Source of the DNA: a virus
Lineage: Duplodnaviria > Heunggongvirae > Uroviricota > Caudoviricetes
Reading direction: 5' to 3' (one strand)
Virus record (IMG/VR): IMGVR_UViG_2531839476_000015
Location: 1-49,036 of that record
DNA length: 49,036 nt
Shown here: one piece after another, positions 1-49,036 of the stretch
Layout: each line of letters starts with the position of its first letter
Numbering within the stretch: position 1 is the first letter of the stretch
The notes under the pieces: model-generated
Seen by the model: the letters and a program-made list of their open reading frames with translations, nothing else
What the model was told of the DNA's origin: nothing
The model's database searches: none
Position numbers and translations under genes: made by a program

Positions 1-1074
1 TCATTTGTCGATTTCAATTTTGTCCCATTCCCGTCCACGGCTGTCCCTATACCGCGCCGCCATTAAATCTGATTTATGCCCGAGAAGACGTTGAGCAAAC
101 TTATCGCCAATCTGGTTCCGGTATAGCCTCGCTGACAGGCTACGCAGTTCATGGAATGTTGGCGGGTTTCCATCAAATGAGAGTCCAGATGCATTTCTCG
201 CCTTTGTAAAATACTTTGATACTGTTTTCGGGGAAAGCGGATCGTGATGCTTTGATGCGATTATAGTTTCACTGCTGCTGGCCTCCCTGCATTTCTGTAG
301 TGTATCAGCCAATGAGATATTGAGCGCGTCAATCGTTAGCGTTAGCGGAATGGCGAGTTTAGCCCCTGTTTTACTCTGTTCAATGTGAAGATGGTTGTCG
401 TTTATGTCTGACCATTTCATTCTGCACAAATCGCCGACTCTCTGCCCTGTAACGACGGCCAAATCCATCGCCAGCCTTAGCCAGATAGGGAGAGGTTCGG
501 CTGCATGGTAAATCTCGACATACTCATTAGCTGTCAGCCTTGAGCGCCTTACTTCTGACTTTGCTGTACGGGTTGCTGTTACCGGATTCGTTGCAACATG
601 CCCCTCGGCTATTGCTTCACGAAAAACGTCAACAAGGGTTGACCTGATTAATTTTGCGGAAGCTGCTTTACCTTCTGCCACGTAGGTGTTTAGCATTGCT
701 GCCACTTCTTTCGTTGATATGTCAGTGAGCGGTTTGTCCGGCAATTTTCTTCGGATTGCCCTGATTTTGCTGGCGTAGTCGAGTAGAGTTTTCGGCCTGA
801 TCCCTCTTTCGGTGAGGATTCTTTCATATCGGTCAAGCCACACATGAAGAGTGATTGCGTCACCGCCTTTAATTCTGTCTATCAGTGATTTGCGTCCGCT
901 GTCTGAGAGTAACTCAATATTGGCCTGTATTGCTTCAGTGATTGCTATCCTCCTGTCTCGGCCTAATCCAAACTCTTTACCCGTCCTTGGGTCCCTGTAG
1001 CAGTAATATCCATTGTTTCTTATATAAAGGTTAGGGGGTAAATCCCGGCGCTCATGACTTCGCCTTCTTCCCAT
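1..1074 (-). CDS. int: Tyrosine integrase, lambda Int family (complete; stop codon at window positions 1-3)
   Basis: ORF track 357 aa; N-terminus MGRRRSHERRDLPPNLYIRNNGYYCYRDPRTGKEFGLG and C-terminal HELRSLSARLY...LLGHKSD...YRDDRGREWDKIEI match lambda Int as I recall it, with divergence in the middle. Confidence 0.95.
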   Translation of the reverse strand: MGRRRSHERRDLPPNLYIRNNGYYCYRDPRTGKEFGLGRDRRIAITEAIQANIELLSDSGRKSLIDRIKGGDAITLHVWLDRYERILTERGIRPKTLLDYASKIRAIRRKLPDKPLTDISTKEVAAMLNTYVAEGKAASAKLIRSTLVDVFREAIAEGHVATNPVTATRTAKSEVRRSRLTANEYVEIYHAAEPLPIWLRLAMDLAVVTGQRVGDLCRMKWSDINDNHLHIEQSKTGAKLAIPLTLTIDALNISLADTLQKCREASSSETIIASKHHDPLSPKTVSKYFTKARNASGLSFDGNPPTFHELRSLSARLYRNQIGDKFAQRLLGHKSDLMAARYRDSRGREWDKIEIDK

Positions 1075-1270
1075 TTCTGATCCTCTTCAAAAGGCTACCT
1101 GTTACTGGTCGATTTAAGTCAACCTTTACCGCTGATTCGTGGAACAGATACTCTCTGCCATCCTTAACCGGAGGAGGGAATATCCTGCATTCGCGCACCC
1201 ATCGACGAACTGTTTCAAGGCTTCTTGGGCGTCGCTGGCGAGCGTTCCACTCCTGAAGTGTCAAGTACAT
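1052..1270 (-). CDS. xis: Excisionase
   Basis: 72 aa MYLTLQEWNARQRRPRSLETVRRWVRECRIFPPPVKDGREYLFHESAVKVDLNRP..., essentially lambda Xis; overlaps int start as in lambda. Confidence 0.92.
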   Translation of the reverse strand: MYLTLQEWNARQRRPRSLETVRRWVRECRIFPPPVKDGREYLFHESAVKVDLNRPVTGSLLKRIRNGKKAKS

Positions 1271-1309
1271 CGCAAAGTCTCCGCAATTACACGCAAGAAA
1301 AAACCGCCA

Positions 1310-1561
1310 TCAGGCGGCTTGGTGTTCTTTCAGTTCTTCAATTCGAATATTGGTTACATTGTTTTCATATATGAATAATAAATTAGCTTTTTTCGTTGCC
1401 TTCGCGTTCTTTATTAATTTTGACAAACTCGTTTTTACCACGCTCTCCAAATGCGTCTTTAGAGTCGTTGTATCCGCAATCGCAGCACACATAATCACCA
1501 GACCATCCACGCATTGTTTTTCTTTTGCAATATTTCCAGAACCGCATTTTGGACAAGACAT
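1310..1561 (-). CDS. Hypothetical small protein with N-terminal zinc-ribbon-like CPKCGSG motif
   Basis: ORF track 1310..1594; I place the start at the internal Met (MSCPKCGSG) because a GGAG sits about 8 nt upstream; AT-rich coding sequence. Confidence 0.45.
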   Translation of the reverse strand: MSCPKCGSGNIAKEKQCVDGLVIMCAAIADTTTLKTHLESVVKTSLSKLIKNAKATKKANLLFIYENNVTNIRIEELKEHQAA

Positions 1562-1657
1562 ATCACTAACTCCAAAGCATGAGTGAGATGACAACGTAAC
1601 ATTGATTGGAGATTAACAATAGATTGCTGATGTAAAAGATATGTATAAGCTTCGCTT

Positions 1658-2545
1658 TCAAAGTGGAGGCTCTGGTAGCGGCATCCAGTGTGACGGTTTC
1701 CACGACGCACCAGGAATTATCCACCCATCATTAGCGTCAGGATGCCCCGGGATGTAAGTAGCCCATTTCATTCGCCAGTCACCTTTCCTGTCAAACTCCA
1801 CGGCAACAAGAACGGCTGTTTTGGTATTCGGCATTCGCTCACTACAGCTTATCCAACCATCCGGAGTCACCGGAACTTGTGGAATGGCTGTCTGCTCTCG
1901 AACGTCATTAGGCGCTATAGGTTCTGCTGCCAACTGACTGGCATATTTGTTAATGGTAACGATAAGCTCTTGCTCAGCCTCATCCAGACAATCACCGATA
2001 CCTCGCCTGTCACCGTCAAAATCATCGACATCGGCACGAATCTTGGCAACCTTCAGGATTGCGGACAACACCTCACTAGGAATTACCGGATAGTTGGTTG
2101 ACGTTTCCGCGATTTCCCGAAAATTATTGGTTGACGAATTCTTGTTTTCCCGAAAGTTTCCGGACTGAAGCATAGCGGCACGGCAGGCGTTCCAGCCTCT
2201 CACCTCTGCAATAGCGGCAACAGCATCAACCGCGTACATGCTAAGAGGATTAGGCATTGGTTTTTCTTCCGGTACTACTGGTGCTGGAGGGGCGGCGTAA
2301 ATGCCCTCTATCACTAAATGTTTGCGCTCAAAATCATCTGGCTCTCGATGATATACGTAACTCCAATCACCAAGGTTATCATTGCGCCTGCAACGGAAAC
2401 CTATCGGCTCGGCTTCCAGCGCTGCCAGAGCAATTCGTGCCAGTTCTTCCGCTTCTTCTGCTGGCAGTACAACGTTGCTACCAGGTCCGTATGTTTCGCG
2501 CCACTGTTTGATTGTCAGCAGTCGCCCTTTGGTAATAGTGATCAT
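1658..2545 (-). CDS. Hypothetical early-region protein with DUF551-like C-terminus (HWMPLPEPP tail)
   Basis: 295-aa ORF; C-terminal segment DGWISCSERMP...WKPSHWMPLPEPP resembles the DUF551 family common in lambdoid ea-region genes (recalled, not searched). Confidence 0.6.
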   Translation of the reverse strand: MITITKGRLLTIKQWRETYGPGSNVVLPAEEAEELARIALAALEAEPIGFRCRRNDNLGDWSYVYHREPDDFERKHLVIEGIYAAPPAPVVPEEKPMPNPLSMYAVDAVAAIAEVRGWNACRAAMLQSGNFRENKNSSTNNFREIAETSTNYPVIPSEVLSAILKVAKIRADVDDFDGDRRGIGDCLDEAEQELIVTINKYASQLAAEPIAPNDVREQTAIPQVPVTPDGWISCSERMPNTKTAVLVAVEFDRKGDWRMKWATYIPGHPDANDGWIIPGASWKPSHWMPLPEPPL

Positions 2546-3057
2546 GCCGCGTTTCCTTCTTTCTTATTAACAATTACACCGTCATATATTTCATTAAGGT
2601 GCCCTCTCAACTCCATGCGCCTTAAGGCAGACAACATGTAATCGCATTCAACCTGCTTATTCCCAATAAAAGGTTTATCCTCAGGGTTACCCCAACAGCA
2701 ATTCCCCTTGGGCCATCCATGTACTTTCCGTACTCTTCCGTTAACAACGTGAAGTAATCCCCAGCCAGGTGGTAAATCCTCAATTGAAATAGTTCCCGGC
2801 TCACTAATAAAGAATCGCCAGTCTCCCATTCCAAGAGACGGATTTTTACGAAAACGCTTTTTTCTATCTGCCAACAAGTCAGCACGAGAACATTTCGCCT
2901 CTATCAGGCATGATGCTGAATTTCTGAATCCCATAGCATCTGGCTGTTCTCCGGTACTGGTTACGGCTATAAAGCGGTCATGAAAGCAAACCTTGAACCC
3001 GTTGCGCTTAAGGAACTTGTACGCAATCTGACAGAGTTCTCGGTGTGTTAACGCCAT
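2542..3057 (-). CDS. Hypothetical protein; possible PD-(D/E)xK-like motif (D...CLIEAKC)
   Basis: ORF track 2542..3219; the upstream gene overlaps the 5' part, so I start at internal Met MALTHREL (3057) just after the upstream stop; motif assignment is weak. Confidence 0.45.
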   Translation of the reverse strand: MALTHRELCQIAYKFLKRNGFKVCFHDRFIAVTSTGEQPDAMGFRNSASCLIEAKCSRADLLADRKKRFRKNPSLGMGDWRFFISEPGTISIEDLPPGWGLLHVVNGRVRKVHGWPKGNCCWGNPEDKPFIGNKQVECDYMLSALRRMELRGHLNEIYDGVIVNKKEGNAA

Positions 3058-3058
3058 C

Positions 3059-3829
3059 TCACTCTCCTTTGATGCGAATGCCAGCGGCGCGCTTGGCTTC
3101 ACTTTGTTCCCAAAACCACTTGTGAAGCGCCATAAGCTTTTCGTCAATCGGTGCATATTTGCGATTAAAGTAGGCCTGAGCATCTTTCTCAGATTCGTCC
3201 GGTAATTCGCCAGGGCCAAACAGTGTGTTATAAATCCATGCTAGTCCGCTCTTAGCGTCGCCAGTTGCCTGCCATTCGATAATGGCAGCCTGCATGACCA
3301 GAATGTTTTTCCCGATTAATAGGTCCAGTTCTTTGTACCGGTTGCGGATGTATGCATTCTCGCTTTGTAATTTTGCGTTGCGCTTTTCTGAGGCTTCAAG
3401 TAACGCCTGCTTATCGCGTAGAGCTTCTTCCAGTTCAGCAACATGGCATTCACTATCAATAAGGTTGTTCTCTGCTGCTTCAAGCTCAACACGCAGCTTC
3501 CCAACCGTAAGCGCAATCCCCTCGTTCTCCTGGTCGCGGCGTTTGATGTATTGCTGGTTTCTTTCCCGTTCATCCAGCAGTTCCAGCACGGTAGCCGGGT
3601 TAGCCTCTGCTATGAATTCAGCGTTTGCATAAGCCTGAGCATCTGATTCAATCAGGCAGTTAACATGACATTCCGCAATCACGCCACCGGGTTCTCCTTT
3701 CCATTTTTGGCAAACAAAAACTCCTGTTAAATTGCCGTGCTGGTTAACAGATGTATGCCCTACGATGTAGCTTCCTTTAGTTGCTTTTTCTGCCTTTTCA
3801 CGCAGTGCCTGATAATTAATTTCGCTCAC
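3059..3829 (-). CDS. ea22: Ea22-like protein
   Basis: 256 aa; N-terminus MSEIN.QALRE, internal LELLDERERNQQYIKRRDQENE.IALTVGKLRVELE and C-terminus AGIRIKGE match lambda Ea22 as recalled; start codon is GTG. Confidence 0.7.
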   Translation of the reverse strand: MSEINYQALREKAEKATKGSYIVGHTSVNQHGNLTGVFVCQKWKGEPGGVIAECHVNCLIESDAQAYANAEFIAEANPATVLELLDERERNQQYIKRRDQENEGIALTVGKLRVELEAAENNLIDSECHVAELEEALRDKQALLEASEKRNAKLQSENAYIRNRYKELDLLIGKNILVMQAAIIEWQATGDAKSGLAWIYNTLFGPGELPDESEKDAQAYFNRKYAPIDEKLMALHKWFWEQSEAKRAAGIRIKGE

Positions 3830-3984
3830 TTCGAACCTCTCTGTTTACTGATAAGCTCCAGATCCTCCTGGCAACTTGCACAAGTCCGACAACCCTGAAC
3901 TGCCAGGCGTCTTCGTTCATCTATCGGATCGCCACACTCACAACAATGAGTTGCGGATACAGTCTGGTAGTTCAGGCGACGCAT
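3826..3984 (-). CDS. TraR/DksA-family C4 zinc-finger protein (52 aa)
   Basis: Not in ORF track (<60 aa); my translation MRRLNYQTVSATHCCECGDPIDERRRLAVQGCRTCASCQEDLELISKQRGSK has a CxxC...CxxC pattern with the P...RR spacing typical of TraR-like phage proteins; its stop overlaps the ea22 GTG start (GTGA). Confidence 0.5.
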   Translation of the reverse strand: MRRLNYQTVSATHCCECGDPIDERRRLAVQGCRTCASCQEDLELISKQRGSK

Positions 3985-4100
3985 TTTTATTGCTGTATTG
4001 CGCTGTAATTATTCAATTTCTGATGCTGAATCAATGATATCTGCCATCTTTCATTAATCCCTGAATTGTTGGTTAATACGCTTGAGGGTGAATGCGAATA

Positions 4101-4123
4101 ATAAAAAAGGAGCCTGTAGCTCC
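4101..4123 (-). terminator. Putative intrinsic terminator (hairpin GGAGC-tacag-GCTCC followed by T tract on minus strand)
   Basis: Inverted repeat with adjacent A run on plus strand (T run on minus); lies downstream of the 71-aa gene; coordinates approximate. Confidence 0.4.
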
Positions 4124-4145
4124 CTGATGATTTTGCTTTTCATGT

Positions 4146-4361
4146 TCACCGTTCCTTAAAGACGCCGTTTAACATACCGATTGCCAGACTTAAGTGAGTC
4201 GGTGTGAATCCCATCAGCGTTACCGTTTCGCGGTGCTTCTTCAGTACGCTACGGCAAATGTCATCGACGTTTTTATCCGGAAACTGCTGTCTGGCTTTTT
4301 TGATTTCATAATTAGCCTGACGGGCAATGCTGCGAAGGGCGTTATTATGTTCTATTGTCAT
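4146..4361 (-). CDS. Hypothetical protein (71 aa)
   Basis: ORF track 4146..4499; internal Met MTIEHNNALRS begins right after the upstream gene stop (4369); no recognisable motif. Confidence 0.4.
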   Translation of the reverse strand: MTIEHNNALRSIARQANYEIKKARQQFPDKNVDDICRSVLKKHRETVTLMGFTPTHLSLAIGMLNGVFKER

Positions 4362-4368
4362 ATTGGCC

Positions 4369-5121
4369 TCACACTTCGAATGCCAGTTGAGGGGTAAAGA
4401 CGTCCCGTTCAGCGTTGTAATTAAGTGAACTGGCACTGTTGAATGATTCAATGCGTTCCACAAGAACTTGCGTACGGGTTTCTTTACTTGCGGGAGCATA
4501 TGGCGAACCTACCCAGGATTTGTCGATGCCTATATTTCTTGCGACGTTCGTGCTGTCTGCAGACGAAAGCGGTACATGAGTAAAAATGTCTTTATTTAAC
4601 ATCCGTAACCCATGAATCTTGGTGATTGGGTAGCCGTACTGATCTACAACATGACGTATAAGATCGCGTAGTTTAGCCCGACACGCTCTCGGTCGTTTTG
4701 CATCGTATTCCCCCATCGAGCCGATGCAGACGCGGGGAAACTCATGGCACAGACGAATAAATCGCTCATCTGGTTCGTTCATGTGCCACACCGGAGCACC
4801 AATAAATTTACCGTGAGGCCATGCCGCAATCAGGGCGTCATTCTCTTCACTGGTTCCGCCGATAACATCCGGGATAACCGCGAATGAGAAACGAGGGTGA
4901 TTGCCCCAGCGTTCAACAAATCTGTAATATTCATTCCAGTCTACGGCCTTGTTTTTTGTCCAGAATGTGAATGCACCATTATCAAGAGCAAATGATTGGG
5001 TGACTTCGGAAGCCAGATCAATCTGAGCTGGATTAGCAAAACTGATGAATGCGTGTCTGCCTTTCCAGGCTTTCAACGCACAGGTATCGGGAGTTATTGG
5101 ACCACCGTGAAAATGAATCAT
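4369..5121 (-). CDS. Conserved hypothetical early-region protein (250 aa), function unassigned
   Basis: Long ORF with ordinary codon usage between exo and the ea genes; not a lambda gene at this position; I could not match a family from sequence alone. Confidence 0.6.
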   Translation of the reverse strand: MIHFHGGPITPDTCALKAWKGRHAFISFANPAQIDLASEVTQSFALDNGAFTFWTKNKAVDWNEYYRFVERWGNHPRFSFAVIPDVIGGTSEENDALIAAWPHGKFIGAPVWHMNEPDERFIRLCHEFPRVCIGSMGEYDAKRPRACRAKLRDLIRHVVDQYGYPITKIHGLRMLNKDIFTHVPLSSADSTNVARNIGIDKSWVGSPYAPASKETRTQVLVERIESFNSASSLNYNAERDVFTPQLAFEV

Positions 5122-5272
5122 ACACTCTCCCGTTTATTATTTATCTCCTCAGCCAGCCGCTGGGCTTTCAGCGGATTTCGGATAACAGAAAGGCCGGGAA
5201 ATACCCAGCCTCGCTTTGTAACGGAGTAGACGAAAGTGATCGCGCCTACCCGGATATTATCGTGAGGATGCG

Positions 5273-5953
5273 TCATCGCCATTGCTCCCCAAATACAAAA
5301 CCAATTTCAGCCAGTGCCTCGTCCATTTTTTCGATGAACTCCGGCACCATCTCGTCAAAACTCGCTATGTACTTTTCATCCCGCTCAACCACGACATAAT
5401 GCAGGCCTTCACGCTTCATACGCGGGTCATAGTTGGCAAAGTACCAGGCATCTTTTCGCGTCACCCACATGCTGTACTGCACCTGGGCCATGTAAGCCGA
5501 CTTTATGGCCTCGAAACCACCGAGCCGGAACTTCATGAAATCCCGGGAGGTAAACGGGCATTTCAGTTCAAGGCCGTTGCCGTCACTGCATAAACCATCG
5601 GGAGAGCAGGCGGTGCGCATACTTTCGTCGCGATAGATGATCGGGGATTCAGTAACATTCACGCCGGAAGTAAACTCAAACAGGGCTCTGGCGTCGTTCT
5701 CGTACTGTTTTCCCCACGCCAGTGCCTTAGCATTAACTTCCGGAGCCACACCGGTGCAAACCTCAGCCAGCAGGGTGTGGAAGTAGGACATTTTCATGTC
5801 AGGCCACTTCTTTCCTGAGCGGGGCTTTGCTATCACGTTGTGAACTTCTGAAGCGGTGATGACGCCGAGCCGTAATTTGTGCCATGCATCATCCCCCTGT
5901 TCGACAGCTCTCACGTCGATCCCGGTACGCTGCAGTATAATGTCCGGTGTCAT
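5273..5953 (-). CDS. exo: Lambda exonuclease (Red-alpha, YqaJ-like)
   Basis: 226 aa, near-identical to lambda Exo ([50 protein letters not shown]...). Confidence 0.97.
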
Positions 5954-6735
5954 GCTGCCACCTTCTGCTCAGTGGCTTTCTGTTTCAGGAATCCAAGAGC
6001 TTTCACTGCTTCGGCCTGTGTCAGTTCTGACGATGCGCGAATGTCGCGGCGAAATATCTGGGAACAGAGCGGCAATAAGTCGTCATCCCATGTTTTATCC
6101 AGGGCAATCAGCAGAGTGTTAATCTCCTGCATGGTTTCATCGTTAACCGGAGTGATGTCGCGTTCCGGCTGACGTTCTGCAGTGTATGCGGTATTTTCGA
6201 CAATGCGCTCGGCTTCATCCTTGTCATAGATACCAGCAAATCCGAAGGCGAGACGGGCACACTGAATCATGGCTTTATGCCGTAACATCCGTTTGGGATG
6301 CGACTGCCACGGCCCCGTGATTTCTCTGCCTTCGCGGGTTTTGAATGGTTCGCGGCGGCATTCATCCATCCACTCGGTAACGCAGATCGGATGATTGCGG
6401 TCTTTGCGGTAAATCCGGCATGTGCAGGATTCATTGTCCTGCTCAAAGTCCATGCCATCAAACTGCTGGTTTTCATTGATGATGCGGGACCAGCCATCAA
6501 CGCCCACCACCGGAACGATGCCGTTCTGCTTGTCAGGGAAGGCGTAAATTTCTTTCGTCCACGGATTAAGGCCGTACTGGTTGGCGACGATCAACAATGC
6601 GATGAACTGCGCATCGCTGGCATCACCTTTAAATGCCGTCTGGCGAAGAGTGGTGATCAGTTCCTGTGGGTCGACAGAATCCATGCCGACACGTTCAGCC
6701 AGCTTCCCTGCCAGCGTTGCGAGTGCTGTACTCAT
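5950..6735 (-). CDS. bet: Red-beta single-strand annealing protein
   Basis: 261 aa, near-identical to lambda Beta ([59 protein letters not shown]...). Confidence 0.97.
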
Positions 6736-6740
6736 CCGTT

Positions 6741-7157
6741 TTATACCTCTGAATCAATATCAACCTGGTGGTGAGCAATGGTTTCAACCATGTACCGGAT
6801 GTGTTCTGCCATGCGCTCCTGAAACTCAACATCGTCATCAAACGCACGGGTAATGGCTTTTTTGCTGGCCCCGTGGCGTTGCAAATGATCGATGCATAGC
6901 GATTCAAACAGGTGCTGGGGCAGGCCTTTTTCCATGTCGTCTGCCAGTTCTGCCTCTTTCTCTTCACGGGCGATCTGCTGGTAGTGACGCGCCCAGCTCT
7001 GAGCCTCAAGACGATCCTGAATGTAATAAGCGTTCATGGCTGAACTCCTGAAATAGTTGTGAAAATATCGCCCGCTAAATGCCGGGCTGATTAGGAAAAC
7101 AGGAAAGGGGGTTAGTGAATGCTTTTGCTTGATCTCAGTTTCAGCATTAATATCCAT
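6741..7157 (-). CDS. gam: Gam, RecBCD inhibitor
   Basis: ORF track 6741..7202; start placed at [27 protein letters not shown]... giving 138 aa as in lambda Gam. Confidence 0.92.
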
Positions 7158-7254
7158 TTTTATAAGCGTCGACGGCTTCACGAAACATCTTTTCATCGCC
7201 AATAAAAGTGGCGATAGTGAATTTAGTCTGGATAGCCATAAGTGTTTGATCCAT
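7147..7254 (-). CDS. kil: Kil (host killing / FtsZ inhibitor), apparently shorter than lambda Kil
   Basis: Internal Met [32 protein letters not shown] matches lambda Kil N-terminus; C-terminus differs and overlaps gam start. Confidence 0.6.
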
Positions 7255-7387
7255 TCTTTGGGACTCCTGGCTGATTAAGTATGTCGATAAGGCGTTTCCA
7301 TCCGTCACGTAATTTACGGGTGATTCGTTCAAGTAAAGATTCGGAAGGGCAGCCAGCAACAGGCCACCCTGCAATGGCATATTGCAT
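7223..7387 (-). CDS. cIII: cIII, FtsH protease inhibitor
   Basis: 54 aa [54 protein letters not shown], lambda cIII. Confidence 0.9.
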
Positions 7388-7459
7388 GGTGTGCTCCTTA
7401 TTTATACATAACGAAAAACGCCTCGAGTGAAGCGTTATTGGTATGCGGTAAAACCGCAC

Positions 7460-7828
7460 TCAGACGGCCTTGATAGTCATATCATCTGAATCAAATATTC
7501 CTGATGTATCGATATCGGTAATTCTTATTCCTTCGCTACCATCCATTGGAGGCCATCCTTCCTGACCATTTCCATCATTCCAGTCGAACTCACACACAAC
7601 ACCATATGCATTTAAGTCGCTTGAAATTGCGATAAGCAGAGCATGTTGCGCCAGCATGATTAATACAGCATTTAATACAGAGCCGTGTTTATTGAGTCGG
7701 TATTCAGAGTCTGACCAGAAATTATTAATCTGGTGAAGTTTTTCCTCTGTCATTACGTCATGGTCGATTTCAATTTCTATTGATGCTTTCCAGTCGTAAT
7801 CAATGATGTATTTTTTGATGTTTGACAT
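7460..7828 (-). CDS. ea10: Ea10-like protein
   Basis: 122 aa acidic protein at the lambda ea10 position, immediately upstream (in transcription order) of cIII. Confidence 0.7.
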   Translation of the reverse strand: MSNIKKYIIDYDWKASIEIEIDHDVMTEEKLHQINNFWSDSEYRLNKHGSVLNAVLIMLAQHALLIAISSDLNAYGVVCEFDWNDGNGQEGWPPMDGSEGIRITDIDTSGIFDSDDMTIKAV

Positions 7829-7856
7829 CTATTCATATCCTCATAGATAAAAAATC

Positions 7857-7874
7857 GCCCTCACACTGGAGGGC
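7857..7874 (-). terminator. Hairpin GCCCTC-n6-GAGGGC plus T tract just upstream of ea10 (tL-like, N-antiterminated)
   Basis: Inverted repeat with T run on the minus strand; coordinates approximate. Confidence 0.4.
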
Positions 7875-8016
7875 AAAGAAGATTTCCAATAATCAGAACA
7901 AGTCGACTCCTGTTTAGTTACGAGTGACATTGCTCCGTGTATTCACTCGTTGAAATGAATACACAGTGCAGTGTTTATTCTGTTGTTTGCGTGAAAATGA
8001 AACCCGCCTGAGCGGG

Positions 8017-8745
8017 TTATGACCACTTTTTGTTTGGATTTCGTTGGTGAGCGTGGTTTACAGGATTATTTGATATACCCCATAACTCTGACTCGCTTAT
8101 CTCTACACGAGAGAAAGACCTGCTTTCTTTCAGTTCTTTTATAAACCTAGAACCTACGATGACATCTATTGTCCCAGAAAGTTCTTGTAAAAGATCTTTG
8201 TTTTTTCTGAGGAAGAAAACATCTTCTTTATATTTAATTTTTACATAGAATTTATTCTGTATTTTTAATATATCAAAGCATGGCAGATATCTATATCCCT
8301 CATGCTTTCGCCACTGCTTAACAATTATAACATCTCTTTCATTTACTGCATTAATCAGCCCAAGACCAAGTATAGGTATGAATATTCTATTGTCTGCCGA
8401 AAGCGTACAATTATCACCACCAGGCAAATATGTATAAATCATGTCGGAATTTTTATACGCATCAACGAATGCACGTAAGAATCGTACATATTTTTGCCAT
8501 CCGTTTATACCAAATTTACCATATAAGTATTCTTTATTTGTTAGAAGAAAACTATTTGTATCAGGAGCCTTATCTACAGACCTGTCGATAAGATCTCCAA
8601 CTACGTTTACAAAGTCAAAGACAGAGTTTAATAAGAACAATTGTCTTTCAGTCGGGCGAATTTCAATTATGTAGCCTGGATGAAGACGATATTGCATCTG
8701 CTTACGAAGTATACTGAACGCTTGGGTCCGGGCATCTGAAAGCAA
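8017..8745 (-). CDS. Hypothetical protein in AT-rich insert at the ral/sieB slot; candidate exclusion/defence gene, no family assigned
   Basis: 242-aa ORF from a TTG start (226 aa if ATG at 8697, MQYRLHPGYIIEIRP); DNA is markedly AT-rich versus flanking lambda genes; hairpins at both ends; no Walker A or other motif I can name. Confidence 0.7.
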   Translation of the reverse strand: MLSDARTQAFSILRKQMQYRLHPGYIIEIRPTERQLFLLNSVFDFVNVVGDLIDRSVDKAPDTNSFLLTNKEYLYGKFGINGWQKYVRFLRAFVDAYKNSDMIYTYLPGGDNCTLSADNRIFIPILGLGLINAVNERDVIIVKQWRKHEGYRYLPCFDILKIQNKFYVKIKYKEDVFFLRKNKDLLQELSGTIDVIVGSRFIKELKESRSFSRVEISESELWGISNNPVNHAHQRNPNKKWS

Positions 8746-8893
8746 CTTCCTGTCGCCATCGCCGTGAGCATTGTTTCTAATAAAACTGATATAATTTGCT
8801 AATTTTTCAGCCTCTTTTTTGTGTTTTTTCGTTCTGATGCTGAGTCTATTGGTTTTGGTATGGACTTGTAATCAATTTTCTTCATTACGTACC

Positions 8894-9217
8894 TCATGCC
8901 AATGGAATGGATTTCCCTTTAACCTTTTGTCTTCCTTGACAAGTTATACCGAACTCACTTGGCTTGCTATACCAAACTCGATGATTCTTGCGCTCAATAC
9001 GTTGCAGGTTGCTTTCAATCTGTTCGTGGTATTCAGCCAGCACCGTAAGGTCTATCGGATTCAGTGCGCTTTCTACTCGTGATTTCGGTTTGCGATTCAG
9101 CGAGAGAATAGGGCGGTTAACTGGTTTAGCGCTTACCCCAACCAACAGGGGATTTGCTGCTTTCCATTGAGCCTGTTTCTCTGCGCGACGTTCGCGGCGT
9201 CGTGTTTGTGCATCCAT
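8894..9217 (-). CDS. N: Antiterminator N
   Basis: Internal Met MDAQTRRRERRAEKQAQWKAANPLLVGVSAKPVNRPILSLNRKPKSRVESALNPIDLTVLAEYH... gives 107 aa as lambda N. Confidence 0.93.
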   Translation of the reverse strand: MDAQTRRRERRAEKQAQWKAANPLLVGVSAKPVNRPILSLNRKPKSRVESALNPIDLTVLAEYHEQIESNLQRIERKNHRVWYSKPSEFGITCQGRQKVKGKSIPLA

Positions 9218-9389
9218 CTTGATTTTCCTGTCAGTTAGCTTTGGTGGTGTGGTAGGTGGGAGACCCATTTCGACCTGCTTCGGCCGACTTCAATTCGGCA
9301 ATAGTTCCGCAGGCCTCGCCGCTTTACGTGCGACATATTCCCATCCATGAACCCTTCACCACACCCCAAAGCTTTCTGCTTTGAATGCT

Positions 9390-9420
9390 GCCCTTCTTCA
9401 GGGCTTAATTTTTAAGAGCG
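9390..9420 (-). promoter_or_regulatory. nutL: nutL (boxB hairpin GCCCTGAAGAAGGGC and boxA CGCTCTTA on minus strand)
   Basis: Exact lambda nutL boxB and boxA sequences read on the minus strand upstream of N. Confidence 0.75.
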
Positions 9421-9459
9421 TCACCTTCATGGTGGTCAGTGCGTCCTGCTGATGTGCTT

Positions 9460-9522
9460 AGTATCACCGTCAGTGGTATTTATGTCAACACCGCCAGAGA
9501 TAATTTATCACCGCAGATGGTT
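9460..9522 (-). promoter_or_regulatory. OL1-OL2-OL3 operators with pL promoter (TTGACA ... GATACT on minus strand)
   Basis: Three 17-bp TATCACCG-type half-palindromes (tatcaccgtcagtggta, caacaccgccagagata, tatcaccgcagatggtt) matching lambda OL; -35/-10 hexamers in expected place. Confidence 0.8.
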
Positions 9523-19073: not shown

Positions 19074-19500
19074 TATCCGGCAGGTTCTTGAGCGCTGGGG
19101 TGCATGGGCGGCAAATAACTATGAGGATGTTACATGGTCGCCCATTGCTGCCGGATTTAAGGGACTGATCCCCGAAAAAGTAAAATCACGTCCACAGTGT
19201 TGTGACGATGACGCGATGATTATATGCGGGTGTATGGCTCGCCTTAACAGGAACAACAGCGATCTGCATGACTTGCTGGTTGATTATTACGTGTTGGGGG
19301 AGACGTTCATGGCGCTGGCACGGAAACATGGGTGCTCTGACACCTGTATAGGTAAACGCCTTCACAAAGCGGAGGGGATTGTTGAAGGCATGCTGATGAT
19401 GCTGGGAGTGAGGCTTGAGATGGATCGGTATGTTGAGCGTGAATTGCCGGGAGGGAGAACCTCTGTATTTTATCAGCGAAAAAATAGTTTACGATCGTAA
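19066..19500 (+). CDS. Q: Late antiterminator Q (phage 21 / 933W type)
   Basis: ORF track 19018..19500; start placed at [24 protein letters not shown]...[17 protein letters not shown], which matches the Q of Stx phages as recalled. Confidence 0.85.
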
Positions 19501-19750
19501 AAATCTGCATATCATGATAAGAGTGGTTACATTGCCACGCTGCTTAACCCGCCGATGCGCGGGTTTTTTTGTACCCAGAATCCTGTGAGCTATACGGAAA
19601 GTACACAGAAAGGAAGGTGCGACCACAATTAATAACAAAATCTTAAAAATTGCACATGGCACTATTAGTTTTCTAAATATTGTGTATTTTTTGTATTGCA
19701 GGATGACCCTGTAACGAAGTTTGCGTAACAGCATTTTGCTCTACGAGTTT

Positions 19751-19779
19751 GCCAGCCTCCCCCAGTGGCTGGCTTTTTT
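19751..19779 (+). terminator. tR'-like intrinsic terminator (GCCAGCC-n9-GGCTGGC then T6)
   Basis: 7-bp stem and T tract about 250 nt downstream of Q; an earlier hairpin-T7 lies at about 19547-19570; coordinates approximate. Confidence 0.5.
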
Positions 19780-19782
19780 ATG

Positions 19783-19911
19783 TCCGTAGCGTCAAAGCAG
19801 CAATGTCGCTGGGGCGTCGTGCAATTGGCGTTGAGCTGGACACCGGACGTTTTGAGCAGACCGCAAGGGATGTACGGAATTTAATCAGAAAGAGAGAGTG
19901 ATATTGCTGAA
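19783..19911 (+). pseudogene. 3' remnant of a DNA methyltransferase gene (...SLGRRAIGVELDTGRFEQTARDVRNLIRKRE)
   Basis: Short frame ending with the LGRR.IG.E motif typical of the C-terminus of DNA methyltransferases; no corresponding N-terminal part upstream. Confidence 0.4.
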
Positions 19912-19941
19912 TTTATTCTGTAACGTTATCATTATGTTATC

Positions 19942-20017
19942 GGCCCTTTAGCTCAGTGGTGAGAGCGAGTGACTCATAATCGCCAGGTCGCTGGTTCAAA
20001 TCCAGCAAGGGCCACCA
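19942..20017 (+). tRNA. ileZ: tRNA with CAU anticodon (Ile2-lysidine or Met type; ileZ-like of Stx phages)
   Basis: Hand fold: 7-bp acceptor GGCCCTT/AAGGGCC, D arm GCTC/GAGC, anticodon loop CTCATAA, T arm GCTGG-TTCAAAT-CCAGC, discriminator A and encoded CCA. Confidence 0.8.
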
Positions 20018-20018
20018 A

Positions 20019-20084
20019 CCGCCACTAGCTCATCAGGAAAGAACGTCACCCTGTGCGAGATTCGGAGTCCCCGGTGGCGGTCCA
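20019..20084 (+). other. tRNA-like remnant (acceptor-like ends CCGCCAC/GTGGCGG and encoded CCA, but no foldable D or T arm; only 66 nt)
   Basis: Sits where Stx phages carry a second tRNA (argN); I could not fold a canonical cloverleaf by hand. Confidence 0.3.
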
Positions 20085-20097
20085 TTATCAGCATCAT

Positions 20098-20174
20098 GCG
20101 TTGTTAGCTCAGTCGGACAGAGCAATTGCCTTCTAAGCAATCGGTCAGTGGTTAGACTCCACTACAACGCGCCA
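20098..20174 (+). tRNA. argO: tRNA-Arg (anticodon UCU; argO-like)
   Basis: Hand fold: acceptor GCGTTGT/ACAACGC, D arm GCTC/GAGC, anticodon stem ATTGC/GCAAT with loop CTTCTAA, T arm AGTGG-TTAGACT-CCACT, encoded CCA. Confidence 0.85.
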
Positions 20175-20187
20175 CACTTATTTTCCA

Positions 20188-20211
20188 GGCTCGCTTCGGC
20201 GGGCCTTTTTT
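20188..20211 (+). terminator. Intrinsic terminator after tRNA cluster (stem with UUCG tetraloop then T6)
   Basis: GGCTCGC-ttcg-GCGGGCC followed by TTTTTT; coordinates approximate. Confidence 0.5.
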
Positions 20212-20343
20212 GTATCTGCGCCACGCCCGGCGCATATCAACCACAGAGCCTTTCGGGGGTGAGCTTACGGAGTGGTCAGTGTGACTTTCTCTGTGGGCAG
20301 ATCGCTCCCGGGCGTTGGCTCACCCACCCAAAGGAACGTCACG

Positions 20344-20775
20344 ATGTTTGGAATCTTCAAAAAGAAAACCCGCAGAGCGGCAGCGGAAATTAAAAAGTTT
20401 GAGAAACGCGATCTGGCACAGGCGGTGATTAACGCTGCATACCTGGTGGCCTATGCAGATGGTGAATGCGAGGCATCCGAGAAAGCGAAGATCGAACAGG
20501 TCTTACGTAATCAGCCTGCGTTGTCTGCGTTTACCTCGGAAATTAATGCGATTAGCGCAACCATTATCGGTCAGCTGGATACCAATTTTAAAATTGGTCG
20601 TCGTGCCGCGTTACGCGAGATTGAGGATGTGAAACACGATACGCGTGAAGCGGAAGATGTGCTGGATGTGGCGGTGGCCATTGCGGAGGCAGACGGCGAA
20701 ATTGAGCCGGAAGAGCGCAAGGTGCTGGAAGAGATTGCCGGTGTTCTGGGTCTTCGTCTGGAGAATCACCTGTGA
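20344..20775 (+). CDS. TerB-like (tellurite-resistance TerB domain) protein in the slot occupied by stx in Stx phages
   Basis: ORF track 20272..20775, start at internal Met MFGIFKKK; paired acidic helices (YADGECEASEKAKIEQV ... AEADGEIEPEERKVLEEIAGVLGL) as in TerB; assignment by recall. Confidence 0.65.
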   Translation: MFGIFKKKTRRAAAEIKKFEKRDLAQAVINAAYLVAYADGECEASEKAKIEQVLRNQPALSAFTSEINAISATIIGQLDTNFKIGRRAALREIEDVKHDTREAEDVLDVAVAIAEADGEIEPEERKVLEEIAGVLGLRLENHL

Positions 20776-20939
20776 CGGTAAAACTGCGCCTGGCTGTGGC
20801 TGCACTCCTGCTGTTTCTGGTGGTGATGGTGGATTTCACCACCAGAATCATGTCGGTGCTGGCGGATGGGGTGCTGGTCTGCGGCATTGTGGTATTGCTG
20901 TGGCCGGTGATAAAAAGAAACAGCCTGCATAATGCTTGA
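20772..20939 (+). CDS. Small hydrophobic membrane protein (55 aa), GTG start overlapping the TerB-like stop
   Basis: My translation VTVKLRLAVAALLLFLVVMVDFTTRIMSVLADGVLVCGIVVLLWPVIKRNSLHNA; two predicted TM segments; GTGA overlap with upstream stop. Confidence 0.4.
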   Translation: MTVKLRLAVAALLLFLVVMVDFTTRIMSVLADGVLVCGIVVLLWPVIKRNSLHNA

Positions 20940-21120
20940 TTTTTTTGTTTGCTGTTTATTAAAAACACTTCTGCATGGTGAATCCCCCTGTGCGGAGGGG
21001 CGACTGGTGTAGGTAGCATTTATTATGTTATAGGCAAGCCGACGCGGGTTCAGTGACACCGGCTGAATTCACCGGGAGGCACCCGGCACCATGCAAGAAA
21101 AAGAATGTGCATGCAAACAT

Positions 21121-21145
21121 GCCCCTCTCCGGAGGGGCATTTTTT
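21121..21145 (+). terminator. Intrinsic terminator (GCCCCTC-tccg-GAGGGGC then T6)
   Basis: Perfect 7-bp GC-rich stem plus T tract downstream of the TerB-like cargo; a second hairpin follows at about 21159-21176. Confidence 0.55.
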
Positions 21146-21360
21146 ATGGGTAAAAAATGCCCGAATGGGTTCGGGCAATAGCATGAGATACTGATATTGT
21201 TGTGTTGTTATCGTGTGGATTTTAACCAGGGTTTATCAGGCTGCGCAACTGCGTGGCCTTTTTTCATTTCTTGGGCTGTAGTCCCCGTGTGTCATTCAGG
21301 CTTCCGGACTACAGCCCACTCCATATCTGATTTAATACACTATCCCGGCCGGGAGGAATA

Positions 21361-23214
21361 ATGACATTTAAACATTATGATGTTGTCAGGGCGGCGTCGC
21401 CGTCAGACCTTGCGGAAAAGCTGACACACAAACTGAAAGAGGGCTGGCAGCCGTTTGGTAGTCCGGTGGCCATAACCCCTTATACCCTGATGCAGGCGAT
21501 TACAGCAGAAGGTGATGTGGTGGTCAGTGGTGCAACTGAGCCGGATTGGTACTACGTCATCGTACTGGCCGGGCAGTCCAATGCCATGGCTTACGGTGAA
21601 GGGCTTCCGCTGCCGGATTCATACGATGCTCCGGATCCGCGCATTAAACAGCTGGCGCGCCGCAGTACAGTTACGCCGGGTGGGGCTGCCTGCAGATATA
21701 ACGATATTATTCCGGCCGACCACTGCCTGCATGATGTGCAGGATATGAGTGCGCTGAATCATCCGAAGGCAGACCTGAGCAAAGGGCAGTACGGCTGTGT
21801 CGGCCAGGGCTTACATATTGCCAAAAAACTGCTCCCGTATATCCCGAATAACGCGGGGATCCTGCTGGTACCATGCTGTCGTGGTGGTTCTGCATTCACC
21901 CAGGGCGCTGAGGGGACATTCAGTGCGGACACGGGGGCCAGCCAGGATTCGGCACGCTGGGGTGTGGGTAAACCGTTATATCAGGACCTGATTGCGCGCA
22001 CTAAAGCTGCATTACAGAAGAACCCGAAAAATGTGTTGCTGGCGGTGTGCTGGATGCAGGGAGAGTTTGACATGAGCGCCGCCACCCACGCACAGCAACC
22101 TGCGCTGTTTACAGCCATGCTGACACGGTTTCGTGCTGACCTCTCCGTGTTTAACGCGCAGTGCCATGGTGGCAGTGCTGCAGATGTGCCGTGGATTTGT
22201 GGTGACACGACGTATTACTGGAAAAATACATACGCTACCCAGTACGACACCGTGTACGGCGGGTATAAAAACAGGGAGAGTGAGGGCGTTTATTTTGTGC
22301 CCTTCATGACAGACGGTAACGGCGTCAATACCGCCACTAACGCGCCGGCAGAAGATCCGGATATTCCGGCATCAGGATATTACGGTGCGGCATCGAGAAC
22401 GAATGGAAACCAGGTATCATCAAACCGCCCGACACATTTCAGTTCATGGGCGCGCAGGAGCATTATTCCGGATCGTCTGGCAACCGCTATTCTGAACGCA
22501 GCCGGGCGCACCTCCGCCTTCATCAGTGGTAAGGCACCGGAAATCAAACCCTCGCCCGGCGGCAACACGCCATCGGGTCCGTCTGCAGATACGTCCGTTC
22601 GCACAATCTCCCTGCTGCCGGCAGCCGGAGAGGCTGCTGCGCAGGGCTGGAGCATTAAGGATGGCGGAATTCAGTTGTCAGATGGTGTATTTAAGATCAC
22701 CAAGCAGAGCAATAAAACCTGGTCCCTGACGCATCCGGTGGATGACGCAATTACCCTGCTGACACAGGGCGGCAGACTGAACTGTAAGTTCCGCCTGTCA
22801 GGCGCACTGACCAACAATCAGTTCGGGCTGGGGATTTATCTGTATACGGATGCTCCCGTTCCTGATGGTGTGGCGATGACGGGTACCGGTAATCCGTTCC
22901 TGATGTCGTACTTCACTCAGACCACTGACGGCAGAGTGAATCTGATGCATCACAGGAAAGCCGGAAACACGAAGCTGGGGGAGTTCGGCGATTACGGTAA
23001 CGACTGGCAGACGCTGGAGCTGGTGTTCACCGCCGGCAGTGCCACGGTTACTCCGAAACTGAATGGAGTGGCTGGCCCGGCATTCCAGGTTATAAAAGAC
23101 AGTCTGACACTGGGACTGAATGCGCTGACGCTGACGGATGTTACAAAAAATGCAGCGTATGGCGTTGAGATAGAAAGTCTGGTGCTGGAGATAAATGCAC
23201 CGGCATCATCATAA
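21361..23214 (+). CDS. nanS-p: NanS-p-like sialate O-acetylesterase (SGNH/GQSN hydrolase with C-terminal extension)
   Basis: 617 aa; [18 protein letters not shown] block typical of the 9-O-acetyl sialic acid esterases found in Stx prophage late regions. Confidence 0.8.
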
Positions 23215-23363
23215 AAAGTGAGCCAGTCAAATGGAAGGTATCGTTAAACTCACCGGTAGTGTCAGTGGGTCGTCTGAGACGCCTGCATGAGTTATCAGAG
23301 CCATCAGTAGTTAACTGGTGGCTTTTTTATTGTTGTCAGCTTCCGGATAACGGGAGACGGGGT

Positions 23364-23579
23364 ATGTACCAGATGGAAAAAATCACAACGGGTGTGTCAT
23401 ACACCACGTCAGCGGTGGGGACGGGCTACTGGTTCCTGCAGCTGCTGGACAAAGTCTCTCCGTCCCAGTGGGTGGCAATAGGTGTGCTGGGGAGTCTGCT
23501 GTTTGGCCTGCTGACGTATCTGACAAACCTTTATTTCAAGATTAAAGAAGATAAGCGTAAGGCGGCGCGGGGAGAGTAA
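23364..23579 (+). CDS. S: Holin (933W/DLP12 EssD type) with dual-start motif MYQMEK
   Basis: 71 aa [71 protein letters not shown]; two Met codons three codons apart suggest holin/antiholin pair. Confidence 0.88.
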
Positions 23580-23583
23580 AGCG

Positions 23584-23928
23584 ATGAAGAAAAAATACGA
23601 ACTGGTTGTTAAAGGGATAAATAATTACCCGGATAAGATTACTGTTACTGTGGCACTGGAAATTGGTGGGTATCCGTCACTGTTGTTGCCAGATGTGGCG
23701 ATTAGTCTTGACCGTACTGAAGGTGCCACGCTGGAGTTTTACGAAGCTGAGGCGAAAAAGCAGGCGAAGCAGTTTTTCATGGATGTTGCTGCCGGGTTAT
23801 GTGAAGGGGATGGTCCGTTGCCGGAAAAGCGGCCCATCATTTTAGAGGCGCAGGATGTGTTGATAACCTACAGAGGAAACCTACCGGGAATAATTACTGG
23901 TTCTCTGAAGACTCCACCGCTGGCCTGA
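23584..23928 (+). CDS. DUF1327-like protein (YdfR-like) between holin and endolysin
   Basis: 114 aa; position and size match the ydfR-type gene of the K-12 Qin prophage lysis cassette (recalled). Confidence 0.55.
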   Translation: MKKKYELVVKGINNYPDKITVTVALEIGGYPSLLLPDVAISLDRTEGATLEFYEAEAKKQAKQFFMDVAAGLCEGDGPLPEKRPIILEAQDVLITYRGNLPGIITGSLKTPPLA

Positions 23929-23978
23929 AGACTTAATATATCCAGGGATTTGAAATCGATAAACCCTGATAAATATCC

Positions 23979-24512
23979 ATGAACGCAAAAATCAGATACG
24001 GCGTGTCGGCTGCCGTTCTGGCGCTGATTGGTGCAGGGGCGTCTGCGCCTGAAATCCTCGACCAGTTTCTTGACGAAAAAGAAGGTAACCACACCACGGC
24101 ATACCGTGATGGTGCGGGTATCTGGACCATCTGCCGCGGTGCCATCCTGGTGGATGGTAAACCTGTCGTTCCGGGCATGAAGTTGTCGAAGGAAAAATGC
24201 GACCGGGTTAACGCCATTGAGCGTGATAAGGCGCTGGCATGGGTGGCGAAAAACATCAAAGTGCCACTGACTGAACCCCAGAAAGCGGGTATTGCGTCAT
24301 TCTGTCCTTACAACATTGGCCCAGGTAAGTGTTTCCCGTCGACGTTTTATAAACGAATTAATGCAGGAGATCGAAAAGGTGCCTGCGAAGCGATTCGCTG
24401 GTGGATTAAGGACGGTGGCAGAGACTGCCGTATTCGCTCAAATAACTGTTATGGTCAGGTATCCCGTCGTGACCAGGAGAGCGCTCTGGCGTGCTGGGGA
24501 ATCGACAGATAA
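23979..24512 (+). CDS. R: Endolysin, SAR-type lysozyme (P21 R / RrrD-like)
   Basis: 177 aa MNAKIRYGVSAAVLALIGAGASAPEILDQFLDEKEGNHTTAYRDGAGIWTICRG..., N-terminal signal-anchor-release segment, close to DLP12 RrrD. Confidence 0.92.
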   Translation: MNAKIRYGVSAAVLALIGAGASAPEILDQFLDEKEGNHTTAYRDGAGIWTICRGAILVDGKPVVPGMKLSKEKCDRVNAIERDKALAWVAKNIKVPLTEPQKAGIASFCPYNIGPGKCFPSTFYKRINAGDRKGACEAIRWWIKDGGRDCRIRSNNCYGQVSRRDQESALACWGIDR

Positions 24513-24785
24513 GCAGAATATTTTGCTGAAAAATGACGTTGGCCAGCGCGGGCGGATAACACGAAATCCTGCGAACTGGCAAAATGTAAGTGAATAAAGT
24601 TAGGCAGATTATTTCACGCAGAGGCACCGTAATGGTGCCTTTGTCATTTCTGCGCTTCGCACAAGCGTAAATAAACCAAAGAACCTTTCAGGATGAGCCC
24701 TGGTGGATAACCGGCAGTGGTCTGGTTAACCCTCTTTGGGCTGGTTATTCCTGTGCGCAGGGTTCATCACTAAAAGGAATCAACC

Positions 24786-25481
24786 ATGAAAGAGATGATT
24801 TCTGTCGATCATGAAATATCCATGAGTAGTCTGGATTTTCTGAATAACATTATTAATCCAGCCCGGGCAGAAGCCGGAGAAGTCCCTCATGAACCGCGTA
24901 AGTTTCTTGCAAAAATTGAGGATGAGCTAGAGCTTGATGGAACCGGAAAAAAATTCCGGTTAAACAATAACCAAACAAGAACGGCATACTATGATCTGGA
25001 TTTTGACCAGATGATGCTCGTTGGCATGAGGGAGTCAAAGGCCGTTCGTCGTTCTGTGCTGGCAAGACTCAAAGCGATGCATGGTATTCAGATCCCCCGG
25101 ACTTTACCTGAGGCGTTGCGATTTGCGGCAAAACTGGCTGAACAGAAAGCAGTGCTGGAAAATCAACTGGCAATAGCAGCGCCGAAGGCTGAATTTGTTG
25201 ATAACTATGTTGAAGCATCTGGTCTGATGGGATTCCGGGAAGTTGCTAAGTTACTCGGTATCAAAGAAACCGATTTCCGGCTGTTTTTGTTGGAGAACGG
25301 AATAATGTATCGCCTCGCTGGAAAAATGACGCCTTACTCGCATCACCTGGATGCGGGGCGGTTTAGCGTGAAAACGGGCGAGGCGGGCAATGGTCATGCT
25401 TTTACGCAGGTTAAATTCACCCCAAAAGGTGTTCAGTGGATTGCTGGTCTGCTTGCTGCATGGAGAGCTACCGCAGCATGA
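24786..25481 (+). CDS. ant: Antirepressor (AntA-like N-terminus with KilAC C-terminal domain) embedded in the lysis cassette
   Basis: 231 aa; C-terminal half paralogous to the 17549..18277 protein; the same placement between R and Rz occurs in Stx phages. Confidence 0.75.
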   Translation: MKEMISVDHEISMSSLDFLNNIINPARAEAGEVPHEPRKFLAKIEDELELDGTGKKFRLNNNQTRTAYYDLDFDQMMLVGMRESKAVRRSVLARLKAMHGIQIPRTLPEALRFAAKLAEQKAVLENQLAIAAPKAEFVDNYVEASGLMGFREVAKLLGIKETDFRLFLLENGIMYRLAGKMTPYSHHLDAGRFSVKTGEAGNGHAFTQVKFTPKGVQWIAGLLAAWRATAA

Positions 25482-25575
25482 AGATGATAAAAACGGACTG
25501 GAAATTTTTGCTGGTCTGGCTGATTCCGTTTTTATGGGTGGTTGCCCGGTTAATTACTGCTATTAAGGGGTAAAG

Positions 25576-25707
25576 ATGTCAGACAAACTCATAATGCTGG
25601 CGAAGGGCCTTTGTGTAATCGTCGGTATTTCATTTTCACTAATGCTGGTTGTTCTTTTTCTTTCCATAACCTGGATGGCGTTGACTTCGGCAGGGCTGGT
25701 GGGGTGA
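25576..25707 (+). CDS. Candidate small membrane protein (43 aa)
   Basis: My translation MSDKLIMLAKGLCVIVGISFSLMLVVLFLSITWMALTSAGLVG; AAGGGG upstream; below ORF-track cut-off; uncertain. Confidence 0.3.
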   Translation: MSDKLIMLAKGLCVIVGISFSLMLVVLFLSITWMALTSAGLVG

Positions 25708-25718
25708 GCATAAACCGA

Positions 25719-26177
25719 ATGCTTTCCGCGTTTACCGTTATTCTGCTGGTGGTCTGTGGTGCGCTTAGTCTGGGGCTGAATCATTACCGCGATAACGTCA
25801 TCACCTACAAAGCGCAGCGCGATAAAAAAGCCAGAGAGCTGGAGCTGGCAAACGCAACCATTACTGATATGCAGGTGCGCCAGCGCGATGTTGCTGCGCT
25901 CGATGCAAAATACTCGAGGGAATTAGCCGATGCGAGAGCTGAAAATGAAACTCTGCGTGCTGATGTTGCCGCTGGTCGTAAGCGCCTGCGGATCAACGCC
26001 ACCTGCTCCGGTACCGTGCGTGAAGCCACCGGCACCTCCGGCGTGGATAATGCAACCGGCCCCCGACTGGCAGACACCGCTGAACGGGATTATTTCATCC
26101 TCAGAGAACGGTTGATGACAATGCAGAAGCAGCTGGAAGGGGCACAGGACTATATCCGCACTCAGTGCCTGAACTAA
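25719..26177 (+). CDS. Rz: Rz i-spanin
   Basis: Start at internal Met MLSAFTVILLVVCGALSLGLNHYRDNVITYKAQRDKKARELELANATITDMQ..., close to lambda Rz. Confidence 0.88.
   Translation: MLSAFTVILLVVCGALSLGLNHYRDNVITYKAQRDKKARELELANATITDMQVRQRDVAALDAKYSRELADARAENETLRADVAAGRKRLRINATCSGTVREATGTSGVDNATGPRLADTAERDYFILRERLMTMQKQLEGAQDYIRTQCLN
25945..26115 (+). CDS. Rz1: Rz1 o-spanin lipoprotein, embedded in +1 frame within Rz
   Basis: MKLCVLMLPLVVSACGS lipobox followed by Pro-rich segment; entirely inside Rz. Confidence 0.78.
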   Translation: MKLCVLMLPLVVSACGSTPPAPVPCVKPPAPPAWIMQPAPDWQTPLNGIISSSENG

Positions 26178-26500
26178 GTTTTGCTGATGCGCCGTATCGT
26201 CGCTGTATTCCCTCATTAACAGAGACCGCAGCCCGACAGGGAGACTCCTCTGCGCGAGTGTGCGGGGAGAATCAAAAACGATACGCACCGGGGTTTACCG
26301 CGTTAACGGAGCGCGGCGTTGTCCCCTCATGGTCGCTGGTTCGGTGCGATGGTGGAAGAAACCGGACGATGTGTTACCTCGCAAGACCTGTTATGTCATG
26401 TGTCTGATTTGTGATTTAAGTCGGATAATTGTCGTTGCCATTAAGCAGAGGATTGATGGCCGACAGGGTGGCATTGTTAGAATAAGACTTATTCTTATCT

Positions 26501-26842
26501 GTGCCGGGAATGAAAATGAAAAGAAATCTTCCGTTAATTATTTTGTTGTCTTCTCTGGTTATGGGCTGTACGCAACATAAAACAGATATGCCCCGACAGT
26601 TGGTTAAGGCATTACCACAATATCCGGCCTATGCAGCGGCAAATTATATAAAGGGACGGGTTGATGTGAAGTTTGATATTGGTGCTGATGGTACTGTCAC
26701 CCGAATTGAGTTTATCCGTTCAGAGCCGCACCATCTGTTTGATGAGCAGGTTGTAAAGGCGATGGCAAAATGGCGATTTGAGAAGGACAGGCCGCGTAAA
26801 GGCGTGAAGAAAACGTTTATCTTTAGTCCTTCTGCACCCTGA
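26501..26842 (+). CDS. Lipoprotein with TonB C-terminal-like domain, at the lambda bor position
   Basis: Lipobox LVMGC; YP.YAAANYIKGRVDVKFDIGADGTVTRIEFIRSEPHHLFDEQVVKAMAKWRF resembles TonB C-terminal fold signature; not Bor. Confidence 0.6.
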   Translation: MPGMKMKRNLPLIILLSSLVMGCTQHKTDMPRQLVKALPQYPAYAAANYIKGRVDVKFDIGADGTVTRIEFIRSEPHHLFDEQVVKAMAKWRFEKDRPRKGVKKTFIFSPSAP

Positions 26843-26973
26843 TTATTTCATCAGAAATTAATTATCACTCTGTTGTTATTCTGTACATTCCGGCTGGGTA
26901 AGTCTTGTTCCGCCGGGTATGAAGATGAAATATTGTTGGAGGACAGTGGGTACCTGCTCCTGTAACCGAACGT

Positions 26974-27174
26974 TCATTTCTCGTTATTTGTCATGCTGGC
27001 CGGACGCAGATGCGTTGCATCTGTTGCCAGCCTTCTCCTGCAGGCTTCAATAACCCACGCTGAAAAGTTACCGGAACCTTTATGTTCAAGGGCGATATTG
27101 ATCTGTTCAATCATGTGATTGGGGAAACGGATATTGCGGGTTGTGGTTCTGCGGGTCCGGTTTTTCGATGACAT
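26974..27174 (-). CDS. Ribbon-helix-helix (CopG/Arc-like) DNA-binding protein
   Basis: ORF track 26974..27234; internal Met MSSKNRTRRTTTRNIRFPNHMIEQINIALEHKGSGNFSAWVIEACRRRL has the beta-strand/helix pattern of RHH proteins; start uncertain. Confidence 0.55.
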   Translation of the reverse strand: MSSKNRTRRTTTRNIRFPNHMIEQINIALEHKGSGNFSAWVIEACRRRLATDATHLRPASMTNNEK

Positions 27175-27215
27175 ATTTATTTCCTTTACTGATTGCCATA
27201 TGACGGGGATTTTAC

Positions 27216-27581
27216 ATGGCTGAGCTTCGTACACTCCAGAGCAGAATCAAAACACTGAATACCCGACGGGTGAATATTCTGAAGGGTGAACAGCGTCGTG
27301 TCAGTGGCAGTGCACGTGTTTCCCTCAAGCGTCATATCTGGCTCAGGGATGCCGGGCAGTGCTGTCTCTGTGGTCGTGTGGTTGACCTCTGTGACAGTGA
27401 ACTCGATCACCGAATTGCACTTCAGTTCGGTGGTGGTAATGAGGAGACGAATCTCTGGACGCTCTGTACCGAATGCCATCGACAAAAGTCTGCTCGTGAA
27501 GCGGCGGGTGGTATGCCGGACCCGACGCTGCCGGAGGTGTCCGGAGGTAGTGGCAGAGCGGACGACATCATCGGACTGTAA
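27216..27581 (+). CDS. HNH endonuclease (packaging-associated)
   Basis: CxxC ... DHRIALQFGG..NLWTLCTECHRQK motif; located immediately upstream of terminase genes as in HK97-like phages. Confidence 0.8.
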   Translation: MAELRTLQSRIKTLNTRRVNILKGEQRRVSGSARVSLKRHIWLRDAGQCCLCGRVVDLCDSELDHRIALQFGGGNEETNLWTLCTECHRQKSAREAAGGMPDPTLPEVSGGSGRADDIIGL

Positions 27582-27673
27582 CCCGAGCGGGGGGGTATCA
27601 TCCGGCGTAAAAAACGATCGCTCCGGACACCGCGCCCCCTCTCACGCAGAGAAAAAATTCCCGTTTCAGGGCA

Positions 27674-27793
27674 GTTAACATGTTAACTGGCTGTCCGGGC
27701 ATTTTTGCGGTTTTTATCTTTATTATTCAGTTTGTTGTGCGGAAAAAATGTTAACTGGCTTTTTCAGCAAATGTTAACCAGGCAGCAGTTAAC
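27674..27793 (+). repeat. Array of five GTTAAC-centred repeats (consensus aTGTTAACyGG, direct and inverted) upstream of terS; candidate TerS binding sites
   Basis: gttaacatgttaac palindrome at 27674-27687, further copies near 27750, 27773 and 27788 in both orientations. Confidence 0.5.
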
Positions 27794-27869
27794 ATTTGCG
27801 GCATGAGACGCCGGGAAAAATGGGCTGAACCATACCCGGCTGAGTGCGTTCTGGACCCGGGAGGAGGCT

Positions 27870-37713: not shown

Positions 37714-40700
37714 ATGGCGACGTTACGTGAACTGATTATCAAAATTTCGGCAAATTCACAGTCATTCCAGTCGGAGATCCAGCGGGCGTCCCGTATGGGC
37801 AGTGAATATTACCGGACCCTGCAGAATGGCGGACGTCAGGCTGCTGCGGCAGCCAGGGAGCAGCGCCGGGCTCTGGCTGAGCTGCACAGCCAGTTGACGG
37901 AAATCCGCGCTTCGGCTGTCGGAATGACCGGTGCGTTTGCCGGTGCCTTTGCCACCGGACACCTGATTTCGCTGGCGGATGAATGGAGCTCCGTGAATGC
38001 CCGTCTGAAACAGGCGTCGCAGTCATCGGATGAATTTGCGTCATCACAGAAAGTGCTGATGGATATCAGCCAGCGGACAGGCACCGCATTTTCGGATAAT
38101 GCGGCCCTGTTTGCCCGTTCGGCTGCCTCGATGCGTGAATATGGTTACAGTGCTGATGATGTGCTGAAGGTGACGGAGGCCATTTCGACAGGGCTGAAAA
38201 TCTCCGGTGCCAGTACGGCAGAGGCGGGCTCGGTGATCACCCAGTTCAGTCAGGCGCTGGCGCAGGGTGTATTGCGTGGTGAGGAGTTTAATTCGGTCAA
38301 TGAAAGTGGTGACCGGATCGTACGTGCACTGGCTGCGGGTATGGGCGTGGCCCGTAAAGATCTGAAGGCAATGGCGGATGACGGAAAACTGACAGCGGAT
38401 AAAGTGGTCCCCGCGTTAATCAGCCAGCTGGGGATATTACGTGATGAATATGCGGCCATGCCGGAAACGGTTTCCAGTAGTATCACAAAGGTGGAAAACG
38501 CCTTTATGGCCTGGGTGGGCGGTGCGAATGAGGCCAGCGGGGTGACAAAAACGCTCTCCGGCATGCTGAACGGTGTTGCCGGACAGATTGATAATGTGGC
38601 AACAGCCGTGGGCGCGCTGGTTGCCGTCGGGGTTGCCCGGTACTTTGGCAATATGGCCTCCGGAGCGATGTCTGCCACGGCAGGACTTGTGACGGCTGCA
38701 CGTAATGAAGTTGCACTGGCGGAAGCACAGTTCAGGGGAACGCAGATTGCCACGGCGCGGGCAAGGGCAGCCGTGTACCGTGCTCAGCAGGCCGTGGCGG
38801 CAGCCCGCGGGACGGAGATGCAGATTGCTGCAGAGGCCCGTCTGGCGGCCACACAGGAACGCCTGAACAGAAATATTGCTGCCAGAAGCGCCGCCCAGAA
38901 TGCGCTGAACAGTACAACGGCGGTGGGCTCACGTCTGATGAGCGGTGCGCTGGGGCTGGTTGGTGGCGTACCCGGACTGGTGATGCTGGGGGCTGCAGCA
39001 TGGTACACGCTGTACCAGAATCAGGAGCAGGCCAGGGAGTCTGCGCGCCAGTATGCACTGACGATAGATGAAATCGCGCATAAAACGCCGTCAATGTCTT
39101 TGCCTGAAGCCTCAGATAATGAAGGACGAACACGGGCGGCGCTGACAGAGCAGAACCGGCTGATTGATGAACAGGCCAGTCGGGTGAAATCCCTGCAGGA
39201 AAAAATCGCAGGATATCAGTATGTTCTGGCGAACCCGGGCTGGACGACCGGTGACGGATTCATGATAAACCATCTGACCTCGGTGAAGACCGTAACGGAA
39301 GGGCTTGCTCAGGCAACAGAGCAGCTTGCCGTTGAGCAGTCCCGTCTGGCACAGATGCAGGAAAAAGCGCAGTCCATTCAGGATGTGCTTGCCGGGCTGG
39401 AAGACCGTCGTGTGGCGTTAATTCGTCAGCAGGCGGCAGAGCAGAATAAGGTGTACCAGTCCATGCTGGTTATGAATGGTCAGCATACGGAATTCAACCG
39501 TCTGCTGGGGCTGGGTAATGAACTGCTTCAGCAGCGGCAGGGACTGGTGAATGTGCCGTTACGGCTGCCACAGGCCACTCTGGATGATAAACAGCAGAGT
39601 GCCCTGACAAAAACAGAGCGTGAGCTGGCCCTGTCCAGACTGAAAGGGGAAGAAAAAGAGCGTGTCCGGCTGGGGTATGCGGCGGATGACCTCGGTTTTG
39701 TGGGTGATCCGTATCAGGAGGCGAGACAACGTTATATCAGTAATGCCCTGGAAGCCTGGCGCAATAACGAGGCGAATAAACCCAAATCCCGGGGTGGAAA
39801 ATCAGAGACGGAAAAAGCGGAAGACAGTTTTTCCCGGCTGCTGAAGCAGCAGAAAGAGCAACTGGCACTGGCCGGTCAGAACACGGAGCTGGCGAAGCTG
39901 AAGTACCAGACAGCGCTGGGTGAACTGAAAACCCTGTCGGAGATACAGAAGCAGGAGCTGCTGCGTAACGCGGCCCTGATTGACCAGCAAAAAATCCGGG
40001 AACAGTTGCGATCCCGGGAAGAGACCCTGAAGAATGATAATGTGGCTGCGCGTGCATCAAATGAAGCCGAACTGCTGGGGTACGGGCAGGGAGAACGAGC
40101 CAGGGAACGCATGCGGGAGTTGCAGCAGATCCGCGACAGCTTCCGCCAGAAGGATGCGGACCTTCAGTCTCAGTATCAGACCGGGGATATCAGTGAGGAT
40201 TTTTACAGACAGGCGCTGGCGCAGAATGCACAGTATCTGAGTGAACGACTGAAAGAGCAGGAAGCCTTTTATGCCGAATCGGATGTGCAGCGTGCGGACT
40301 GGCAGAAAGGGCTGCAGGAGGGATTCAGTAACTGGGTGGATAATGCGTCCGATTACGCCTCACAGGCAGCACAGCTTGCGACGGAGGGTATCTCAGGGAT
40401 GGTGAATAACATCACGGAGATGCTGAACGGAAATAAAGTGGAATGGCGCAGCTGGGCCTCATCAGTGCTGCAGGAAATATCAAAAGTTCTTATGAATGCC
40501 GCGATTGTCAACGGAATTAAGACGGCGGCAAACGGTATGTCCGGTGCGGGAGGATTTCTCGGCAGCATTGGTGACTGGCTGGGCGGGGCGGTGGCCAATG
40601 CAAAAGGCGGCGTGTATACCTCGGCAAACCTGAGTGCGTACAGCAACAGTATTGTGGATACGCCCACGTACTTTGCCTTTGCAAAAGGGGCCGGGCTGAT

Positions 40701-40956
40701 GGGGGAGGCCGGACCTGAAGCCATTATGCCCCTGACCCGGGCGGCGGATGGCTCGCTGGGTGTGCGCGCGGTGGGTAGTATGTACGGCAGTGCGGGCCTG
40801 GTGTATTCCCCGGTCTACCATATCGCCATTCAGAATGACGGGACTAATGGCCAGATAGGGCCGGAGGCGGCAGGCAGTCTTGTGCAGCTGATTGACCAGC
40901 GGGTGCAGGCGGTGATGCTGTCCATGCGACGTGACGGAGGAATGCTGAGTGGCTGA
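37714..40956 (+). CDS. H: Tail tape measure protein
   Basis: 1080 aa, Ala/Gln-rich coiled-coil central region, canonical position. Confidence 0.92.
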   Translation: MATLRELIIKISANSQSFQSEIQRASRMGSEYYRTLQNGGRQAAAAAREQRRALAELHSQLTEIRASAVGMTGAFAGAFATGHLISLADEWSSVNARLKQASQSSDEFASSQKVLMDISQRTGTAFSDNAALFARSAASMREYGYSADDVLKVTEAISTGLKISGASTAEAGSVITQFSQALAQGVLRGEEFNSVNESGDRIVRALAAGMGVARKDLKAMADDGKLTADKVVPALISQLGILRDEYAAMPETVSSSITKVENAFMAWVGGANEASGVTKTLSGMLNGVAGQIDNVATAVGALVAVGVARYFGNMASGAMSATAGLVTAARNEVALAEAQFRGTQIATARARAAVYRAQQAVAAARGTEMQIAAEARLAATQERLNRNIAARSAAQNALNSTTAVGSRLMSGALGLVGGVPGLVMLGAAAWYTLYQNQEQARESARQYALTIDEIAHKTPSMSLPEASDNEGRTRAALTEQNRLIDEQASRVKSLQEKIAGYQYVLANPGWTTGDGFMINHLTSVKTVTEGLAQATEQLAVEQSRLAQMQEKAQSIQDVLAGLEDRRVALIRQQAAEQNKVYQSMLVMNGQHTEFNRLLGLGNELLQQRQGLVNVPLRLPQATLDDKQQSALTKTERELALSRLKGEEKERVRLGYAADDLGFVGDPYQEARQRYISNALEAWRNNEANKPKSRGGKSETEKAEDSFSRLLKQQKEQLALAGQNTELAKLKYQTALGELKTLSEIQKQELLRNAALIDQQKIREQLRSREETLKNDNVAARASNEAELLGYGQGERARERMRELQQIRDSFRQKDADLQSQYQTGDISEDFYRQALAQNAQYLSERLKEQEAFYAESDVQRADWQKGLQEGFSNWVDNASDYASQAAQLATEGISGMVNNITEMLNGNKVEWRSWASSVLQEISKVLMNAAIVNGIKTAANGMSGAGGFLGSIGDWLGGAVANAKGGVYTSANLSAYSNSIVDTPTYFAFAKGAGLMGEAGPEAIMPLTRAADGSLGVRAVGSMYGSAGLVYSPVYHIAIQNDGTNGQIGPEAAGSLVQLIDQRVQAVMLSMRRDGGMLSG

Positions 40957-41290
40957 GATAAAAACGCTGCATCTGGTCCCGCGTGAAGGGATGCAGGTGA
41001 GTGAGAAGCCGTCGGTGGTGAGGGTGCGGTTTGGTGACGGTTATGAACAGCGCCGCCCCACAGGGCTGAATCCTCAACTGAAGACGTTTCAGGCGGTGTT
41101 CCGGGTGACGGATGAGTCAACCCGGCGCTGGCTGGAAGAGTTTTTATCGTGGCATGGTGGTTACCGTGCCTTTTTGTGGCGACCGCCGAAACATAACCGG
41201 ACGGTGAGGGTTGTGTGCCGTGAGTGGAGTGTCACGGATAATGCCCGGTACAGTGATTTCAGTTGCACGATAGAGCAGGTGGTGAACTGA
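40949..41290 (+). CDS. M: Minor tail protein M
   Basis: 113 aa; VRFGDGY.QR...GLN..LKT. ... EQVVN matches lambda M. Confidence 0.85.
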   Translation: MAEIKTLHLVPREGMQVSEKPSVVRVRFGDGYEQRRPTGLNPQLKTFQAVFRVTDESTRRWLEEFLSWHGGYRAFLWRPPKHNRTVRVVCREWSVTDNARYSDFSCTIEQVVN

Positions 41291-41988
41291 TGCAGGATAT
41301 TCACGAAGAAAGCCTGAACGAGTCGGTTAAATCAGAGCAGTCACCGCGGGTGGTGCTCTGGGAAATTGACCTGACGGTGCAGGGTGGTGAGCGGTATTTT
41401 TTCTGCAATGAGCTGAATGAAAAAGGGGAGGCGGTTACCTGGCAGGGGCGGCAATATCAGGCATACCCGATTGACGGCAGTGGCTTTGAGATGAACGGGA
41501 AGGGCAGCAGTGCCCGCCCGTCGCTGACGGTGTCGAATCTGTTCGGTCTGGTCACCGGGATGGCGGAGGACCTGCAGAGCCTGGTGGGGGCCACGGTGGT
41601 CCGCCGCCGGGTGTATGCCCGTTTTCTGGATGCGGTGAATTTTGTGGCGGGCAATCCGGAAGCGGACCCGGAGCAGGAGCTGAGCGACCGCTGGGTGGTG
41701 GAGCAGATGTCAGAGCTGACGGCCATGACAGCCTCGTTTGTGCTGGCAACACCGACGGAGACGGACGGAGCGCTGTTTCCCGGTCGCATCATGCTGGCGA
41801 ACACCTGTATGTGGGATTACCGGGGAGATGAATGCGGGTATAACGGTCCTGCGGTGGCGGATGAGTTCGATAAACCCACCACCGATATCCGTAAGGACAG
41901 ATGCAGCAAGTGCATGCGCGGGTGTGAGATGCGCGGCATGGTGGCTAATTTTGGCGGTTTCCTTTCCATTAACAAACTTTCGCAGTAA
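41290..41988 (+). CDS. L: Minor tail protein L
   Basis: Start at MQDIHEESLNE (ATGA overlap with M stop); highly similar to lambda L, ending GNFGGFLSINKLSQ. Confidence 0.92.
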   Translation: MQDIHEESLNESVKSEQSPRVVLWEIDLTVQGGERYFFCNELNEKGEAVTWQGRQYQAYPIDGSGFEMNGKGSSARPSLTVSNLFGLVTGMAEDLQSLVGATVVRRRVYARFLDAVNFVAGNPEADPEQELSDRWVVEQMSELTAMTASFVLATPTETDGALFPGRIMLANTCMWDYRGDECGYNGPAVADEFDKPTTDIRKDRCSKCMRGCEMRGMVANFGGFLSINKLSQ

Positions 41989-41993
41989 ATCCA

Positions 41994-42737
41994 ATGACAC
42001 AGACAGAATCAGCGATTCTGGCGCATGCCCGGCGGTGTGTGCCTGCGGAGTCGTGCGGCTTCGTGGTGAGAACGCCGGAGGGGGAGCGGTATATCCCTTG
42101 TGTGAATATCTCTGCAGAGCCGGAGGCGTATTTTCGTATTGCACCGGAAGACTGGCTGCGGGCAGAGATGCAGGGGGAGATTGTGGCACTGGTCCACAGT
42201 CATCCCGGTGGTCTGCCCTGGCTGAGCGAGGCCGACCGGCGGCTGCAGATAAAAAGTGCACTGTCCTGGTGGCTGGTCTGCCGGGGGGAAATTCATAAAT
42301 TCCGCTGTGTGCCACATCTGACAGGACGGCGCTTTGAGCACGGGGTGACGGACTGTTACACGCTGTTCCGGGATGCATACCATCTGGCGGGAATTGATAT
42401 GCCGGATTTTGAGCGTGAGGATGACTGGTGGCGCAACGGTCAGAACCTGTACCTGGACAATATGGAGGCGACTGGTTTTTACAGGATTTCCCTGCCTTCC
42501 GCACAGCCTGGCGATATCCTGCTGTGCTGCTTTGGCGCATCGGTGGCCAATCATGCCGCCATATACTGCGGCAACGGTGAGCTGCTTCACCATCTGCCTG
42601 AACAACTGAGTAAACGGGAGAGGTATTCCGAAAAATGGCAACGACGAACGCATTCAGCCTGGCGTCACCGCCACTGGCACGTATCTGCCTTCACGGGGAT
42701 TTACAACGATTTGGCCGCCGCCTCAGCCTGTATGTGA
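41994..42737 (+). CDS. K: Tail assembly protein K (NlpC/P60 + JAB/MPN)
   Basis: 247 aa, MTQTESAILAHARRC..., near-identical to lambda K over most of its length. Confidence 0.92.
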   Translation: MTQTESAILAHARRCVPAESCGFVVRTPEGERYIPCVNISAEPEAYFRIAPEDWLRAEMQGEIVALVHSHPGGLPWLSEADRRLQIKSALSWWLVCRGEIHKFRCVPHLTGRRFEHGVTDCYTLFRDAYHLAGIDMPDFEREDDWWRNGQNLYLDNMEATGFYRISLPSAQPGDILLCCFGASVANHAAIYCGNGELLHHLPEQLSKRERYSEKWQRRTHSAWRHRHWHVSAFTGIYNDLAAASACM

Positions 42738-43315
42738 ACACGGCAGCGGAAGCCATCCGTGCCCTGTCGATGCAGATGCCGGGATTCCGCCGTCAGATGA
42801 ACGAAGGCTGGTACCAGATACGTATTCGCGGTGAGGACACGGCACCGGAGGCGGTGTACGCCCGTCTTCACGAACAGCTGGGTGAGGGAACGGTCATCCA
42901 CATTGTGCCGCGACTGGCCGGGGCCGGAAAGGGTGGACTGCAGATTGTGCTGGGGGCGGCAGCCATCGTGGGCTCTTTCTTCACCGCCGGCGCAACGATG
43001 GCGTTATGGGGTTCAGCTCTGGCAGCCGGCGGTTTTTCTGCCACCACGATGCTGTTTTCACTGGGGGCCAGCATGATACTGGGCGGTGTGGCCCAGATGC
43101 TGGCCCCGAAGGCAAAGACGCCGGAATACAGGGCAACGGATAACGGTAAACAGAACACGTACTTTTCGTCGCTGGATAACATGATTGCCCAGGGGAACCC
43201 GATGCCGGTGCCTTACGGTGAAATGCTGGTTGGCTCACGGCGAATCTCCCAGGACATCAGTACCCGTGATGAAGGCGGTGACGGGAAGGTGGTGGTTATC
43301 GGGCGGCAGGGGTAA
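42635..43315 (+). CDS. I: Tail assembly protein I
   Basis: 226 aa, ARICL.GDLQRFGRR... and C-terminal hydrophobic Gly-rich region match lambda I; overlaps K 3' end as in lambda. Confidence 0.88.
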   Translation: MATTNAFSLASPPLARICLHGDLQRFGRRLSLYVNTAAEAIRALSMQMPGFRRQMNEGWYQIRIRGEDTAPEAVYARLHEQLGEGTVIHIVPRLAGAGKGGLQIVLGAAAIVGSFFTAGATMALWGSALAAGGFSATTMLFSLGASMILGGVAQMLAPKAKTPEYRATDNGKQNTYFSSLDNMIAQGNPMPVPYGEMLVGSRRISQDISTRDEGGDGKVVVIGRQG

Positions 43316-43561
43316 AGCATAAAAAAATCCCGCAGTGTATGGAGGCTGCGGGAACAGAAAATGAAGATTAACCACAGGGAGTTTTGTTTTTATTGGCCCG
43401 AAAAAACTGTAACGCCCGGGAATGATATCTGCCACGGGGGCGTACAGAAAATGTGAAGAAATTCAGAAATTTTATTCCGTCATGACACAGGCACCCTCCG
43501 GGGTGCCTGTCGTTTTTGGGGCATAAACAGATTCAGACATCAGACAGGAGAGGGGGACAGA

Positions 43562-46500
43562 GTGGGTAAAGGTGGCGGCAGGGCGCACACGCCGGTTGAG
43601 GCAAAGGACAATCTTAAGTCCACGCAGATGATGAGCGTGATTGATGCCATCGGTGAGGGACCGGTGGAAGGTCCGGTGAAGGGGCTGCAGAGTATTCTGG
43701 TGAACAAAACCCCGCTGACGGACACGGACGGTAATCCTGTGATACATGGTGTGACAGCGGTCTGGCGCGCCGGGGAGCAGGAGCAGACACCGCCGGAAGG
43801 TTTTGAGTCATCCGGCTCTGAAACCGCACTGGGCGTGGAAGTGACGAAGGCAAAGCCGGTGACGCGCACCATTACGTCCGCGAACATTGACCGCCTGCGG
43901 GTTACCTTCGGGGTGCAGTCACTGGTGCAGACCACCTCACAGGGTGACCGTAACCCGGCATCCGTCCGCCTGCTGATTCAGCTGCAGCGTAACGGTAACT
44001 GGGTGACGGAAAAGGATGTCACCATTAACGGCAAGACCACCTCACAGTTCCTCGCTTCGGTGATTCTGGATAATCTGCCTCCCCGCCCCTTTAACATCCG
44101 GATGGTCAGGGAGACGGCGGACAGCACCACGGACCAGCTGCAGAATAAGACGCTCTGGTCGTCATACACCGAAATCATCGATGTGAAACAGTGCTACCCG
44201 AACACGGCGATTGTGGGGCTGCAGGTGGATGCGGAGCAGTTTGGCGGTCAGCAGATGACGGTGAACTACCATATCCGCGGTCGCATCATCCAGGTACCGT
44301 CAAACTATGACCCGGAAAAACGCACGTACAGCGGCATCTGGGACGGCAGCCTGAAACCGGCATACAGCAACAACCCGGCCTGGTGCCTGTGGGACATGCT
44401 GACTCACCCGCGCTACGGCATGGGAAAACGTCTGGGGGCGGCAGACGTGGACAAATGGGCGCTGTATGCCATTGCGCAGTACTGCGACCAGACGGTCCCG
44501 GATGGTTTCGGGGGCACAGAGCCGCGGATGACCTTTAATGCGTACCTGTCACAACAGCGTAAGGCGTGGGACGTTCTCAGTGATTTCTGCTCGGCGATGC
44601 GCTGTATGCCGGTATGGAACGGCCAGACGCTGACGTTCGTTCAGGACCGCCCGTCGGATGTGGTGTGGCCGTACACCAACTGCGATGTGGTGGTGGATGA
44701 TAACGGCGTGGGGTTCCGCTACAGCTTCAGTGCCCTGAAGGACCGGCACACGGCGGTGGAGGTGAATTACACCGACCCGCAGAACGGCTGGCAGACCTCC
44801 ACGGAACTGGTGGAAGACCCGGAAGCCATACTGCGCTACGGGCGCAACCTGCTGAAGATGGATGCGTTCGGCTGCACCAGTCGCGGTCAGGCCCACCGTG
44901 CCGGGCTGTGGGTGATAAAGACCGGACTGCTGGAAACGCAGACGGTGGATTTCACGCTCGGGTCACAGGGGCTGCGTCACACACCCGGTGACATTATTGA
45001 AATCTGTGATAACGACTATGCCGGGACCATGACCGGCGGACGTGTCCTGTCCATCGATGCCGCCAGCCGCACCCTGACACTGGACCGTGAGGTGACCCTG
45101 CCGGAGACAGGTGCCGCCACGGTGAACCTGATTAACGGTGGCGGTAAGCCGGTGAGCGTGGCCATCACCGCACACCCCGCGCCGGACCGGATACAGGTCA
45201 GTACCCTGCCGGATGGTGTGGAGACATACGGTGTGTGGGGGCTTTCCCTGCCGTCACTGCGTCGTCGCCTGTTTCGCTGTGTCTGCATCCGGGAAAACAC
45301 GGACGGCACTTTTGCCATCACGGCAGTGCAGCATGTGCCGGAAAAAGAAGCCATCGTGGATAACGGGGCCAGCTTTGAGCCGCAGTCAGGCACCCTGAAC
45401 AGCGTTATTCCACCGGCAGTGCAGCACCTGACGGTGGAGGTGAGCGCGGCTGACGGTCAGTATCTGGCACAGGCGAAATGGGACACGCCGCGGGTGGTGA
45501 AGGGTGTGCGCTTCAGTCTGCGCCTGACCAGCGGAAGCGGAGAAGACAGCCGTCTGGTGACCACCGCCATCACTGCGGATACAGAGCATCGTTTCAGTGG
45601 TCTGCCGCTCGGGGAATACACCCTGACAGTCAGGGCAATTAACAGTTATGGCCAGCAGGGCGAACCGGCCACCACCACGTTCAGGATTAATGCACCTGCG
45701 GTACCCGCCACGATTGAGCTGACGCCGGGGTATTTTCAGATAACGGCGGTCCCGCGTCTTGCGGTGTATGACCCGACGGTGCAGTTTGAATTCTGGTTCT
45801 CAGAAAAACGCATCACGAACACGGCACAGGTGGAAACCTCTGCCCGTTATCTGGGGACCGGCAGTCAGTGGAGTGTATCCGGCCCGCACATTAAGCCCGG
45901 GAAGGATTTCTGGTTTTACGTGCGCAGCGTCAACCTGGTGGGGAAATCTGCTTTTGTGGAAGCCAGTGGCCGGGCCAGCAATGATGCAGAAGGGTATCTG
46001 GGGCTGTTTCGGGAAAAAATAGGAAAACTGCATCTGGCTCAGGGGTTGTGGGAACTGATAGATAACAGCCAGCTTGCAGATGAGATGGCGGAGATGAAGA
46101 CCAGCATCACGGAAACCCGCAATGAAATCACACAGACGGTCAGTAAAACACTGGAGAACCAGAGCGCCACCATACAGCAGATACAGCGCGTGCAGAAGGA
46201 CACAAATGATGACCTGGCTGCGCTGTACATGCTGAAGGTTCAAAAAACGAAAGACGGCATTCCCTATGTGGCCGGGATTGGTGCAGGGATTGAGGATACT
46301 GATGGCCAGCCACTGAGCAACATACTGCTGCTGGCTGACCGTATCGCGATGATAAATCCGGAGAGCGGCAACAGCACGCCGTTATTTGTGGCGCAGGGGA
46401 ATCAGCTGTTCATGAACGACGTGTTCCTGAAACGACTGTTTGCGGTGAGTATCACGTCATCCGGCAACCCCCCGACGTTTTCCCTGACGCCGGAAGGGAA

Positions 46501-47038
46501 GCTGACAGCCAGGAACGCGGATATCAGCGGAGCAATTACCGCGAATACCGGCACGCTCAATAATGTCACCATTAACGAGAACTGTGTCATCAGAGGGAAA
46601 CTGTCTGCAAACCAGATTGAAGGCGACCTGGTGAAGACGGTGGGGAAAGCCTTTCCCCGGAATAACAGTTATGCCAGCGGGACGGTAACCGTCACAGTTT
46701 ACGATGACCAGGGCTTCGACCGGCAGATTATCATTCCCCCGGTGCTGTTTCGCGGGACGAAACACCAGAATTTCAACAGCCCGAATCAGCAGTCGTACTG
46801 GTATTCCACCTGTAAGCTGCAGGTGCTGAAGAACGGGGTTGAGATTTTCCATGAACCGGCAACGGATGTCAGCCGGGTGTTCTCATCGGTGATAGATATG
46901 CCGGCAGGGCGGGGTCATGTCACCCTGACGTTTAATGTGTCGTCGGCCGGTGCGAACAACTGGACGCCGACAACGTACATCAGTGATTTACTGGTTGTGG
47001 TCATGAAAAAATCCACGGCAGGGATCAGTATCAGCTGA
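43562..47038 (+). CDS. J: Tail tip / host specificity protein J
   Basis: 1158 aa, colinear with lambda J from [17 protein letters not shown] to the C-terminal receptor-binding region (which diverges); GTG start. Confidence 0.96.
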
Positions 47039-47106
47039 CGGTTTATTAACCCGGACGGGCACCTCAGGAGGTGCCTTTTTTATTGACTGAAAACAAAGAG
47101 GTAATC

Positions 47107-47730
47107 ATGCGGCATTTATACGCAACGATATTATTGTTTACTACCCTGCTGGCAGGAATTGCCTTTCCTGCACAGGCTGAAAGCGGACACGGTGCATTTT
47201 CCGTGGGATATGCTCAGGTTCACCCGGGCGGCGTACCGGCATTGTCCGGTACCGGTGCGCGTGCAGGTGATTTAAAAGGGATTAATGTGAAATACCGTTA
47301 TGAGTTCACGGATCACCTGGGCGGCATTGTCGCGCTGAGTTATGCATCGGTGAAGAAAAGTGACACGATGAAGACGGGTGAAAATACCTTCCATTATGAA
47401 AGCCTGCGCGGTCGTTATGTCAGTCTGATGGCCGGCCCTGTCTGGCAGCTCAGTGAGCGGGTCAGTCTCTATGGCATGGCCGGGATGGCGTACACCCGCT
47501 GGTCTGACAGTGTTCAGGATTACCGGCGTGATGAAGTGAAACCGGGGTATGTGAAGGAGACCACCACCGCCAGTGATGGTCATACTGCGCGTCATCTGTC
47601 GCCGGCCTGGAATGCCGGGATTCAGTTCAGTCCCGTAGAGACGGTGGTTATTGACCTTGCTTATGAAGGCTCCGGCAGTGGCGACTGGCGCACTGACGGT
47701 TTCATTGTGGGGGTCGGTTATAAATTCTGA
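47107..47730 (+). CDS. lom: Lom outer-membrane beta-barrel protein (Ail/Lom family)
   Basis: Start at MRHLYATILLF; signal peptide then HGAFSVGYAQV...; C-terminus YEGSGSGDWRTDGFIVGVGYKF identical to lambda Lom. Confidence 0.88.
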   Translation: MRHLYATILLFTTLLAGIAFPAQAESGHGAFSVGYAQVHPGGVPALSGTGARAGDLKGINVKYRYEFTDHLGGIVALSYASVKKSDTMKTGENTFHYESLRGRYVSLMAGPVWQLSERVSLYGMAGMAYTRWSDSVQDYRRDEVKPGYVKETTTASDGHTARHLSPAWNAGIQFSPVETVVIDLAYEGSGSGDWRTDGFIVGVGYKF

Positions 47731-47794
47731 TTAGCCAGGTAACACAGAGTTATGACAGCCCGCCGGTTCTGGTGGGCGTTTTTGTGGGGTGAAT

Positions 47795-49036
47795 ATGGCA
47801 GTAAAGATTTCAGGTGTACTGAAAGACGGCACAGGAAAACCGGTAGAGAACTGCACCATTCAACTGAAAGCCAGACGGACCAGCAGCACGGTGGTGGTGA
47901 ACACGGTGGCCTCTGAAAATCCGGATGAAGCCGGTCGTTACAGCATGGACGTTGAGTACGGTCAGTACAGCGTCATTCTGTTGGTGGAAGGATTCCCGCC
48001 GTCACATGCCGGGACCATCACCGTGTATGAAGATTCTCAACCCGGTACGCTGAATGATTTTCTCGGTGCCATGTCGGAGGATGACGTCCGGCCGGAGGCA
48101 CTGCGTCGTTTTGAACTGATGGTGGAAGAAGCGGCGCGTCACGCTGAGGAGGCGAAGAAGAATGCCGGAGAGGCGGAGACGTCAGCGAGGAATGCCGGCA
48201 TATCAGCCAGTCAGGCAGAAGAGAGCGCTGCAAATGCTGACACTTCAGCAGGGGAGGCATCGGAGTCAGCCCGGCAGGCGGCAGAAAGTGCAGCCTCAGC
48301 AAAGCAGTCAGAGGATGCGTCCTCGTCCTCGGCTTCTGCGGCCGCTCAAAAAGCCAGTGAGTCATCACAAAGTGCAGCAGAAGCTGAATTGTCAAGAAAG
48401 ACGGCAGAAAGTGCAGCCGGTAATGCAGCCAGGGATGCAACGACCGCAACAGAAAAAGCCCGGGAGTCAGCAGAAAGCGCACAGTCAGCGGAACAAAGCA
48501 GGATAGCGGCGGAAGAGGCCGTAAACCGAATCCCCACCGTGGTGGGACCTCCCGGGCCAAAGGGGGAACAGGGGCCCGCTGGCCCTCAGGGGCCGAAGGG
48601 GGATAAGGGAGAGCGTGGCGACACCGGCCCGGCAGGGGCAACCGGTGAACGGGGGCCGGCAGGTGATGCTGGTCCGGCAGGCCCGCAGGGGCCGAAAGGC
48701 GACAGGGGAGAGCGGGGAGAGACCGGTCTGACGGGAAATGCAGGTCCACAGGGTCCAAAGGGAGATACCGGTGCGGCAGGCCCGGCAGGCCCACAGGGAC
48801 CGAAAGGAGAAACAGGTGCGGCTGGCCCGGTGGGGGCAACCGGACCTCAGGGACCGAAGGGCGACCCGGGGGAGACACAAATCCGTTTTCGTCTGGGGCC
48901 GGCGAGCATTATTGAGACAAACAGCAATGGCTGGTTCCCGGATACAGATGGCGCACTCATCACCGGACTGACCTTTCTTGACCCCAAAGATGCCACACAG
49001 GTTCAGGGGCTGTTTCAGCATTTGCAGGTCAGGTTT
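47795..49036 (+). CDS. stf: Side tail fibre Stf (3'-truncated by window end) with Ala/Ser-rich and collagen-like segments
   Basis: N-terminal 110 aa match lambda Stf ([27 protein letters not shown]...); the frame is open to the last base of the window. Confidence 0.88.
48545..48874 (+). repeat. Collagen-like Gly-X-Y repeat region (about 36 triplets) within stf
   Basis: Protein residues 251-360 read [31 protein letters not shown]...; the GC-rich periodic DNA generates spurious antisense ORFs. Confidence 0.85.

Follow-up and report, generated by a model that had tools for sequence, protein, structure and literature searches.

A singleton DpdA-type gene in the mosaic exo-xis region of a lambda-like E. 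coli prophage

We analyzed a window of 49,036 nucleotides (positions 1 to 49,036 of IMG/VR record IMGVR_UViG_2531839476_000015) from a lambda-like E. coli prophage related to Stx phages; positions 2542-5121 lie in the leftward early (pL) operon and make up its exo-xis segment. The exo-xis block of such prophages is a familiar variable block that was already known, and the interval combines small, exchangeable gene cassettes as a mosaic that does not amount to a single functional system. The locus and its borders contain the following features:

1658..2545, minus strand: 295-aa protein with a C-terminal DUF551 domain (PF04448, 6.1e-21, residues 230-294)
2542..3057, minus strand: 171-aa protein with a predicted PD-(D/E)xK (Hjc-like) nuclease fold (D40...E53-A54-K55 motif, AF2 model and Foldseek)
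3059..3829, minus strand: Ea22-like protein of 256 aa (PF13935, 4.6e-36)
3826..4047, minus strand: orf73 (TraR homologue), interrupted by TAA at codon 13 (read from the sequence; PF01258, 8.6e-10)
3826..3984, minus strand: 52-aa residual orf73 ORF starting at Met22, with a DksA/TraR zinc finger (PF01258)
4054..4143, minus strand: small 29-aa ORF with a terminator-like hairpin (4125-4107) inside it (read from the sequence)
4146..4361, minus strand: orf61-type gene, 71 aa, an un-frameshifted form of lambda orf61 (phrog_303, 3.9e-34)
4344..5118, no strand assigned: 775-nt cassette in place of the 283-nt orf63 module (blastn breakpoints)
4369..5121, minus strand: dpdA-type gene, 250 aa, predicted DNA guanine/7-deazaguanine transglycosylase (phrog_887, 4e-99)
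5118..5282, minus strand: orf60a homologue (DUF1317; PF07026, 2.5e-33), whose first 51 residues match lambda orf60a
5273..5953, minus strand: exo (lambda exonuclease), neighbouring upstream gene within this pL operon (PF09588, 3.3e-30)

Phage SfI is annotated with a 90-nt ORF at the position matching the 29-aa ORF (4054-4143).

A previous sequence-only reading had described the interval as non-lambda cargo replacing lambda orf60a, orf61 and orf63. Using blastn against lambda, Stx2 phage 1717, PhiR5_1 and SfI to place the cassette breakpoints, we found that homology to lambda and Stx2-1717 is interrupted solely at 4344-5118, while positions 5119-7300, including exo, share 97.6% DNA identity with lambda. 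Replacement thus holds for orf63: the 775-nt cassette sits where Stx2-1717 carries DUF1382/orf63, and tblastn detected no homologue of lambda orf63 or ea8.5 anywhere in the window. It does not hold for orf60a, which is present at 5118-5282, with its stop overlapping the dpdA start (ATGA) and on the same strand as dpdA and exo. Nor does it hold for orf61, since the 71-aa gene at 4146-4361 had been overlooked. Over residues 7-22 its product agrees with the lambda orf61 C-terminus with a single mismatch, and over residues 23-71 it corresponds to the next lambda ORF; the same gene is annotated as orf61 in PhiR5_1. Regarding the remaining genes, the Ea22-like and TraR/DksA zinc-finger family calls are right (PF13935 and PF01258), and DUF551 is the correct family for the 295-aa protein, but its gene lies only 4 nt inside the interval to which it had been assigned. 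The zinc-finger ORF corresponds to lambda orf73 and the Ea22 N-terminus to lambda ea22, and therefore these parts are not non-lambda cargo. PF13935 covers residues 2-141 of the Ea22-like protein, which joins a lambda-type N-terminus to a common alternative C-terminal module; blastn against lambda matched the N-terminal parts alone.

In the orf73 gene, codon 13 (window 4009-4011) reads TAA in place of GAA, a nonsense change. When the DNA was aligned to that of lambda, PhiR5_1, Stx2-1717 and an E. coli prophage, this G to T change was confined to the window. The 222-nt gene is otherwise co-linear with lambda orf73, with the C4 zinc finger and the C-terminus conserved. The domain is also recognized in the 52-aa ORF (PF01258, 8.6e-10), which matches TIGR02419 at 8.6e-11, below the model cutoff. 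Lambda Orf73 and F-plasmid TraR are RNA polymerase secondary-channel regulators in which an N-terminal DxxDxA helix reaches the active site. This motif is critical in TraR, and lambda Orf73 needs D3 and D6 for rrnB P1 inhibition and for its effect on phage yield (PMC9239242). In the window, the DxxDxA codons exist but are separated from the zinc finger by the TAA, and the 52-aa remnant differs from lambda Orf73 in lacking D3, D6 and A8. Hence, while the zinc finger proposed from sequence is real, the suggestion that this protein modulates host RNA polymerase is weakened.

The 171-aa protein had been credited with a possible PD-(D/E)xK-like D...EAK motif, and this is confirmed as D40...E53-A54-K55. 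Its relatives all retain D40 and E53, and nearly all retain K55 (at least 90% conserved). The AF2 model (pLDDT 90.5) has an alpha-beta-beta-beta-alpha-beta order (H5-18, E23-26, E41-45, E48-54, H58-65, E80-85), and the D40...E53-x-K55 motif sits on beta2/beta3 of this predicted core. In the Foldseek comparison proposed for this protein, the recognisable PDB matches are PD-(D/E)xK nucleases, including Hjc, AF1548, the R2 endonuclease domain, NucS and Bax1, at E-values of 0.012 or higher. In addition, 25 of 65 relatives gave sub-threshold Pfam Hjc matches (best 0.008), and there was a weak profile match to PDB 3dnx (SPO1766; E 0.23). According to these results, the protein is probably Hjc-like, of the PD-(D/E)xK type, and probably a structure-specific DNA endonuclease. 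In comparison with Hjc/AHJR-like nucleases it has about 60 extra C-terminal residues, and all of its matches fall under the usual significance thresholds. The neighbours of dpdA are independent modules: an inactivated orf73/TraR gene, an Ea22 variant, the Hjc-like protein and the DUF551 protein.

For the 250-aa protein, a DpdA/tRNA-guanine-transglycosylase (TGT) identity had been considered and set aside as not supportable; we find it to be the best-supported identity, by PHROG 887, identity to an SfI protein, hhalign and Foldseek against viral models (BFVD). DpdA enzymes exchange guanine in DNA for 7-deazaguanine bases, and a 'singleton' DpdA is one without adjoining preQ0 synthesis genes (Hutinet et al. 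2019). The sequence of the 250-aa protein matches that of Shigella phage SfI gp34 (YP_009147480) at 100% identity; the SfI protein is listed as a DpdA in Supplementary Data 1 of Hutinet et al. 2019 and belongs, in group 3, to the 76 phages with DpdA only; according to these authors, all identified ortholog annotations were checked by HHpred. The 250-aa protein is therefore an already catalogued stand-alone DpdA, and the finding is mostly ordinary. A point against the assignment is that the PGAP annotation of the gene still reads 'hypothetical'. As the sequence-only reading had it, the protein is conserved, with 6182 homologues at E<=1e-3.

The phrog_887 profile scores the 250-aa protein at 4e-99, CAjan DpdA at 8e-96 and 7-11 DpdA at 7e-74. 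In CAjan, deletion of dpdA abolishes dPreQ0 (Hutinet et al. 2019). When 85 diverse relatives were compared with CAjan DpdA by hhalign, we obtained 98.8% with an E-value of 4e-17 over 173 columns, and BLASTP of the single sequences gave 21% identity (E 2e-4). Identity reaches 36% with the DpdA of 7-11 (tblastn, E 1e-27), a phage with dADG in its DNA, and 67% with the BTP1 and SPN3UB proteins. Fusions of relatives with QueD (P0373) and with a Dam-class DNA methyltransferase (P0357) also occur. One could argue that family profiles speak against this assignment: sequence searches of Pfam, NCBIfam and PDB with the 250-aa protein gave no match, no Pfam family matched at E<=0.1, and none of the 85 relatives matched Pfam TGT (PF01702), a model on which E. 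coli TGT scores 2.8e-168. However, the validated CAjan DpdA likewise fails to match Pfam TGT or any PDB sequence, so these gaps are weak counter-evidence. A separate point against is that hhalign with one E. coli TGT sequence was not significant. Altogether, the 250-aa protein very probably belongs to the phage DpdA family.

The AF2 model of the 250-aa protein (pLDDT 83.9, pTM 0.84) has eight alternating strands and helices, forming a (beta/alpha)8 barrel. Foldseek, which had been proposed as a check, returned 29 matches in BFVD at E<=1e-3, the named ones being phage queuine tRNA-ribosyltransferases, the weakest excepted; as a point against the assignment, the PDB search returned generic TIM barrels alone (TrpA, pyruvate kinase, PdxJ; E>=1e-3, TM about 0.5), with no TGT or DpdA among the top 50 matches. 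Across the 85 relatives (29-51% identity), there is no variation at D47, D189 and S190, while D85, H113 and H170 are at least 90% conserved, and in the AF2 barrel the conserved residues lie at or just past the C-terminal ends of successive strands. In the BLASTP register, D47, D85, H113, G134, H170 and D189 correspond to CAjan LDSGAF, VLDGIG, CFHFGE, IGGM, KLHAF and YSCDSS. D47, D85, H113 and D189 are putative catalytic or base-recognition residues and, judging by spacing, would be equivalent to D95, D130, H181 and D256 of bacterial DpdA. Against the assignment, the sequence has no CxCxxC...H zinc site and no large Ins8 DNA/RNA-binding insertion as in bacterial DpdA, with only 61 residues after D189.

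Searching the window by tblastn with the CAjan proteins gave no homologue of FolE, QueD, QueC, QueE or the preQ0 transporter, and in 80 related viral loci none of these biosynthesis or transporter homologues was found within 8 kb of the gene. The lack of linked folE, queD, queE and queC places the gene in the 'DpdA only' group, still inside the family, and implies that the phage would rely on the queuosine pathway of its host for the base, be it preQ0 or a derivative (for example preQ1). PreQ0 is synthesised by E. coli hosts. In DpdA-only phages generally, most hosts have genes for the complete Q pathway (Hutinet et al. 2019).

Among the proteins of the interval, this is the sole enzyme for which a specific chemistry can be predicted. 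The analysis shows its family membership, fold class and conserved residues, the missing biosynthesis genes and the operon position, and from these we infer the residue roles, the substrate, and any DNA modification and its level. If the protein works like its homologues CAjan DpdA, bacterial DpdA and TGT, the nucleophile would be D189, expelling guanine from DNA and giving a covalent enzyme-DNA intermediate, and D47 would be the general acid/base. In the last step a 7-deazaguanine base, drawn from host preQ0 or from a derivative (for example preQ1), would take the place of guanine. Expression would be early on induction or infection, alongside exo, bet and gam, and the modified progeny DNA would have partial protection against restriction in the next host.

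Two other readings of the cargo run against most of the evidence. The DpdA, the Ea22-like protein and the PD-(D/E)xK protein might form one co-operating DNA-modification or anti-restriction island: the cargo genes are co-directional and tightly packed, and the PADLOC DpdH model PDLC02890 matches the C-terminus of the Ea22-like protein (residues 145-244) at 1.3e-36. However, not one of the best 120 homologues of this 'DpdH-like' module bears the name DpdH; source names or Pfam domains identify them as ordinary Ea22-like prophage proteins, and NCBIfam assigns no DpdH, so the PADLOC model is probably mislabelled. Moreover, none of 80 other dpdA loci contains the 171-aa gene, and no more than 6 of the 80 contain an Ea22 of the window type; in Stx phages the Ea22 and 171-aa genes are present but dpdA is not, and SfI has dpdA without either. 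Because the modules do not co-occur, this island is largely refuted, and we consider it very unlikely. We give almost no credence to the 250-aa protein being an unrelated TIM-barrel enzyme with a DpdA label inherited from a loose PHROG cluster. The generic PDB barrels and the missing Pfam TGT match would suit it, but two independent kinds of alignment to CAjan DpdA, profile-profile and pairwise, are significant and have the conserved motifs in register, structural matches among viral models are mainly phage DpdA-type proteins, and a QueD fusion exists.

A more likely rival reading is that the gamma-proteobacterial singleton clade has diverged, keeping the barrel and its acidic residues without useful hypermodification of phage DNA. 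Such enzymes might act on host tRNA position 34 or on host DNA, remove a base instead of inserting one, or use a different base. Singleton DpdAs form separate sequence-similarity clusters, for which functional divergence was considered possible; 7-11, the only tested relative in the clade, has dADG at just 0.02% of G, and no DNA modification was detected in the singleton-DpdA phage Orion (Hutinet et al. 2019). Identity to CAjan DpdA is low and the protein shorter (250 aa against 306 aa). On the other side, all putative catalytic or base-recognition residues are kept over more than 80 diverse relatives, the QueD and DNA methyltransferase fusions point to the 7-deazaguanine pathway and a DNA substrate, and preQ0 is available in E. 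coli hosts. Divergence of this kind is possible but, in our judgement, rather unlikely. We lean, with some reserve, towards a singleton DpdA in a mosaic exo-xis block performing host-base-dependent modification, and put genuine host-preQ0-dependent DNA modification by this protein at about even. More tentatively, a lambda-type temperate coliphage with just a minimal DpdA might hijack the host preQ0/preQ1 pool after induction and so put 7-deazaguanines into its DNA; if true, a single gene would provide anti-restriction hypermodification in a lambda background that is genetically tractable. As an alternative, the singleton clade might have gained a new substrate or base specificity.

With the lambda/Stx exo-xis region (the orf60a-orf63-orf61-orf73-ea22 block studied by the Wegrzyn and Donaldson laboratories) the locus shares position and strand, and orf60a, orf61, orf73 and the ea22 N-terminus have 94-98% DNA identity to lambda or Stx2-1717. 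It differs in having dpdA for orf63, a nonsense codon in orf73 and, downstream, the 171-aa and DUF551 genes where lambda has ea8.5. With bacterial DpdA (the S. Montevideo Dpd system) and TGT (PF01702), the 250-aa protein shares the (beta/alpha)8 barrel and, as mapped by spacing, the inferred Asp/Asp/His/Asp set; compared with them it is without a Pfam TGT match, zinc site, Ins8 and a DpdB ATPase partner gene. The DpdA1 of Escherichia phages CAjan and 9g is a validated dPreQ0/dG+ DNA transglycosylase. CAjan DpdA is in PHROG 887 like the 250-aa protein, has the motifs LD(N/S)GAF, (P/L)D, xxH, IG(S/G)M, (I/L)H and (A/C)DS in common with it, and also lacks the CxCxxC zinc motif. The CAjan gene is clustered with folE, queD, queC, queE and a preQ0 transporter, whereas the window gene stands alone in a temperate-phage pL operon. 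Finally, the closest counterparts are the gamma-proteobacterial singleton DpdAs (SfI gp34, and also those of HK106, SPN3UB, BTP1 and 7-11, gp032), carried, as here, by phages without preQ0 genes. SfI and PhiR5_1 have dpdA at the same site, adjoining orf60a and exo, and relative to SfI-type loci the window has an extra Ea22 variant, the 171-aa protein and the DUF551 protein. From these singleton DpdAs there is no difference of substance, and the surrounding cassettes alone differ.

The stretch between exo and xis, in the leftward early (pL) operon of this lambda-like prophage, combines known exo-xis cassettes in an ordinary mosaic, and its sole notable gene encodes a stand-alone DpdA, a member of a family of enzymes that swap guanine in DNA for 7-deazaguanine bases. 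A sequence-only reading had placed a block of non-lambda cargo at 2542-5121. The 171-aa, Ea22-like, TraR zinc-finger and 250-aa ORFs that it named all exist where it put them, but the DUF551 protein lies outside the interval.

Genes of the exo-xis block (window positions)
1658-2545, minus strand: DUF551 protein (PF04448, 6e-21)
2542-3057, minus strand: 171-aa ORF, PD-(D/E)xK-like
3059-3829, minus strand: Ea22-like ORF (PF13935, 4.6e-36)
3826-3984, minus strand: DksA/TraR zinc-finger ORF (PF01258, 8.6e-10)
4146-4361, minus strand: 71-aa gene, un-frameshifted form of lambda orf61 by comparison with lambda (annotated as orf61 in PhiR5_1)
4369-5121, minus strand: 250-aa ORF, the dpdA-type gene
5118-5282, minus strand: DUF1317 gene, orf60a homologue (first 51 residues match lambda orf60a)

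The replacement of lambda orf60a, orf61 and orf63, also claimed, holds for orf63 only, which, like ea8.5, has no homologue in the whole window (tblastn), whereas homologues of orf60a and orf61 are present. In the 71-aa gene, residues 7-22 correspond to the C-terminus of lambda orf61, with one position differing, and residues 23-71 match the following lambda ORF. Using blastn, we detected one break, at 4344-5118, with flanks 94-99% identical to lambda and Stx2 phage 1717, both of which carry a 283-nt orf63/DUF1382 module in its place. Two smaller ORFs were also observed. Between orf61 and orf73 there is a 29-aa ORF (4054-4143, minus strand), where the SfI annotation has a 90-nt gene; within it, the coding strand of the pL operon has a GC hairpin (4125-4107) and then a T-run, resembling a terminator. 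A 94-aa ORF (1310-1594, minus strand) with a CxxC...CxxC-like N-terminus, located between xis and the DUF551 gene, matches phrog_2945 and gives a weak Lar restriction-alleviation match (PF14354, E 0.039).

The ORF with the TraR-like zinc finger corresponds to lambda orf73. Its frame, which starts at 4047 on the minus strand, reads ATG GCA GAT ATC ATT GAT TCA GCA TCA GAA ATT GAA TAA, giving MADIIDSASEIE*; lambda orf73 has E13 at the codon of this stop. In an alignment with lambda, PhiR5_1, Stx2-1717 and an E. coli prophage, the window alone has the G-to-T change, at 4011. The residual 52-aa ORF begins at Met22, with no obvious Shine-Dalgarno sequence at its start. Lambda Orf73 inhibits rRNA promoters and increases phage yield 3- to 4-fold; in vitro, D3N or D6N weakens it strongly, and D3A/D6A reduces phage yield (PMC9239242). 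The remnant is devoid of the motif holding D3 and D6. Hence, barring a sequencing error at the stop in codon 13, the RNA polymerase role that had been proposed is unlikely for the window copy.

The 250-aa protein, for which a DpdA-like identity had been considered and left unsupported, very probably belongs to the DpdA family. It matches PHROG 887 ('queuine tRNA-ribosyltransferase', 4e-99), as do the DpdA proteins of phages CAjan and 7-11 (8e-96 and 7e-74, respectively), and is 100% identical to ORF SfI_0034 of Shigella phage SfI (YP_009147480), which bears the RefSeq name queuine tRNA-ribosyltransferase. Through this identical protein, the stand-alone DpdA is already in the published catalogue: Hutinet et al. 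2019 (Supplementary Data 1) list YP_009147480 as the SfI DpdA, together with HK106, SPN3UB, BTP1, SEN1, SE131, PEAT2 and 7-11. All of these fall in the third group of that study, 76 phages with DpdA and without G+ or preQ0 biosynthesis proteins. The authors judged that the modification status of such phages "is difficult to predict" and considered that they "could rely on preQ0 synthesized by the host". In CAjan, deletion of dpdA abolished dPreQ0 (Hutinet et al. 2019).

An HMM search among 1.84 billion representatives returned 1748 clusters at E<=1e-3. We aligned 85 relatives from this representative search (29-51% identical to the 250-aa protein) and compared them with CAjan DpdA by hhalign, obtaining 98.8% probability and E 4e-17 over 173 columns; BLASTP of the single protein gave the same register (E 2e-4). 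The DpdA of 7-11 is 36% identical to it (tblastn, E 1e-27). The 250-aa protein had no match in Pfam, NCBIfam or PDB sequences, the latter yielding only noise in phmmer and profile searches, whether the query was the protein itself or an alignment (close or diverse), and the diverse alignment gave no significant hhalign match to a single E. coli TGT sequence. The empty Pfam and PDB searches say little, because the validated CAjan DpdA likewise finds no match in Pfam (TGT) or PDB sequences.

Within the diverse alignment (85 relatives), D47, D189 and S190 are invariant, and D85, H113, G134 and H170 are conserved at 90% or more. The conserved residues face the CAjan motifs LDSGAF, VLDGIG, CFHFGE, IGGM, KLHAF and YSCDSS in a pairwise alignment. 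In bacterial DpdA, D95 is the general acid/base and D256 the nucleophile, F99, D130 and H181, with G206/G207 in the corresponding set, recognize the base, and D95A and D256A each abolish guanine exchange (PMC10164549). Judging by spacing rather than by a computed superposition, D47, F51, D85, H113, G134-G137 and D189 would fit this pattern. AlphaFold predicts an eight-stranded beta/alpha barrel (pLDDT 83.9, pTM 0.84), in which the conserved residues lie at or just past the C-terminal ends of successive strands. Foldseek against viral models gave 29 matches at E<=1e-3, of which the named ones are, except for the weakest, phage queuine tRNA-ribosyltransferases; they include Mycobacterium phage Bella96, a phage of the Hutinet list. 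Against the PDB we obtained generic TIM barrels only (E>=1e-3, TM ~0.5), with TGT/DpdA absent from the top 50, which is a real weakness of the DpdA assignment.

The dpdA-type gene is a true singleton: by tblastn, CAjan FolE, QueD, QueC, QueE and the preQ0 transporter have no homologue in the 49-kb window or in 80 related viral loci, searched up to 8 kb from the gene. Two relatives from the representative search join a DpdA-like domain to QueD (P0373; PTPS, 1.2e-24) or to a D12-class DNA adenine methyltransferase (P0357), each either a genuine fusion or a gene-calling artefact; these apparent fusions suggest a link with the 7-deazaguanine pathway and with DNA. The orf60a stop and the dpdA-type start overlap (ATGA). 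The gene runs in the direction of exo, bet and gam, so early expression from pL is expected; its position in the operon is observed and the timing drawn from lambda. Among 5426 complete E. coli genomes it occurs in 100 (about 2%), at 99% nucleotide identity or above and always on the chromosome, and PGAP labels it hypothetical. Besides, the same phage has a second DNA-modification gene, a Dam-type DNA N6-adenine methyltransferase (15821-16348, plus strand; PF05869, 8e-65) adjoining NinB in the nin region.

One could argue that these genes form a single co-operating cargo system. We ruled this out because the modules do not travel together across loci. The 171-aa gene is present in none of the 80 other dpdA loci and the Ea22 type of the window in at most 6 of them; SfI carries dpdA without either type of gene, and Stx phages carry both with orf63 in place of dpdA. 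A link to a Dpd system was suggested by the C-terminus of the Ea22-like protein (residues 145-244), which matches the PADLOC model PDLC02890, 'DpdH' (1.3e-36). Source name or Pfam domain identifies the best 120 homologues of this module as Ea22-like prophage proteins, the name DpdH is absent among them, and NCBIfam gave no DpdH match. We therefore did not take the match as evidence of a Dpd system; the label of the model is considered unreliable, probably through mislabelling or contamination. Literature searches on DpdH were uninformative. The modules are best read as independent.

The PD-(D/E)xK-like motif noticed in the 171-aa protein gained support at the level of fold and motif. Pfam and NCBIfam scans gave nothing, and none of its 307 homologues is named. 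Across relatives, D40 and E53 never vary and K55 hardly does; in the AlphaFold model (pLDDT 90.5; alpha-beta-beta-beta-alpha-beta), D40 begins beta2 and E53-x-K55 ends beta3. The recognisable top-50 Foldseek PDB matches are PD-(D/E)xK nucleases (E>=0.012): the R2 endonuclease domain, AF1548, Hjc, HincII, Bax1, NucS and Can2. Sub-threshold Pfam Hjc matches appeared in 25 of 65 relatives, and the family profile weakly matched PDB 3dnx through the motif D..G....IE.K.SR.DF.AD. Its predicted activity is most likely that of a structure-specific endonuclease.

Elsewhere, the closest phage records to the window are Stx1a/Stx2-converting phages, so we looked for Shiga toxin genes; the A-subunit motif is absent in every frame of the window. 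A NanS-p-like esterase (DUF1737 + SASA + DUF6645) lies at 21361-23214 (plus strand). Between the gam/kil/cIII region and N, a low-GC island (7400-8800; 32-40% versus about 48-53% around it) looks like a moron-type insertion, with ORFs at 8017-8745 and 7460-7828 (both minus strand) comprising a 226-242-aa ORF, which has no Pfam or PADLOC match, and a DUF2528 protein.

In the mechanism that we propose, the minimal DpdA would act on phage DNA as it replicates, following induction or infection, and replace guanines with a 7-deazaguanine base made by the host (preQ0 or a derivative) through a double displacement as in TGT/DpdA; the modified DNA would then be partly shielded from restriction when it enters the next host. 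CAjan DpdA acts at two different DNA motifs. Should the stand-alone DpdA be active, virions with host-derived 7-deazaguanine in their DNA would come from about 2% of complete E. coli genomes and from many Salmonella, Klebsiella, Serratia, Yersinia and Vibrio prophages, which would affect restriction, CRISPR and glycosylase-based defences and the sequencing of such phages. The question of 2019 was whether phages with DpdA alone modify their DNA, and with which base; with the gene in a lambda-like phage, standard lambda genetics could answer it. The interest of the region lies in this question as put to temperate phages, with host preQ0 as the source of the base. We consider the chances of a real, useful DNA modification to be evenly balanced. 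Phage 7-11, the sole tested member of this protein's clade, has only 0.02% dADG, Orion has none, and functional divergence of singleton DpdA clusters has been raised as a possibility (Hutinet et al. 2019).

In comparison with known enzymes, the 250-aa protein has neither the CxCxxC...H zinc site nor Ins8, and CAjan DpdA likewise has no CxCxxC motif. As CAjan shares the absence of this motif and of Pfam TGT and PDB matches, these absences do not separate the 250-aa protein from phage DpdAs; they set phage DpdAs apart from bacterial DpdA and TGT.

What the first reader, a model, noticed from the sequence alone, without database searches (positions are those of the whole stretch)
7829..8893. AT-rich single-gene insert in the ral/sieB slot of the pL operon
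Between N (8894-9217) and ea10 (7460-7828) the lambda ral/sieB genes are replaced by one ORF (8017-8745; 242 aa from TTG, 226 aa from ATG at 8697). Its DNA is conspicuously AT-rich against a roughly balanced backbone, it carries hairpins at both ends (one overlapping its stop near 8001-8018, one with a T tract near 7857-7874), and a possible 27-aa leader ORF (about 8802-8885, MKKIDYKSIPKP...) starts right after the N stop. I see no Walker A, HEPN-like Rx4-6H, PD-ExK or other motif I can name. In lambdoid phages this slot carries exclusion or anti-restriction functions, so an unassignable, compositionally foreign gene expressed from pL is a strong candidate for an undescribed abortive-infection or exclusion determinant.
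Basis: partly seen in the sequence, partly recalled or inferred. Interest (0 to 1): 0.8.

Follow-up and report, generated by a model that had tools for sequence, protein, structure and literature searches.

The report
Nun-tailed TnpB-like transcription arrest gene
The AT-rich gene after N is a frameshifted copy of a phage 434 gene that joins a DNA/RNA-recognition fold, like the non-nuclease half of the transposon nuclease TnpB, to the exact peptide that phage HK022 Nun uses to jam RNA polymerase; this points to a new kind of targeted transcription-arrest factor.

Summary
One AT-rich gene (35% GC against 52% for the window) replaces lambda ral-orf28-sieB between N and ea10, with hairpins at 8001-8018 and 7855-7876.

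The reading needs correcting in three ways.
- The "27-aa leader ORF" is the gene's true N-terminus. The normal gene is 289 aa (phage 434 CPT_434_48; intact in about 81 of 83 E. coli prophage copies). The window copy has a private 1-nt deletion in an A-run (8824-8829).
- The protein is not motif-less. Its last 14 residues (VNHAHQRNPNKKWS) are identical to the C-terminus of HK022 Nun, inside the segment that holds all known RNA-polymerase-arrest determinants. This is the best-conserved part of the family, and its codons have diverged synonymously.

In an HK022-type phage a homologue sits exactly in the nun slot.

Best reading: a Nun-type transcription-arrest (exclusion) factor in which a TnpB-derived nucleic-acid-recognition module, either instead of or in addition to the usual arginine-rich motif, provides targeting. 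The function is inferred, not shown, and the window copy is probably inactive or attenuated.

The parts
8017..8897 (-). Whole gene (normally 289 aa from the ATG at 8885, or 293 aa from the ATG at 8897, which overlaps the N stop as ATGA). Frameshifted in this window. The stop codon is at 8017-8019.
   Evidence: 97.7% identical to phage 434 CDS CPT_434_48, 870 nt. PHROG 12139, E 2e-171, aligned to profile positions 48-289 of 289. It differs from intact E. coli prophage alleles (e.g. ECO3183) only by the 1-nt gap.
8824..8829 (-). Frameshift site: the first poly-A run, A6 here and A7 in all intact copies.
   Evidence: Alignments A1 and A4. None of the 83 E. coli genomes carrying the gene has this allele.
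8814..8820 (-). A_AAA_AAG heptamer, in phase with the truncated leader frame (ACA AAA AAG). A -1 ribosomal slip here would restore the main frame, changing only KKHKK to KNTKK.
   Evidence: Read directly from the sequence. That it functions as a slippery site is inference only.
8799..8801 (-). Premature TAG that ends the shifted N-terminal frame.
   Evidence: ORF 8799..8897.
8677..8885 (-). N-terminal extension (residues 1-70 of the intact protein): two helices, including a basic stretch (SERKKHKKEAEK). Found only in the Nun-tailed subfamily.
   Evidence: AlphaFold model helices 16-38 and 43-65, pLDDT 84-96. Absent from the remote relatives. Aligns only weakly with Nun/N ARMs (E 0.005, probability 7%).
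8230..8676 (-). Body (residues 71-219) resembling the TnpB/Cas12 REC lobe: WED beta1, a helical REC insertion, then a WED beta-barrel with one flanking helix.
8062..8229 (-). Linker (residues 220-275): a long helix of only moderate confidence, then the conserved segment ESRSFSRVEISE.
   Evidence: Model helix 221-258, pLDDT 55-68, with 259-281 below 50. The S-[FY]-[SA]-R-V-[DE] segment is shared with the remote relatives.
8020..8061 (-). Nun-type arrest peptide VNHAHQRNPNKKWS (residues 276-289), ending at the C-terminus.
   Evidence: 14/14 identical to HK022-type Nun residues 96-109. It includes N97, H98, H100, R102, K106, K107, W108 and S109, which PMC5386594 names as functional. It is the most conserved segment of the family, with synonymous codon divergence.
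8001..8018 (-). GC-rich hairpin overlapping the stop codon, followed by a T-rich tract; an intrinsic-terminator-like element that closes the N-gene unit.
   Evidence: Found immediately 3' of every tail-bearing gene examined, with stem variants that stay self-complementary.
7855..7876 (-). Second terminator hairpin with a T6 run.
   Evidence: The homologous site is annotated as tL2a in phage O276 and as 'terminator' in phage 434.
8894..9217 (-). Lambda-type N antiterminator gene, directly upstream and coupled to the gene (its stop overlaps the upstream ATG; a GAGG lies 6 nt before the ATG at 8885).
   Evidence: Pfam N36, E 1.8e-26; sequence.
9390..9404 (-). nutL boxB-type hairpin (GCCCTGAAGAAGGGC on the - strand).
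   Evidence: Hairpin found. Its identity as lambda boxB is from my memory of the lambda sequence.
9460..9488 (-). pL-type promoter (TTGACA, 17 nt, GATACT).
   Evidence: 10 of 12 matches. That this matches lambda pL is from memory.

Best explanation
Window 8017-8897 (- strand) is a frameshifted copy of a 289-aa lambdoid-phage gene (phage 434 gp48). The protein is a chimeric transcription-arrest factor with four parts:
- a basic helical N-terminal extension (residues 1-70);
- a folded body (about 71-219) with the architecture of the WED+REC (recognition) lobe of TnpB/Cas12 and no RuvC nuclease lobe;
- a linker;
- a disordered C-terminal peptide identical to the RNA-polymerase-arresting peptide of HK022 Nun.

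The gene is transcribed from pL as an immediate-early gene. It is translationally coupled to N, and a terminator hairpin follows it directly.

Proposed mechanism (inferred):
- The TnpB-like lobe recognises a nucleic-acid feature. In TnpB this lobe holds the TAM DNA duplex, so the target could be a short DNA motif on the upstream duplex, or else a structured nascent RNA.
- That binding delivers the tail through the gap between the beta' zipper and the upstream DNA into the active-site cleft, where it locks the polymerase to the nucleic acids and blocks translocation, as Nun does.
- The encoding phage's own early transcription complexes are N-modified (or put-modified in HK022-type relatives) and so would be refractory. 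Unmodified complexes on competitor phages or on host DNA would be arrested.

Shown here: the sequence identity of the tail, selection on the tail, the fold similarity, the genomic position and the frameshift.
Inferred: arrest activity, the nature of the target, self-immunity and the biological role.

In this window the gene carries a 1-nt deletion in an A-run. This copy is therefore inactive, mis-sequenced, or expressed only at a low level through a -1 slip at an in-phase A_AAA_AAG.
For: Tail
- 14/14 identity to Nun residues 96-109.
- PMC5386594: only Nun 87-109 is visible in the arrested complex, and this segment contains all known arrest determinants. PMC6391919: the short C-terminal segment is sufficient for arrest.
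- Across relatives whose bodies are 39-70% identical, the tail is 77-93% identical. Its codons differ synonymously (Ala uses GCT, GCC, GCA and GCG) and the flanks are unrelated.
- All 119 tail-bearing ORFs found in viral contigs stop right after ...KKW or ...KKWS. Besides the 24 long-class ORFs they include 66 with HK022-Nun-type bodies and 29 other short ORFs; most full-length short proteins carry a visible ARM-type basic head, of varying type. So the tail looks like a portable module.

Body
- AlphaFold model: pLDDT 81.6, pTM 0.71.
- The topology equals the TnpB REC lobe as described in PMC10097598.

Position
- In L003 and L119 the homologue follows an HK022-type oL-pL-putL leader, which is exactly the nun slot.
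- 19 of the 23 full-length long-class copies in viral contigs directly follow an N gene, as do the window, phage 434, L005, L015 and L016.

Self-immunity logic

Stand-alone function
- A remote relative is a single-gene integron cassette.
Against: - There are no experimental data for this protein.
- The long class lacks the equivalents of Nun H93 and R94, and the D-x-M-x-R motif that the short Nun class keeps upstream of the tail. Tail docking could therefore differ.
- The TnpB relationship rests on a predicted structure built from a 23-sequence alignment. Sequence-level support is weak (hhalign E 0.018, probability 3%; no Pfam hit), and the Foldseek E-values are all above 1e-3.
- Phage 434 uses lambda-type N and nut and is viable with this gene intact, so any arrest must spare its own transcription. 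That is assumed, not shown.
- No promoter was detected that would allow expression from a prophage, which fits classical exclusion by a lysogen poorly.
- No PADLOC hit.
- The window copy is frameshifted.
Confidence: 0.55

Rival explanations
1. The protein regulates the phage's own development rather than excluding others. Made together with N from the same message, it would arrest or throttle a fraction of pL/pR (or host) transcription complexes to time the early programme or bias the lysis-lysogeny decision, in competition with N for the same entry into RNA polymerase.
For: Tight coupling to N in 19 of the 23 full-length long-class copies in viral contigs, and in the window. Immediate-early position ahead of a terminator hairpin. 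N and Nun use the same entry next to the upstream DNA. No separate promoter for prophage expression was detected.
Against: Lambda and lambda imm434 do without it and carry ral/sieB in its place, so it is an accessory gene. Homologues also occur with no N gene, in the nun slot of an HK022-type phage. Remote relatives are integron and mobile-element cargo unrelated to phage development.
Confidence: 0.2
2. The Nun tail has no function here and was inherited through recombination at the nun-ea10 flank. The protein would then act only through its body, for example as a DNA-binding anti-restriction or exclusion protein filling the role of Ral or SieB.
For: DNA homology with HK022-type nun begins exactly at the Val-Asn-His codons and continues into the shared downstream flank, so a mosaic junction lies inside the gene. 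The slot normally holds ral and sieB.
Against: The tail is the best-conserved segment in relatives down to 36% identity. It is encoded by synonymously diverged codons, and the flanks beyond the hairpin are unrelated. Every copy ends exactly at ...KKW or ...KKWS.
Confidence: 0.08
3. In this particular window nothing functional is encoded. The gene is a recent pseudogene, or the frameshift is a homopolymer sequencing error and the gene is simply the ordinary intact 434-type allele.
For: A single missing A in an A7 run is the only difference from intact alleles in three E. coli genomes. An independent 1-nt loss in the adjacent A-run occurs in strain USMARC-51408. No convincing Shine-Dalgarno sequence precedes the internal TTG or ATG.
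Against: This rival concerns only this copy, not what the gene is. 23 of 24 copies in viral contigs and about 81 of 83 in E. coli genomes are intact. An in-phase A_AAA_AAG could allow some full-length product (sequence).
Confidence: 0.5
4. It is an RNA-guided factor like TnpB-derived TldR or dCas12, using a guide RNA to place the arrest peptide.
For: TnpB-like fold. There is precedent for nuclease-dead TnpB and Cas12 proteins acting on transcription (PMC10691335 and the abstracts listed).
Against: The lobe that holds most of the omega-RNA scaffold and the heteroduplex (RuvC/TNB) is absent. In TnpB the scaffold binds a WED+RuvC surface, and the heteroduplex lies in a channel formed by WED, REC and RuvC. 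The 3' flank is only 46 nt in L003. In the window the flank is shared with short nun. In the integron cassette only about 55 nt separate the stop from attC. No Rfam hit in the region.
Confidence: 0.07

Closest known systems
HK022 Nun (transcription termination/arrest factor; PHROG 5632)
   Same: Identical C-terminal 14 residues, containing every residue shown to matter for arrest. The ORF ends at the same point. The same GC hairpin follows the stop, and the same downstream flank leads to ea10. A homologue occupies the very nun slot behind pL-putL in an HK022-type phage.
   Different: 289 aa with a confidently folded body of about 150 residues, against 109 aa of intrinsically disordered protein. 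No detectable Nun ARM (BLASTP E 0.77; profile alignment probability 7%). Lacks the equivalents of Nun H93 and R94. In most phages it lies after an N gene rather than replacing it.
TnpB / Cas12 (OMEGA and type V RNA-guided nucleases), REC lobe
   Same: Same fold and topology for WED beta1, the helical REC insertion and the WED beta-barrel. The start motif (beta-strand, then P-x-x-x-Q helix) is in the same register.
   Different: No RuvC, TNB or zinc-finger domains. No Pfam TnpB model hit. No transposon ends or transposase nearby. No room for an omega-RNA. Carries a C-terminal effector peptide instead.
Nuclease-dead TnpB/Cas12 derivatives that act on transcription (TldR, sigma-associated dCas12f, Cas12m)
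   Same: A TnpB scaffold repurposed to act on transcription. TldR is phage-encoded according to the abstract listed. PMC10691335 describes inactivated, exapted TnpBs with likely regulatory roles.
   Different: Those proteins keep an inactivated RuvC lobe and a guide RNA, and the abstracts describe them as blocking initiation or elongation or recruiting sigma. This protein keeps only the REC lobe and carries a peptide known to enter the polymerase cleft.
Lambda Ral and SieB (the genes normally in this slot)
   Same: Same position in the pL operon between N and ea10, and an accessory 'moron'-type function.
   Different: No sequence or family relationship. The predicted mechanism differs (transcription arrest rather than restriction alleviation or exclusion by SieB).

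Membership tests
HK022 Nun family | C-terminal arrest peptide with N97, H98, H100, R102, K106, K107 and W108, and a free carboxylate at S109 | tested here: met
   VNHAHQRNPNKKWS followed by the stop is identical to Nun 96-109. Residue roles come from PMC5386594.
HK022 Nun family | Residues 87-95 (including H93 and R94, which contact the upstream DNA) | tested here: not met
   The window has ELWGISNNP where Nun has KYEDVMHRV. Short Nun variants keep D-x-M-x-[RK]-V; the long class does not.
HK022 Nun family | N-terminal arginine-rich motif that binds nut boxB RNA | tested here: inconclusive
   BLASTP finds no significant N-terminal similarity (E 0.77). The profile comparison aligns residues 11-27 to the ARM at E 0.005 but only 7% probability. 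The stretch is lysine-rich and is predicted to pack against the body.
HK022 Nun family | Small (about 109 aa), intrinsically disordered protein | tested here: not met
   289 aa. Residues 10-225 are modelled at pLDDT mostly 84-96.
HK022 Nun family | Locus: first gene after pL-putL, followed by a terminator hairpin | tested here: met
   Met for homologues P0004/L003 and L119. In the window and most other copies the gene lies after N instead, with the same hairpin.
HK022 Nun family | Arrests RNAP translocation and excludes lambda | not testable with these tools
   Needs biochemistry or a phage challenge.
TnpB / Cas12 | REC lobe: WED OB-fold barrel with a helical REC domain inserted after beta1 | tested here: met
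TnpB / Cas12 | RuvC nuclease domain with the D-E-D triad, and the TNB/zinc-finger domain | tested here: not met
TnpB / Cas12 | Significant sequence homology to TnpB models | tested here: not met
   No Pfam or NCBIfam hit. hhalign against ISDra2 TnpB gives E 0.018, probability 2.6%, over 27 columns.
TnpB / Cas12 | Guide (omega/cr) RNA encoded at or after the 3' end; IS200/605 ends or a CRISPR array | tested here: not met
   The 3' flank is 46 nt in L003. In the window the flank is shared with short nun. The integron cassette has about 55 nt before attC. No relevant Rfam hits.
Known anti-phage defence systems (PADLOC-DB v2) | Match to any defence-protein model | tested here: not met
   0 families at E<=1.
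PHROG 12139 (function unknown) | Full-length match to the family profile | tested here: met
   E 2.4e-171. The window ORF covers profile positions 48-289 of 289; the missing 47 positions correspond to the part upstream of the frameshift.
Integron gene cassette (remote relative P0026 only) | Unit bounded by an attC site with R'' RYYYAAC and R' GTTRRRY, and a breakpoint at G|TT | tested here: met
   An ~870-nt unit, 99.6-100% identical, sits in three different neighbourhoods. It has GTCTAAC, a palindrome, then GTTAGAC, and homology begins at G|TTAG.

The most novel reading that the evidence does not exclude
The gene defines a previously unrecognised class of proteins: the recognition (WED+REC) lobe of a TnpB-type RNA-guided nuclease, stripped of its nuclease, used as a nucleic-acid-targeting head for a short C-terminal effector peptide.

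In lambdoid phages the peptide is the Nun polymerase-jamming tail. That would give a DNA-motif- or RNA-structure-directed transcription-arrest factor from which N- or put-modified phage transcription escapes.

In integron cassettes and other mobile elements the same body carries a different conserved tail (GGLPSLGKRR-like), aimed at an unknown target. Nun itself would then be one member of a modular 'targeting head plus arrest tail' system with interchangeable heads (ARMs of several types, or the TnpB lobe).
Probability: 0.3. Interest if true: 0.85.

Novelty: new variant of a known kind. Interest (0 to 1): 0.72.

Why it matters
Nun is the textbook example of a phage protein that blocks a rival by freezing RNA polymerase, and it has been treated as a one-off, ARM-targeted curiosity of HK022.

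This analysis shows that its arrest peptide is a portable module found on at least three kinds of heads. About a fifth of tail-bearing genes in viral contigs carry a TnpB-like recognition lobe instead of a short ARM-type body, and one of these is in phage 434, one of the founding model phages.

If the inference holds, it gives:
- a natural example of a TnpB scaffold reduced to its recognition lobe and wired to the transcription machinery;
- a new way of choosing which transcription complexes get arrested;
- a testable self/non-self logic, in which N- or put-modified polymerase is immune;
- a compact design for programmable transcription roadblocks.

It also links a lambdoid 'moron' to a family of integron-cassette proteins of unknown function.

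Tried and rejected
- Pfam, PADLOC and NCBIfam scans of the protein and its relatives found nothing.
- The first AlphaFold run, with 5 sequences, was too poor to use (pLDDT 47). It was replaced by a run with 23 sequences.
- The afdb50 fold library was unavailable.
- A profile search of PDB sequences found nothing.
- Rfam found no put, nut or other relevant RNA; the only real hit was the cIII thermoregulator.
- The promoter scan was not above chance (7 found, 5.9 expected), and no usable internal promoter was seen.
- The idea that the N-terminus is a Nun/N-type ARM remains inconclusive.
- The idea that the tail is an accident of the mosaic junction was rejected, because of synonymous divergence and unrelated flanks in the relatives.
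- The idea of an omega-RNA guide was rejected as unlikely, because the flanks are too short or are shared with short nun.
- An RNA fold of the L003 leader was not better than shuffled sequence (z -0.5). The leader was instead identified by homology to HK022 putL.
- Literature: the phage 434 genome announcement does not discuss the gene; no paper in the library mentions both Nun and TnpB; a search for Nun together with phage 434 and HK022 found nothing.
- A resemblance between 'GTIDVILG' and the RuvC-I motif was considered and dropped, because the remote relatives do not share it.
Full report
**Observation**

The ORF at 8017..8745 on the minus strand exists. It is 242 aa from TTG, or 226 aa from the ATG at 8697. 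The gene has 35% GC against 52.2% for the whole window, which makes it the lowest 869-nt stretch in the window. Two terminator-like hairpins are present, at 8018-8001 (overlapping the stop codon) and at 7876-7855 (followed by T6). Alignment with lambda shows that homology resumes about 30 nt downstream of the first hairpin and decays within the 3' end of N. So roughly 7990-8900 replaces lambda's ral-orf28-sieB segment.

**Gene boundaries**

The same DNA (97.7% identity) is present in phage 434. There it is one 870-nt CDS (CPT_434_48, 289 aa) that begins MKKIDYKSIPKP, right at the end of N. A base-by-base alignment shows one indel in 1073 columns: the window has A6 where phage 434 has A7, at 8824-8829. 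The "27-aa leader ORF" is therefore the true N-terminus, cut off by a frameshift that runs into a TAG at 8799-8801.

The gene is found in 83 of 5426 complete E. coli genomes. The three closest copies differ from the window only by this missing base, and none of the 83 shares the A6 allele. One genome (USMARC-51408) has an independent 1-nt loss in the adjacent A-run. In viral contigs 23 of 24 copies are intact. I cannot tell whether the window's frameshift is a recent mutation or a homopolymer sequencing error.

In the shifted frame the codons ACA AAA AAG form an in-phase A_AAA_AAG heptamer (8814-8820). A -1 slip there would restore the reading frame, changing only KKHKK to KNTKK. This is read from the sequence, and its use is speculation.

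**The tail**

The last 20 residues hit the PHROG for Nun-like termination factors. BLASTP against HK022-type Nun, taken from phage O276, shows the final 14 residues (VNHAHQRNPNKKWS) to be identical.

The cryo-EM study of Nun reports that only residues 87-109 are ordered in the arrested elongation complex and that this segment contains all known arrest determinants. It assigns roles to N97, H98, H100, R102, K106, K107, W108 and the C-terminal carboxylate of S109 (PMC5386594). A review states that the short C-terminal segment suffices for arrest (PMC6391919). All of these residues are present here. Nun H93 and R94, which touch the upstream DNA, are not.

**Is the tail an accident of recombination?**

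DNA homology with HK022-type nun starts exactly at the Val-Asn-His codons and runs on through the hairpin to ea10, so a mosaic junction lies inside the gene. But relatives that are only 36-68% identical overall keep the tail at 77-93% identity, which makes it the best-conserved segment. They encode it with synonymously diverged codons (Ala uses GCT, GCC, GCA and GCG) and have unrelated flanks beyond a short hairpin. The tail is therefore under purifying selection.

**The body**

With only five sequences AlphaFold gave a poor model. An exhaustive profile search then found about 17 remote relatives of residues 72-225. With the 23-sequence alignment the model reached pLDDT 81.6 and pTM 0.71. It shows a confident body over residues 10-225, a helix at 221-258 of only moderate confidence, and a disordered tail.

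The order of secondary structure is beta1 (71-77), helices (80-145), then beta-strands with one helix (152-219). This matches the published TnpB REC lobe: WED 1-12 plus 117-176, with the four-helix REC 13-116 inserted after beta1. In TnpB, RuvC begins at residue 185 (PMC10097598). Here only a linker and the tail follow.

Sequence-level support is weak. hhalign aligns residues 71-97 to TnpB 6-32 in the expected register, at E 0.018 and probability about 3%, and no Pfam TnpB model is hit in any member. I therefore claim fold-level similarity to the TnpB/Cas12 recognition lobe. Common descent is likely but not proven, and the nuclease lobe is clearly absent.

**The N-terminal extension**

Residues 1-70 form a basic two-helix extension found only in the Nun-tailed subfamily. 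A profile comparison with the N-termini of short Nun-type proteins puts residues 11-27 in register with their arginine-rich motif, but only at E 0.005 and 7% probability. This test is inconclusive.

**Context**

In the window the upstream ATG (8897) overlaps the N stop (ATGA), and the ATG at 8885 has a GAGG 6 nt upstream. The hairpin closes the unit straight after the stop. The gene should therefore be made with N as an immediate-early product of pL.

The same N-then-gene arrangement is seen in phage 434, L005, L015 and L016 and in 19 of the 23 full-length long-class copies in viral contigs.

In L003 and L119 there is no N gene. The gene follows an operator-pL-putL leader that is 95-97% identical to HK022 putL, which is exactly the nun slot. 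Short Nun and this long protein thus behave like alternative alleles at one locus.

**How widespread is the tail?**

A scan of viral contigs for the invariant tail core found 119 ORFs:
- 66 have HK022-Nun-type bodies.
- 24 are of the long class.
- 29 match neither type. Six of these are fragments of 17-67 aa cut by a contig end. The other 23 are short proteins (83-123 aa), mostly with other ARM-like heads. From my memory of the N proteins, several resemble the P22 and phi21 types.
- A lambda-N-like ARM head (MDAQARRREKRKEKQEEWK) joined to the tail also occurs. The 88-aa proteins that carry it fell into the HK022-type group by BLAST, through similarity in their C-terminal halves.

Every ORF ends at ...KKW or ...KKWS, and a GC hairpin with a T-run follows each one. 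The tail is a portable module on interchangeable heads.

**Remote relatives**

The relatives that share only the body end in a different conserved basic tail (GGLPSLGKRR-like). One of them (P0026) travels as an ~870-nt unit bounded by a canonical attC site (R'' GTCTAAC, R' GTTAGAC, breakpoint G|TTAG) in three unrelated arrays. It is therefore an integron gene cassette, with about 55 nt between its stop codon and attC. Others lie next to integrase/resolvase genes or defence-island-like genes. This argues for a stand-alone single-gene function and against a long co-encoded guide RNA.

**Mechanism (inferred)**

In TnpB the WED/REC cleft holds the TAM DNA duplex. Nun enters the elongation complex through the gap between the beta' zipper and the upstream duplex. 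A REC-lobe module bound on or near the upstream DNA, or to the nascent RNA, would be well placed to feed the tail along that route and lock the polymerase.

[quoted passage not shown] So in both genomic settings the encoding phage's own early complexes could be immune while unmodified complexes are arrested. This fits an exclusion or host-shutoff role, and equally a role in timing the phage's own programme. Phage 434 is viable with lambda-type N and nut and with this gene intact, so the protein must spare those complexes.

**Prior knowledge and novelty**

The only prior notice I found is the GenBank product name "Nun C-terminal peptide-containing protein". The phage 434 genome announcement does not mention the gene (PMC9119081). 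No paper in the searchable library mentions both Nun and TnpB. The survey of exapted TnpBs describes inactivated proteins; the passages I read do not mention any derivative reduced to the REC lobe alone (PMC10691335).

I rate this a new variant of a known kind: a Nun-type arrest factor with a new, TnpB-like targeting body.

**Confidence and limits**
- Architecture (tail identity, selection on the tail, fold, position, frameshift): about 0.85.
- Tail-mediated polymerase arrest: about 0.55.
- A specific exclusion role: lower.

The copy in this window is frameshifted and may be inert.

Noticed in passing
L008:1399-2269, L009:2494-3365 and 3703-3760, L010:697-1563: Remote relative P0026 is carried on an ~870-nt integron gene cassette with a canonical attC site (GTCTAAC...GTTAGAC). 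It occurs in three unrelated cassette arrays. In L009 the next cassette (an HNH gene) is followed by a related attC.
   Followed up: yes
Proteins P0010-P0028 (C-termini), alignment A5: Relatives that share only the body end in a different, strongly conserved basic tail (G-G-L-P-S-L-G-K-R-R or G-G-A-[IV]-E-x-G-K-[KR]-R), preceded by S-x-x-Y-S-R-x-[DN]-F-x-x-L-x-G. What this tail binds is unknown. It suggests one body with exchangeable C-terminal effector peptides.
   Followed up: partly
L040, L046, L069, L070, L075, L079 (88-aa ORFs): Natural N/Nun hybrids: 88-aa proteins with a lambda-N-like ARM (MDAQARRREKRKEKQEEWK...) joined to the Nun arrest tail. Other short tail-bearing proteins have heads that, from memory, resemble the P22 and phi21 ARM types. 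The Nun family is much more modular than the single HK022 example suggests.
   Followed up: partly
L079:3257-3295 and 3556-3594: One viral contig carries two different tail-bearing short genes in tandem (88 aa and 102 aa).
   Followed up: no
L006 (E. coli USMARC-51408, NZ_CP104114) 3208-3411: An independent 1-nt deletion in the second A-run (A6 to A5) of the same gene; RefSeq calls a 226-aa remnant. The two adjacent A-runs may be a mutational hot spot, or a hot spot for sequencing error.
   Followed up: partly
Proteins P0008 and P0009; L090: Chimeric or disrupted versions. P0008 joins the first 23 residues of Bet to the last 73 residues of the gene. P0009 has an unrelated 49-aa N-terminus joined at residue 52. 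L090 has only a 41-aa tail-bearing ORF. The gene is occasionally rearranged.
   Followed up: no
window 7342-7400 (-): Rfam Lambda_thermo (the cIII thermoregulator RNA), 88.5 bits, E 2.6e-21, upstream of cIII as in lambda.
   Followed up: no
L007 (E. coli ECO3183) 4249-5154 and 1378-2346: In a prophage carrying the intact gene, a BstA C-terminal-domain protein lies between the repressor gene and N, and a 'TolA'-annotated gene takes the place of ea10. This shows how variable the accessory slots around the gene are.
   Followed up: no
window 10024-10556 (-): Two overlapping ORFs (63 aa and 121 aa, the latter beginning MQTKSYTIKAFQDFLQ...) upstream of pL, in a region that does not match phage 434. 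This is part of an immunity region I did not characterise.
   Followed up: no
L014:6001-6873: The most divergent Nun-tailed homologue (P0006, 36% identity) lies next to ninG-Q-lysis genes on the opposite strand at a contig end. This differs from both the after-N and the nun-slot settings.
   Followed up: no

Follow-up and report, generated by a model that had tools for sequence, protein, structure and literature searches.

The gene for a TerB-like protein that lies, in the phage genome studied here, at the position taken by stx2AB in Stx2a phages is preceded by a leader that is, as judged in silico from its covariation, a conserved pseudoknotted RNA in which a long helix (P3 together with an anti-SD strand) pairs the Shine–Dalgarno (SD) sequence. 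The leader is unannotated, and we regard it as a candidate for a new family of cis-regulatory RNAs. It is the leader that is the new result, the cassette downstream of it being ordinary and known. The DNA that we analyzed (the window) is a stretch of 49,036 nucleotides, positions 1 to 49,036 of IMG/VR record IMGVR_UViG_2531839476_000015, and all features described below are on its plus strand unless otherwise indicated. We lean toward reading the region of interest, including the models for the leader and the proteins that are set out below, as the Q-dependent late leader, with the slot for accessory genes ("morons"), of a lambdoid prophage of the 933W/Stx2a type that lacks stx and carries a 732-bp cassette in its place.

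The region begins with a gene (19066–19500, ATG start) for an antiterminator Q of the Stx2a-phage type (Pfam Phage_antitermQ, PF06530, E = 9.5e-52), whose product is identical at 142 of 144 positions (99%) to Q of the Stx2a phage Lyz12581Vzw. A consensus scan revealed a pR′-like promoter match (19488–19515) just upstream of a tR′-like intrinsic terminator (19546–19572; hairpin 19546–19565 followed by a T run). A second terminator-like element (19750–19778), consisting of the hairpin GCCAGCC/GGCTGGC (19750–19772) and a T run, was read by eye from the sequence because its 9-nt loop exceeds the limit of the scan. It coincides with the start of a pseudogene (19749–19901), the C-terminal remnant of a DNA methylase, which PGAP marks as incomplete in a 99.8% identical genome and which is also annotated in Stx phages. 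Next come a gene for tRNA-Ile2 (CAT) at 19942–20017 (ARAGORN; Rfam tRNA, 68.3 bits; PGAP tRNA-Ile) and a gene for tRNA-Arg (TCT) at 20098–20174 (ARAGORN and Rfam); ARAGORN labels the CAT anticodon of the former "Met." The 80 nt between them (20018–20097), in which neither ARAGORN nor Rfam called a tRNA, align with the tRNA-Arg (TCG) interval of the Stx2a phage L002 and represent the decayed middle member of the Stx-phage tRNA trio. A third terminator found by the scan, T0 (20187–20211; hairpin 20187–20206 plus a T run), abuts the leader, and in L001 its hairpin is preserved by a compensatory change of C-G to T-A. Farther downstream is a gene (21361–23214) for a NanS-p-type sialate O-acetylesterase (DUF1737, SASA, and DUF6645), annotated as yjhS/NanS in related phages. 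Thus, the Stx-phage-type late regulatory region that the initial annotation had proposed is borne out, with Q, tRNA genes, terminators, and esterase where it had placed them.

The boundaries of the cassette coincide with those of the toxin genes. The left flank (19400–20222) is 88.8% identical to that of an Stx2a phage; homology stops at about 20222 and restarts at about 20955, and the 732 bp in between replace stx2AB with both junctions identical. Between the same junctions lie stx2AB (1369 bp) in the Stx2a phage and only 80 bp in the stx-less phage phi296. A tblastn search of the whole window with Stx2A and Stx2B, as suggested in the initial annotation, which had found no toxin genes by eye, returned no homologue (all matches E > 2). 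The window shares with the stx2AB moron of Stx2a phages its Q (99%), its tRNAs, both junctions, a pair of small RNA genes of the STnc100/AsxR type, and the NanS-p gene; it differs in its cargo and in that no leader lies upstream of stx2 (model R1, described below, scores at most 14 bits in L002). The suggestion that the pair of cargo genes sits in the toxin slot is therefore correct. As to whether these are genes of an invariant and ubiquitous backbone, the pair is indeed ubiquitous, but the slot itself is truly variable, holding the TerB pair, stx2AB, nothing, or the gene for a periplasmic binding protein. The cargo is not unusual: the pair is the most frequent occupant of this slot and has already been named by PGAP and PHROGs.

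The two hairpins downstream of the cargo, previously interpreted as its terminators, proved to be the terminators of two known small RNA genes, which are convergent and lie directly 3′ of the cargo. One is an STnc100-family gene (20944–21151; terminator 21119–21140) that matches Rfam RF02076 with 155.5 bits (gathering score 47) over model positions 1 to 206 of 206; from about 20955 onward this right-hand flank is common to Stx2 phages. The other, on the minus strand (21152–21213; terminator 21177–21158), is a full-length gene for the anti-GcvB RNA AgvB (RF02702, 96.5 bits; gathering score 56), in which the motif CACAACA, a mimic of the GcvB seed, is found in the reverse complement of 21190–21213. 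The arrangement does not differ from that of the AgvB/AsxR and STnc100/PasD RNAs, a convergent pair that follows the cargo (PMC4104026; Zhu, Shabalina and Storz 2026 preprint) and that was described by Tree et al. 2014 (PMC4104026); Hfq binding and antagonism of GcvB have been established for the AgvB copies of Sakai (PMC4104026).

The first cargo gene (20344–20775) encodes a TciA-like protein of 143 residues with the TerB fold. As had been supposed, it contains a TerB domain (PF05099, 60.2 bits over residues 26–138, against a cut-off of 24.4); it also belongs to PHROG 632 (E = 1.7e-69) and matches KP-TerB (2JXU) with E = 4.4e-8 (phmmer). Its AF2 model is all-helical (pLDDT 89.2), and the best PDB matches of the model in Foldseek were 2H5N (probability 1.0) and 2OU3 (0.9), with TM scores of just 0.45–0.55. 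Across 28 sequences with identities as low as 28%, five acidic residues (D23, E46, E66, D117, and E124) never vary, the N-terminus (MFGxFKKK) is conserved, and a dN/dS of 0.01–0.09 indicates strong purifying selection. With the TerB of the ter cluster (terZABCDEF; KP-TerB 2JXU, PF05099) the protein has in common the domain, the fold, and twin acidic "DG...E" motifs, whereas its context is that of a phage and its partner is not TerC but a membrane protein of 55 residues.

That partner is encoded by the second cargo gene (20772–20939), whose GTG start codon overlaps the TerB stop codon (GTGA). As the initial annotation had described, it has two hydrophobic stretches (maximum Kyte–Doolittle mean over 17 residues, 2.62); it is, in addition, a TciB-like member of DUF3927 (PF13064, 59.2 bits, cut-off 25; PHROG 1470, E = 5e-29). 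Membership in a Pfam family, a conserved adjacency to TerB, and a dN/dS of 0.3–0.5 make it almost certain, from comparative evidence, that the small open reading frame is real. The DUF3927 gene abuts or overlaps that for TerB in E. coli, Pantoea, Klebsiella, Serratia, P1, an Erwinia jumbo phage, and N4-like phages, across three Q families TerB is always accompanied by a small membrane protein, and natural TerB–DUF3927 fusion proteins exist. In Pseudomonas phages the partner of TerB is a different, single-TM protein.

The closest described relative of the pair is the tciABC operon of P1. Its TciA shares 42% identity with the TerB-like protein, and its TciB belongs to DUF3927. In both cases the two genes adjoin or overlap each other (ATGA in P1, GTGA here) and have a tRNA-Ile2 (CAT) gene next to them. 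The P1 genes, however, belong to the early ban operon under C1 repression and lack a structured leader, whereas the pair studied here is in a presumably Q-dependent late region; also, tciC is present only in P1, there being no open reading frame here between 20939 and the start of STnc100 at 20944. The operon is non-essential in a CRISPRi screen of P1 (PMC10695390) and is missing in about half of one P1-like subgroup (PMC9603915). Our search of the literature on DUF3927, TciA/TciB, TerB together with prophages, and late-region ant yielded mentions at the level of annotation and no functional test of a phage TerB or TciB.

The cassette is present in 1157 of 5426 complete E. coli genomes, or about one fifth, at up to 10 places per genome, and many of these copies are probably in defective prophages; a profile search of genome contigs with a narrower protein alignment recovered only nine loci. 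The module also sits in the early region of a P2-like prophage, in P1 within the early ban operon that C1 controls, and in many virulent phages. Its presence in early operons and in virulent phages weakens the earlier proposal of a function in lysis or release and favors a role within the phage cycle proper.

Together with the two protein genes, the leader (copy 1) makes up the self-contained 732-bp cassette. It extends for about 125 nt from T0 to the ATG of the TerB gene (20218–20343) and scores 142 bits with our covariance model, R1. Covariation supports four nested helices, one of which pairs the SD sequence, and two pseudoknot helices. In copy 1 these are P1 (20218–22/20229–33), PK1 (20224–28 with 20310–14), P2 (20243–48 with 20289–94), P4 (20274–78/20282–86), P3 (20257–65 with 20317–25), and the helix formed by the anti-SD strand (20249–53) with the SD sequence (20330–34). 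When the sequences were simply aligned with MAFFT, 88.3% of cells were paired, compared with 33–52% in controls in which the partner strand was slid, and 16 pairs were changed on both sides, a result equaled in one of 500 shuffles. When the alignment was based on the model, the nested helices were 92.5% paired (28–51% in slid controls), and 16 of 24 pairs were changed on both sides (0 of 500 shuffles). The two pseudoknot helices, which were outside the covariance model used for alignment, were 89.3% paired (34–55% in slid controls), and both sides had changed in 7 of their 11 pairs (0 of 500 shuffles). All these shuffle controls overstate the significance, because the sequences are related and much of the variation is in few clades. 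The nested structure produced by RNAalifold from the raw alignment was poor because two of the helices are pseudoknotted. By itself, copy 1 folds with an RNAfold z-score of −3.58.

Independent compensatory changes are seen in three helices. P1 occurs as GCGCC/GGCGC, GCACC/GGTGC, GCGTC/GACGC, CGCTT/AAGCG, and ACATC/GATGT; PK1 as CGCCC/GGGCG, TGCCC/GGGCA, GTGCC/GGCAC, CGCAC/GTGCG, and TCTCAC/GTGAGA; and P2 as ACAGAG/CTCTGT, GCAGAG/CTCTGC, GTAGAG/CTCTAC, CTCAGAG/CTCTGAG, AAAGA/TCTTT, and CGATAAC/GTTATCG. Moreover, the leader is two to three times better conserved than the synonymous positions of the adjacent gene (p-distances of 0.13, 0.22, and 0.33 versus 0.44, 0.69, and 0.72).

The probability that the SD sequence is unpaired was 0.00–0.03 in most variants of the leader, and in some variants P3 and the anti-SD strand combine into a single helix, almost perfect and about 18 bp long. 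In the O157-type leader, to which copy 1 belongs, the SD sequence is about 40–60% open in the nested ensemble, and its occlusion may thus be incomplete. The minimum-free-energy structure of copy 1 contains an alternative helix, termed "open," of GAGCC (20246–50) with GGCTC (20317–21); the ant-type copies show covariation in it (GAACC/GGTTC), but it is disrupted in L176, and the L375 and L352 variants lack it. A further helix, P5 (20268–76 with 20300–08), a rival of P4, seemed conserved by eye, copy 2 included. We rejected it, since it was 72% paired as against 59–64% in some slid controls and its number of pairs changed on both sides was reached in 58 of 500 shuffles.

A second copy of the leader (24640–24788), preceded by a terminator-like hairpin (24624–24639), scores 73.3 bits with R1 (E of about 1e-18) and ends at the ATG of an antirepressor-like open reading frame (24786–25481) in the lysis cassette. 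Its helices are P1 (24652–56/24664–68), PK1 (24658–62 with 24754–58), P2 (24678–82 with 24733–37), P3 (24692–700 with 24760–68), and anti-SD (24684–88) with SD (24773–77). The element is located upstream of ant in 276 phage records, VT2-Sakai among them, and in most Stx phages. Altogether, related leaders precede at least six unrelated genes, those for TerB, an NMT1-like binding protein, two types of antirepressor, and two unknown proteins, and a hairpin with a T run lies directly upstream in 33 of 42 distinct contexts. A leader is also found in a virulent jumbo phage that has no Q, and hence the element is not tied to Q antitermination as such. With nhmmer and the covariance model, no leader was found upstream of tciA in P1 or upstream of its N4-like, Pseudomonas, Vibrio, and P2-like relatives, nor was one found in the DLP12 and Qin prophages of E. 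coli K-12. Because the P1, N4-like, Pseudomonas, and P2-like genes do without it, the leader is not needed for TerB function. It is more conserved than the proteins encoded downstream, being shared by TerB clades of 40–45% identity.

We propose that expression of the pair would be gated twice: three intrinsic terminators would be read through by Q-modified RNA polymerase, and the leader would then hold the ribosome-binding site closed until something opens it, perhaps a ligand or a trans-acting factor, or else processing of the RNA or the kinetics of its folding. The view of the initial annotation, that cargo in this position is transcribed from pR′ only once Q has acted, is compatible with these three upstream terminators. 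Translational coupling would produce both proteins in a fixed ratio, as a single working unit. The basic N-terminus of TerB and its membrane partner would bring the acidic, probably cation-binding domain to the inner face of the cytoplasmic membrane, where it may act in phage development, for example by stabilizing the energized membrane or by excluding competing phages or colicins. The cassette would not, on this model, act as a tellurite-resistance gene.

A different possibility, to which we attach a limited probability, is that the pair serves in lysogenic conversion or defense, with the resting prophage expressing it, through leakage or from a weak promoter at the T run, against superinfecting phages or pore-forming colicins, in the manner of the plasmid ter cluster with its Phi and PacB phenotypes. 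Passages quoted in PMC7371120 and PMC9603915 connect the ter cluster, TerB included, with resistance to colicins and inhibition of phages; strong purifying selection keeps the cassette intact at up to 10 places per genome, many of them probably in defective prophages; and the T run with TAT/AAT directly before P1 could serve as a weak −10 box. Yet three terminators and an SD-sequestering leader stand upstream, strictly virulent phages carry the same module, and TerB alone does not amount to a ter system. A scan from T0 to the ATG found no sigma-70 promoter with at least 9 of 12 consensus matches, and candidate −35/−10 pairs spanning P1 were weak and not conserved across variants. Nor did the defense profiles of PADLOC 2.0 identify a known system, the TerB protein giving only a partial match of 14.5 bits and the DUF3927 protein none.

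Returning to the leader as a regulator of translation, a more far-reaching and speculative idea, which we think improbable as it stands, is that it belongs to a hitherto undescribed class of sensing RNAs and times the translation of accessory genes in lambdoid phages, among them the late-region ant of most Stx phages, the TerB/TciB pair, and the gene for a secreted binding protein; the signal would be a protein of phage or host, a small molecule, a small RNA, or the elongation behavior of the polymerase. Like the SAM-II and preQ1-II riboswitches and the lambda cIII thermometer, the leader has a compact covarying fold, pseudoknots, and an occluded SD sequence. It differs from such SD-sequestering leaders in matching no Rfam family, in its position just after an intrinsic terminator, and in its downstream genes, which have no common pathway. 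Of the features by which riboswitches are recognized, then, it displays a structured domain supported by covariation and a platform that overlaps the SD sequence, whereas the shared pathway is missing.

The leader could instead be a processing element, either a self-cleaving ribozyme resembling that of HDV or a substrate of RNase III or RNase P, in which a cut would free the mRNA from the tRNAs or read-through transcript upstream of it and so open the SD sequence. The order of the helix strands (P2-5′, P3-5′, hairpin P4, P2-3′, P3-3′) is that of a nested double pseudoknot, the leader is often directly 3′ of tRNA genes, and the helix of about 18 bp seen in some variants points in the same direction. 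We nonetheless consider such processing rather unlikely: Rfam 15, its ribozyme families included, matched neither copy at E ≤ 1, P1 and PK1 would lie upstream of the putative cleavage site and be superfluous for an HDV-type fold, and neither a P1.1 helix nor a catalytic C could be assigned. Less probable again is that the conservation reflects a feature of the DNA, such as a recombination junction for the exchange of cargo or a promoter or operator, with covariation that stems from a few related lineages. The leader does mark the left edge of interchangeable cargo, is conserved beyond its proteins, and falls into few clades, but P1, PK1, and P2 display independent compensatory variants, and the slid-partner controls, in which relatedness is kept, fall to 28–55% paired. 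Finally, that the cassette is a determinant of tellurite resistance is suggested by its database name only, a name given by homology (the P1 annotation says "by homology"), and is highly improbable, as terZ, terA, terC, terD, terE, and terF are all missing from the neighboring open reading frames and from the annotation.

What the cargo shows is that genes are generally exchanged at the stx position, which in E. coli prophages is by default filled with an uncharacterized and strongly conserved two-protein membrane module. The "terminator plus leader" unit, as left-hand homology, and the STnc100-type small RNA gene, as right-hand homology, explain the swapping of cargo. The leader, a compact, covarying, pseudoknotted RNA present in no database, lies before the ribosome-binding sites of six or more accessory genes that are unrelated to each other; in most Stx1 and Stx2 phages, one of them is the antirepressor gene of the lysis cassette. 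If the leader controls translation, it would be a shared switch for the accessory genes of phages in major pathogens and a direct handle on their timing. And were it a sensing RNA, one and the same element would link the derepression of the prophage, and with it the release of toxin, to a cellular signal throughout the Stx phages.

From the ORF list, a tRNA scan and reading of the sequence, we drew the gene order, all on the plus strand, from the nin genes to the NanS-p esterase gene. The genes for NinG (18277-18882) and NinH (18879-19073) are followed by Q (19066-19500, ATG start), a promoter-like site (19488-19515), a hairpin with a T run (19546-19565), a second such hairpin recognized by sequence reading (19750-19778), a methylase remnant (19749-19901), tRNA-Ile2(CAT) (19942-20017), tRNA-Arg(TCT) (20098-20174), a third terminator hairpin (20187-20206), the TerB-like ORF (20344-20775), a 55-aa ORF whose GTG start overlaps the TerB stop as GTGA (20772-20939), and the gene for the 617-aa esterase (21361-23214). 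All protein assignments in the region, those of Q, TerB, the 55-aa protein and the esterase included, exceeded curated Pfam cut-offs. Q was identical at 142 of 144 positions to Q of an Stx2a-converting phage, and a search for StxA/StxB-like ORFs revealed no Stx homologue anywhere in the window, as the initial annotation had judged by eye. Its anatomy of the region is therefore confirmed. Between the two tRNA genes lie 80 nt (20018-20097) that align with tRNA-Arg(TCG) of Stx phages and in which an acceptor-like CCGCCAC...GTGGCGG is still visible; neither ARAGORN nor Rfam called a tRNA there, and the sequence looks like a decayed third tRNA.

Megablast matched 377 phage records, mostly Stx1- and Stx2-converting phages. 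The Stx-phage records matched the left third of the query and one right-hand piece, with stx2AB in between. We fixed the junctions by pairwise blastn: homology to an Stx2a phage and to the stx-less phage phi296 stops at 20209-20222 and restarts at 20955-20956. The intervening DNA measures 1369 bp (stx2AB) in the Stx2a phage, 80 bp in phi296 and 732 bp in the window. By the evidence of these alignments, the region is the stx slot; the identity of the cassette and its junctions are firm. The phage PPyecE_EH1910 lacks tRNAs, carries a full-length methylase together with a toxin-antitoxin pair, and differs in its Q. It is homologous to the window from 20187 on, and therefore the cassette moves jointly with its upstream terminator hairpin.

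The two hairpin terminators that had been placed after the small ORF are real, but Rfam identifies them as the convergent terminators of two sRNA genes: a full-length STnc100-family sRNA (20944-21151, plus strand) and a full-length AgvB (21152-21213, minus strand), both far above the gathering score. Reading of the AgvB sequence revealed the CACAACA mimic of GcvB targets. This sRNA pair 3' of the cassette is already known: convergent sRNA genes have been described directly 3' of the site that takes up accessory genes beyond PR' (Tree et al. 2014, PMC4104026), and a 2026 preprint counts TerB among the conserved neighbours of related sRNAs in prophages. A 2026 preprint also places PasA/PasC-type sRNAs, for which Rfam holds no model, in the esterase-holin gap of related prophages; the corresponding gap in the window is 23215-23364 (plus strand).

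The gene pair is neither rare nor unannotated. The 734-bp cassette alone was found at 4341 places in 1157 of 5426 complete E. coli genomes (median per genome 4, maximum 10); these genomes include EDL933 and further O157:H7 strains. PGAP names the products "tellurite resistance TerB family protein" and "DUF3927 family protein," PHROGs classes the genes as "tellurite resistance" and "TciB-like" accessory genes, and tciA/tciB of phage P1 are homologous (42% identity). A tblastn search found TerB-like genes in 131 phage records, among them phages of Pseudomonas and Vibrio, N4-like phages of Salmonella and E. coli, and jumbo phages of Erwinia (about 70% identity). Wherever it occurs in lambdoid prophages of E. 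coli, Pantoea or Klebsiella, the pair has an antiterminator gene on one side and the lysis genes on the other; the antiterminators belong to three different Pfam families and the neighbours are variable (a methylase, a ParE/HTH pair, type I R-M genes, and NanS-p present or not). The pair sits in the early region of a Serratia P2-like prophage and in the C1-controlled ban operon of P1. Thus, it is a portable two-gene unit and not a backbone gene. The initial annotation had weighed a ubiquitous, invariable backbone gene as the alternative to cargo; the pair is indeed very common, but it is not part of a backbone. Because it is so common and already named, the cargo by itself is ordinary.

We also observed that tciA/tciB adjoins tRNA genes in three unrelated phage types: P1 (locus L004, 3001-3776), the Erwinia jumbo phage ChrisDB (locus L007, 886-3277) and the window (19942-20939). 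The neighbour is tRNA-Ile2(CAT) in P1 and the window, and tRNA-Cys with others in ChrisDB, where the leader of the cassette begins directly after tRNA-Cys. In the Serratia P2-like prophage (locus L022, 5001-5608), TerB is 91% identical to that of the window and the upstream sequence is wholly different and lacks the leader, which puts a point of recombination at the start codon or close to it.

The TerB-like protein matched KP-TerB (2JXU) by sequence, and its confident, all-helical predicted model (pLDDT 89) had TerB-superfamily structures as its best PDB neighbours. Across 28 TerB homologues, the most distant with 28% identity, the residues that never varied were mostly acidic (D23, E46, E66, D117 and E124) and the MFGxFKKK N-terminus was conserved. 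The pairing of the genes is obligate: in every enterobacterial example a small hydrophobic ORF overlaps TerB or begins 0-4 nt after it. Two Pseudomonas phages have a different single-TM protein in this place, and in one Vibrio phage we saw no small hydrophobic partner ORF after TerB. Two database proteins, P0004 (197 aa) and P0066 (170 aa), are TerB-DUF3927 fusions through a frameshift at the overlapping stop and start; whether sequencing errors or genuine variants, they tie the two genes together. Values of dN/dS were 0.01-0.09 for TerB and 0.3-0.5 for the small ORF. The TerB matches, model and conserved residues, the small membrane partner, the fusions and the selection speak for a membrane-anchored unit of two components. 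PADLOC did not recognize the pair as a defence system. In P1, genes of this type were non-essential in a CRISPRi screen (PMC10695390), and one subgroup of P1-like elements lacks them in about half of its members (PMC9603915).

Among E. coli copies the 137 nt from the terminator to the TerB ATG are conserved, and the conservation extends to Pantoea, to Klebsiella and to a virulent jumbo phage of Erwinia. Copy 1 of this leader (20218-20343) matched no Rfam family at E<=1 and folded better than 200 of 200 shuffles (z = -3.58). Protein-guided searches, a viral-contig scan with a conserved 19-mer and a metagenome-contig scan with a clade-specific 17-mer yielded 102 unique leaders, or 41 at 96% or lower identity. 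Their variants preserve pairing in a hairpin, P1 (GCGCC/GGCGC, GCACC/GGTGC, GCGTC/GACGC, CGCTT/AAGCG, ACATC/GATGT); in PK1, between the P1 loop and a partner about 85 nt downstream (CGCCC/GGGCG, TGCCC/GGGCA, GTGCC/GGCAC, CGCAC/GTGCG, TCTCAC/GTGAGA); in P2 (ACAGAG/CTCTGT, GCAGAG/CTCTGC, GTAGAG/CTCTAC, CTCAGAG/CTCTGAG, AAAGA/TCTTT, CGATAAC/GTTATCG); and in P3 (GGGTGAGCC/GGCTCACCC, GAGTGAACC/GGTTCACTC, GGGTGAGTC/GACTCACCC, GATGAGCCC/GGGTTCATC), whose anti-SD extension pairs CCTTT with the AAAGG Shine-Dalgarno sequence. P4 is a small hairpin; P3 is crossed by P2, and both are crossed by PK1.

In a plain MAFFT alignment of 26 sequences, 88.3% of cells were paired versus 33-52% with slid partners, and 16 of 35 pairs had changed on both sides (1/500 shuffles; 3-6 in slid controls). 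From this alignment we built a covariance model, R1, that holds nested helices only (P1, P3 with its anti-SD extension, and P4). Among its 48 aligned hits the nested helices were 92.5% paired (versus 28-51%) and the two pseudoknot helices 89.3% (versus 34-55%), with 7 of 11 pseudoknot pairs changed on both sides (0/500); since R1 lacks these helices, their pairing could not come from model fitting. Covariation thus supports a predicted fold that takes in the Shine-Dalgarno sequence. In the nested ensemble its probability of being unpaired was 0.00-0.03 in most variants; in the O157-type leader, copy 1 included, it was about half open. The leader differed from relatives at 13%, 22% and 33% of positions, and TerB synonymous sites in the same pairs at 44%, 69% and 72%; comparative sequence data show that both genes and the leader are under purifying selection. 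Alternatively, the leader may be a processing element (a ribozyme, or a substrate of RNase III or RNase P).

The leader is not confined to TerB. A second copy in the window (24640-24788, plus strand; R1 73 bits, E about 1e-18; no Rfam match) sits 3' of a hairpin (24624-24639) and ends at the ATG of an antirepressor-like (KilAC) gene, ant (24786-25481), between the endolysin gene and downstream lysis (spanin) genes. In 276 phage records this copy or a close relative lies 5' of ant; VT2-Sakai and the majority of Stx1 and Stx2 phages are among them. Leader copies also precede TerB clades only 40-45% identical to that of the window, an antirepressor of the BRO/AntA type, two proteins (246 and 252 aa) that are unrelated, and, in the same slot in place of TerB, a roughly 280-aa secreted NMT1-like/phosphonate-type solute-binding protein with holin and endolysin directly after (lambdoid prophages on metagenome and viral contigs L375, 79-1043, L404, L436 and L448). 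The leader was absent upstream of stx2, from the P1, N4-like, Pseudomonas and P2-like tciA genes, and from K-12 DLP12 and Qin. A GC-rich hairpin with a T run lies directly 5' of the leader in 33 of 42 distinct contexts, and several of the remaining nine have an imperfect version. A weak promoter with the T run as its -10 box may be an alternative.

Other RNA elements were observed in the window. Upstream of NanS-p (21238-21360, plus strand), a terminator-like hairpin with a T run (21238-21259) precedes a long perfect hairpin of GGGCTGTAGTCC (21273-21284) with GGACTACAGCCC (21306-21317), 5' of the NanS-p Shine-Dalgarno sequence. The logic of terminator then structured leader is that of the TerB leader; the sequence is unrelated to it and gave no match to R1. 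Rfam matches to c4-a1b1, isrK and C4 antisense RNA (16551-16749, plus strand) lie just 5' of two genes of antirepressor type (about 16.8-18.3 kb); together they make up a c4-ant immunity module in the style of P1/P7, in the same lambdoid prophage that has a late-region ant. On the minus strand, 7342-7400 matches the lambda cIII thermoregulator element over its full length (Rfam RF01804, 88.5 bits).

We propose that the cassette would be transcribed mainly when Q-modified polymerase passes the three terminators, that the leader would then hold translation low until its fold is opened, and that TciA and TciB would be co-produced and would work at the inner membrane while the phage develops. The unrelated genes downstream of the leader argue against a pathway-specific metabolite as the opener, and the copy in a virulent jumbo phage speaks against any Q-linked mechanism. 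Taken whole, from the cassette and leader through Q read-through and leader-limited translation to joint membrane action, we give the proposal slightly better than even chances; most doubt attaches to the leader-limited translation and membrane-action steps.

Finally, the leader is an unannotated, structured element shared by TerB, the late antirepressor gene of Stx phages and other accessory genes, and it is best classed as a candidate new family within the structured 5' leaders that occlude the Shine-Dalgarno sequence.

Follow-up and report, generated by a model that had tools for sequence, protein, structure and literature searches.

A common Escherichia coli prophage lipoprotein gene with a TonB C-terminal domain, a candidate outer-membrane decoy for TonB boxes

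What does a small lipoprotein with a TonB-like domain do for a prophage that carries its gene just behind the lysis genes? We asked this of a gene in a 49,036-nt stretch of DNA from a tailed phage (Caudoviricetes; IMG/VR record IMGVR_UViG_2531839476_000015, positions 1 to 49,036), referred to here as the window. The longest form of the open reading frame spans 26501-26842 on the plus strand, and a preliminary description of this DNA had placed the start at 26501. We corrected the start to the ATG at 26516, because it is the sole start common to both alleles of the gene (see below) and is also the one chosen by NCBI (WP_000828070.1, 'TonB family protein'); a GGGA lies 5' of it at 26506-26509. 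The coding sequence, 26516-26842 on the plus strand, encodes 108 amino acids plus the stop, and the annotations of all listed E. coli genome matches show an intact CDS. In one old annotation, the product is named 'partial tonB-like membrane protein'. A full-text literature search on the TonB-like prophage protein returned no functional study.

The N-terminus of the protein is that of a lipoprotein. Read from the sequence, a type II signal peptide, MKRNLPLIILLSSLVMG, and a Cys18 that is predicted to be lipid-modified are encoded at 26516-26569 on the plus strand (Cys18 codon, 26567-26569). In the signal peptide, a basic n-region precedes a hydrophobic core and then the lipobox LVMGC, with the break between LVMG and C18, and the N-terminus MKR-NLPLIILLSSLVMG-C18 fits the pattern of signal peptidase II substrates, defined here as a basic n-region, a hydrophobic core and a lipobox [LVI][ASTVIM][GAS]C near residue 15-35. 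The 13 family members, with identities down to 33%, all have Cys18, and their -1 residue is G or A throughout. The lipobox in the preliminary description was thus borne out. Because the +2 residue of the mature lipoprotein is Thr, with no Asp there, Lol-dependent sorting to the outer membrane is expected, and the protein is predicted to be lipidated and to reside in that membrane.

Residues 26-104 (26591-26827, plus strand) correspond to residues 153-231 of E. coli TonB. The domain scored above threshold with Pfam PF03544 (TonB_C; E=5e-15, 56.1 bits against a cut-off of 24.6) and with TIGR01352 (56.5 bits against 27.1), and it aligned with TonB 153-231 of PDB entries 1u07, 2gsk, 2grx and 8rd6 at E~3e-16 and about 39% identity. 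This alignment spans the entire globular domain of TonB and the full length of the mature part of the lipoprotein; the YP motif, the aromatic core (F53, F75, W86, F88 and F103) and the beta3 edge strand KKTFIF are all kept. An AlphaFold model of low confidence (pLDDT 56) showed the order helix-strand-strand-helix-strand, as in the TonB C-terminal domain, and the best 12 Foldseek matches of this model in the PDB were all C-terminal domains of TonB or FusB, with probabilities of 0.96-1.00 and TM scores, normalised to the target, of 0.40-0.59; the FusB C-terminal domain-ferredoxin complex 9hi3 was among the matches. The preliminary description had called the mature part TonB C-terminal-like and had named structure prediction as a check, and the profiles, the alignments and the fold search all agree with it.

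The TonB-like protein is not a TonB energy transducer. With the equivalog models NF008080-84 it reached at best 73.2 bits, where 315 are required, and the match was confined to the C-terminal ~85 profile positions. It has neither a transmembrane anchor nor a Pro-rich rod, its sole hydrophobic segment being the cleavable signal peptide, and therefore it cannot transduce energy.

The gene lies in a moron-like cassette of 604 bp (26363-26966), a segment that a prophage collinear in other respects does not have. The cassette is bounded by AACCG(G/A)ACG, an imperfect direct repeat of 9 bp, at 26360-26368 and 26964-26972, and the GC content is 40-46% in the cassette versus 55-58% in the flanks. Given its presence or absence between collinear prophages and its deviating GC content, the cassette is a prophage accessory gene (moron). 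Its position is near the right end of the E. coli prophage. The TonB-like gene follows Rz (i-spanin; 25719-26177, plus strand; Pfam Phage_lysis, E=9e-50) and Rz1 (o-spanin, embedded in Rz; 25930-26115, plus strand; Pfam Rz1, E=1.7e-21), in the inter-module region that holds bor in lambda, and the Rz/Rz1 spanin pair is complete without it. Farther downstream are an HNH endonuclease gene (27216-27581, plus strand; Pfam HNH and annotation), a probable cos region with clustered ATGTTAAC repeats 3' of it, and then terS and terL (27870 and 28430).

A strict consensus scan of the plus strand yielded no sigma-70 promoter for the TonB-like gene, and a consensus scan yielded no terminator flanking it; no terminator hairpin was evident, and an intrinsic terminator sought between this gene and the next one, ylcI, was not found. 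A candidate extended -10 element, TGTTAGAAT (TGTCAGAAT in allele 2), is present on the plus strand at 26475-26483, ~33 nt 5' of the start codon. The basis for it is a block, ATTGTYAGAATAAGAC, that is kept in both alleles while its surroundings have diverged, so that the extended -10-like TGTYAGAAT is a candidate promoter conserved between alleles. We infer that the gene is expressed by late read-through plus this candidate promoter of its own. A candidate antisense promoter lies within the gene at 26670-26643. A perfect 7-1-7 palindrome, GAATAAG-A-CTTATTC (26480-26494), overlaps the candidate -10, and the region forms a weak Fur-box-like site (13/19 over 26481-26499). We rejected the palindrome as a conserved operator, since it is not kept in allele 2. 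Directly after Rz, outside the cassette, is a conserved, unannotated non-coding element (26178-26362, plus strand) that was covered over at least 80% in 1561 of 5426 E. coli genomes, matches no annotated feature, and occurs with or without the TonB-like gene. This separate, widespread element makes up the first ~185 nt of the 330-nt region upstream of the TonB-like gene. A structured RNA or riboswitch in the 330-nt region was considered and rejected, given a fold z-score of only -1.26 and no Rfam match for either the element or the region.

Two alleles of the gene occur in 1616 of 5426 complete E. coli genomes (~30%), and at least 80% of the gene length was matched in 1612 of the 5426. Carriers include phage 21, the UPEC strain CFT073, which has allele 2, and STEC, and the gene is frequent in pathogens. 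Compared with the phage 21 allele (71% identical), dN/dS was 0.12, with synonymous sites saturated, indicating a real, selected gene. It is, then, a conserved and very common prophage lipoprotein gene under selection, and the analysis establishes the gene itself together with its lipobox, domain homology, cassette nature, purifying selection and prevalence. PADLOC returned no defence-system match for it, and membership in a defence system was rejected. We also rejected self-receptor exclusion tied to the tail tip. The carriers vary in their J tail tips and packaging modules, the C-termini of their J proteins showed 100%, 89%, 76% and 65% identity (J of the present prophage being that of VT1-Sakai), and no cor gene was found in this check of the carriers. 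Such diversity of tail tips argues against a role specific to the phage's own receptor.

The homologs returned by a protein homology search were all close (60-99% identical) and of E. coli type, and an IMG/VR scan matched only near-identical E. coli prophages. Genomes were scanned for relatives with a 6-sequence alignment. The relatives outside E. coli are mostly ordinary chromosomal genes away from lysis genes; in Klebsiella and Serratia prophages, the TonB-like gene has the same position after the lysis genes. Of 14 loci outside E. coli, 10 have the highest-scoring match to the Fur consensus (14-17/19) across the whole 9-16 kb locus placed 0-46 nt 5' of the homolog, and strong Fur-box matches lie directly 5' of the chromosomal relatives in Raoultella, Klebsiella, Serratia, Erwinia and Pantoea. 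These matches suggest that the family is tied to iron and TonB physiology; the link of the chromosomal relatives to predicted Fur boxes is new here. Fur regulation of the E. coli alleles was considered and rejected, as their best sites (13/19 in allele 1, 11/19 in allele 2) were within the background of the window.

The most economical mechanism remains the one put forward in the preliminary description, a periplasmic mimic of the TonB C-terminal domain that would hinder TonB-dependent receptors. In its specific form, the proposal is that the TonB-like protein acts as an outer-membrane-tethered, dominant-negative binder of TonB boxes, to which we give somewhat less than an even chance. The lipid anchor and a tether of ~7 residues would hold a stand-alone TonB C-terminal domain at the outer membrane, and a protein with neither TonB's membrane anchor nor its rod has no means of coupling to ExbB/ExbD and transmits no force. 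The domain retains all of the TonB segment found docked to transporters (residues 153-233): in the BtuB:TonB complex, which contains the TonB fragment 153-233, the Ton box forms a parallel pairing with the sheet of TonB (PMC5413942). Since the docking part is retained, beta-strand augmentation of TonB-box segments on the beta3 edge is predicted. The targets would be the TonB-box segments of TonB-dependent transporters and of incoming group B colicins, at the point where these come out on the periplasmic side of the outer membrane, and binding would compete with the cell's own TonB, which is limiting; in a sub-variant, what the TonB-like protein captures would be TonB's own C-terminal domain. 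Overall, import that depends on TonB would be partly jammed, iron uptake would suffer to some extent, and the lysogen or infected cell would be protected from T1/phi80-type phages, group B colicins and siderophore-microcins. More doubtful is the broader proposal that this is a natural 'TonB jammer' in phage 21 and in prophages of ~30% of complete E. coli genomes, which would intercept the Ton boxes of transporters and incoming colicins, would provide broad, receptor-independent exclusion of TonB-dependent phages, group B colicins and siderophore-microcins, and would have been recruited from an unrecognised, Fur-regulated family of chromosomal lipoproteins that modulate TonB in Enterobacterales.

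Published work offers precedents for the decoy mechanism. According to earlier work cited in one preprint, the periplasmic TonB fragments 33-239, 103-239 and 122-239 inhibit the TonB system (bioRxiv 10.1101/2020.01.05.895219). Llp and Cor, two lipoproteins of phages, have their anchor in the inner leaflet of the outer membrane and bind the periplasmic face of FhuA, where TonB also sits (bioRxiv 10.64898/2026.03.26.714494). The position aligned with TonB Q160 is Leu33 (Leu or Tyr in the TonB-like proteins), and the Q160L allele of TonB is functional and acts as a suppressor of TonB-box mutants in FhuA and colicin M (PMC11658791). Other observations count against a decoy. The shortest inhibitory fragment cited in the first preprint is 122-239, whereas the TonB-like domain begins at the equivalent of residue 153. 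The position aligned with TonB R166, a residue that contacts the FhuA plug, is Tyr. TonB-dependent transporters far outnumber TonB. The affinity of isolated Ton-box peptides for TonB is only micromolar (PMC5413942), and in view of both this affinity and the excess of transporters, a decoy for transporter Ton boxes would need high expression. Because no consensus promoter or terminator flanks the gene, its expression in lysogens is uncertain. The relatives, apparently Fur-repressed, would share their induction with the transporters, and a pure inhibitor would not be expected to behave in this way. The lack of a PADLOC match likewise counts against the decoy. Furthermore, UPEC CFT073 depends on TonB for virulence and carries allele 2, suggesting that strong constitutive inhibition is unlikely. 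TonB-box binding and an inhibitory phenotype are therefore proposed, not shown, properties.

Could a tethered TonB-like domain aid the uptake of iron or nutrients instead, the prophage copy being a fitness or virulence moron? We consider this unlikely, and the same applies to the routes by which it might work: pre-organising transporters, keeping periplasmic binding proteins or substrates near, or recruiting TonB. The Fur boxes 5' of the chromosomal relatives, which would mean induction together with the uptake machinery, are in keeping with such a helper, as are the ordinary chromosomal rather than phage nature of most relatives, the frequency of the gene in iron-requiring pathogens, and the ability of TonB-type C-terminal domains to bind ligands other than Ton boxes, as FusB binds ferredoxin in the fold match 9hi3. 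However, a protein that has no link to ExbBD can deliver no energy, any occupancy of Ton boxes should compete with TonB, and the E. coli prophage alleles have only the degenerate Fur-like sites given above (13/19 and 11/19). We know of no precedent for a TonB-like uptake helper. It is less probable still, and in our estimate quite improbable, that the protein has nothing to do with Ton boxes and serves instead as an envelope lipoprotein whose domain binds peptidoglycan or proteins, tethering or stiffening the envelope and conferring serum or stress resistance as proposed for Bor/Iss. The C-terminus of TonB has been suggested in the literature to have affinity for peptidoglycan, the gene shares the moron region of bor/iss and directly adjoins iss in CFT073 and phage 21, and its product is a predicted outer-membrane lipoprotein with a small basic domain; yet it has no sequence relation to Bor/Iss, its conservation tracks the core and edge strand of the TonB C-terminal domain, and the Fur boxes of the relatives suggest iron biology over general envelope structure.

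A functionless hitch-hiker, that is, a captured gene fragment neither expressed nor selected in E. coli prophages, would explain why no consensus promoter or terminator is seen, why an old annotation called the protein partial, and why the Fur box is degenerate compared with those of the relatives. A dN/dS of 0.12 between two alleles with saturated synonymous sites, the intact CDS annotated in all listed E. coli matches, matches over at least 80% of the length in 1612 of 5426 genomes and a lipobox conserved across the family all speak against it, and the gene is not a fragment of host tonB, given ~39% identity and a signal peptide of its own; we regard it as very improbable. Also very improbable is a lysis accessory or spanin-like protein expressed late only, as implied by the label 'Rz-like spanin' of PHROG 1267, which the protein matches over its full length (E=2e-42). 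The gene does follow the lysis genes immediately, on the strand of the late operon and with no terminator between, its product is a lipoprotein, and it has the same position in Klebsiella and Serratia prophages. An o-spanin, however, is a short proline-rich lipoprotein whose gene accompanies or lies within that of an i-spanin and which is needed to disrupt the outer membrane, and this protein has a globular TonB_C domain instead of a proline-rich chain. In addition, a complete Rz/Rz1 pair is already present in the prophage, most relatives lie on chromosomes away from lysis genes, and collinear prophages lack the TonB-like gene. The PHROG label is most likely a positional mis-annotation.

The next gene belongs to the HNH/terminase module, outside the cassette. 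This ylcI/ynfO-family gene (26974-27174, minus strand) encodes a DUF3950 protein of 66 amino acids that matched Pfam PF13132 (E=4e-20, 71.8 bits against a cut-off of 25) and NCBIfam NF041551 (YlcI_YnfO_N; 35.3 bits against 30). It had been described as an RHH protein, divergent from the TonB-like gene and perhaps its regulator. The family is YlcI/YnfO, and the predicted structure of the protein resembles an RHH antitoxin, ParD2, only weakly; an RHH fold is plausible. The two genes are in fact convergent, tail-to-tail with a 131-nt gap, and ylcI is divergent only from the HNH gene at 27216. Moreover, ylcI is found in prophages without the TonB-like gene, and the TonB-like gene in phages without ylcI. 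Since each occurs without the other, YlcI is not a dedicated regulator of the TonB-like gene, and with the convergent arrangement the proposed regulation is not supported.

If the decoy mechanism is true, it would represent a new kind of superinfection exclusion and bacteriocin tolerance, one that acts at the shared energy-coupling step and not at one receptor. It would then bear on the host range of phages in therapy, as many therapeutic and model phages use TonB-dependent receptors, on colicin- or microcin-based probiotics against STEC in cattle, and on the uptake of siderophore-conjugated antibiotics. These consequences would concern the E. coli that bear the gene (~30% of genomes), STEC and UPEC included, and the protein would offer a naturally occurring means of studying how Ton boxes are located by TonB. 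Since the chromosomal relatives appear to be under Fur control, the iron-uptake regulon of Klebsiella, Raoultella, Serratia, Erwinia and Pantoea may include a component that has been overlooked. Should the decoy mechanism be wrong, this is still a very common, conserved prophage lipoprotein gene that adjoins the virulence marker iss.

How do these genes compare with known systems? The minus-strand gene matches the YlcI/YnfO family (ylcI of the K-12 prophage DLP12, ynfO of Qin) over its full length and in its position just 5' of the packaging genes, and nothing sets it apart from other members. Like Bor of lambda and Iss, the TonB-like protein is a predicted outer-membrane lipoprotein moron between the lysis genes and cos/terminase; it differs from them in having no sequence similarity, and no Bor family match was obtained in a Pfam search, while Bor and Iss are encoded on the opposite strand. 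The preliminary description had put the gene at the bor position. The inter-module region after Rz/Rz1 is indeed the same, but bor/iss and the TonB-like gene lie side by side in phage 21 and CFT073, and with this coexistence the idea that the TonB-like gene replaces bor is not supported. Llp (T5) and Cor (phi80, N15, HK022 and mEp167) are likewise small phage lipoproteins of the inner leaflet of the outer membrane, and they block phage entry at the periplasmic face of a TonB-dependent transporter (bioRxiv 10.64898/2026.03.26.714494; PMC11436027). The TonB-like protein is unrelated to them in fold and family, with no match to Cor/Llp-type families in PADLOC and other searches. Llp and Cor target FhuA specifically, through an allosteric effect on its extracellular loops, whereas a TonB-domain decoy would hit the shared Ton-box step and would thus be broad.

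The engineered periplasmic TonB fragments (a signal peptide fused to 33-239, 103-239 or 122-239) resemble the TonB-like protein in placing the C-terminal domain in the periplasm without the energy-coupling N-terminus. They are dominant-negative, and a loss of TonB-dependent transport is the phenotype to be expected (bioRxiv 10.1101/2020.01.05.895219). In contrast to the fragments given there, the TonB-like protein is natural, is shorter, starting at the equivalent of residue 153, and is predicted to be lipid-anchored to the outer membrane rather than soluble. Compared with TonB, it is without the N-terminal transmembrane helix, the proline-rich rod and the coupling to ExbB/ExbD, has a predicted outer-membrane lipid anchor where TonB is held in the inner membrane, and stops 5 residues past the beta3 Phe, without the last ~7 residues of TonB. 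With E. coli TonB's C-terminal domain (about residues 150-239; Pfam PF03544; PDB 1u07, 1xx3, 2gsk and 2grx), it nevertheless shares the whole globular domain, the order of secondary structure, the YP motif, the aromatic core and the beta3 edge that pairs with the Ton box.

The longest plus-strand ORF of the TonB-like gene spans 26501-26842. Its most likely start is ATG 26516, which is preceded by GGGA (26506-26509), is the sole start common to both alleles of the gene, and is the start in NCBI WP_000828070.1 ('TonB family protein'), from a 100%-identical STEC prophage. The resulting protein of 108 aa begins with a lipoprotein signal peptide of typical form, MKRNLPLIILLSSLVMG|C18. Across 13 aligned relatives, the most distant of them 33% identical, this Cys was invariant and the -1 residue was always G or A, in agreement with the preliminary description, which had placed a lipoprotein within 26501-27174. 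With Thr at +2, the lipoprotein is predicted to go to the outer membrane.

The mature part had been likened to a TonB C-terminal domain, and Pfam, TIGR01352 and the PDB alignment all agreed. The protein scored 56.1 bits against Pfam TonB_C (E=5e-15; cut-off 24.6 bits) and 56.5 bits against TIGR01352 (cut-off 27.1). In a PDB sequence search, residues 26-104 matched TonB 153-231 without gaps (E~3e-16, ~39% identity); the matches were E. coli or Salmonella TonB (entries 1u07, 2gsk, 2grx and 8rd6). The YP motif, a beta3-type strand (KKTFIF) and the aromatic core (F53, F75, W86, F88, F103) are kept. The AlphaFold model, built from an input alignment of 6 close sequences, had low confidence (pLDDT 56) and showed the order helix-strand-strand-helix-strand; the top 12 Foldseek PDB matches of this model were all TonB or FusB C-terminal domains, so structure prediction also points to the TonB-C fold. 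We rejected the protein as a true TonB, since it is without a membrane anchor and proline-rich rod, and as a TonB equivalog, since it scored 73 bits against the 315 required.

A lambdoid prophage of STEC type makes up the window, with the gene order holin, YdfR and lysozyme (23979-24512), KilAC antirepressor (24786-25481), Rz (25719-26177; Pfam E=9e-50) with Rz1 embedded in it (25930-26115; Pfam E=1.7e-21), the TonB-like gene (26516-26842, plus strand), ylcI (26974-27174, minus strand), HNH (27216-27581), and then a probable cos region, terS and terL. The antirepressor gene interrupts the lysis cassette, separating lysozyme from Rz/Rz1. The HNH-terS interval (27674-27795) holds five of the window's six ATGTTAAC octamers, in both orientations. 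The octamers in this cluster probably bind the small subunit of terminase, as cosB in a cos region of HK97 type. There are two tRNAs (19942-20171), and Rfam matches above the gathering score were STnc100 (20944-21151, plus) directly followed by the anti-GcvB sRNA AgvB (21152-21213, minus), isrK with C4 antisense RNA and its a1/b1 target (16551-16749, plus), and the lambda cIII thermoregulator (7342-7400, minus).

Compared with the collinear prophage of strain AR_451, which is without the gene, the window has exactly 604 additional bases (26363-26966), with an imperfect direct repeat, AACCG(G/A)ACG, at both ends. The GC content of this cassette is 40-46%, versus 55-58% in its surroundings, and an O157:H7 prophage carries unrelated filler at the site. 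Directly 3' of Rz and outside the cassette is an unannotated non-coding element of ~185 nt (26178-26362), found with or without the TonB-like gene in 1561 of 5426 complete E. coli genomes, 90-100% conserved across them and frequently in multiple copies per genome. Two GC-rich hairpins are conserved within it; it had no Rfam match, and its fold energy was unremarkable.

A strict scan from Rz to terS found no plus-strand sigma-70 consensus promoter and no terminator, so the TonB-like gene should be transcribed with the late operon; hairpins downstream of the gene were unremarkable. The block ATTGTYAGAATAAGAC is conserved in both alleles and contains an extended -10-like TGTTAGAAT (26475-26483), ~33 nt 5' of the start codon, a candidate promoter, from its sequence, for expression in the lysogen. 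A perfect palindrome (26480-26494) overlaps this block and is not conserved in allele 2. Inside the ORF, a near-consensus sigma-70 promoter on the minus strand (26670-26643, TTCACA-16-TATAAT, 11/12) is directed at the 5' end of the ORF, and the phage 21 allele also has an antisense TATAAT with a 4/6 -35; the promoter may act in antisense regulation or may simply result from the N-Y-I-K codons.

The minus-strand gene ylcI encodes a YlcI/YnfO (DUF3950) protein, whose AlphaFold model (pLDDT 71) runs from an extended N-terminus into two helices; an RHH fold is plausible. It had been described as divergent from the TonB-like gene and as its possible regulator. It is actually convergent with that gene, across a 131-nt gap, and divergent from HNH. 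The phage 21 and CFT073 carriers have another packaging module and no ylcI, and ylcI-bearing prophages without the TonB-like gene are common. This orientation and independent distribution leave a dedicated regulatory link unsupported.

Either allele was found in 1616 of the 5426 genomes: the window's allele in about 415, mostly STEC, and the other in about 1200. Identity between the two is 71% for protein and 72% for DNA. Allele 2 is carried by phage 21, under the annotation 'TonB C-terminal domain protein', by UPEC CFT073, and by phages ev017, Perceval and the PhiR series. The gene adjoins bor/iss in phage 21 and CFT073; thus the supposed bor position holds in that the moron region is the same as lambda's, but bor is not replaced. 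In CFT073 (1420154-1427463, locus L023) a distance of ~480 bp separates allele 2 from iss, a serum-survival gene, and the same prophage has an OmpC-like porin gene immediately 5' of its lysis genes. The prophage of STEC strain E2863 matches window 26300-27250 with 100% identity; the stretch 3' of its tail genes (NZ_AP018802.1 1693900-1706000, locus L022) contains lom, genes for tail fibres and those for the T3SS effectors (nleH1-2, nleF and nleG), some genes there being disrupted by IS elements, and its J C-terminus is identical to that of VT1-Sakai.

An exhaustive profile search revealed a family of short lipoproteins (105-135 aa) of the same architecture, and a genome scan gave 15 homolog loci in Raoultella, Klebsiella, Serratia, Erwinia, Pantoea and Pseudescherichia. 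Most homologs are plain chromosomal genes; their neighbours include lacZ/lacI-like genes, and other examples lie close to nhaB, fadR and dsbB. In one Serratia locus and one Klebsiella phage the gene follows lysis genes. We scored matches to the 19-bp Fur consensus GATAATGATAATCATTATC over 9-16 kb per locus. In 10 of 14 loci examined (L002-L007, L009, L011, L013 and L015), the locus-best match (14-17 of 19) lay 0-46 nt 5' of the homolog start, against a background in the 49-kb window of one 14/19 and eleven 13/19 sites. These data suggest that the non-E. coli chromosomal family (Raoultella, Klebsiella, Serratia, Erwinia, Pantoea) is iron/Fur regulated and hence tied to TonB biology. The best Fur-like sites in the E. 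coli prophage alleles reach only 13/19 and 11/19.

TonB 153-233 has been seen docked on BtuB, with the Ton box joining the TonB sheet as a parallel strand (PMC5413942), and the domain in the lipoprotein is the corresponding portion of TonB. Engineered periplasmic TonB fragments 33-239, 103-239 and 122-239 inhibit the TonB system (bioRxiv 10.1101/2020.01.05.895219). Colicin M requires TonB contact via its own Ton box and that of FhuA, and TonB Q160L suppresses Ton-box mutants of both (PMC11658791); Leu33 of the lipoprotein aligns with Q160, corresponding to the Q160L state. On these precedents, with those of Llp and Cor, we tentatively favour a decoy: a non-energised binder of the Ton box, or of the TonB-CTD, tethered to the outer membrane, which would compete with TonB and so might reduce TonB-dependent entry of phages, group B colicins and microcins. 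Against this, the published inhibitory fragments are all longer than the domain, the affinity with which Ton-box peptides bind is only micromolar (PMC5413942), and transporters are more numerous than TonB. The relatives also appear to be co-induced with transporters. CFT073 depends on TonB and yet carries the gene.

A positive accessory role in uptake is unlikely. It is also unlikely that the protein serves a function linked to the receptor of its own phage, because J tail-tip C-termini differ among carriers (100, 89, 76 and 65% identity) and the window's prophage has no cor gene. An envelope role independent of the Ton box, like that of Bor/Iss, is improbable. That the protein is without function is very improbable; synonymous sites are saturated between the alleles, whose dN/dS is 0.12, and the protein is evidently under purifying selection. 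Its PHROG, phrog_1267 (E=2e-42), is labelled 'Rz-like spanin' in the lysis category, but the window's spanin pair is complete, and because this genuine Rz/Rz1 pair adjoins the gene, the label is probably a positional, propagated mis-annotation; a lysis role is scarcely credible.

Annotation of the gene goes back two decades ('partial tonB-like membrane protein encoded within prophage CP-933N'); we found no functional study in a full-text literature search and no specific family in NCBIfam or PADLOC. Confirmation of the decoy mechanism, or of Fur regulation in the chromosomal family, would raise the interest of the protein. The phage lipoproteins Llp and Cor, located at the inner leaflet of the outer membrane, have access to FhuA from its periplasmic face (bioRxiv 10.64898/2026.03.26.714494). 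A phage outer-membrane lipoprotein directed at the TonB-dependent entry route is of a known kind, and what would be new, possible rather than probable, is one built from TonB's own docking domain.

Follow-up and report, generated by a model that had tools for sequence, protein, structure and literature searches.

The pac site of phage SPP1 (pacL/pacR) contains multiple repeated boxes and intrinsically bent DNA, and several DNA-binding domains of the small terminase subunit (TerS) are engaged together on it. The manner in which SF6-type small terminases read DNA is still debated (PMC9611059, PMC11331095). In phage HK97, the most thoroughly studied of the HNH cos phages, packaging generates 10-nt 3' overhangs, TerS has its site downstream of the cut, and an A-tract is found near the cut (PMC11331095). 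It was reported that HK97 TerS has one 15-bp A-tract site at +15-29, which is bound through a substructure other than the helix-turn-helix (HTH) (PMC11331095). A C-rich cos of 10 nt occurs in the HNH-type phages SfI and SfV (PMC3636060), and Escherichia phage Lys8385Vzw has 3' cohesive ends with the cos sequence CGCCCCCCCT, as determined by PhageTerm (PMC7946995).

In this study, we analysed a stretch of viral DNA of 49,036 nucleotides (IMG/VR record IMGVR_UViG_2531839476_000015), here called the window, for which an original prediction had pointed to a cluster of GTTAAC-centred repeats between an HNH gene and the small terminase gene. The window has the same order HNH-cos-terS-terL as HK97 (gp74 HNH, gp1 TerS; PMC11331095). 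HK97 has a single site at +15-29, whereas the window has five candidate repeats at +34-153 (numbers with a plus sign are counted from the virion left end), an arrangement that differs from recognition of the gp1 type. A literature search, incomplete in its coverage, returned no paper describing these repeats or their binding; the element is of an ordinary kind and undescribed for this phage group.

Gene neighbourhood

The window is a long-tailed, Stx-converting lambdoid prophage whose kin are the Pankowvirus members 2851 and phi330, and BP-4795. Dozens of records of Stx1a, Stx2a and Stx2c phages match the segment 27216-28433 at 96-98.5% identity. The gene order runs from the Rz/Rz1 lysis genes through a TonB_C-like gene and a DUF3950 gene on the minus strand to the HNH endonuclease gene (27216-27581, plus strand; Pfam HNH, E = 7.5e-7), which is followed, after a 288-bp gap, by terS, terL and a protease-capsid fusion gene. 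Related Stx phages annotate the HNH product as HNH or DNase, and it is predicted to be the packaging accessory nuclease typical for HK97-type cos phages. The small terminase gene terS (27870-28433, plus strand; Pfam Terminase_2, E = 1.5e-8) starts with GTG and has the Shine-Dalgarno sequence GGAGGAGG at 27860-27867, while the large terminase gene terL (28430-30091, plus strand) encodes an ATPase and a nuclease (Pfam TerL_ATPase and TerL_nuclease).

The region from cos to terS (27620-27875) was found in 1,277 of 5,426 complete E. coli genomes, at up to seven places per genome, and the carriers of the packaging module include many Stx1, Stx2a and Stx2c converting prophages. Many E. coli strains harbor several prophages, each with identical predicted packaging specificity. 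Seven PPompW prophage records resemble the window only from about 27592 on, where the similarity sets in abruptly beside an annotated IS110-family element, ISEc20. This insertion lies in or beside a conserved run of G residues between the HNH gene and the cos cut site, and it may have split cos from HNH or disabled packaging.

The cos cut site and the virion ends

A search of phage records with the TerS protein led to the near-identical Lys8385Vzw (MT225100), in which terS starts at base 230 of the record. The record starts with CTCACGCAGAG (longer: CTCACGCAGAGAAAAAATTCCCGTTTCAGGGCAGTTAACATGTTAACTGG) and ends with GGACACCGCCCCCCCT, and the junction of end and start corresponds to 27640/27641 of the window. 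Because the record ends at this junction, the 10-nt cohesive-end sequence CGCGCCCCCT is placed at 27631-27640 and the virion left end (+1) at 27641; the termini were mapped in the relative by the PhageTerm software and transferred to the window by identity. The cos core (27625-27662, plus strand) thus reads GGACACC, then CGCGCCCCCT, then the left-end sequence CTCACGCAGAGAAAAAATTCCC (27641-27662). That the ends are 10-nt 3' cohesive ends comes from the PhageTerm report for Lys8385Vzw and is assigned to the window by sequence identity; the record of Burkholderia phage Bcep176 (L257) agrees, as it ends exactly 10 nt before CTCACGCGCAGAAAA (CTCACG), and so does the 10-nt C-rich cos of SfI and SfV. 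The end of the phi330 GenBank record was also considered as a physical end and was rejected as an arbitrary cut inside terS.

With the left end at 27641, the repeats therefore occupy +34 to +153, between the cut site and terS (+230). The expectation that this region marks the initiation of packaging was supported, since identity to the Lys8385Vzw termini places the cut site 27631-27640 beside the repeats. The cohesive-end site and the first repeat are 31 bp apart, the repeat being downstream, and the repeats are separate from the cut site.

The cos core was kept in 20 genome loci, 118 IMG/VR loci and a set of satellite elements. Two further elements accompany it. The G-run element GGGGGGGTATCATCC (27589-27603, plus strand), about 45 bp upstream of the cut, was found in all related Enterobacterales loci and in the satellites; it probably belongs to cos, where it could be a cosQ-like or a nuclease recognition element. 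Its length is polymorphic, from about 7 to 12 G among the IMG/VR variants of otherwise near-identical prophages (L026-L105), and this variation may be homopolymer slippage or assembly noise. On the left end, an A-tract at +12-17 is kept, satellites included. It is common to satellites with a different TerS N-terminal domain, and for this reason we assign it to the generic region around the cut site and not to the specificity element. We also observed an 11-nt perfect inverted repeat, GGTGTCCGGAG / CTCCGGACACC, at 27536-27546 and 27621-27631, one arm of which lies in the 3' end of the HNH gene while the other abuts the cut site; the upstream arm is absent from Salmonella phage FSL SP-016.

The repeat cluster

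Five copies of GTTAAC, starting at 27674, 27682, 27750, 27773 and 27788, lie within 27674-27793. The whole 49-kb window contains 20 copies against 8.1 expected, and the rate outside the cluster predicts 0.037 copies per 120 bp. The probability of at least five copies is about 5e-10 for one given 120-bp interval and about 3e-5 after correction for all positions, and in 300 first-order Markov simulations no 120-bp interval had more than 2 copies. The repeat unit extends beyond the GTTAAC core to about AAATGTTAACTG(G/C). Allowing at most one mismatch, ATGTTAACYGG occurs five times in the cluster and twice elsewhere in the window (3656 and 4165). The orientations of sites 1 to 5 are - + + + -. The original prediction of five repeats in 120 bp between HNH and terS, in both orientations, was therefore confirmed at all five positions and far beyond chance; its 14-bp palindrome is present as well, as part of a longer, 18-bp perfect palindrome.

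Relative to the left end, the five cores lie at +34-39, +42-47, +110-115, +133-138 and +148-153, and the terS start at +230. Sites 1 and 2 together form the 18-bp palindrome CAGTTAACATGTTAACTG (27672-27689), centred at +40/+41. The proximal site was found at +34-39 and +42-47 in every relative, irrespective of the motif class described below, and by analogy this palindrome can be regarded as the ancestral cos-proximal candidate TerS site, comparable to lambda R3. Site 3, AAATGTTAACTGGCT, lies on the plus strand at 27746-27760 (core 27750-27755), and relatives of a second motif class (class B) have ATGTTTATACC in the same alignment column. Site 4, AAATGTTAACCAG (27769-27781, plus strand; core 27773-27778), and site 5, AAATGTTAACTGC (27785-27797, minus strand; core 27788-27793), form a second inverted pair with 12-bp arms, GCAAATGTTAAC-N9-GTTAACATTTGC.

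The spacer between the proximal and the distal repeats (27690-27745) is rich in T tracts, with T runs starting at about +62, +71, +79 and +91, that is, about one helical turn apart, and its TTT-rich blocks are kept across motif classes. These tracts would probably bend the DNA intrinsically and return the distal sites toward the proximal site. The IHF consensus WATCAANNNNTTR (at most one mismatch) had no match within 27690-27750, between the proximal and distal repeats. A search for intrinsic terminators at the region found none, and an Rfam search (E <= 1) found no family. The single promoter-like match was weak, lay on the minus strand and was composed of two of the repeats.

Relatives with a single site

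A TerS alignment scan of genome contigs found related loci, for which a single TerS query had given no matches. Across Enterobacterales, the N-terminal ~56 residues of TerS show strong conservation. Phage FSL SP-016 and 19 genome loci, which represent at least 14 genera, have a common layout, in which the cos core GGACACCGCGCCCCCT/CTCACGCACAGAAAAAATTCCC is followed by a Shine-Dalgarno sequence and then by a single near-palindrome, TGTAAACATGTTAACA, at +34-47. In these loci terS starts at an ATG within the near-palindrome, at +40. The same two arrangements emerged from a cos-anchored scan of IMG/VR, with five GTTAAC copies and terS at about +230 in 74 loci and a single hybrid site with terS at +40 in 34 loci; the 34 single-site IMG/VR loci were classed by site counts, while the 19 genome loci and FSL SP-016 were read as sequence. 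One such near-palindrome at +34-47, overlapping the terS start, is the ancestral state across Enterobacterales.

Where the start overlaps the site, the first codons were ATG TTA ACA in every locus read (e.g., L003, L006-L021 and L023), and they are invariant despite varying synonymous positions downstream. On the other hand, where the start is uncoupled from the site (the class of the window, L022 and L121), the second codon, Leu2, is CTG or CTA. In the Proteus locus L022, GTTAAC is near its usual place, at +36-41, while the terS start has moved to +65. In L024 the half-sites are swapped (GTTAAC-GT-GTTTAC), and terS begins with GTG TTT ACG, giving the protein start MFT. As the start-overlapping loci always have ATG TTA ACA, the L022 site stays and the L024 halves swap, these comparisons point to a constraint at the DNA level, tied to the distance from the cut, rather than to translation. 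In the single-site relatives, it appears to be the DNA site that determines how the TerS coding sequence begins.

These single-site relatives (L006-L023) also have GTAAACAT at about -34 to -27, ~30 bp upstream of the cut (GTTAAC in L018). This element, on the right genome end, is possibly an extra TerS half-site for termination. At the equivalent place (27605-27613) the window reads GTAAAAAAC, with no match to GTAAACAT. The TerS of Bcep176 is a distant relative (37% identity), and its locus keeps CTCACGCGCAGAAAATTTTCCC and a TGTTAA-N5-TTAACA inverted repeat over the terS start; the cos design therefore reaches beyond Enterobacterales.

Motif class and the N-terminal domain of TerS

We found that the close relatives of the window among E. 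coli prophages fall into two classes. In class A (the window, P0014, P0021, P0009 and P0034), the HTH reads ...AGYS(A/E/G)KTARVKGSQ and the locus has five to six GTTAAC copies. In class B (P0024, P0006, P0033 and P0012), the HTH reads ...AGYS(E/A)KSARCKGSQ and the locus has GTTTAY/RTAAAC and no GTTAAC. The class-B loci L111, L253, L120 and L254, from four TerS variants, carry the sites TATAAACATGTTTATA, AAATGTTTATACC, AAATGTTTACAGG and GGTAAACATTT. In L111 the sites lie at +34-39, +42-47, +110-115, +134-139 and +149-154, in the same alignment columns as those of the window, and the full locus L253 has the same five sites; in the partial loci L120 and L254, only the distal GTTTAY-type sites are visible. 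The class-A loci L115 and L119 have diverged spacers, yet keep five to six GTTAAC copies. The motif search in related prophages that had been proposed as a check was therefore positive, with five GTTAAC copies in 74 IMG/VR loci and GTTTAY at matching positions in the class-B relatives. The exact class-B palindrome pattern, used in a scan of IMG/VR, matched only unrelated environmental contigs without cos context.

Of 63 distinct IMG/VR variants, 62 have unchanged GTTAAC cores, and this conservation among ~80 close IMG/VR relatives is non-discriminating, as the whole interval from cos to terS is nearly invariant. The more distant loci are informative in their protein identities. Class-A L115 has 79% identity to the window in HNH, 88% in TerL and 95% in the TerS N-domain, and class-B L111 has 79%, 97% and 86%, respectively. 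In this comparison, the motif class appears to track the TerS N-domain rather than HNH or TerL. The HNH protein was considered as a reader of the repeats and rejected, because its identity is independent of motif class (79% in both loci). The repeats are most simply taken to be read by the TerS N-domain, since the motif class follows this domain and is independent of the divergence of HNH and TerL.

The TerS protein consists of an N-terminal HTH domain (residues 1-56), a disordered linker and a C-terminal helical domain. AlphaFold2, run with a 24-sequence alignment, gave the N-domain a pLDDT of 91-95 over residues 1-50, with helices at 4-14, 19-25, 33-41 and 44-56. The best Foldseek matches in the PDB were the DNA-binding domain of SF6 G1P (4zc3; TM 0.84, rmsd 1.6 A, 30% identity) and 2cmp, followed by the full SF6-like TerS 3zqq and then the TerS of the cos phage PaP3, and phmmer gave weak matches to the same proteins. 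The N-domain therefore models as a DNA-binding domain of the SF6/SPP1 G1P type with a recognition helix at about 33-41. Few amino acids differ between the specificity classes, and any base contacts that these make are putative; residues 30/32, 35 and 38, which distinguish the classes, are located in the second HTH helix or where it begins, this being the predicted recognition helix. HK97 TerS was absent from the PDB sequence and fold searches with the TerS of the window.

Satellite elements

Three kinds of satellite-like elements carry a related TerS. The first (L106-L108 and L255, in E. coli, with terS at 1501 or 4001) contains a primase (D5_N/DUF5906) or AAA_25 gene, small ORFs, TerS and a capsid-like gene, the second (L109-L110) contains AlpA and TerS, and the third (L121-L122) contains TerS, a 321-aa gene and a TerL-nuclease gene. 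The C-domain of satellite TerS resembles that of the window in the two compared (P0053 and P0059, from the first two kinds), and the N-domain in all three kinds differs from that of the window (...KTARVKG[W/Y]QL). The satellites keep the G-run and cut site of the helper type, which are followed by private AAAAGTTACAC repeats of the GTTACAC type. These number from one to about five, and the first of them lies at +33-39 or +35-41. The cut site itself thus appears to be generic and common to satellites. The satellite pattern of cos and repeats, used in a scan of IMG/VR, gave no match.

Previous work on TerS-encoding E. coli PICIs reported that their mobilisation failed and that no helper was found (PMC6092414). 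Our comparison suggests that Stx-type (Pankowvirus-like) HNH cos phages may be the helpers of such elements. Taken together, we propose, tentatively and with slightly less than even confidence, a modular packaging code of Enterobacterales HNH cos phages, in which the cut site is generic, TerS residues 32, 35 and 38 choose among GTTAAC, GTTTAY and GTTACAC, and PICI-like satellites exploit the system by pairing the helper's cut site with private repeats. If true, this code would be the cos-phage counterpart of SaPI TerS hijacking, and Stx-type phages would be helpers for PICIs like those studied previously (PMC6092414).

Proposed function of the repeats and alternative explanations

We observed the position of the repeats against mapped termini, their statistics, their fixed architecture and the covariation of the motif with the TerS N-domain. 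On these grounds, it is quite probable that the five repeats are a cosB-like array of predicted sites for the N-terminal HTH domain of TerS. The original view of the repeats as TerS recognition sites is supported in this respect by the covariation and the fixed positions against the cut, with the refinement that the DNA would be cut upstream, outside the repeats. The HK97 system is a consideration against this reading, as HK97 TerS uses one A-tract site and the window also has the conserved A-tract at +12-17; by analogy, part of the TerS recognition could lie there.

Another possibility is that the repeats bind a different protein, such as a host nucleoid or transcription factor, HNH or a phage late regulator, and control transcription or translation of the terminase operon, not packaging specificity. 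The palindromes are operator-like, TTAACA resembles a -35 hexamer, two of the repeats make up the one weak minus-strand promoter-like match, and in relatives with a single site this site overlaps both the terS ribosome-binding site and the terS start codon. However, it is the TerS N-domain, not HNH or TerL, that the motif class follows, and in satellite L109 the only genes close to the private repeats are those for AlpA and TerS. Furthermore, the distance of the first site to the cut is fixed although the start codon moves (L022, L106 and L121), and the spacer lacks an IHF consensus and the region a terminator and an Rfam family. We therefore consider this explanation unlikely.

Still less likely is the explanation that the repeats are debris, left when the ancestral terS start ATGTTAACA was duplicated as ~180 bp entered between cos and terS, the copies being functionless. 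It would account for the motif being identical to the first terS codons of the single-site relatives (ATG TTA ACA, encoding MLT) and for the ~190 bp more that the Stx-phage lineage has between the palindrome and terS. Against it, all five copies differ in concert (GTTTAY) in the class-B phages, at homologous columns and with flanks that align, and the diverged class-A L115 and L119 have retained or gained cores as their spacers drifted. The copies also occur in both orientations, and their common flanks are unlike terS codons 4 onward. Finally, it is very improbable that the region encodes a small hydrophobic peptide and that the repeats are incidental, since the 24-codon ORF on the plus strand (27680-27754; MLTGCPGIFAVFIFIIQFVVRKKC), though it starts at the palindrome's ancestral terS ATG and stops inside site 3, has no good Shine-Dalgarno sequence, stops after 5 codons in L115, gives an unrelated 14-aa product in L111 and owes its hydrophobicity to T-rich DNA. 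This ORF was rejected as non-conserved and is probably not a gene.

Under the preferred reading of the repeats as TerS sites, TerS oligomers would dock late in infection on the proximal palindrome, whose centre lies 40 bp in from the future left end and which may be bound through two TerS DNA-binding domains. TerS would additionally contact the three distal sites (+110 to +153) across the T-tract-rich, probably bent spacer. The docked TerS would anchor TerL and the HNH protein on the cohesive-end site 27631-27640, 40 bp away, where a cut would leave 10-nt 3' overhangs, and packaging would then proceed rightward through terS. The physical binding, the bending or wrapping of the DNA and the separate roles of the proximal and distal sites are what we infer. 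The repeats would in this way give packaging its specificity, so that the phage's own genome is chosen over other DNA in which this generic cut site is also present.

Together, the cut site and the specificity repeats would define which DNA these phages can package, and they may explain how satellites and prophages living in one host compete for a single terminase or share it. A GTTAAC, GTTTAY or GTTACAC array at +34 from a conserved cos offers a simple sequence test for packaging cross-talk. The locus adds a clear natural specificity series and a link to satellites, and its TerS/site pairs are a natural set for studying DNA reading by SF6-type small terminases.

Comparison with known packaging systems

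The TerS N-terminal DNA-binding domain is homologous to that of SPP1/SF6 G1P (Foldseek 4zc3, 2cmp and 3zqq; Pfam Terminase_2). SPP1 and SF6 package by the headful (pac) mechanism and have no defined cohesive ends, whereas a precise cos cut is inferred for the window from Lys8385Vzw (PMC7946995). Headful packaging with imprecise, redundant ends does not fit the window, where HNH adjoins and a near-identical phage has defined 3' ends. The box sequences of SPP1/SF6 are also unrelated to the repeats of the window.

In its arrangement, the locus resembles lambda cosB (R3-I1-R2-R1), which like the window has mixed-orientation short repeats between the nicking site and terS on the left end, the first to be packaged (PMC9026076). 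The window agrees with the lambda type in repeat number, having five related copies in mixed orientation where at least three are expected. In both, the proximal site is at a fixed distance from the cut, +50-65 for lambda R3 and +34-47 in the window (PMC9026076), and the terS start is at +191 in lambda and +230 in the window. Phage N15, with a single-R3 cosB and terS at +89, parallels the single-site relatives described here, with terS at +40 (PMC9026076). In lambda, it is the N-terminal domain of TerS that carries the specificity, and the shared cosN is open to exploitation by satellites (PMC9026076); we propose likewise for the phages of this study.

On the other hand, lambda TerS (gpNu1) is a winged-helix protein, whereas TerS of the window belongs to Pfam Terminase_2 with an HTH of the SF6 type. 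Lambda has 12-nt 5' ends, and the window is inferred to have 10-nt 3' overhangs and an HNH partner. Between its proximal and distal repeats lambda has the IHF site I1, and the window has phased T-tracts instead. The proximal site of the window is a palindrome of two half-sites, unlike that of lambda, and the repeat sequences are unrelated. Because the protein family, the end chemistry and the repeat sequences differ, we conclude that the resemblance to lambda cosB is one of function and not of family membership.

Follow-up and report, generated by a model that had tools for sequence, protein, structure and literature searches.

The window analysed here, a stretch of 49,036 nucleotides, is essentially a single lambdoid siphovirus prophage. 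An integrase gene lies at positions 1-1074 (minus strand), genes for tRNA-Met and tRNA-Arg are found at 19942-20174, and the site where Stx phages have stx is occupied by a TerB-domain ORF and a NanS-p-like esterase gene, the prophage itself being without stx. It also encodes a protease-capsid fusion and a tape measure protein of 1080 aa. The gene J for the central tail-tip fibre (43562-47038, plus strand) is intact, and its product matches the Pfam families Ig_J, FNIII-A_GpJ, Phage_Tail_Tip and Ig_GpJ_C with E values of 1e-41 to 3e-22. Between J and the gene studied here, stf, lies lom (47107-47730, plus strand; PF06316, E = 8.5e-51), which encodes an outer-membrane beta-barrel of the Ail/Lom type, has the annotation Lom in both VT1-Sakai and RefSeq, and serves as a context marker for the lambda tail-fibre region. 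The best DNA matches are Stx-phage and E. coli prophage records, and Stx1a-converting phages match the early half of the window over 65% of its length, at 96.8% identity.

The stf gene (47795-49036, plus strand) is present as the 5' 1242 of 1314 nt. According to both the list of open reading frames and direct translation, it starts at the ATG at 47795 and its frame runs without a stop to the final base of the window, 414 of 437 codons being inside and the last 23 codons beyond. The full-length gene has 1314 nt and encodes 437 aa in a 99.7% identical locus (L001) and in VT1-Sakai (L002), which places the end of the window 72 nt before the stop codon. The intactness of the gene and its last 23 codons are read across from copies 98 to 99.7% identical, and are presumably the same here. 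Matches at 95 to 99% identity over at least 80% of the length of the stf DNA were found in 141 phage records, nearly all of them Stx-converting or other E. coli lambdoid phages, and 708 of the 5426 complete E. coli genomes contain a near full-length match (at least 80% of the length). Because it follows J and lom and its product begins with a PfN collar domain, the identification of the gene as a side tail fibre gene is supported.

Pfam recognizes three domains in the product, in the order PfN (PF08400), Collagen (PF01391) and PfC (PF06820). PfN covers aa 1-133 (47795-48193, plus strand) and matches the full profile with an E value of 5.6e-69; aa 1-93 are the collar domain, and the helix that starts at about aa 101 is already part of a coiled coil. 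The collar domain aligns without gaps to gpStfN of Ur-lambda (PDB 9e7m, chain Ta; E = 3.5e-53), with 7 mismatches in 93 residues by hand count on the printed alignment, or about 92% identity. The lambda-like N-terminus proposed in a preliminary description of this DNA is thereby confirmed. The likeness to Ur-lambda gpStf (PDB 9e7m/9mgh; PMC12617516) extends to the position of the gene after J and lom, and to the order of the parts: a short linker leads into a proximal coiled coil, trimeric and rich in Ala and Ser, and a hinge comes between this and the distal part. In Ur-lambda, twelve copies of gpStfN form a collar at the tail tip, with four trimeric side fibres, and a flexible linker of about 10 residues precedes the proximal coiled coil, which begins at residue 102 (PMC12617516).

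The collar is followed by a segment rich in Ala, Ser and Glu (PCoil; 48095-48544, plus strand; aa ~101-250, linker included). The preliminary description had called it low-complexity; its composition is indeed biased (32% Ala, 18% Ser and 14% Glu over aa 113-250), but it is not merely low in complexity, as it forms an unbroken heptad coiled coil. About 21 uninterrupted heptads of the form x-S-A-x-x-A-x (aa ~101-247) lead to a short linker, NRIPTVV, and then to the first Gly-Pro-Pro. With aa 101-250 stacked by seven, Ala is found at two heptad columns in 15 and 16 of the 21-22 rows, and the Fourier power at a period of 3.5 residues reaches 4.5-5.2, whereas shuffled sequences have a 95th percentile of 1.6-1.8. 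In an AF2 monomer model of a full-length homologue of 350 aa (P0071, from a 32-sequence alignment), aa 101-244 are helical with a pLDDT of 70-95; the mean pLDDT of this model is 56, and PfN, Col and PfC are below 50, the alignment being shallow and the protein an obligate trimer. The Ala/Ser-rich stretch is a coiled coil, not disorder.

The collagen-like domain (Col) occupies aa 251-361 (111 aa; 48545-48877, plus strand; PF01391, E = 2.7e-18). Translation of 47795-49036 on the plus strand keeps the Gly-X-Y periodicity throughout Col, and a regular-expression count gives 37 uninterrupted triplets; the earlier figure of about 36 triplets at residues 251-360 was right as to an unbroken tract and slightly low in its count. 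Similarly, the interval first assigned to the low-complexity and collagen-like segments, 48150-48874, starts at residue 119, within the Ala/Ser/Glu segment, and stops 3 nt before the true end at 48877. It is impossible that 37 in-phase glycines arose by chance. Position X is Pro in 18 of the 37 triplets (49%) and Asp or Glu in 13 (35%), while position Y is Lys or Arg in 11 (30%), so that Col has the long uninterrupted Gly-X-Y run, the Pro-rich X position and the charged X and Y positions of the PF01391 family. The commonest triplets are GPK, GPQ, GPA, GER and GET, and the triple-helical rod that they form is about 32 nm long. Directly after Col comes PfC (48878-49036, plus strand; PF06820, E = 1.9e-26), which is cut by the end of the window, aa 363-414 matching positions 1-52 of the 64 in the profile; it is complete in L001 and L002.

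This arrangement is that of the EPclA class defined by Ghosh et al. in 2012 (PLoS One 7:e37872, PMC3368898), of which ECs2717 and ECs2941 of E. coli O157:H7 Sakai are examples. We assign the window protein to this class because it is 98% identical to ECs2941, the copy carried by VT1-Sakai (prophage Sp15): 407 of its 414 residues are the same in that protein (H0004), with seven amino acid substitutions. ECs2941 is listed as an EPclA of 437 aa, with a PCoil of 116 and a Col of 111 aa (PMC3368898 Table 2). The window protein has the same PfN, PCoil, PfC and single Col, in one run without a Pf2 repeat or a second run, and when PCoil is taken as aa 134-250 its length is 117 aa by hand count, with heptad periodicity, for a class value of about 116. 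The genomic setting agrees as well, EPclA genes being found in the tail module of lambdoid prophages of E. coli and Shigella, and int, the tape measure gene, J and lom all lying upstream of stf here. Apart from the prophage around it, which has no stx and whose J is intact where that of VT1-Sakai is truncated, we found no substantial difference from the Sp15 copy. The published residue preferences of the EPclP collagen domains (X: Pro 48.1%, Asp/Glu 35.6%; Y: Lys/Arg 31.0%; PMC3368898 Table 4) agree with those of Col, as do the five top triplets and the recurrent GP(Q/P)-GPK-G(D/E) pattern, and the composition given for PCoil is 32/19/13% Ala/Ser/Glu (PMC3368898). It has also been stated that PCoil length differences are multiples of seven (PMC3368898). 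Taken as a strict rule, this was rejected: relative to aa 251, Col starts in homologues with offsets of 7, 21 and 63 (aa 244, 230 and 188), which fit, and also of 41 (aa 210), which does not.

The biochemistry of the class is available from recombinant EPclA of the Sakai strain, studied by AUC, SEC-MALLS, CD and EM (PMC3368898). The protein is a trimer in which the CD signal of collagen melts at 42 C and the trimeric coiled coil has a Tm of about 50-52 C. It has the shape of a dumbbell of ~48-62 nm, up to ~62 nm when fully extended, with a hinge that joins a thick rod of ~16 nm to a thin rod of ~30 nm, and PfC trimerises and nucleates the refolding of Col (PMC3368898). The Sakai copies of EPclA are more than 90% identical to each other, and the protein tested, which comes from Sakai, is a paralogue of the window protein. 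Since experiments are at hand on a paralogue that shares 98% of the 414 residues inside the window, the view that the Gly-X-Y tract of the window is a genuine collagen domain is supported, by analogy with that protein.

Lambda Stf, which is 774 aa long, differs from the window protein beyond the collar: its coiled coil is much longer, and its distal domain is gp37-like, binds OmpC and requires the Tfa chaperone. The proximal coiled coil alone spans aa 102-393 (PMC12617516). In contrast, the window protein is without Pf2 repeats or a gp37-like part and has a collagen rod and a small PfC knob instead. Pfam detects no distal domain (PF03406 or other) in the part of the product that lies in the window, and in related loci the downstream gene is a stand-alone ORF consisting of PfC only, a paralogue of 89 aa, not tfa. 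For these two reasons, the window protein is homologous to Stf at its N-terminus only.

Another related protein is EPclB, or gp61, the lateral fibre of short-tailed Stx phages such as 933W, Sp5 and phi24B. It shares with the window protein PfN, PCoil, a collagen shaft and a PfC knob, and three loci found with the window query (L031, L032 and L038) are of this form. AlphaFold and cryo-EM show an N-terminal coiled-coil rod and a collagen-like shaft, long and flexible, which ends in a small globular domain at the C-terminus (bioRxiv 10.64898/2026.04.10.717836). However, EPclB belongs to a podovirus tail and contains two collagen domains, the first of them with one interruption (32+20 and 38 triplets in L031), whereas the Col of the window protein is single and unbroken, and its phage is a siphovirus. 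The older assignment of BamA as the receptor of EPclB/gp61 is now doubted (bioRxiv 10.64898/2026.04.10.717836), and a literature search returned no receptor for the PfC knob.

Outside phages, the collagen-like proteins Scl1 and Scl2 of Streptococcus pyogenes and BclA of Bacillus anthracis resemble the window protein in that the triple helix is free of hydroxyproline, is stabilised largely by charge pairs and is nucleated by a globular trimerisation domain; the BclA structure 1wck is a weak sequence match (E = 7e-08). Scl1, Scl2 and BclA differ from it as proteins of the cell or spore surface, with secretion and anchoring signals and other terminal domains, and they have a Thr/Gln-rich Y position and less Pro at X (PMC3368898 Table 4). 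The question arises as to whether the window protein could, like Scl, be primarily a virulence factor of the bacterium, a mimic of host collagen that travels as prophage cargo, rather than a fibre of the virion. EHEC and related pathotypes are enriched in such proteins, this form is absent from K-12 (PMC3368898), the related loci adjoin the effector cargo TccP2, EspV, OspG-kinase and Cif, and one database copy (P0089) is even named SclE. However, the window protein has neither a signal peptide nor an anchor, and its N-terminus is the lambda Stf collar domain, about 92% identical to the one solved in a virion. Moreover, the gene is embedded in the tail module, where J and lom immediately precede it, and the expression reported for the class is tied to phage induction (PMC3368898). 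We therefore give very little credence to a virulence factor unrelated to the virion.

We propose instead that this DNA belongs to a lambdoid, long-tailed E. coli prophage and specifies the shaft of its side tail fibre, which is of the EPclA type. We estimate the probability of this explanation as a whole, class membership, assembly and length change included, at about 0.9. Three chains would associate into one fibre, with their PfN domains docking at the tail tip in a collar like that of gpStfN in Ur-lambda; that docking takes place in this way on the tail of the window phage is suggested by the similarity of the collar domain. Residues ~101-247 would then form a trimeric Ala/Ser coiled coil of about 16-22 nm, the linker NRIPTVV a hinge, and residues 251-361 the collagen triple helix, which would do without hydroxyproline and be stabilised by Pro at X and by charges between Asp/Glu at X and Lys/Arg at Y. 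At the far end, the PfC knob would trimerise, nucleate the folding of the collagen rod and presumably bear the host-binding surface. The knob would be held about 50-60 nm from the tail, and a faster first contact with the cell is expected. The rod also changes in length over evolutionary time, by in-frame deletions and duplications between degenerate copies of GPQ-GPK-G(D/E) and at a tandem repeat of 9 nt. In this model a role of PfC in receptor binding is putative, as is any functional effect of rod length, and the idea, present in the preliminary description, that rod length alters the reach to receptors should be read in the same conditional sense.

Is the gene still under selection? Among 20 distinct alleles with 37 triplets, 39 of the 50 variable sites of Col fall at third codon positions of the sense frame, and the codon differences from the window comprise 191 synonymous and 34 nonsynonymous ones. 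By these counts, the sense frame is strongly constrained and Col is under strong purifying selection. This bears on a scenario in which stf is a decaying remnant in a defective prophage and the Gly-X-Y pattern is kept by inertia. Many such EHEC prophages are defective, and frameshifted stf alleles are common in databases. Frameshifted or truncated alleles (P0091, P0096, P0110, P0114, P0115, P0119 and L027) would be in keeping with decay, and so would the defective copies, EPclA*, listed by Ghosh et al. (PMC3368898). In the window, however, all 414 codons are open, and J, the tape measure, the capsid and the integrase genes are full-length ORFs with strong domain matches. Together with the excess of synonymous differences in Col, this makes decay improbable in our eyes.

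The collagen part has a higher GC content (0.65-0.73) than the flanks (about 0.5-0.6), and the region contains several long ORFs in other frames. Two are on the minus strand, of 286 aa (48018-48878) and 178 aa (48485-49021), and two lie in other plus-strand frames, at 48162-48506 and 48738-48971 (114 and 77 aa). Their length is what could suggest a real gene overlapping stf. However, the differences from homologues, read in the antisense frames, are overwhelmingly nonsynonymous (59 synonymous versus 376 nonsynonymous for the 286-aa ORF, and 23 versus 308 for the 178-aa ORF), and 2 of 19 homologues have a stop codon within the 286-aa frame. No Pfam family matches the 286-aa ORF and none matches the 178-aa ORF above threshold, a sub-threshold match having an E value of 0.033. 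As for the two plus-strand frames, they are known from databases only as C-terminal tails of frameshifted stf alleles. Finally, one frame of each strand has zero stops over the region, and a coding sequence of GGN-CCN type is inherently poor in stops on the opposite strand. The antisense ORFs are a by-product of this stop-poor sense sequence, as the preliminary description had held in calling them spurious products of periodic GC-rich DNA, and we virtually exclude the existence of an overlapping gene.

Comparison of the repeat number between related prophages, which the preliminary description had recommended, showed that Col differs in length. Among the 120 cluster representatives listed from a protein search, the Col run varies from 4 to 38 triplets in homologues whose flanks are 90-99% identical, and loci of the viral collection have 36, 37, 38 or 27 triplets. 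The form with 37 triplets is itself stable, being shared by 19 distinct alleles whose divergence reaches about 7%. To describe the variation, we modelled each PfC-type variant as the 37-triplet tract of the window minus one in-phase deletion. Most fits had an identity of 0.92-1.00, and 24 distinct in-frame single deletions of 1 to 33 triplets could be mapped, with the window allele as a stand-in for the real parents, some deletions possibly sharing history, and any of them possibly being a duplication read in reverse. Variants with an S74-peptidase C-terminus (EPclD-like, flank TELLTT...) fitted this model poorly (0.60-0.89 identity); their Col repeats have a different history and they were excluded from the junction statistics. 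Two 27-triplet loci, L025 and L026, which resemble Sp11/Sp12, were likewise rejected as clean single deletions of the window allele; they also contain a third copy of the 9-nt unit.

The junctions of the mapped deletions are not placed at random. Their mean homology is 4.9 aa, versus 2.2 +/- 0.5 for random in-phase deletions of equal size, a value that none of 20,000 simulations matched or exceeded. At least 5 aa of junction homology was found in 10 of the 24 deletions, and in 9 of those 10 it lies inside copies of the GPQ-GPK/GPK-G motif. At the DNA level, four variants chosen for this purpose and two loci of the viral set have 2-11 nt of exact homology at their junctions, in contexts that are mostly 52-78% identical; the context is 40% identical in L025, which is not a simple single deletion. 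The tract contains five degenerate copies of a motif encoding GP(A)-GPQ-GPK-G(D/E)x (family D1, 43 nt, 67-79% identity; 48571-48874, plus strand), and these copies are favoured joints for length change. The only perfect tandem repeat of the tract is CGGCAGGCC (48774-48792, plus strand; TRF period 9, 2.1 copies, 100% match), which encodes GPA-GPA. It too has length alleles, one locus (L023) being shorter by 9 nt (36 triplets) and two others (L015 and L019) longer by 9 nt (38 triplets).

How fast do such changes occur? Two scenarios are considered: high-rate slippage at a hypermutable locus, and occasional recombination at short homologies. Under the first, Col would be a contingency locus, in which slipped-strand mispairing switches the length of the fibre, or the gene on and off, within a population. 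The abundance of length variants, the alleles that differ by one unit in either direction at the perfect 9-nt tandem and the occurrence of frameshifted alleles are all of the kind that such a locus would produce. A contingency locus, however, consists of an array of near-perfect tandem DNA repeats, and Col holds only a degenerate one: besides the perfect tandem, TRF reports a 9-nt unit repeated 2.2 times (90%) and a 45-nt unit repeated twice (84%), the repeat families are 60-84% identical, and no exact direct repeat longer than 11 nt was found in Col. In addition, synonymous sites have diverged freely between repeat copies as well as between alleles, contrary to what a homogenised array prone to slippage would show, and the stability of the 37-triplet form also speaks against frequent switching. 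We accordingly attach little credence to a contingency locus. Given this degeneracy, in which exact repeats do not exceed 11 nt, the data point to occasional short-homology deletion or duplication between lineages and not to a high-rate slippage switch. Repeat slippage, as first suggested for this tract, is therefore correct as a pattern of length change in evolution and overstated as a mechanism.

One may go further and suppose that the GP(A)-GPQ-GPK-G(D/E) motif, beyond any stabilising role, provides built-in, in-frame joints for recombination at short homologies, and that the resulting rods of 3-33 nm are matched to how thick an O-antigen or capsule layer the host has. Rod length would then be a selected host-range trait and not the outcome of neutral drift. 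We consider this extension rather doubtful.

In conclusion, the feature is real and ordinary: the protein type was described and biochemically tested in 2012, and the gene class has been in the literature since then and is found in hundreds of sequenced E. coli genomes. For annotation, the gene should be named an EPclA-type side tail fibre gene, and no gene calls should be made for the antisense or alternative-frame ORFs. What is added here is a quantified heptad register, an analysis of the junctions of Col-length variants and the case against a high-rate slippage locus. Slightly past the published tables, a minimum of 24 separate in-frame deletions, with a preference for junctions at the repeated GPQ-GPK motif, can account for the Col-length variants. 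If the length of the fibre affects adsorption through O-antigen layers, such changes would have a bearing on the spread of relatives of Stx phages between strains.

The four parts of the side tail fibre gene stf differ in how they diverge. Codon differences between the window and 19 homologues were counted raw, uncorrected for phylogeny or site number, as synonymous and nonsynonymous changes, respectively: 41 and 72 in the coiled coil (48194-48544), 38 and 53 in the part of the PfC knob that lies in the window (48878-49036), 191 and 34 in the collagen rod (48545-48877), and 145 and 44 in the N-terminal PfN domain. On these raw counts, change at the protein level is far freer in the coiled coil and the PfC knob than in the collagen rod or PfN. 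Synonymous divergence is by far the highest in the collagen part, which suggests mosaic exchange among prophage copies.

The coiled coil also varies in length. Among the homologous proteins compared (P0004-P0008, P0016, P0030, P0083 and P0109), the collagen rod starts at residue 251, 244, 230, 224, 210, 188, 137 or 103. Differences in coiled-coil length have been published as 'multiples of seven' (Ghosh et al. 2012, PMC3368898). Several of our offsets follow this rule (7, 21 and 63), which is nevertheless not strict, because the frequent form starting at residue 210 is off by 41 residues.

Two alternative-frame ORFs on the + strand (48162-48506 and 48738-48971) are exactly the same as the tails of frameshifted stf alleles present in databases: protein P0119 and the related locus L027 end with one such tail (last 12 residues), and protein P0091 with another (last 10 residues). 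It follows that defective stf alleles occur commonly in E. coli genomes.

Five related loci were checked for the gene downstream. In four of them, a small ORF consisting only of a PfC domain (89 aa; PF06820, E = 4e-36) lies directly 3' of stf, at a site corresponding to just past the window end (L001, the best match, 5316-5584; L083, 2555-2824; L084, 1829-2098; L085, 2511-2780). In lambda, this position is held by tfa. The first ATG in L001, 1 nt past the stf stop, is not in the PfC reading frame, which is why RefSeq annotates an 82-aa product starting at an internal ATG. The fifth locus (P0001/L086) has a frameshifted stf, whose 494-aa ORF reads through the stand-alone PfC ORF. The stand-alone PfC protein may act as a chaperone or may cap the distal end of the fibre.

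Upstream of stf, lom is flanked on both sides by terminator-like hairpins with T-runs, found by pattern match only (47057-47076 and 47758-47777, + strand), the second being 18 nt 5' of the stf start codon. With these putative hairpins in place, stf would need read-through of an antiterminated late transcript, and lom could be expressed separately, as in lambda lysogens.

Further upstream lie tRNA-Met and tRNA-Arg and, after them, a TerB-domain ORF (20272-20775) and a NanS-p-like sialate O-acetylesterase of 617 aa (21361-23214). This region (19942-23214) is the stx position of related Stx-converting phages. It contains no ORF of stxA size, which makes the prophage a non-Stx relative of Stx1a phages.

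In related prophages, the DNA downstream of the fibre genes holds insertion sequences as well as type III effector cargo (L001, 5793-9069; L086, 3091-4485), among them TccP2 and EspV fragments, an OspG-like kinase, Cif, and IS5/IS1 elements, with an adjoining tRNA-Ser. In lambdoid prophages of EHEC/EPEC, this is where the exchangeable effector locus usually lies.
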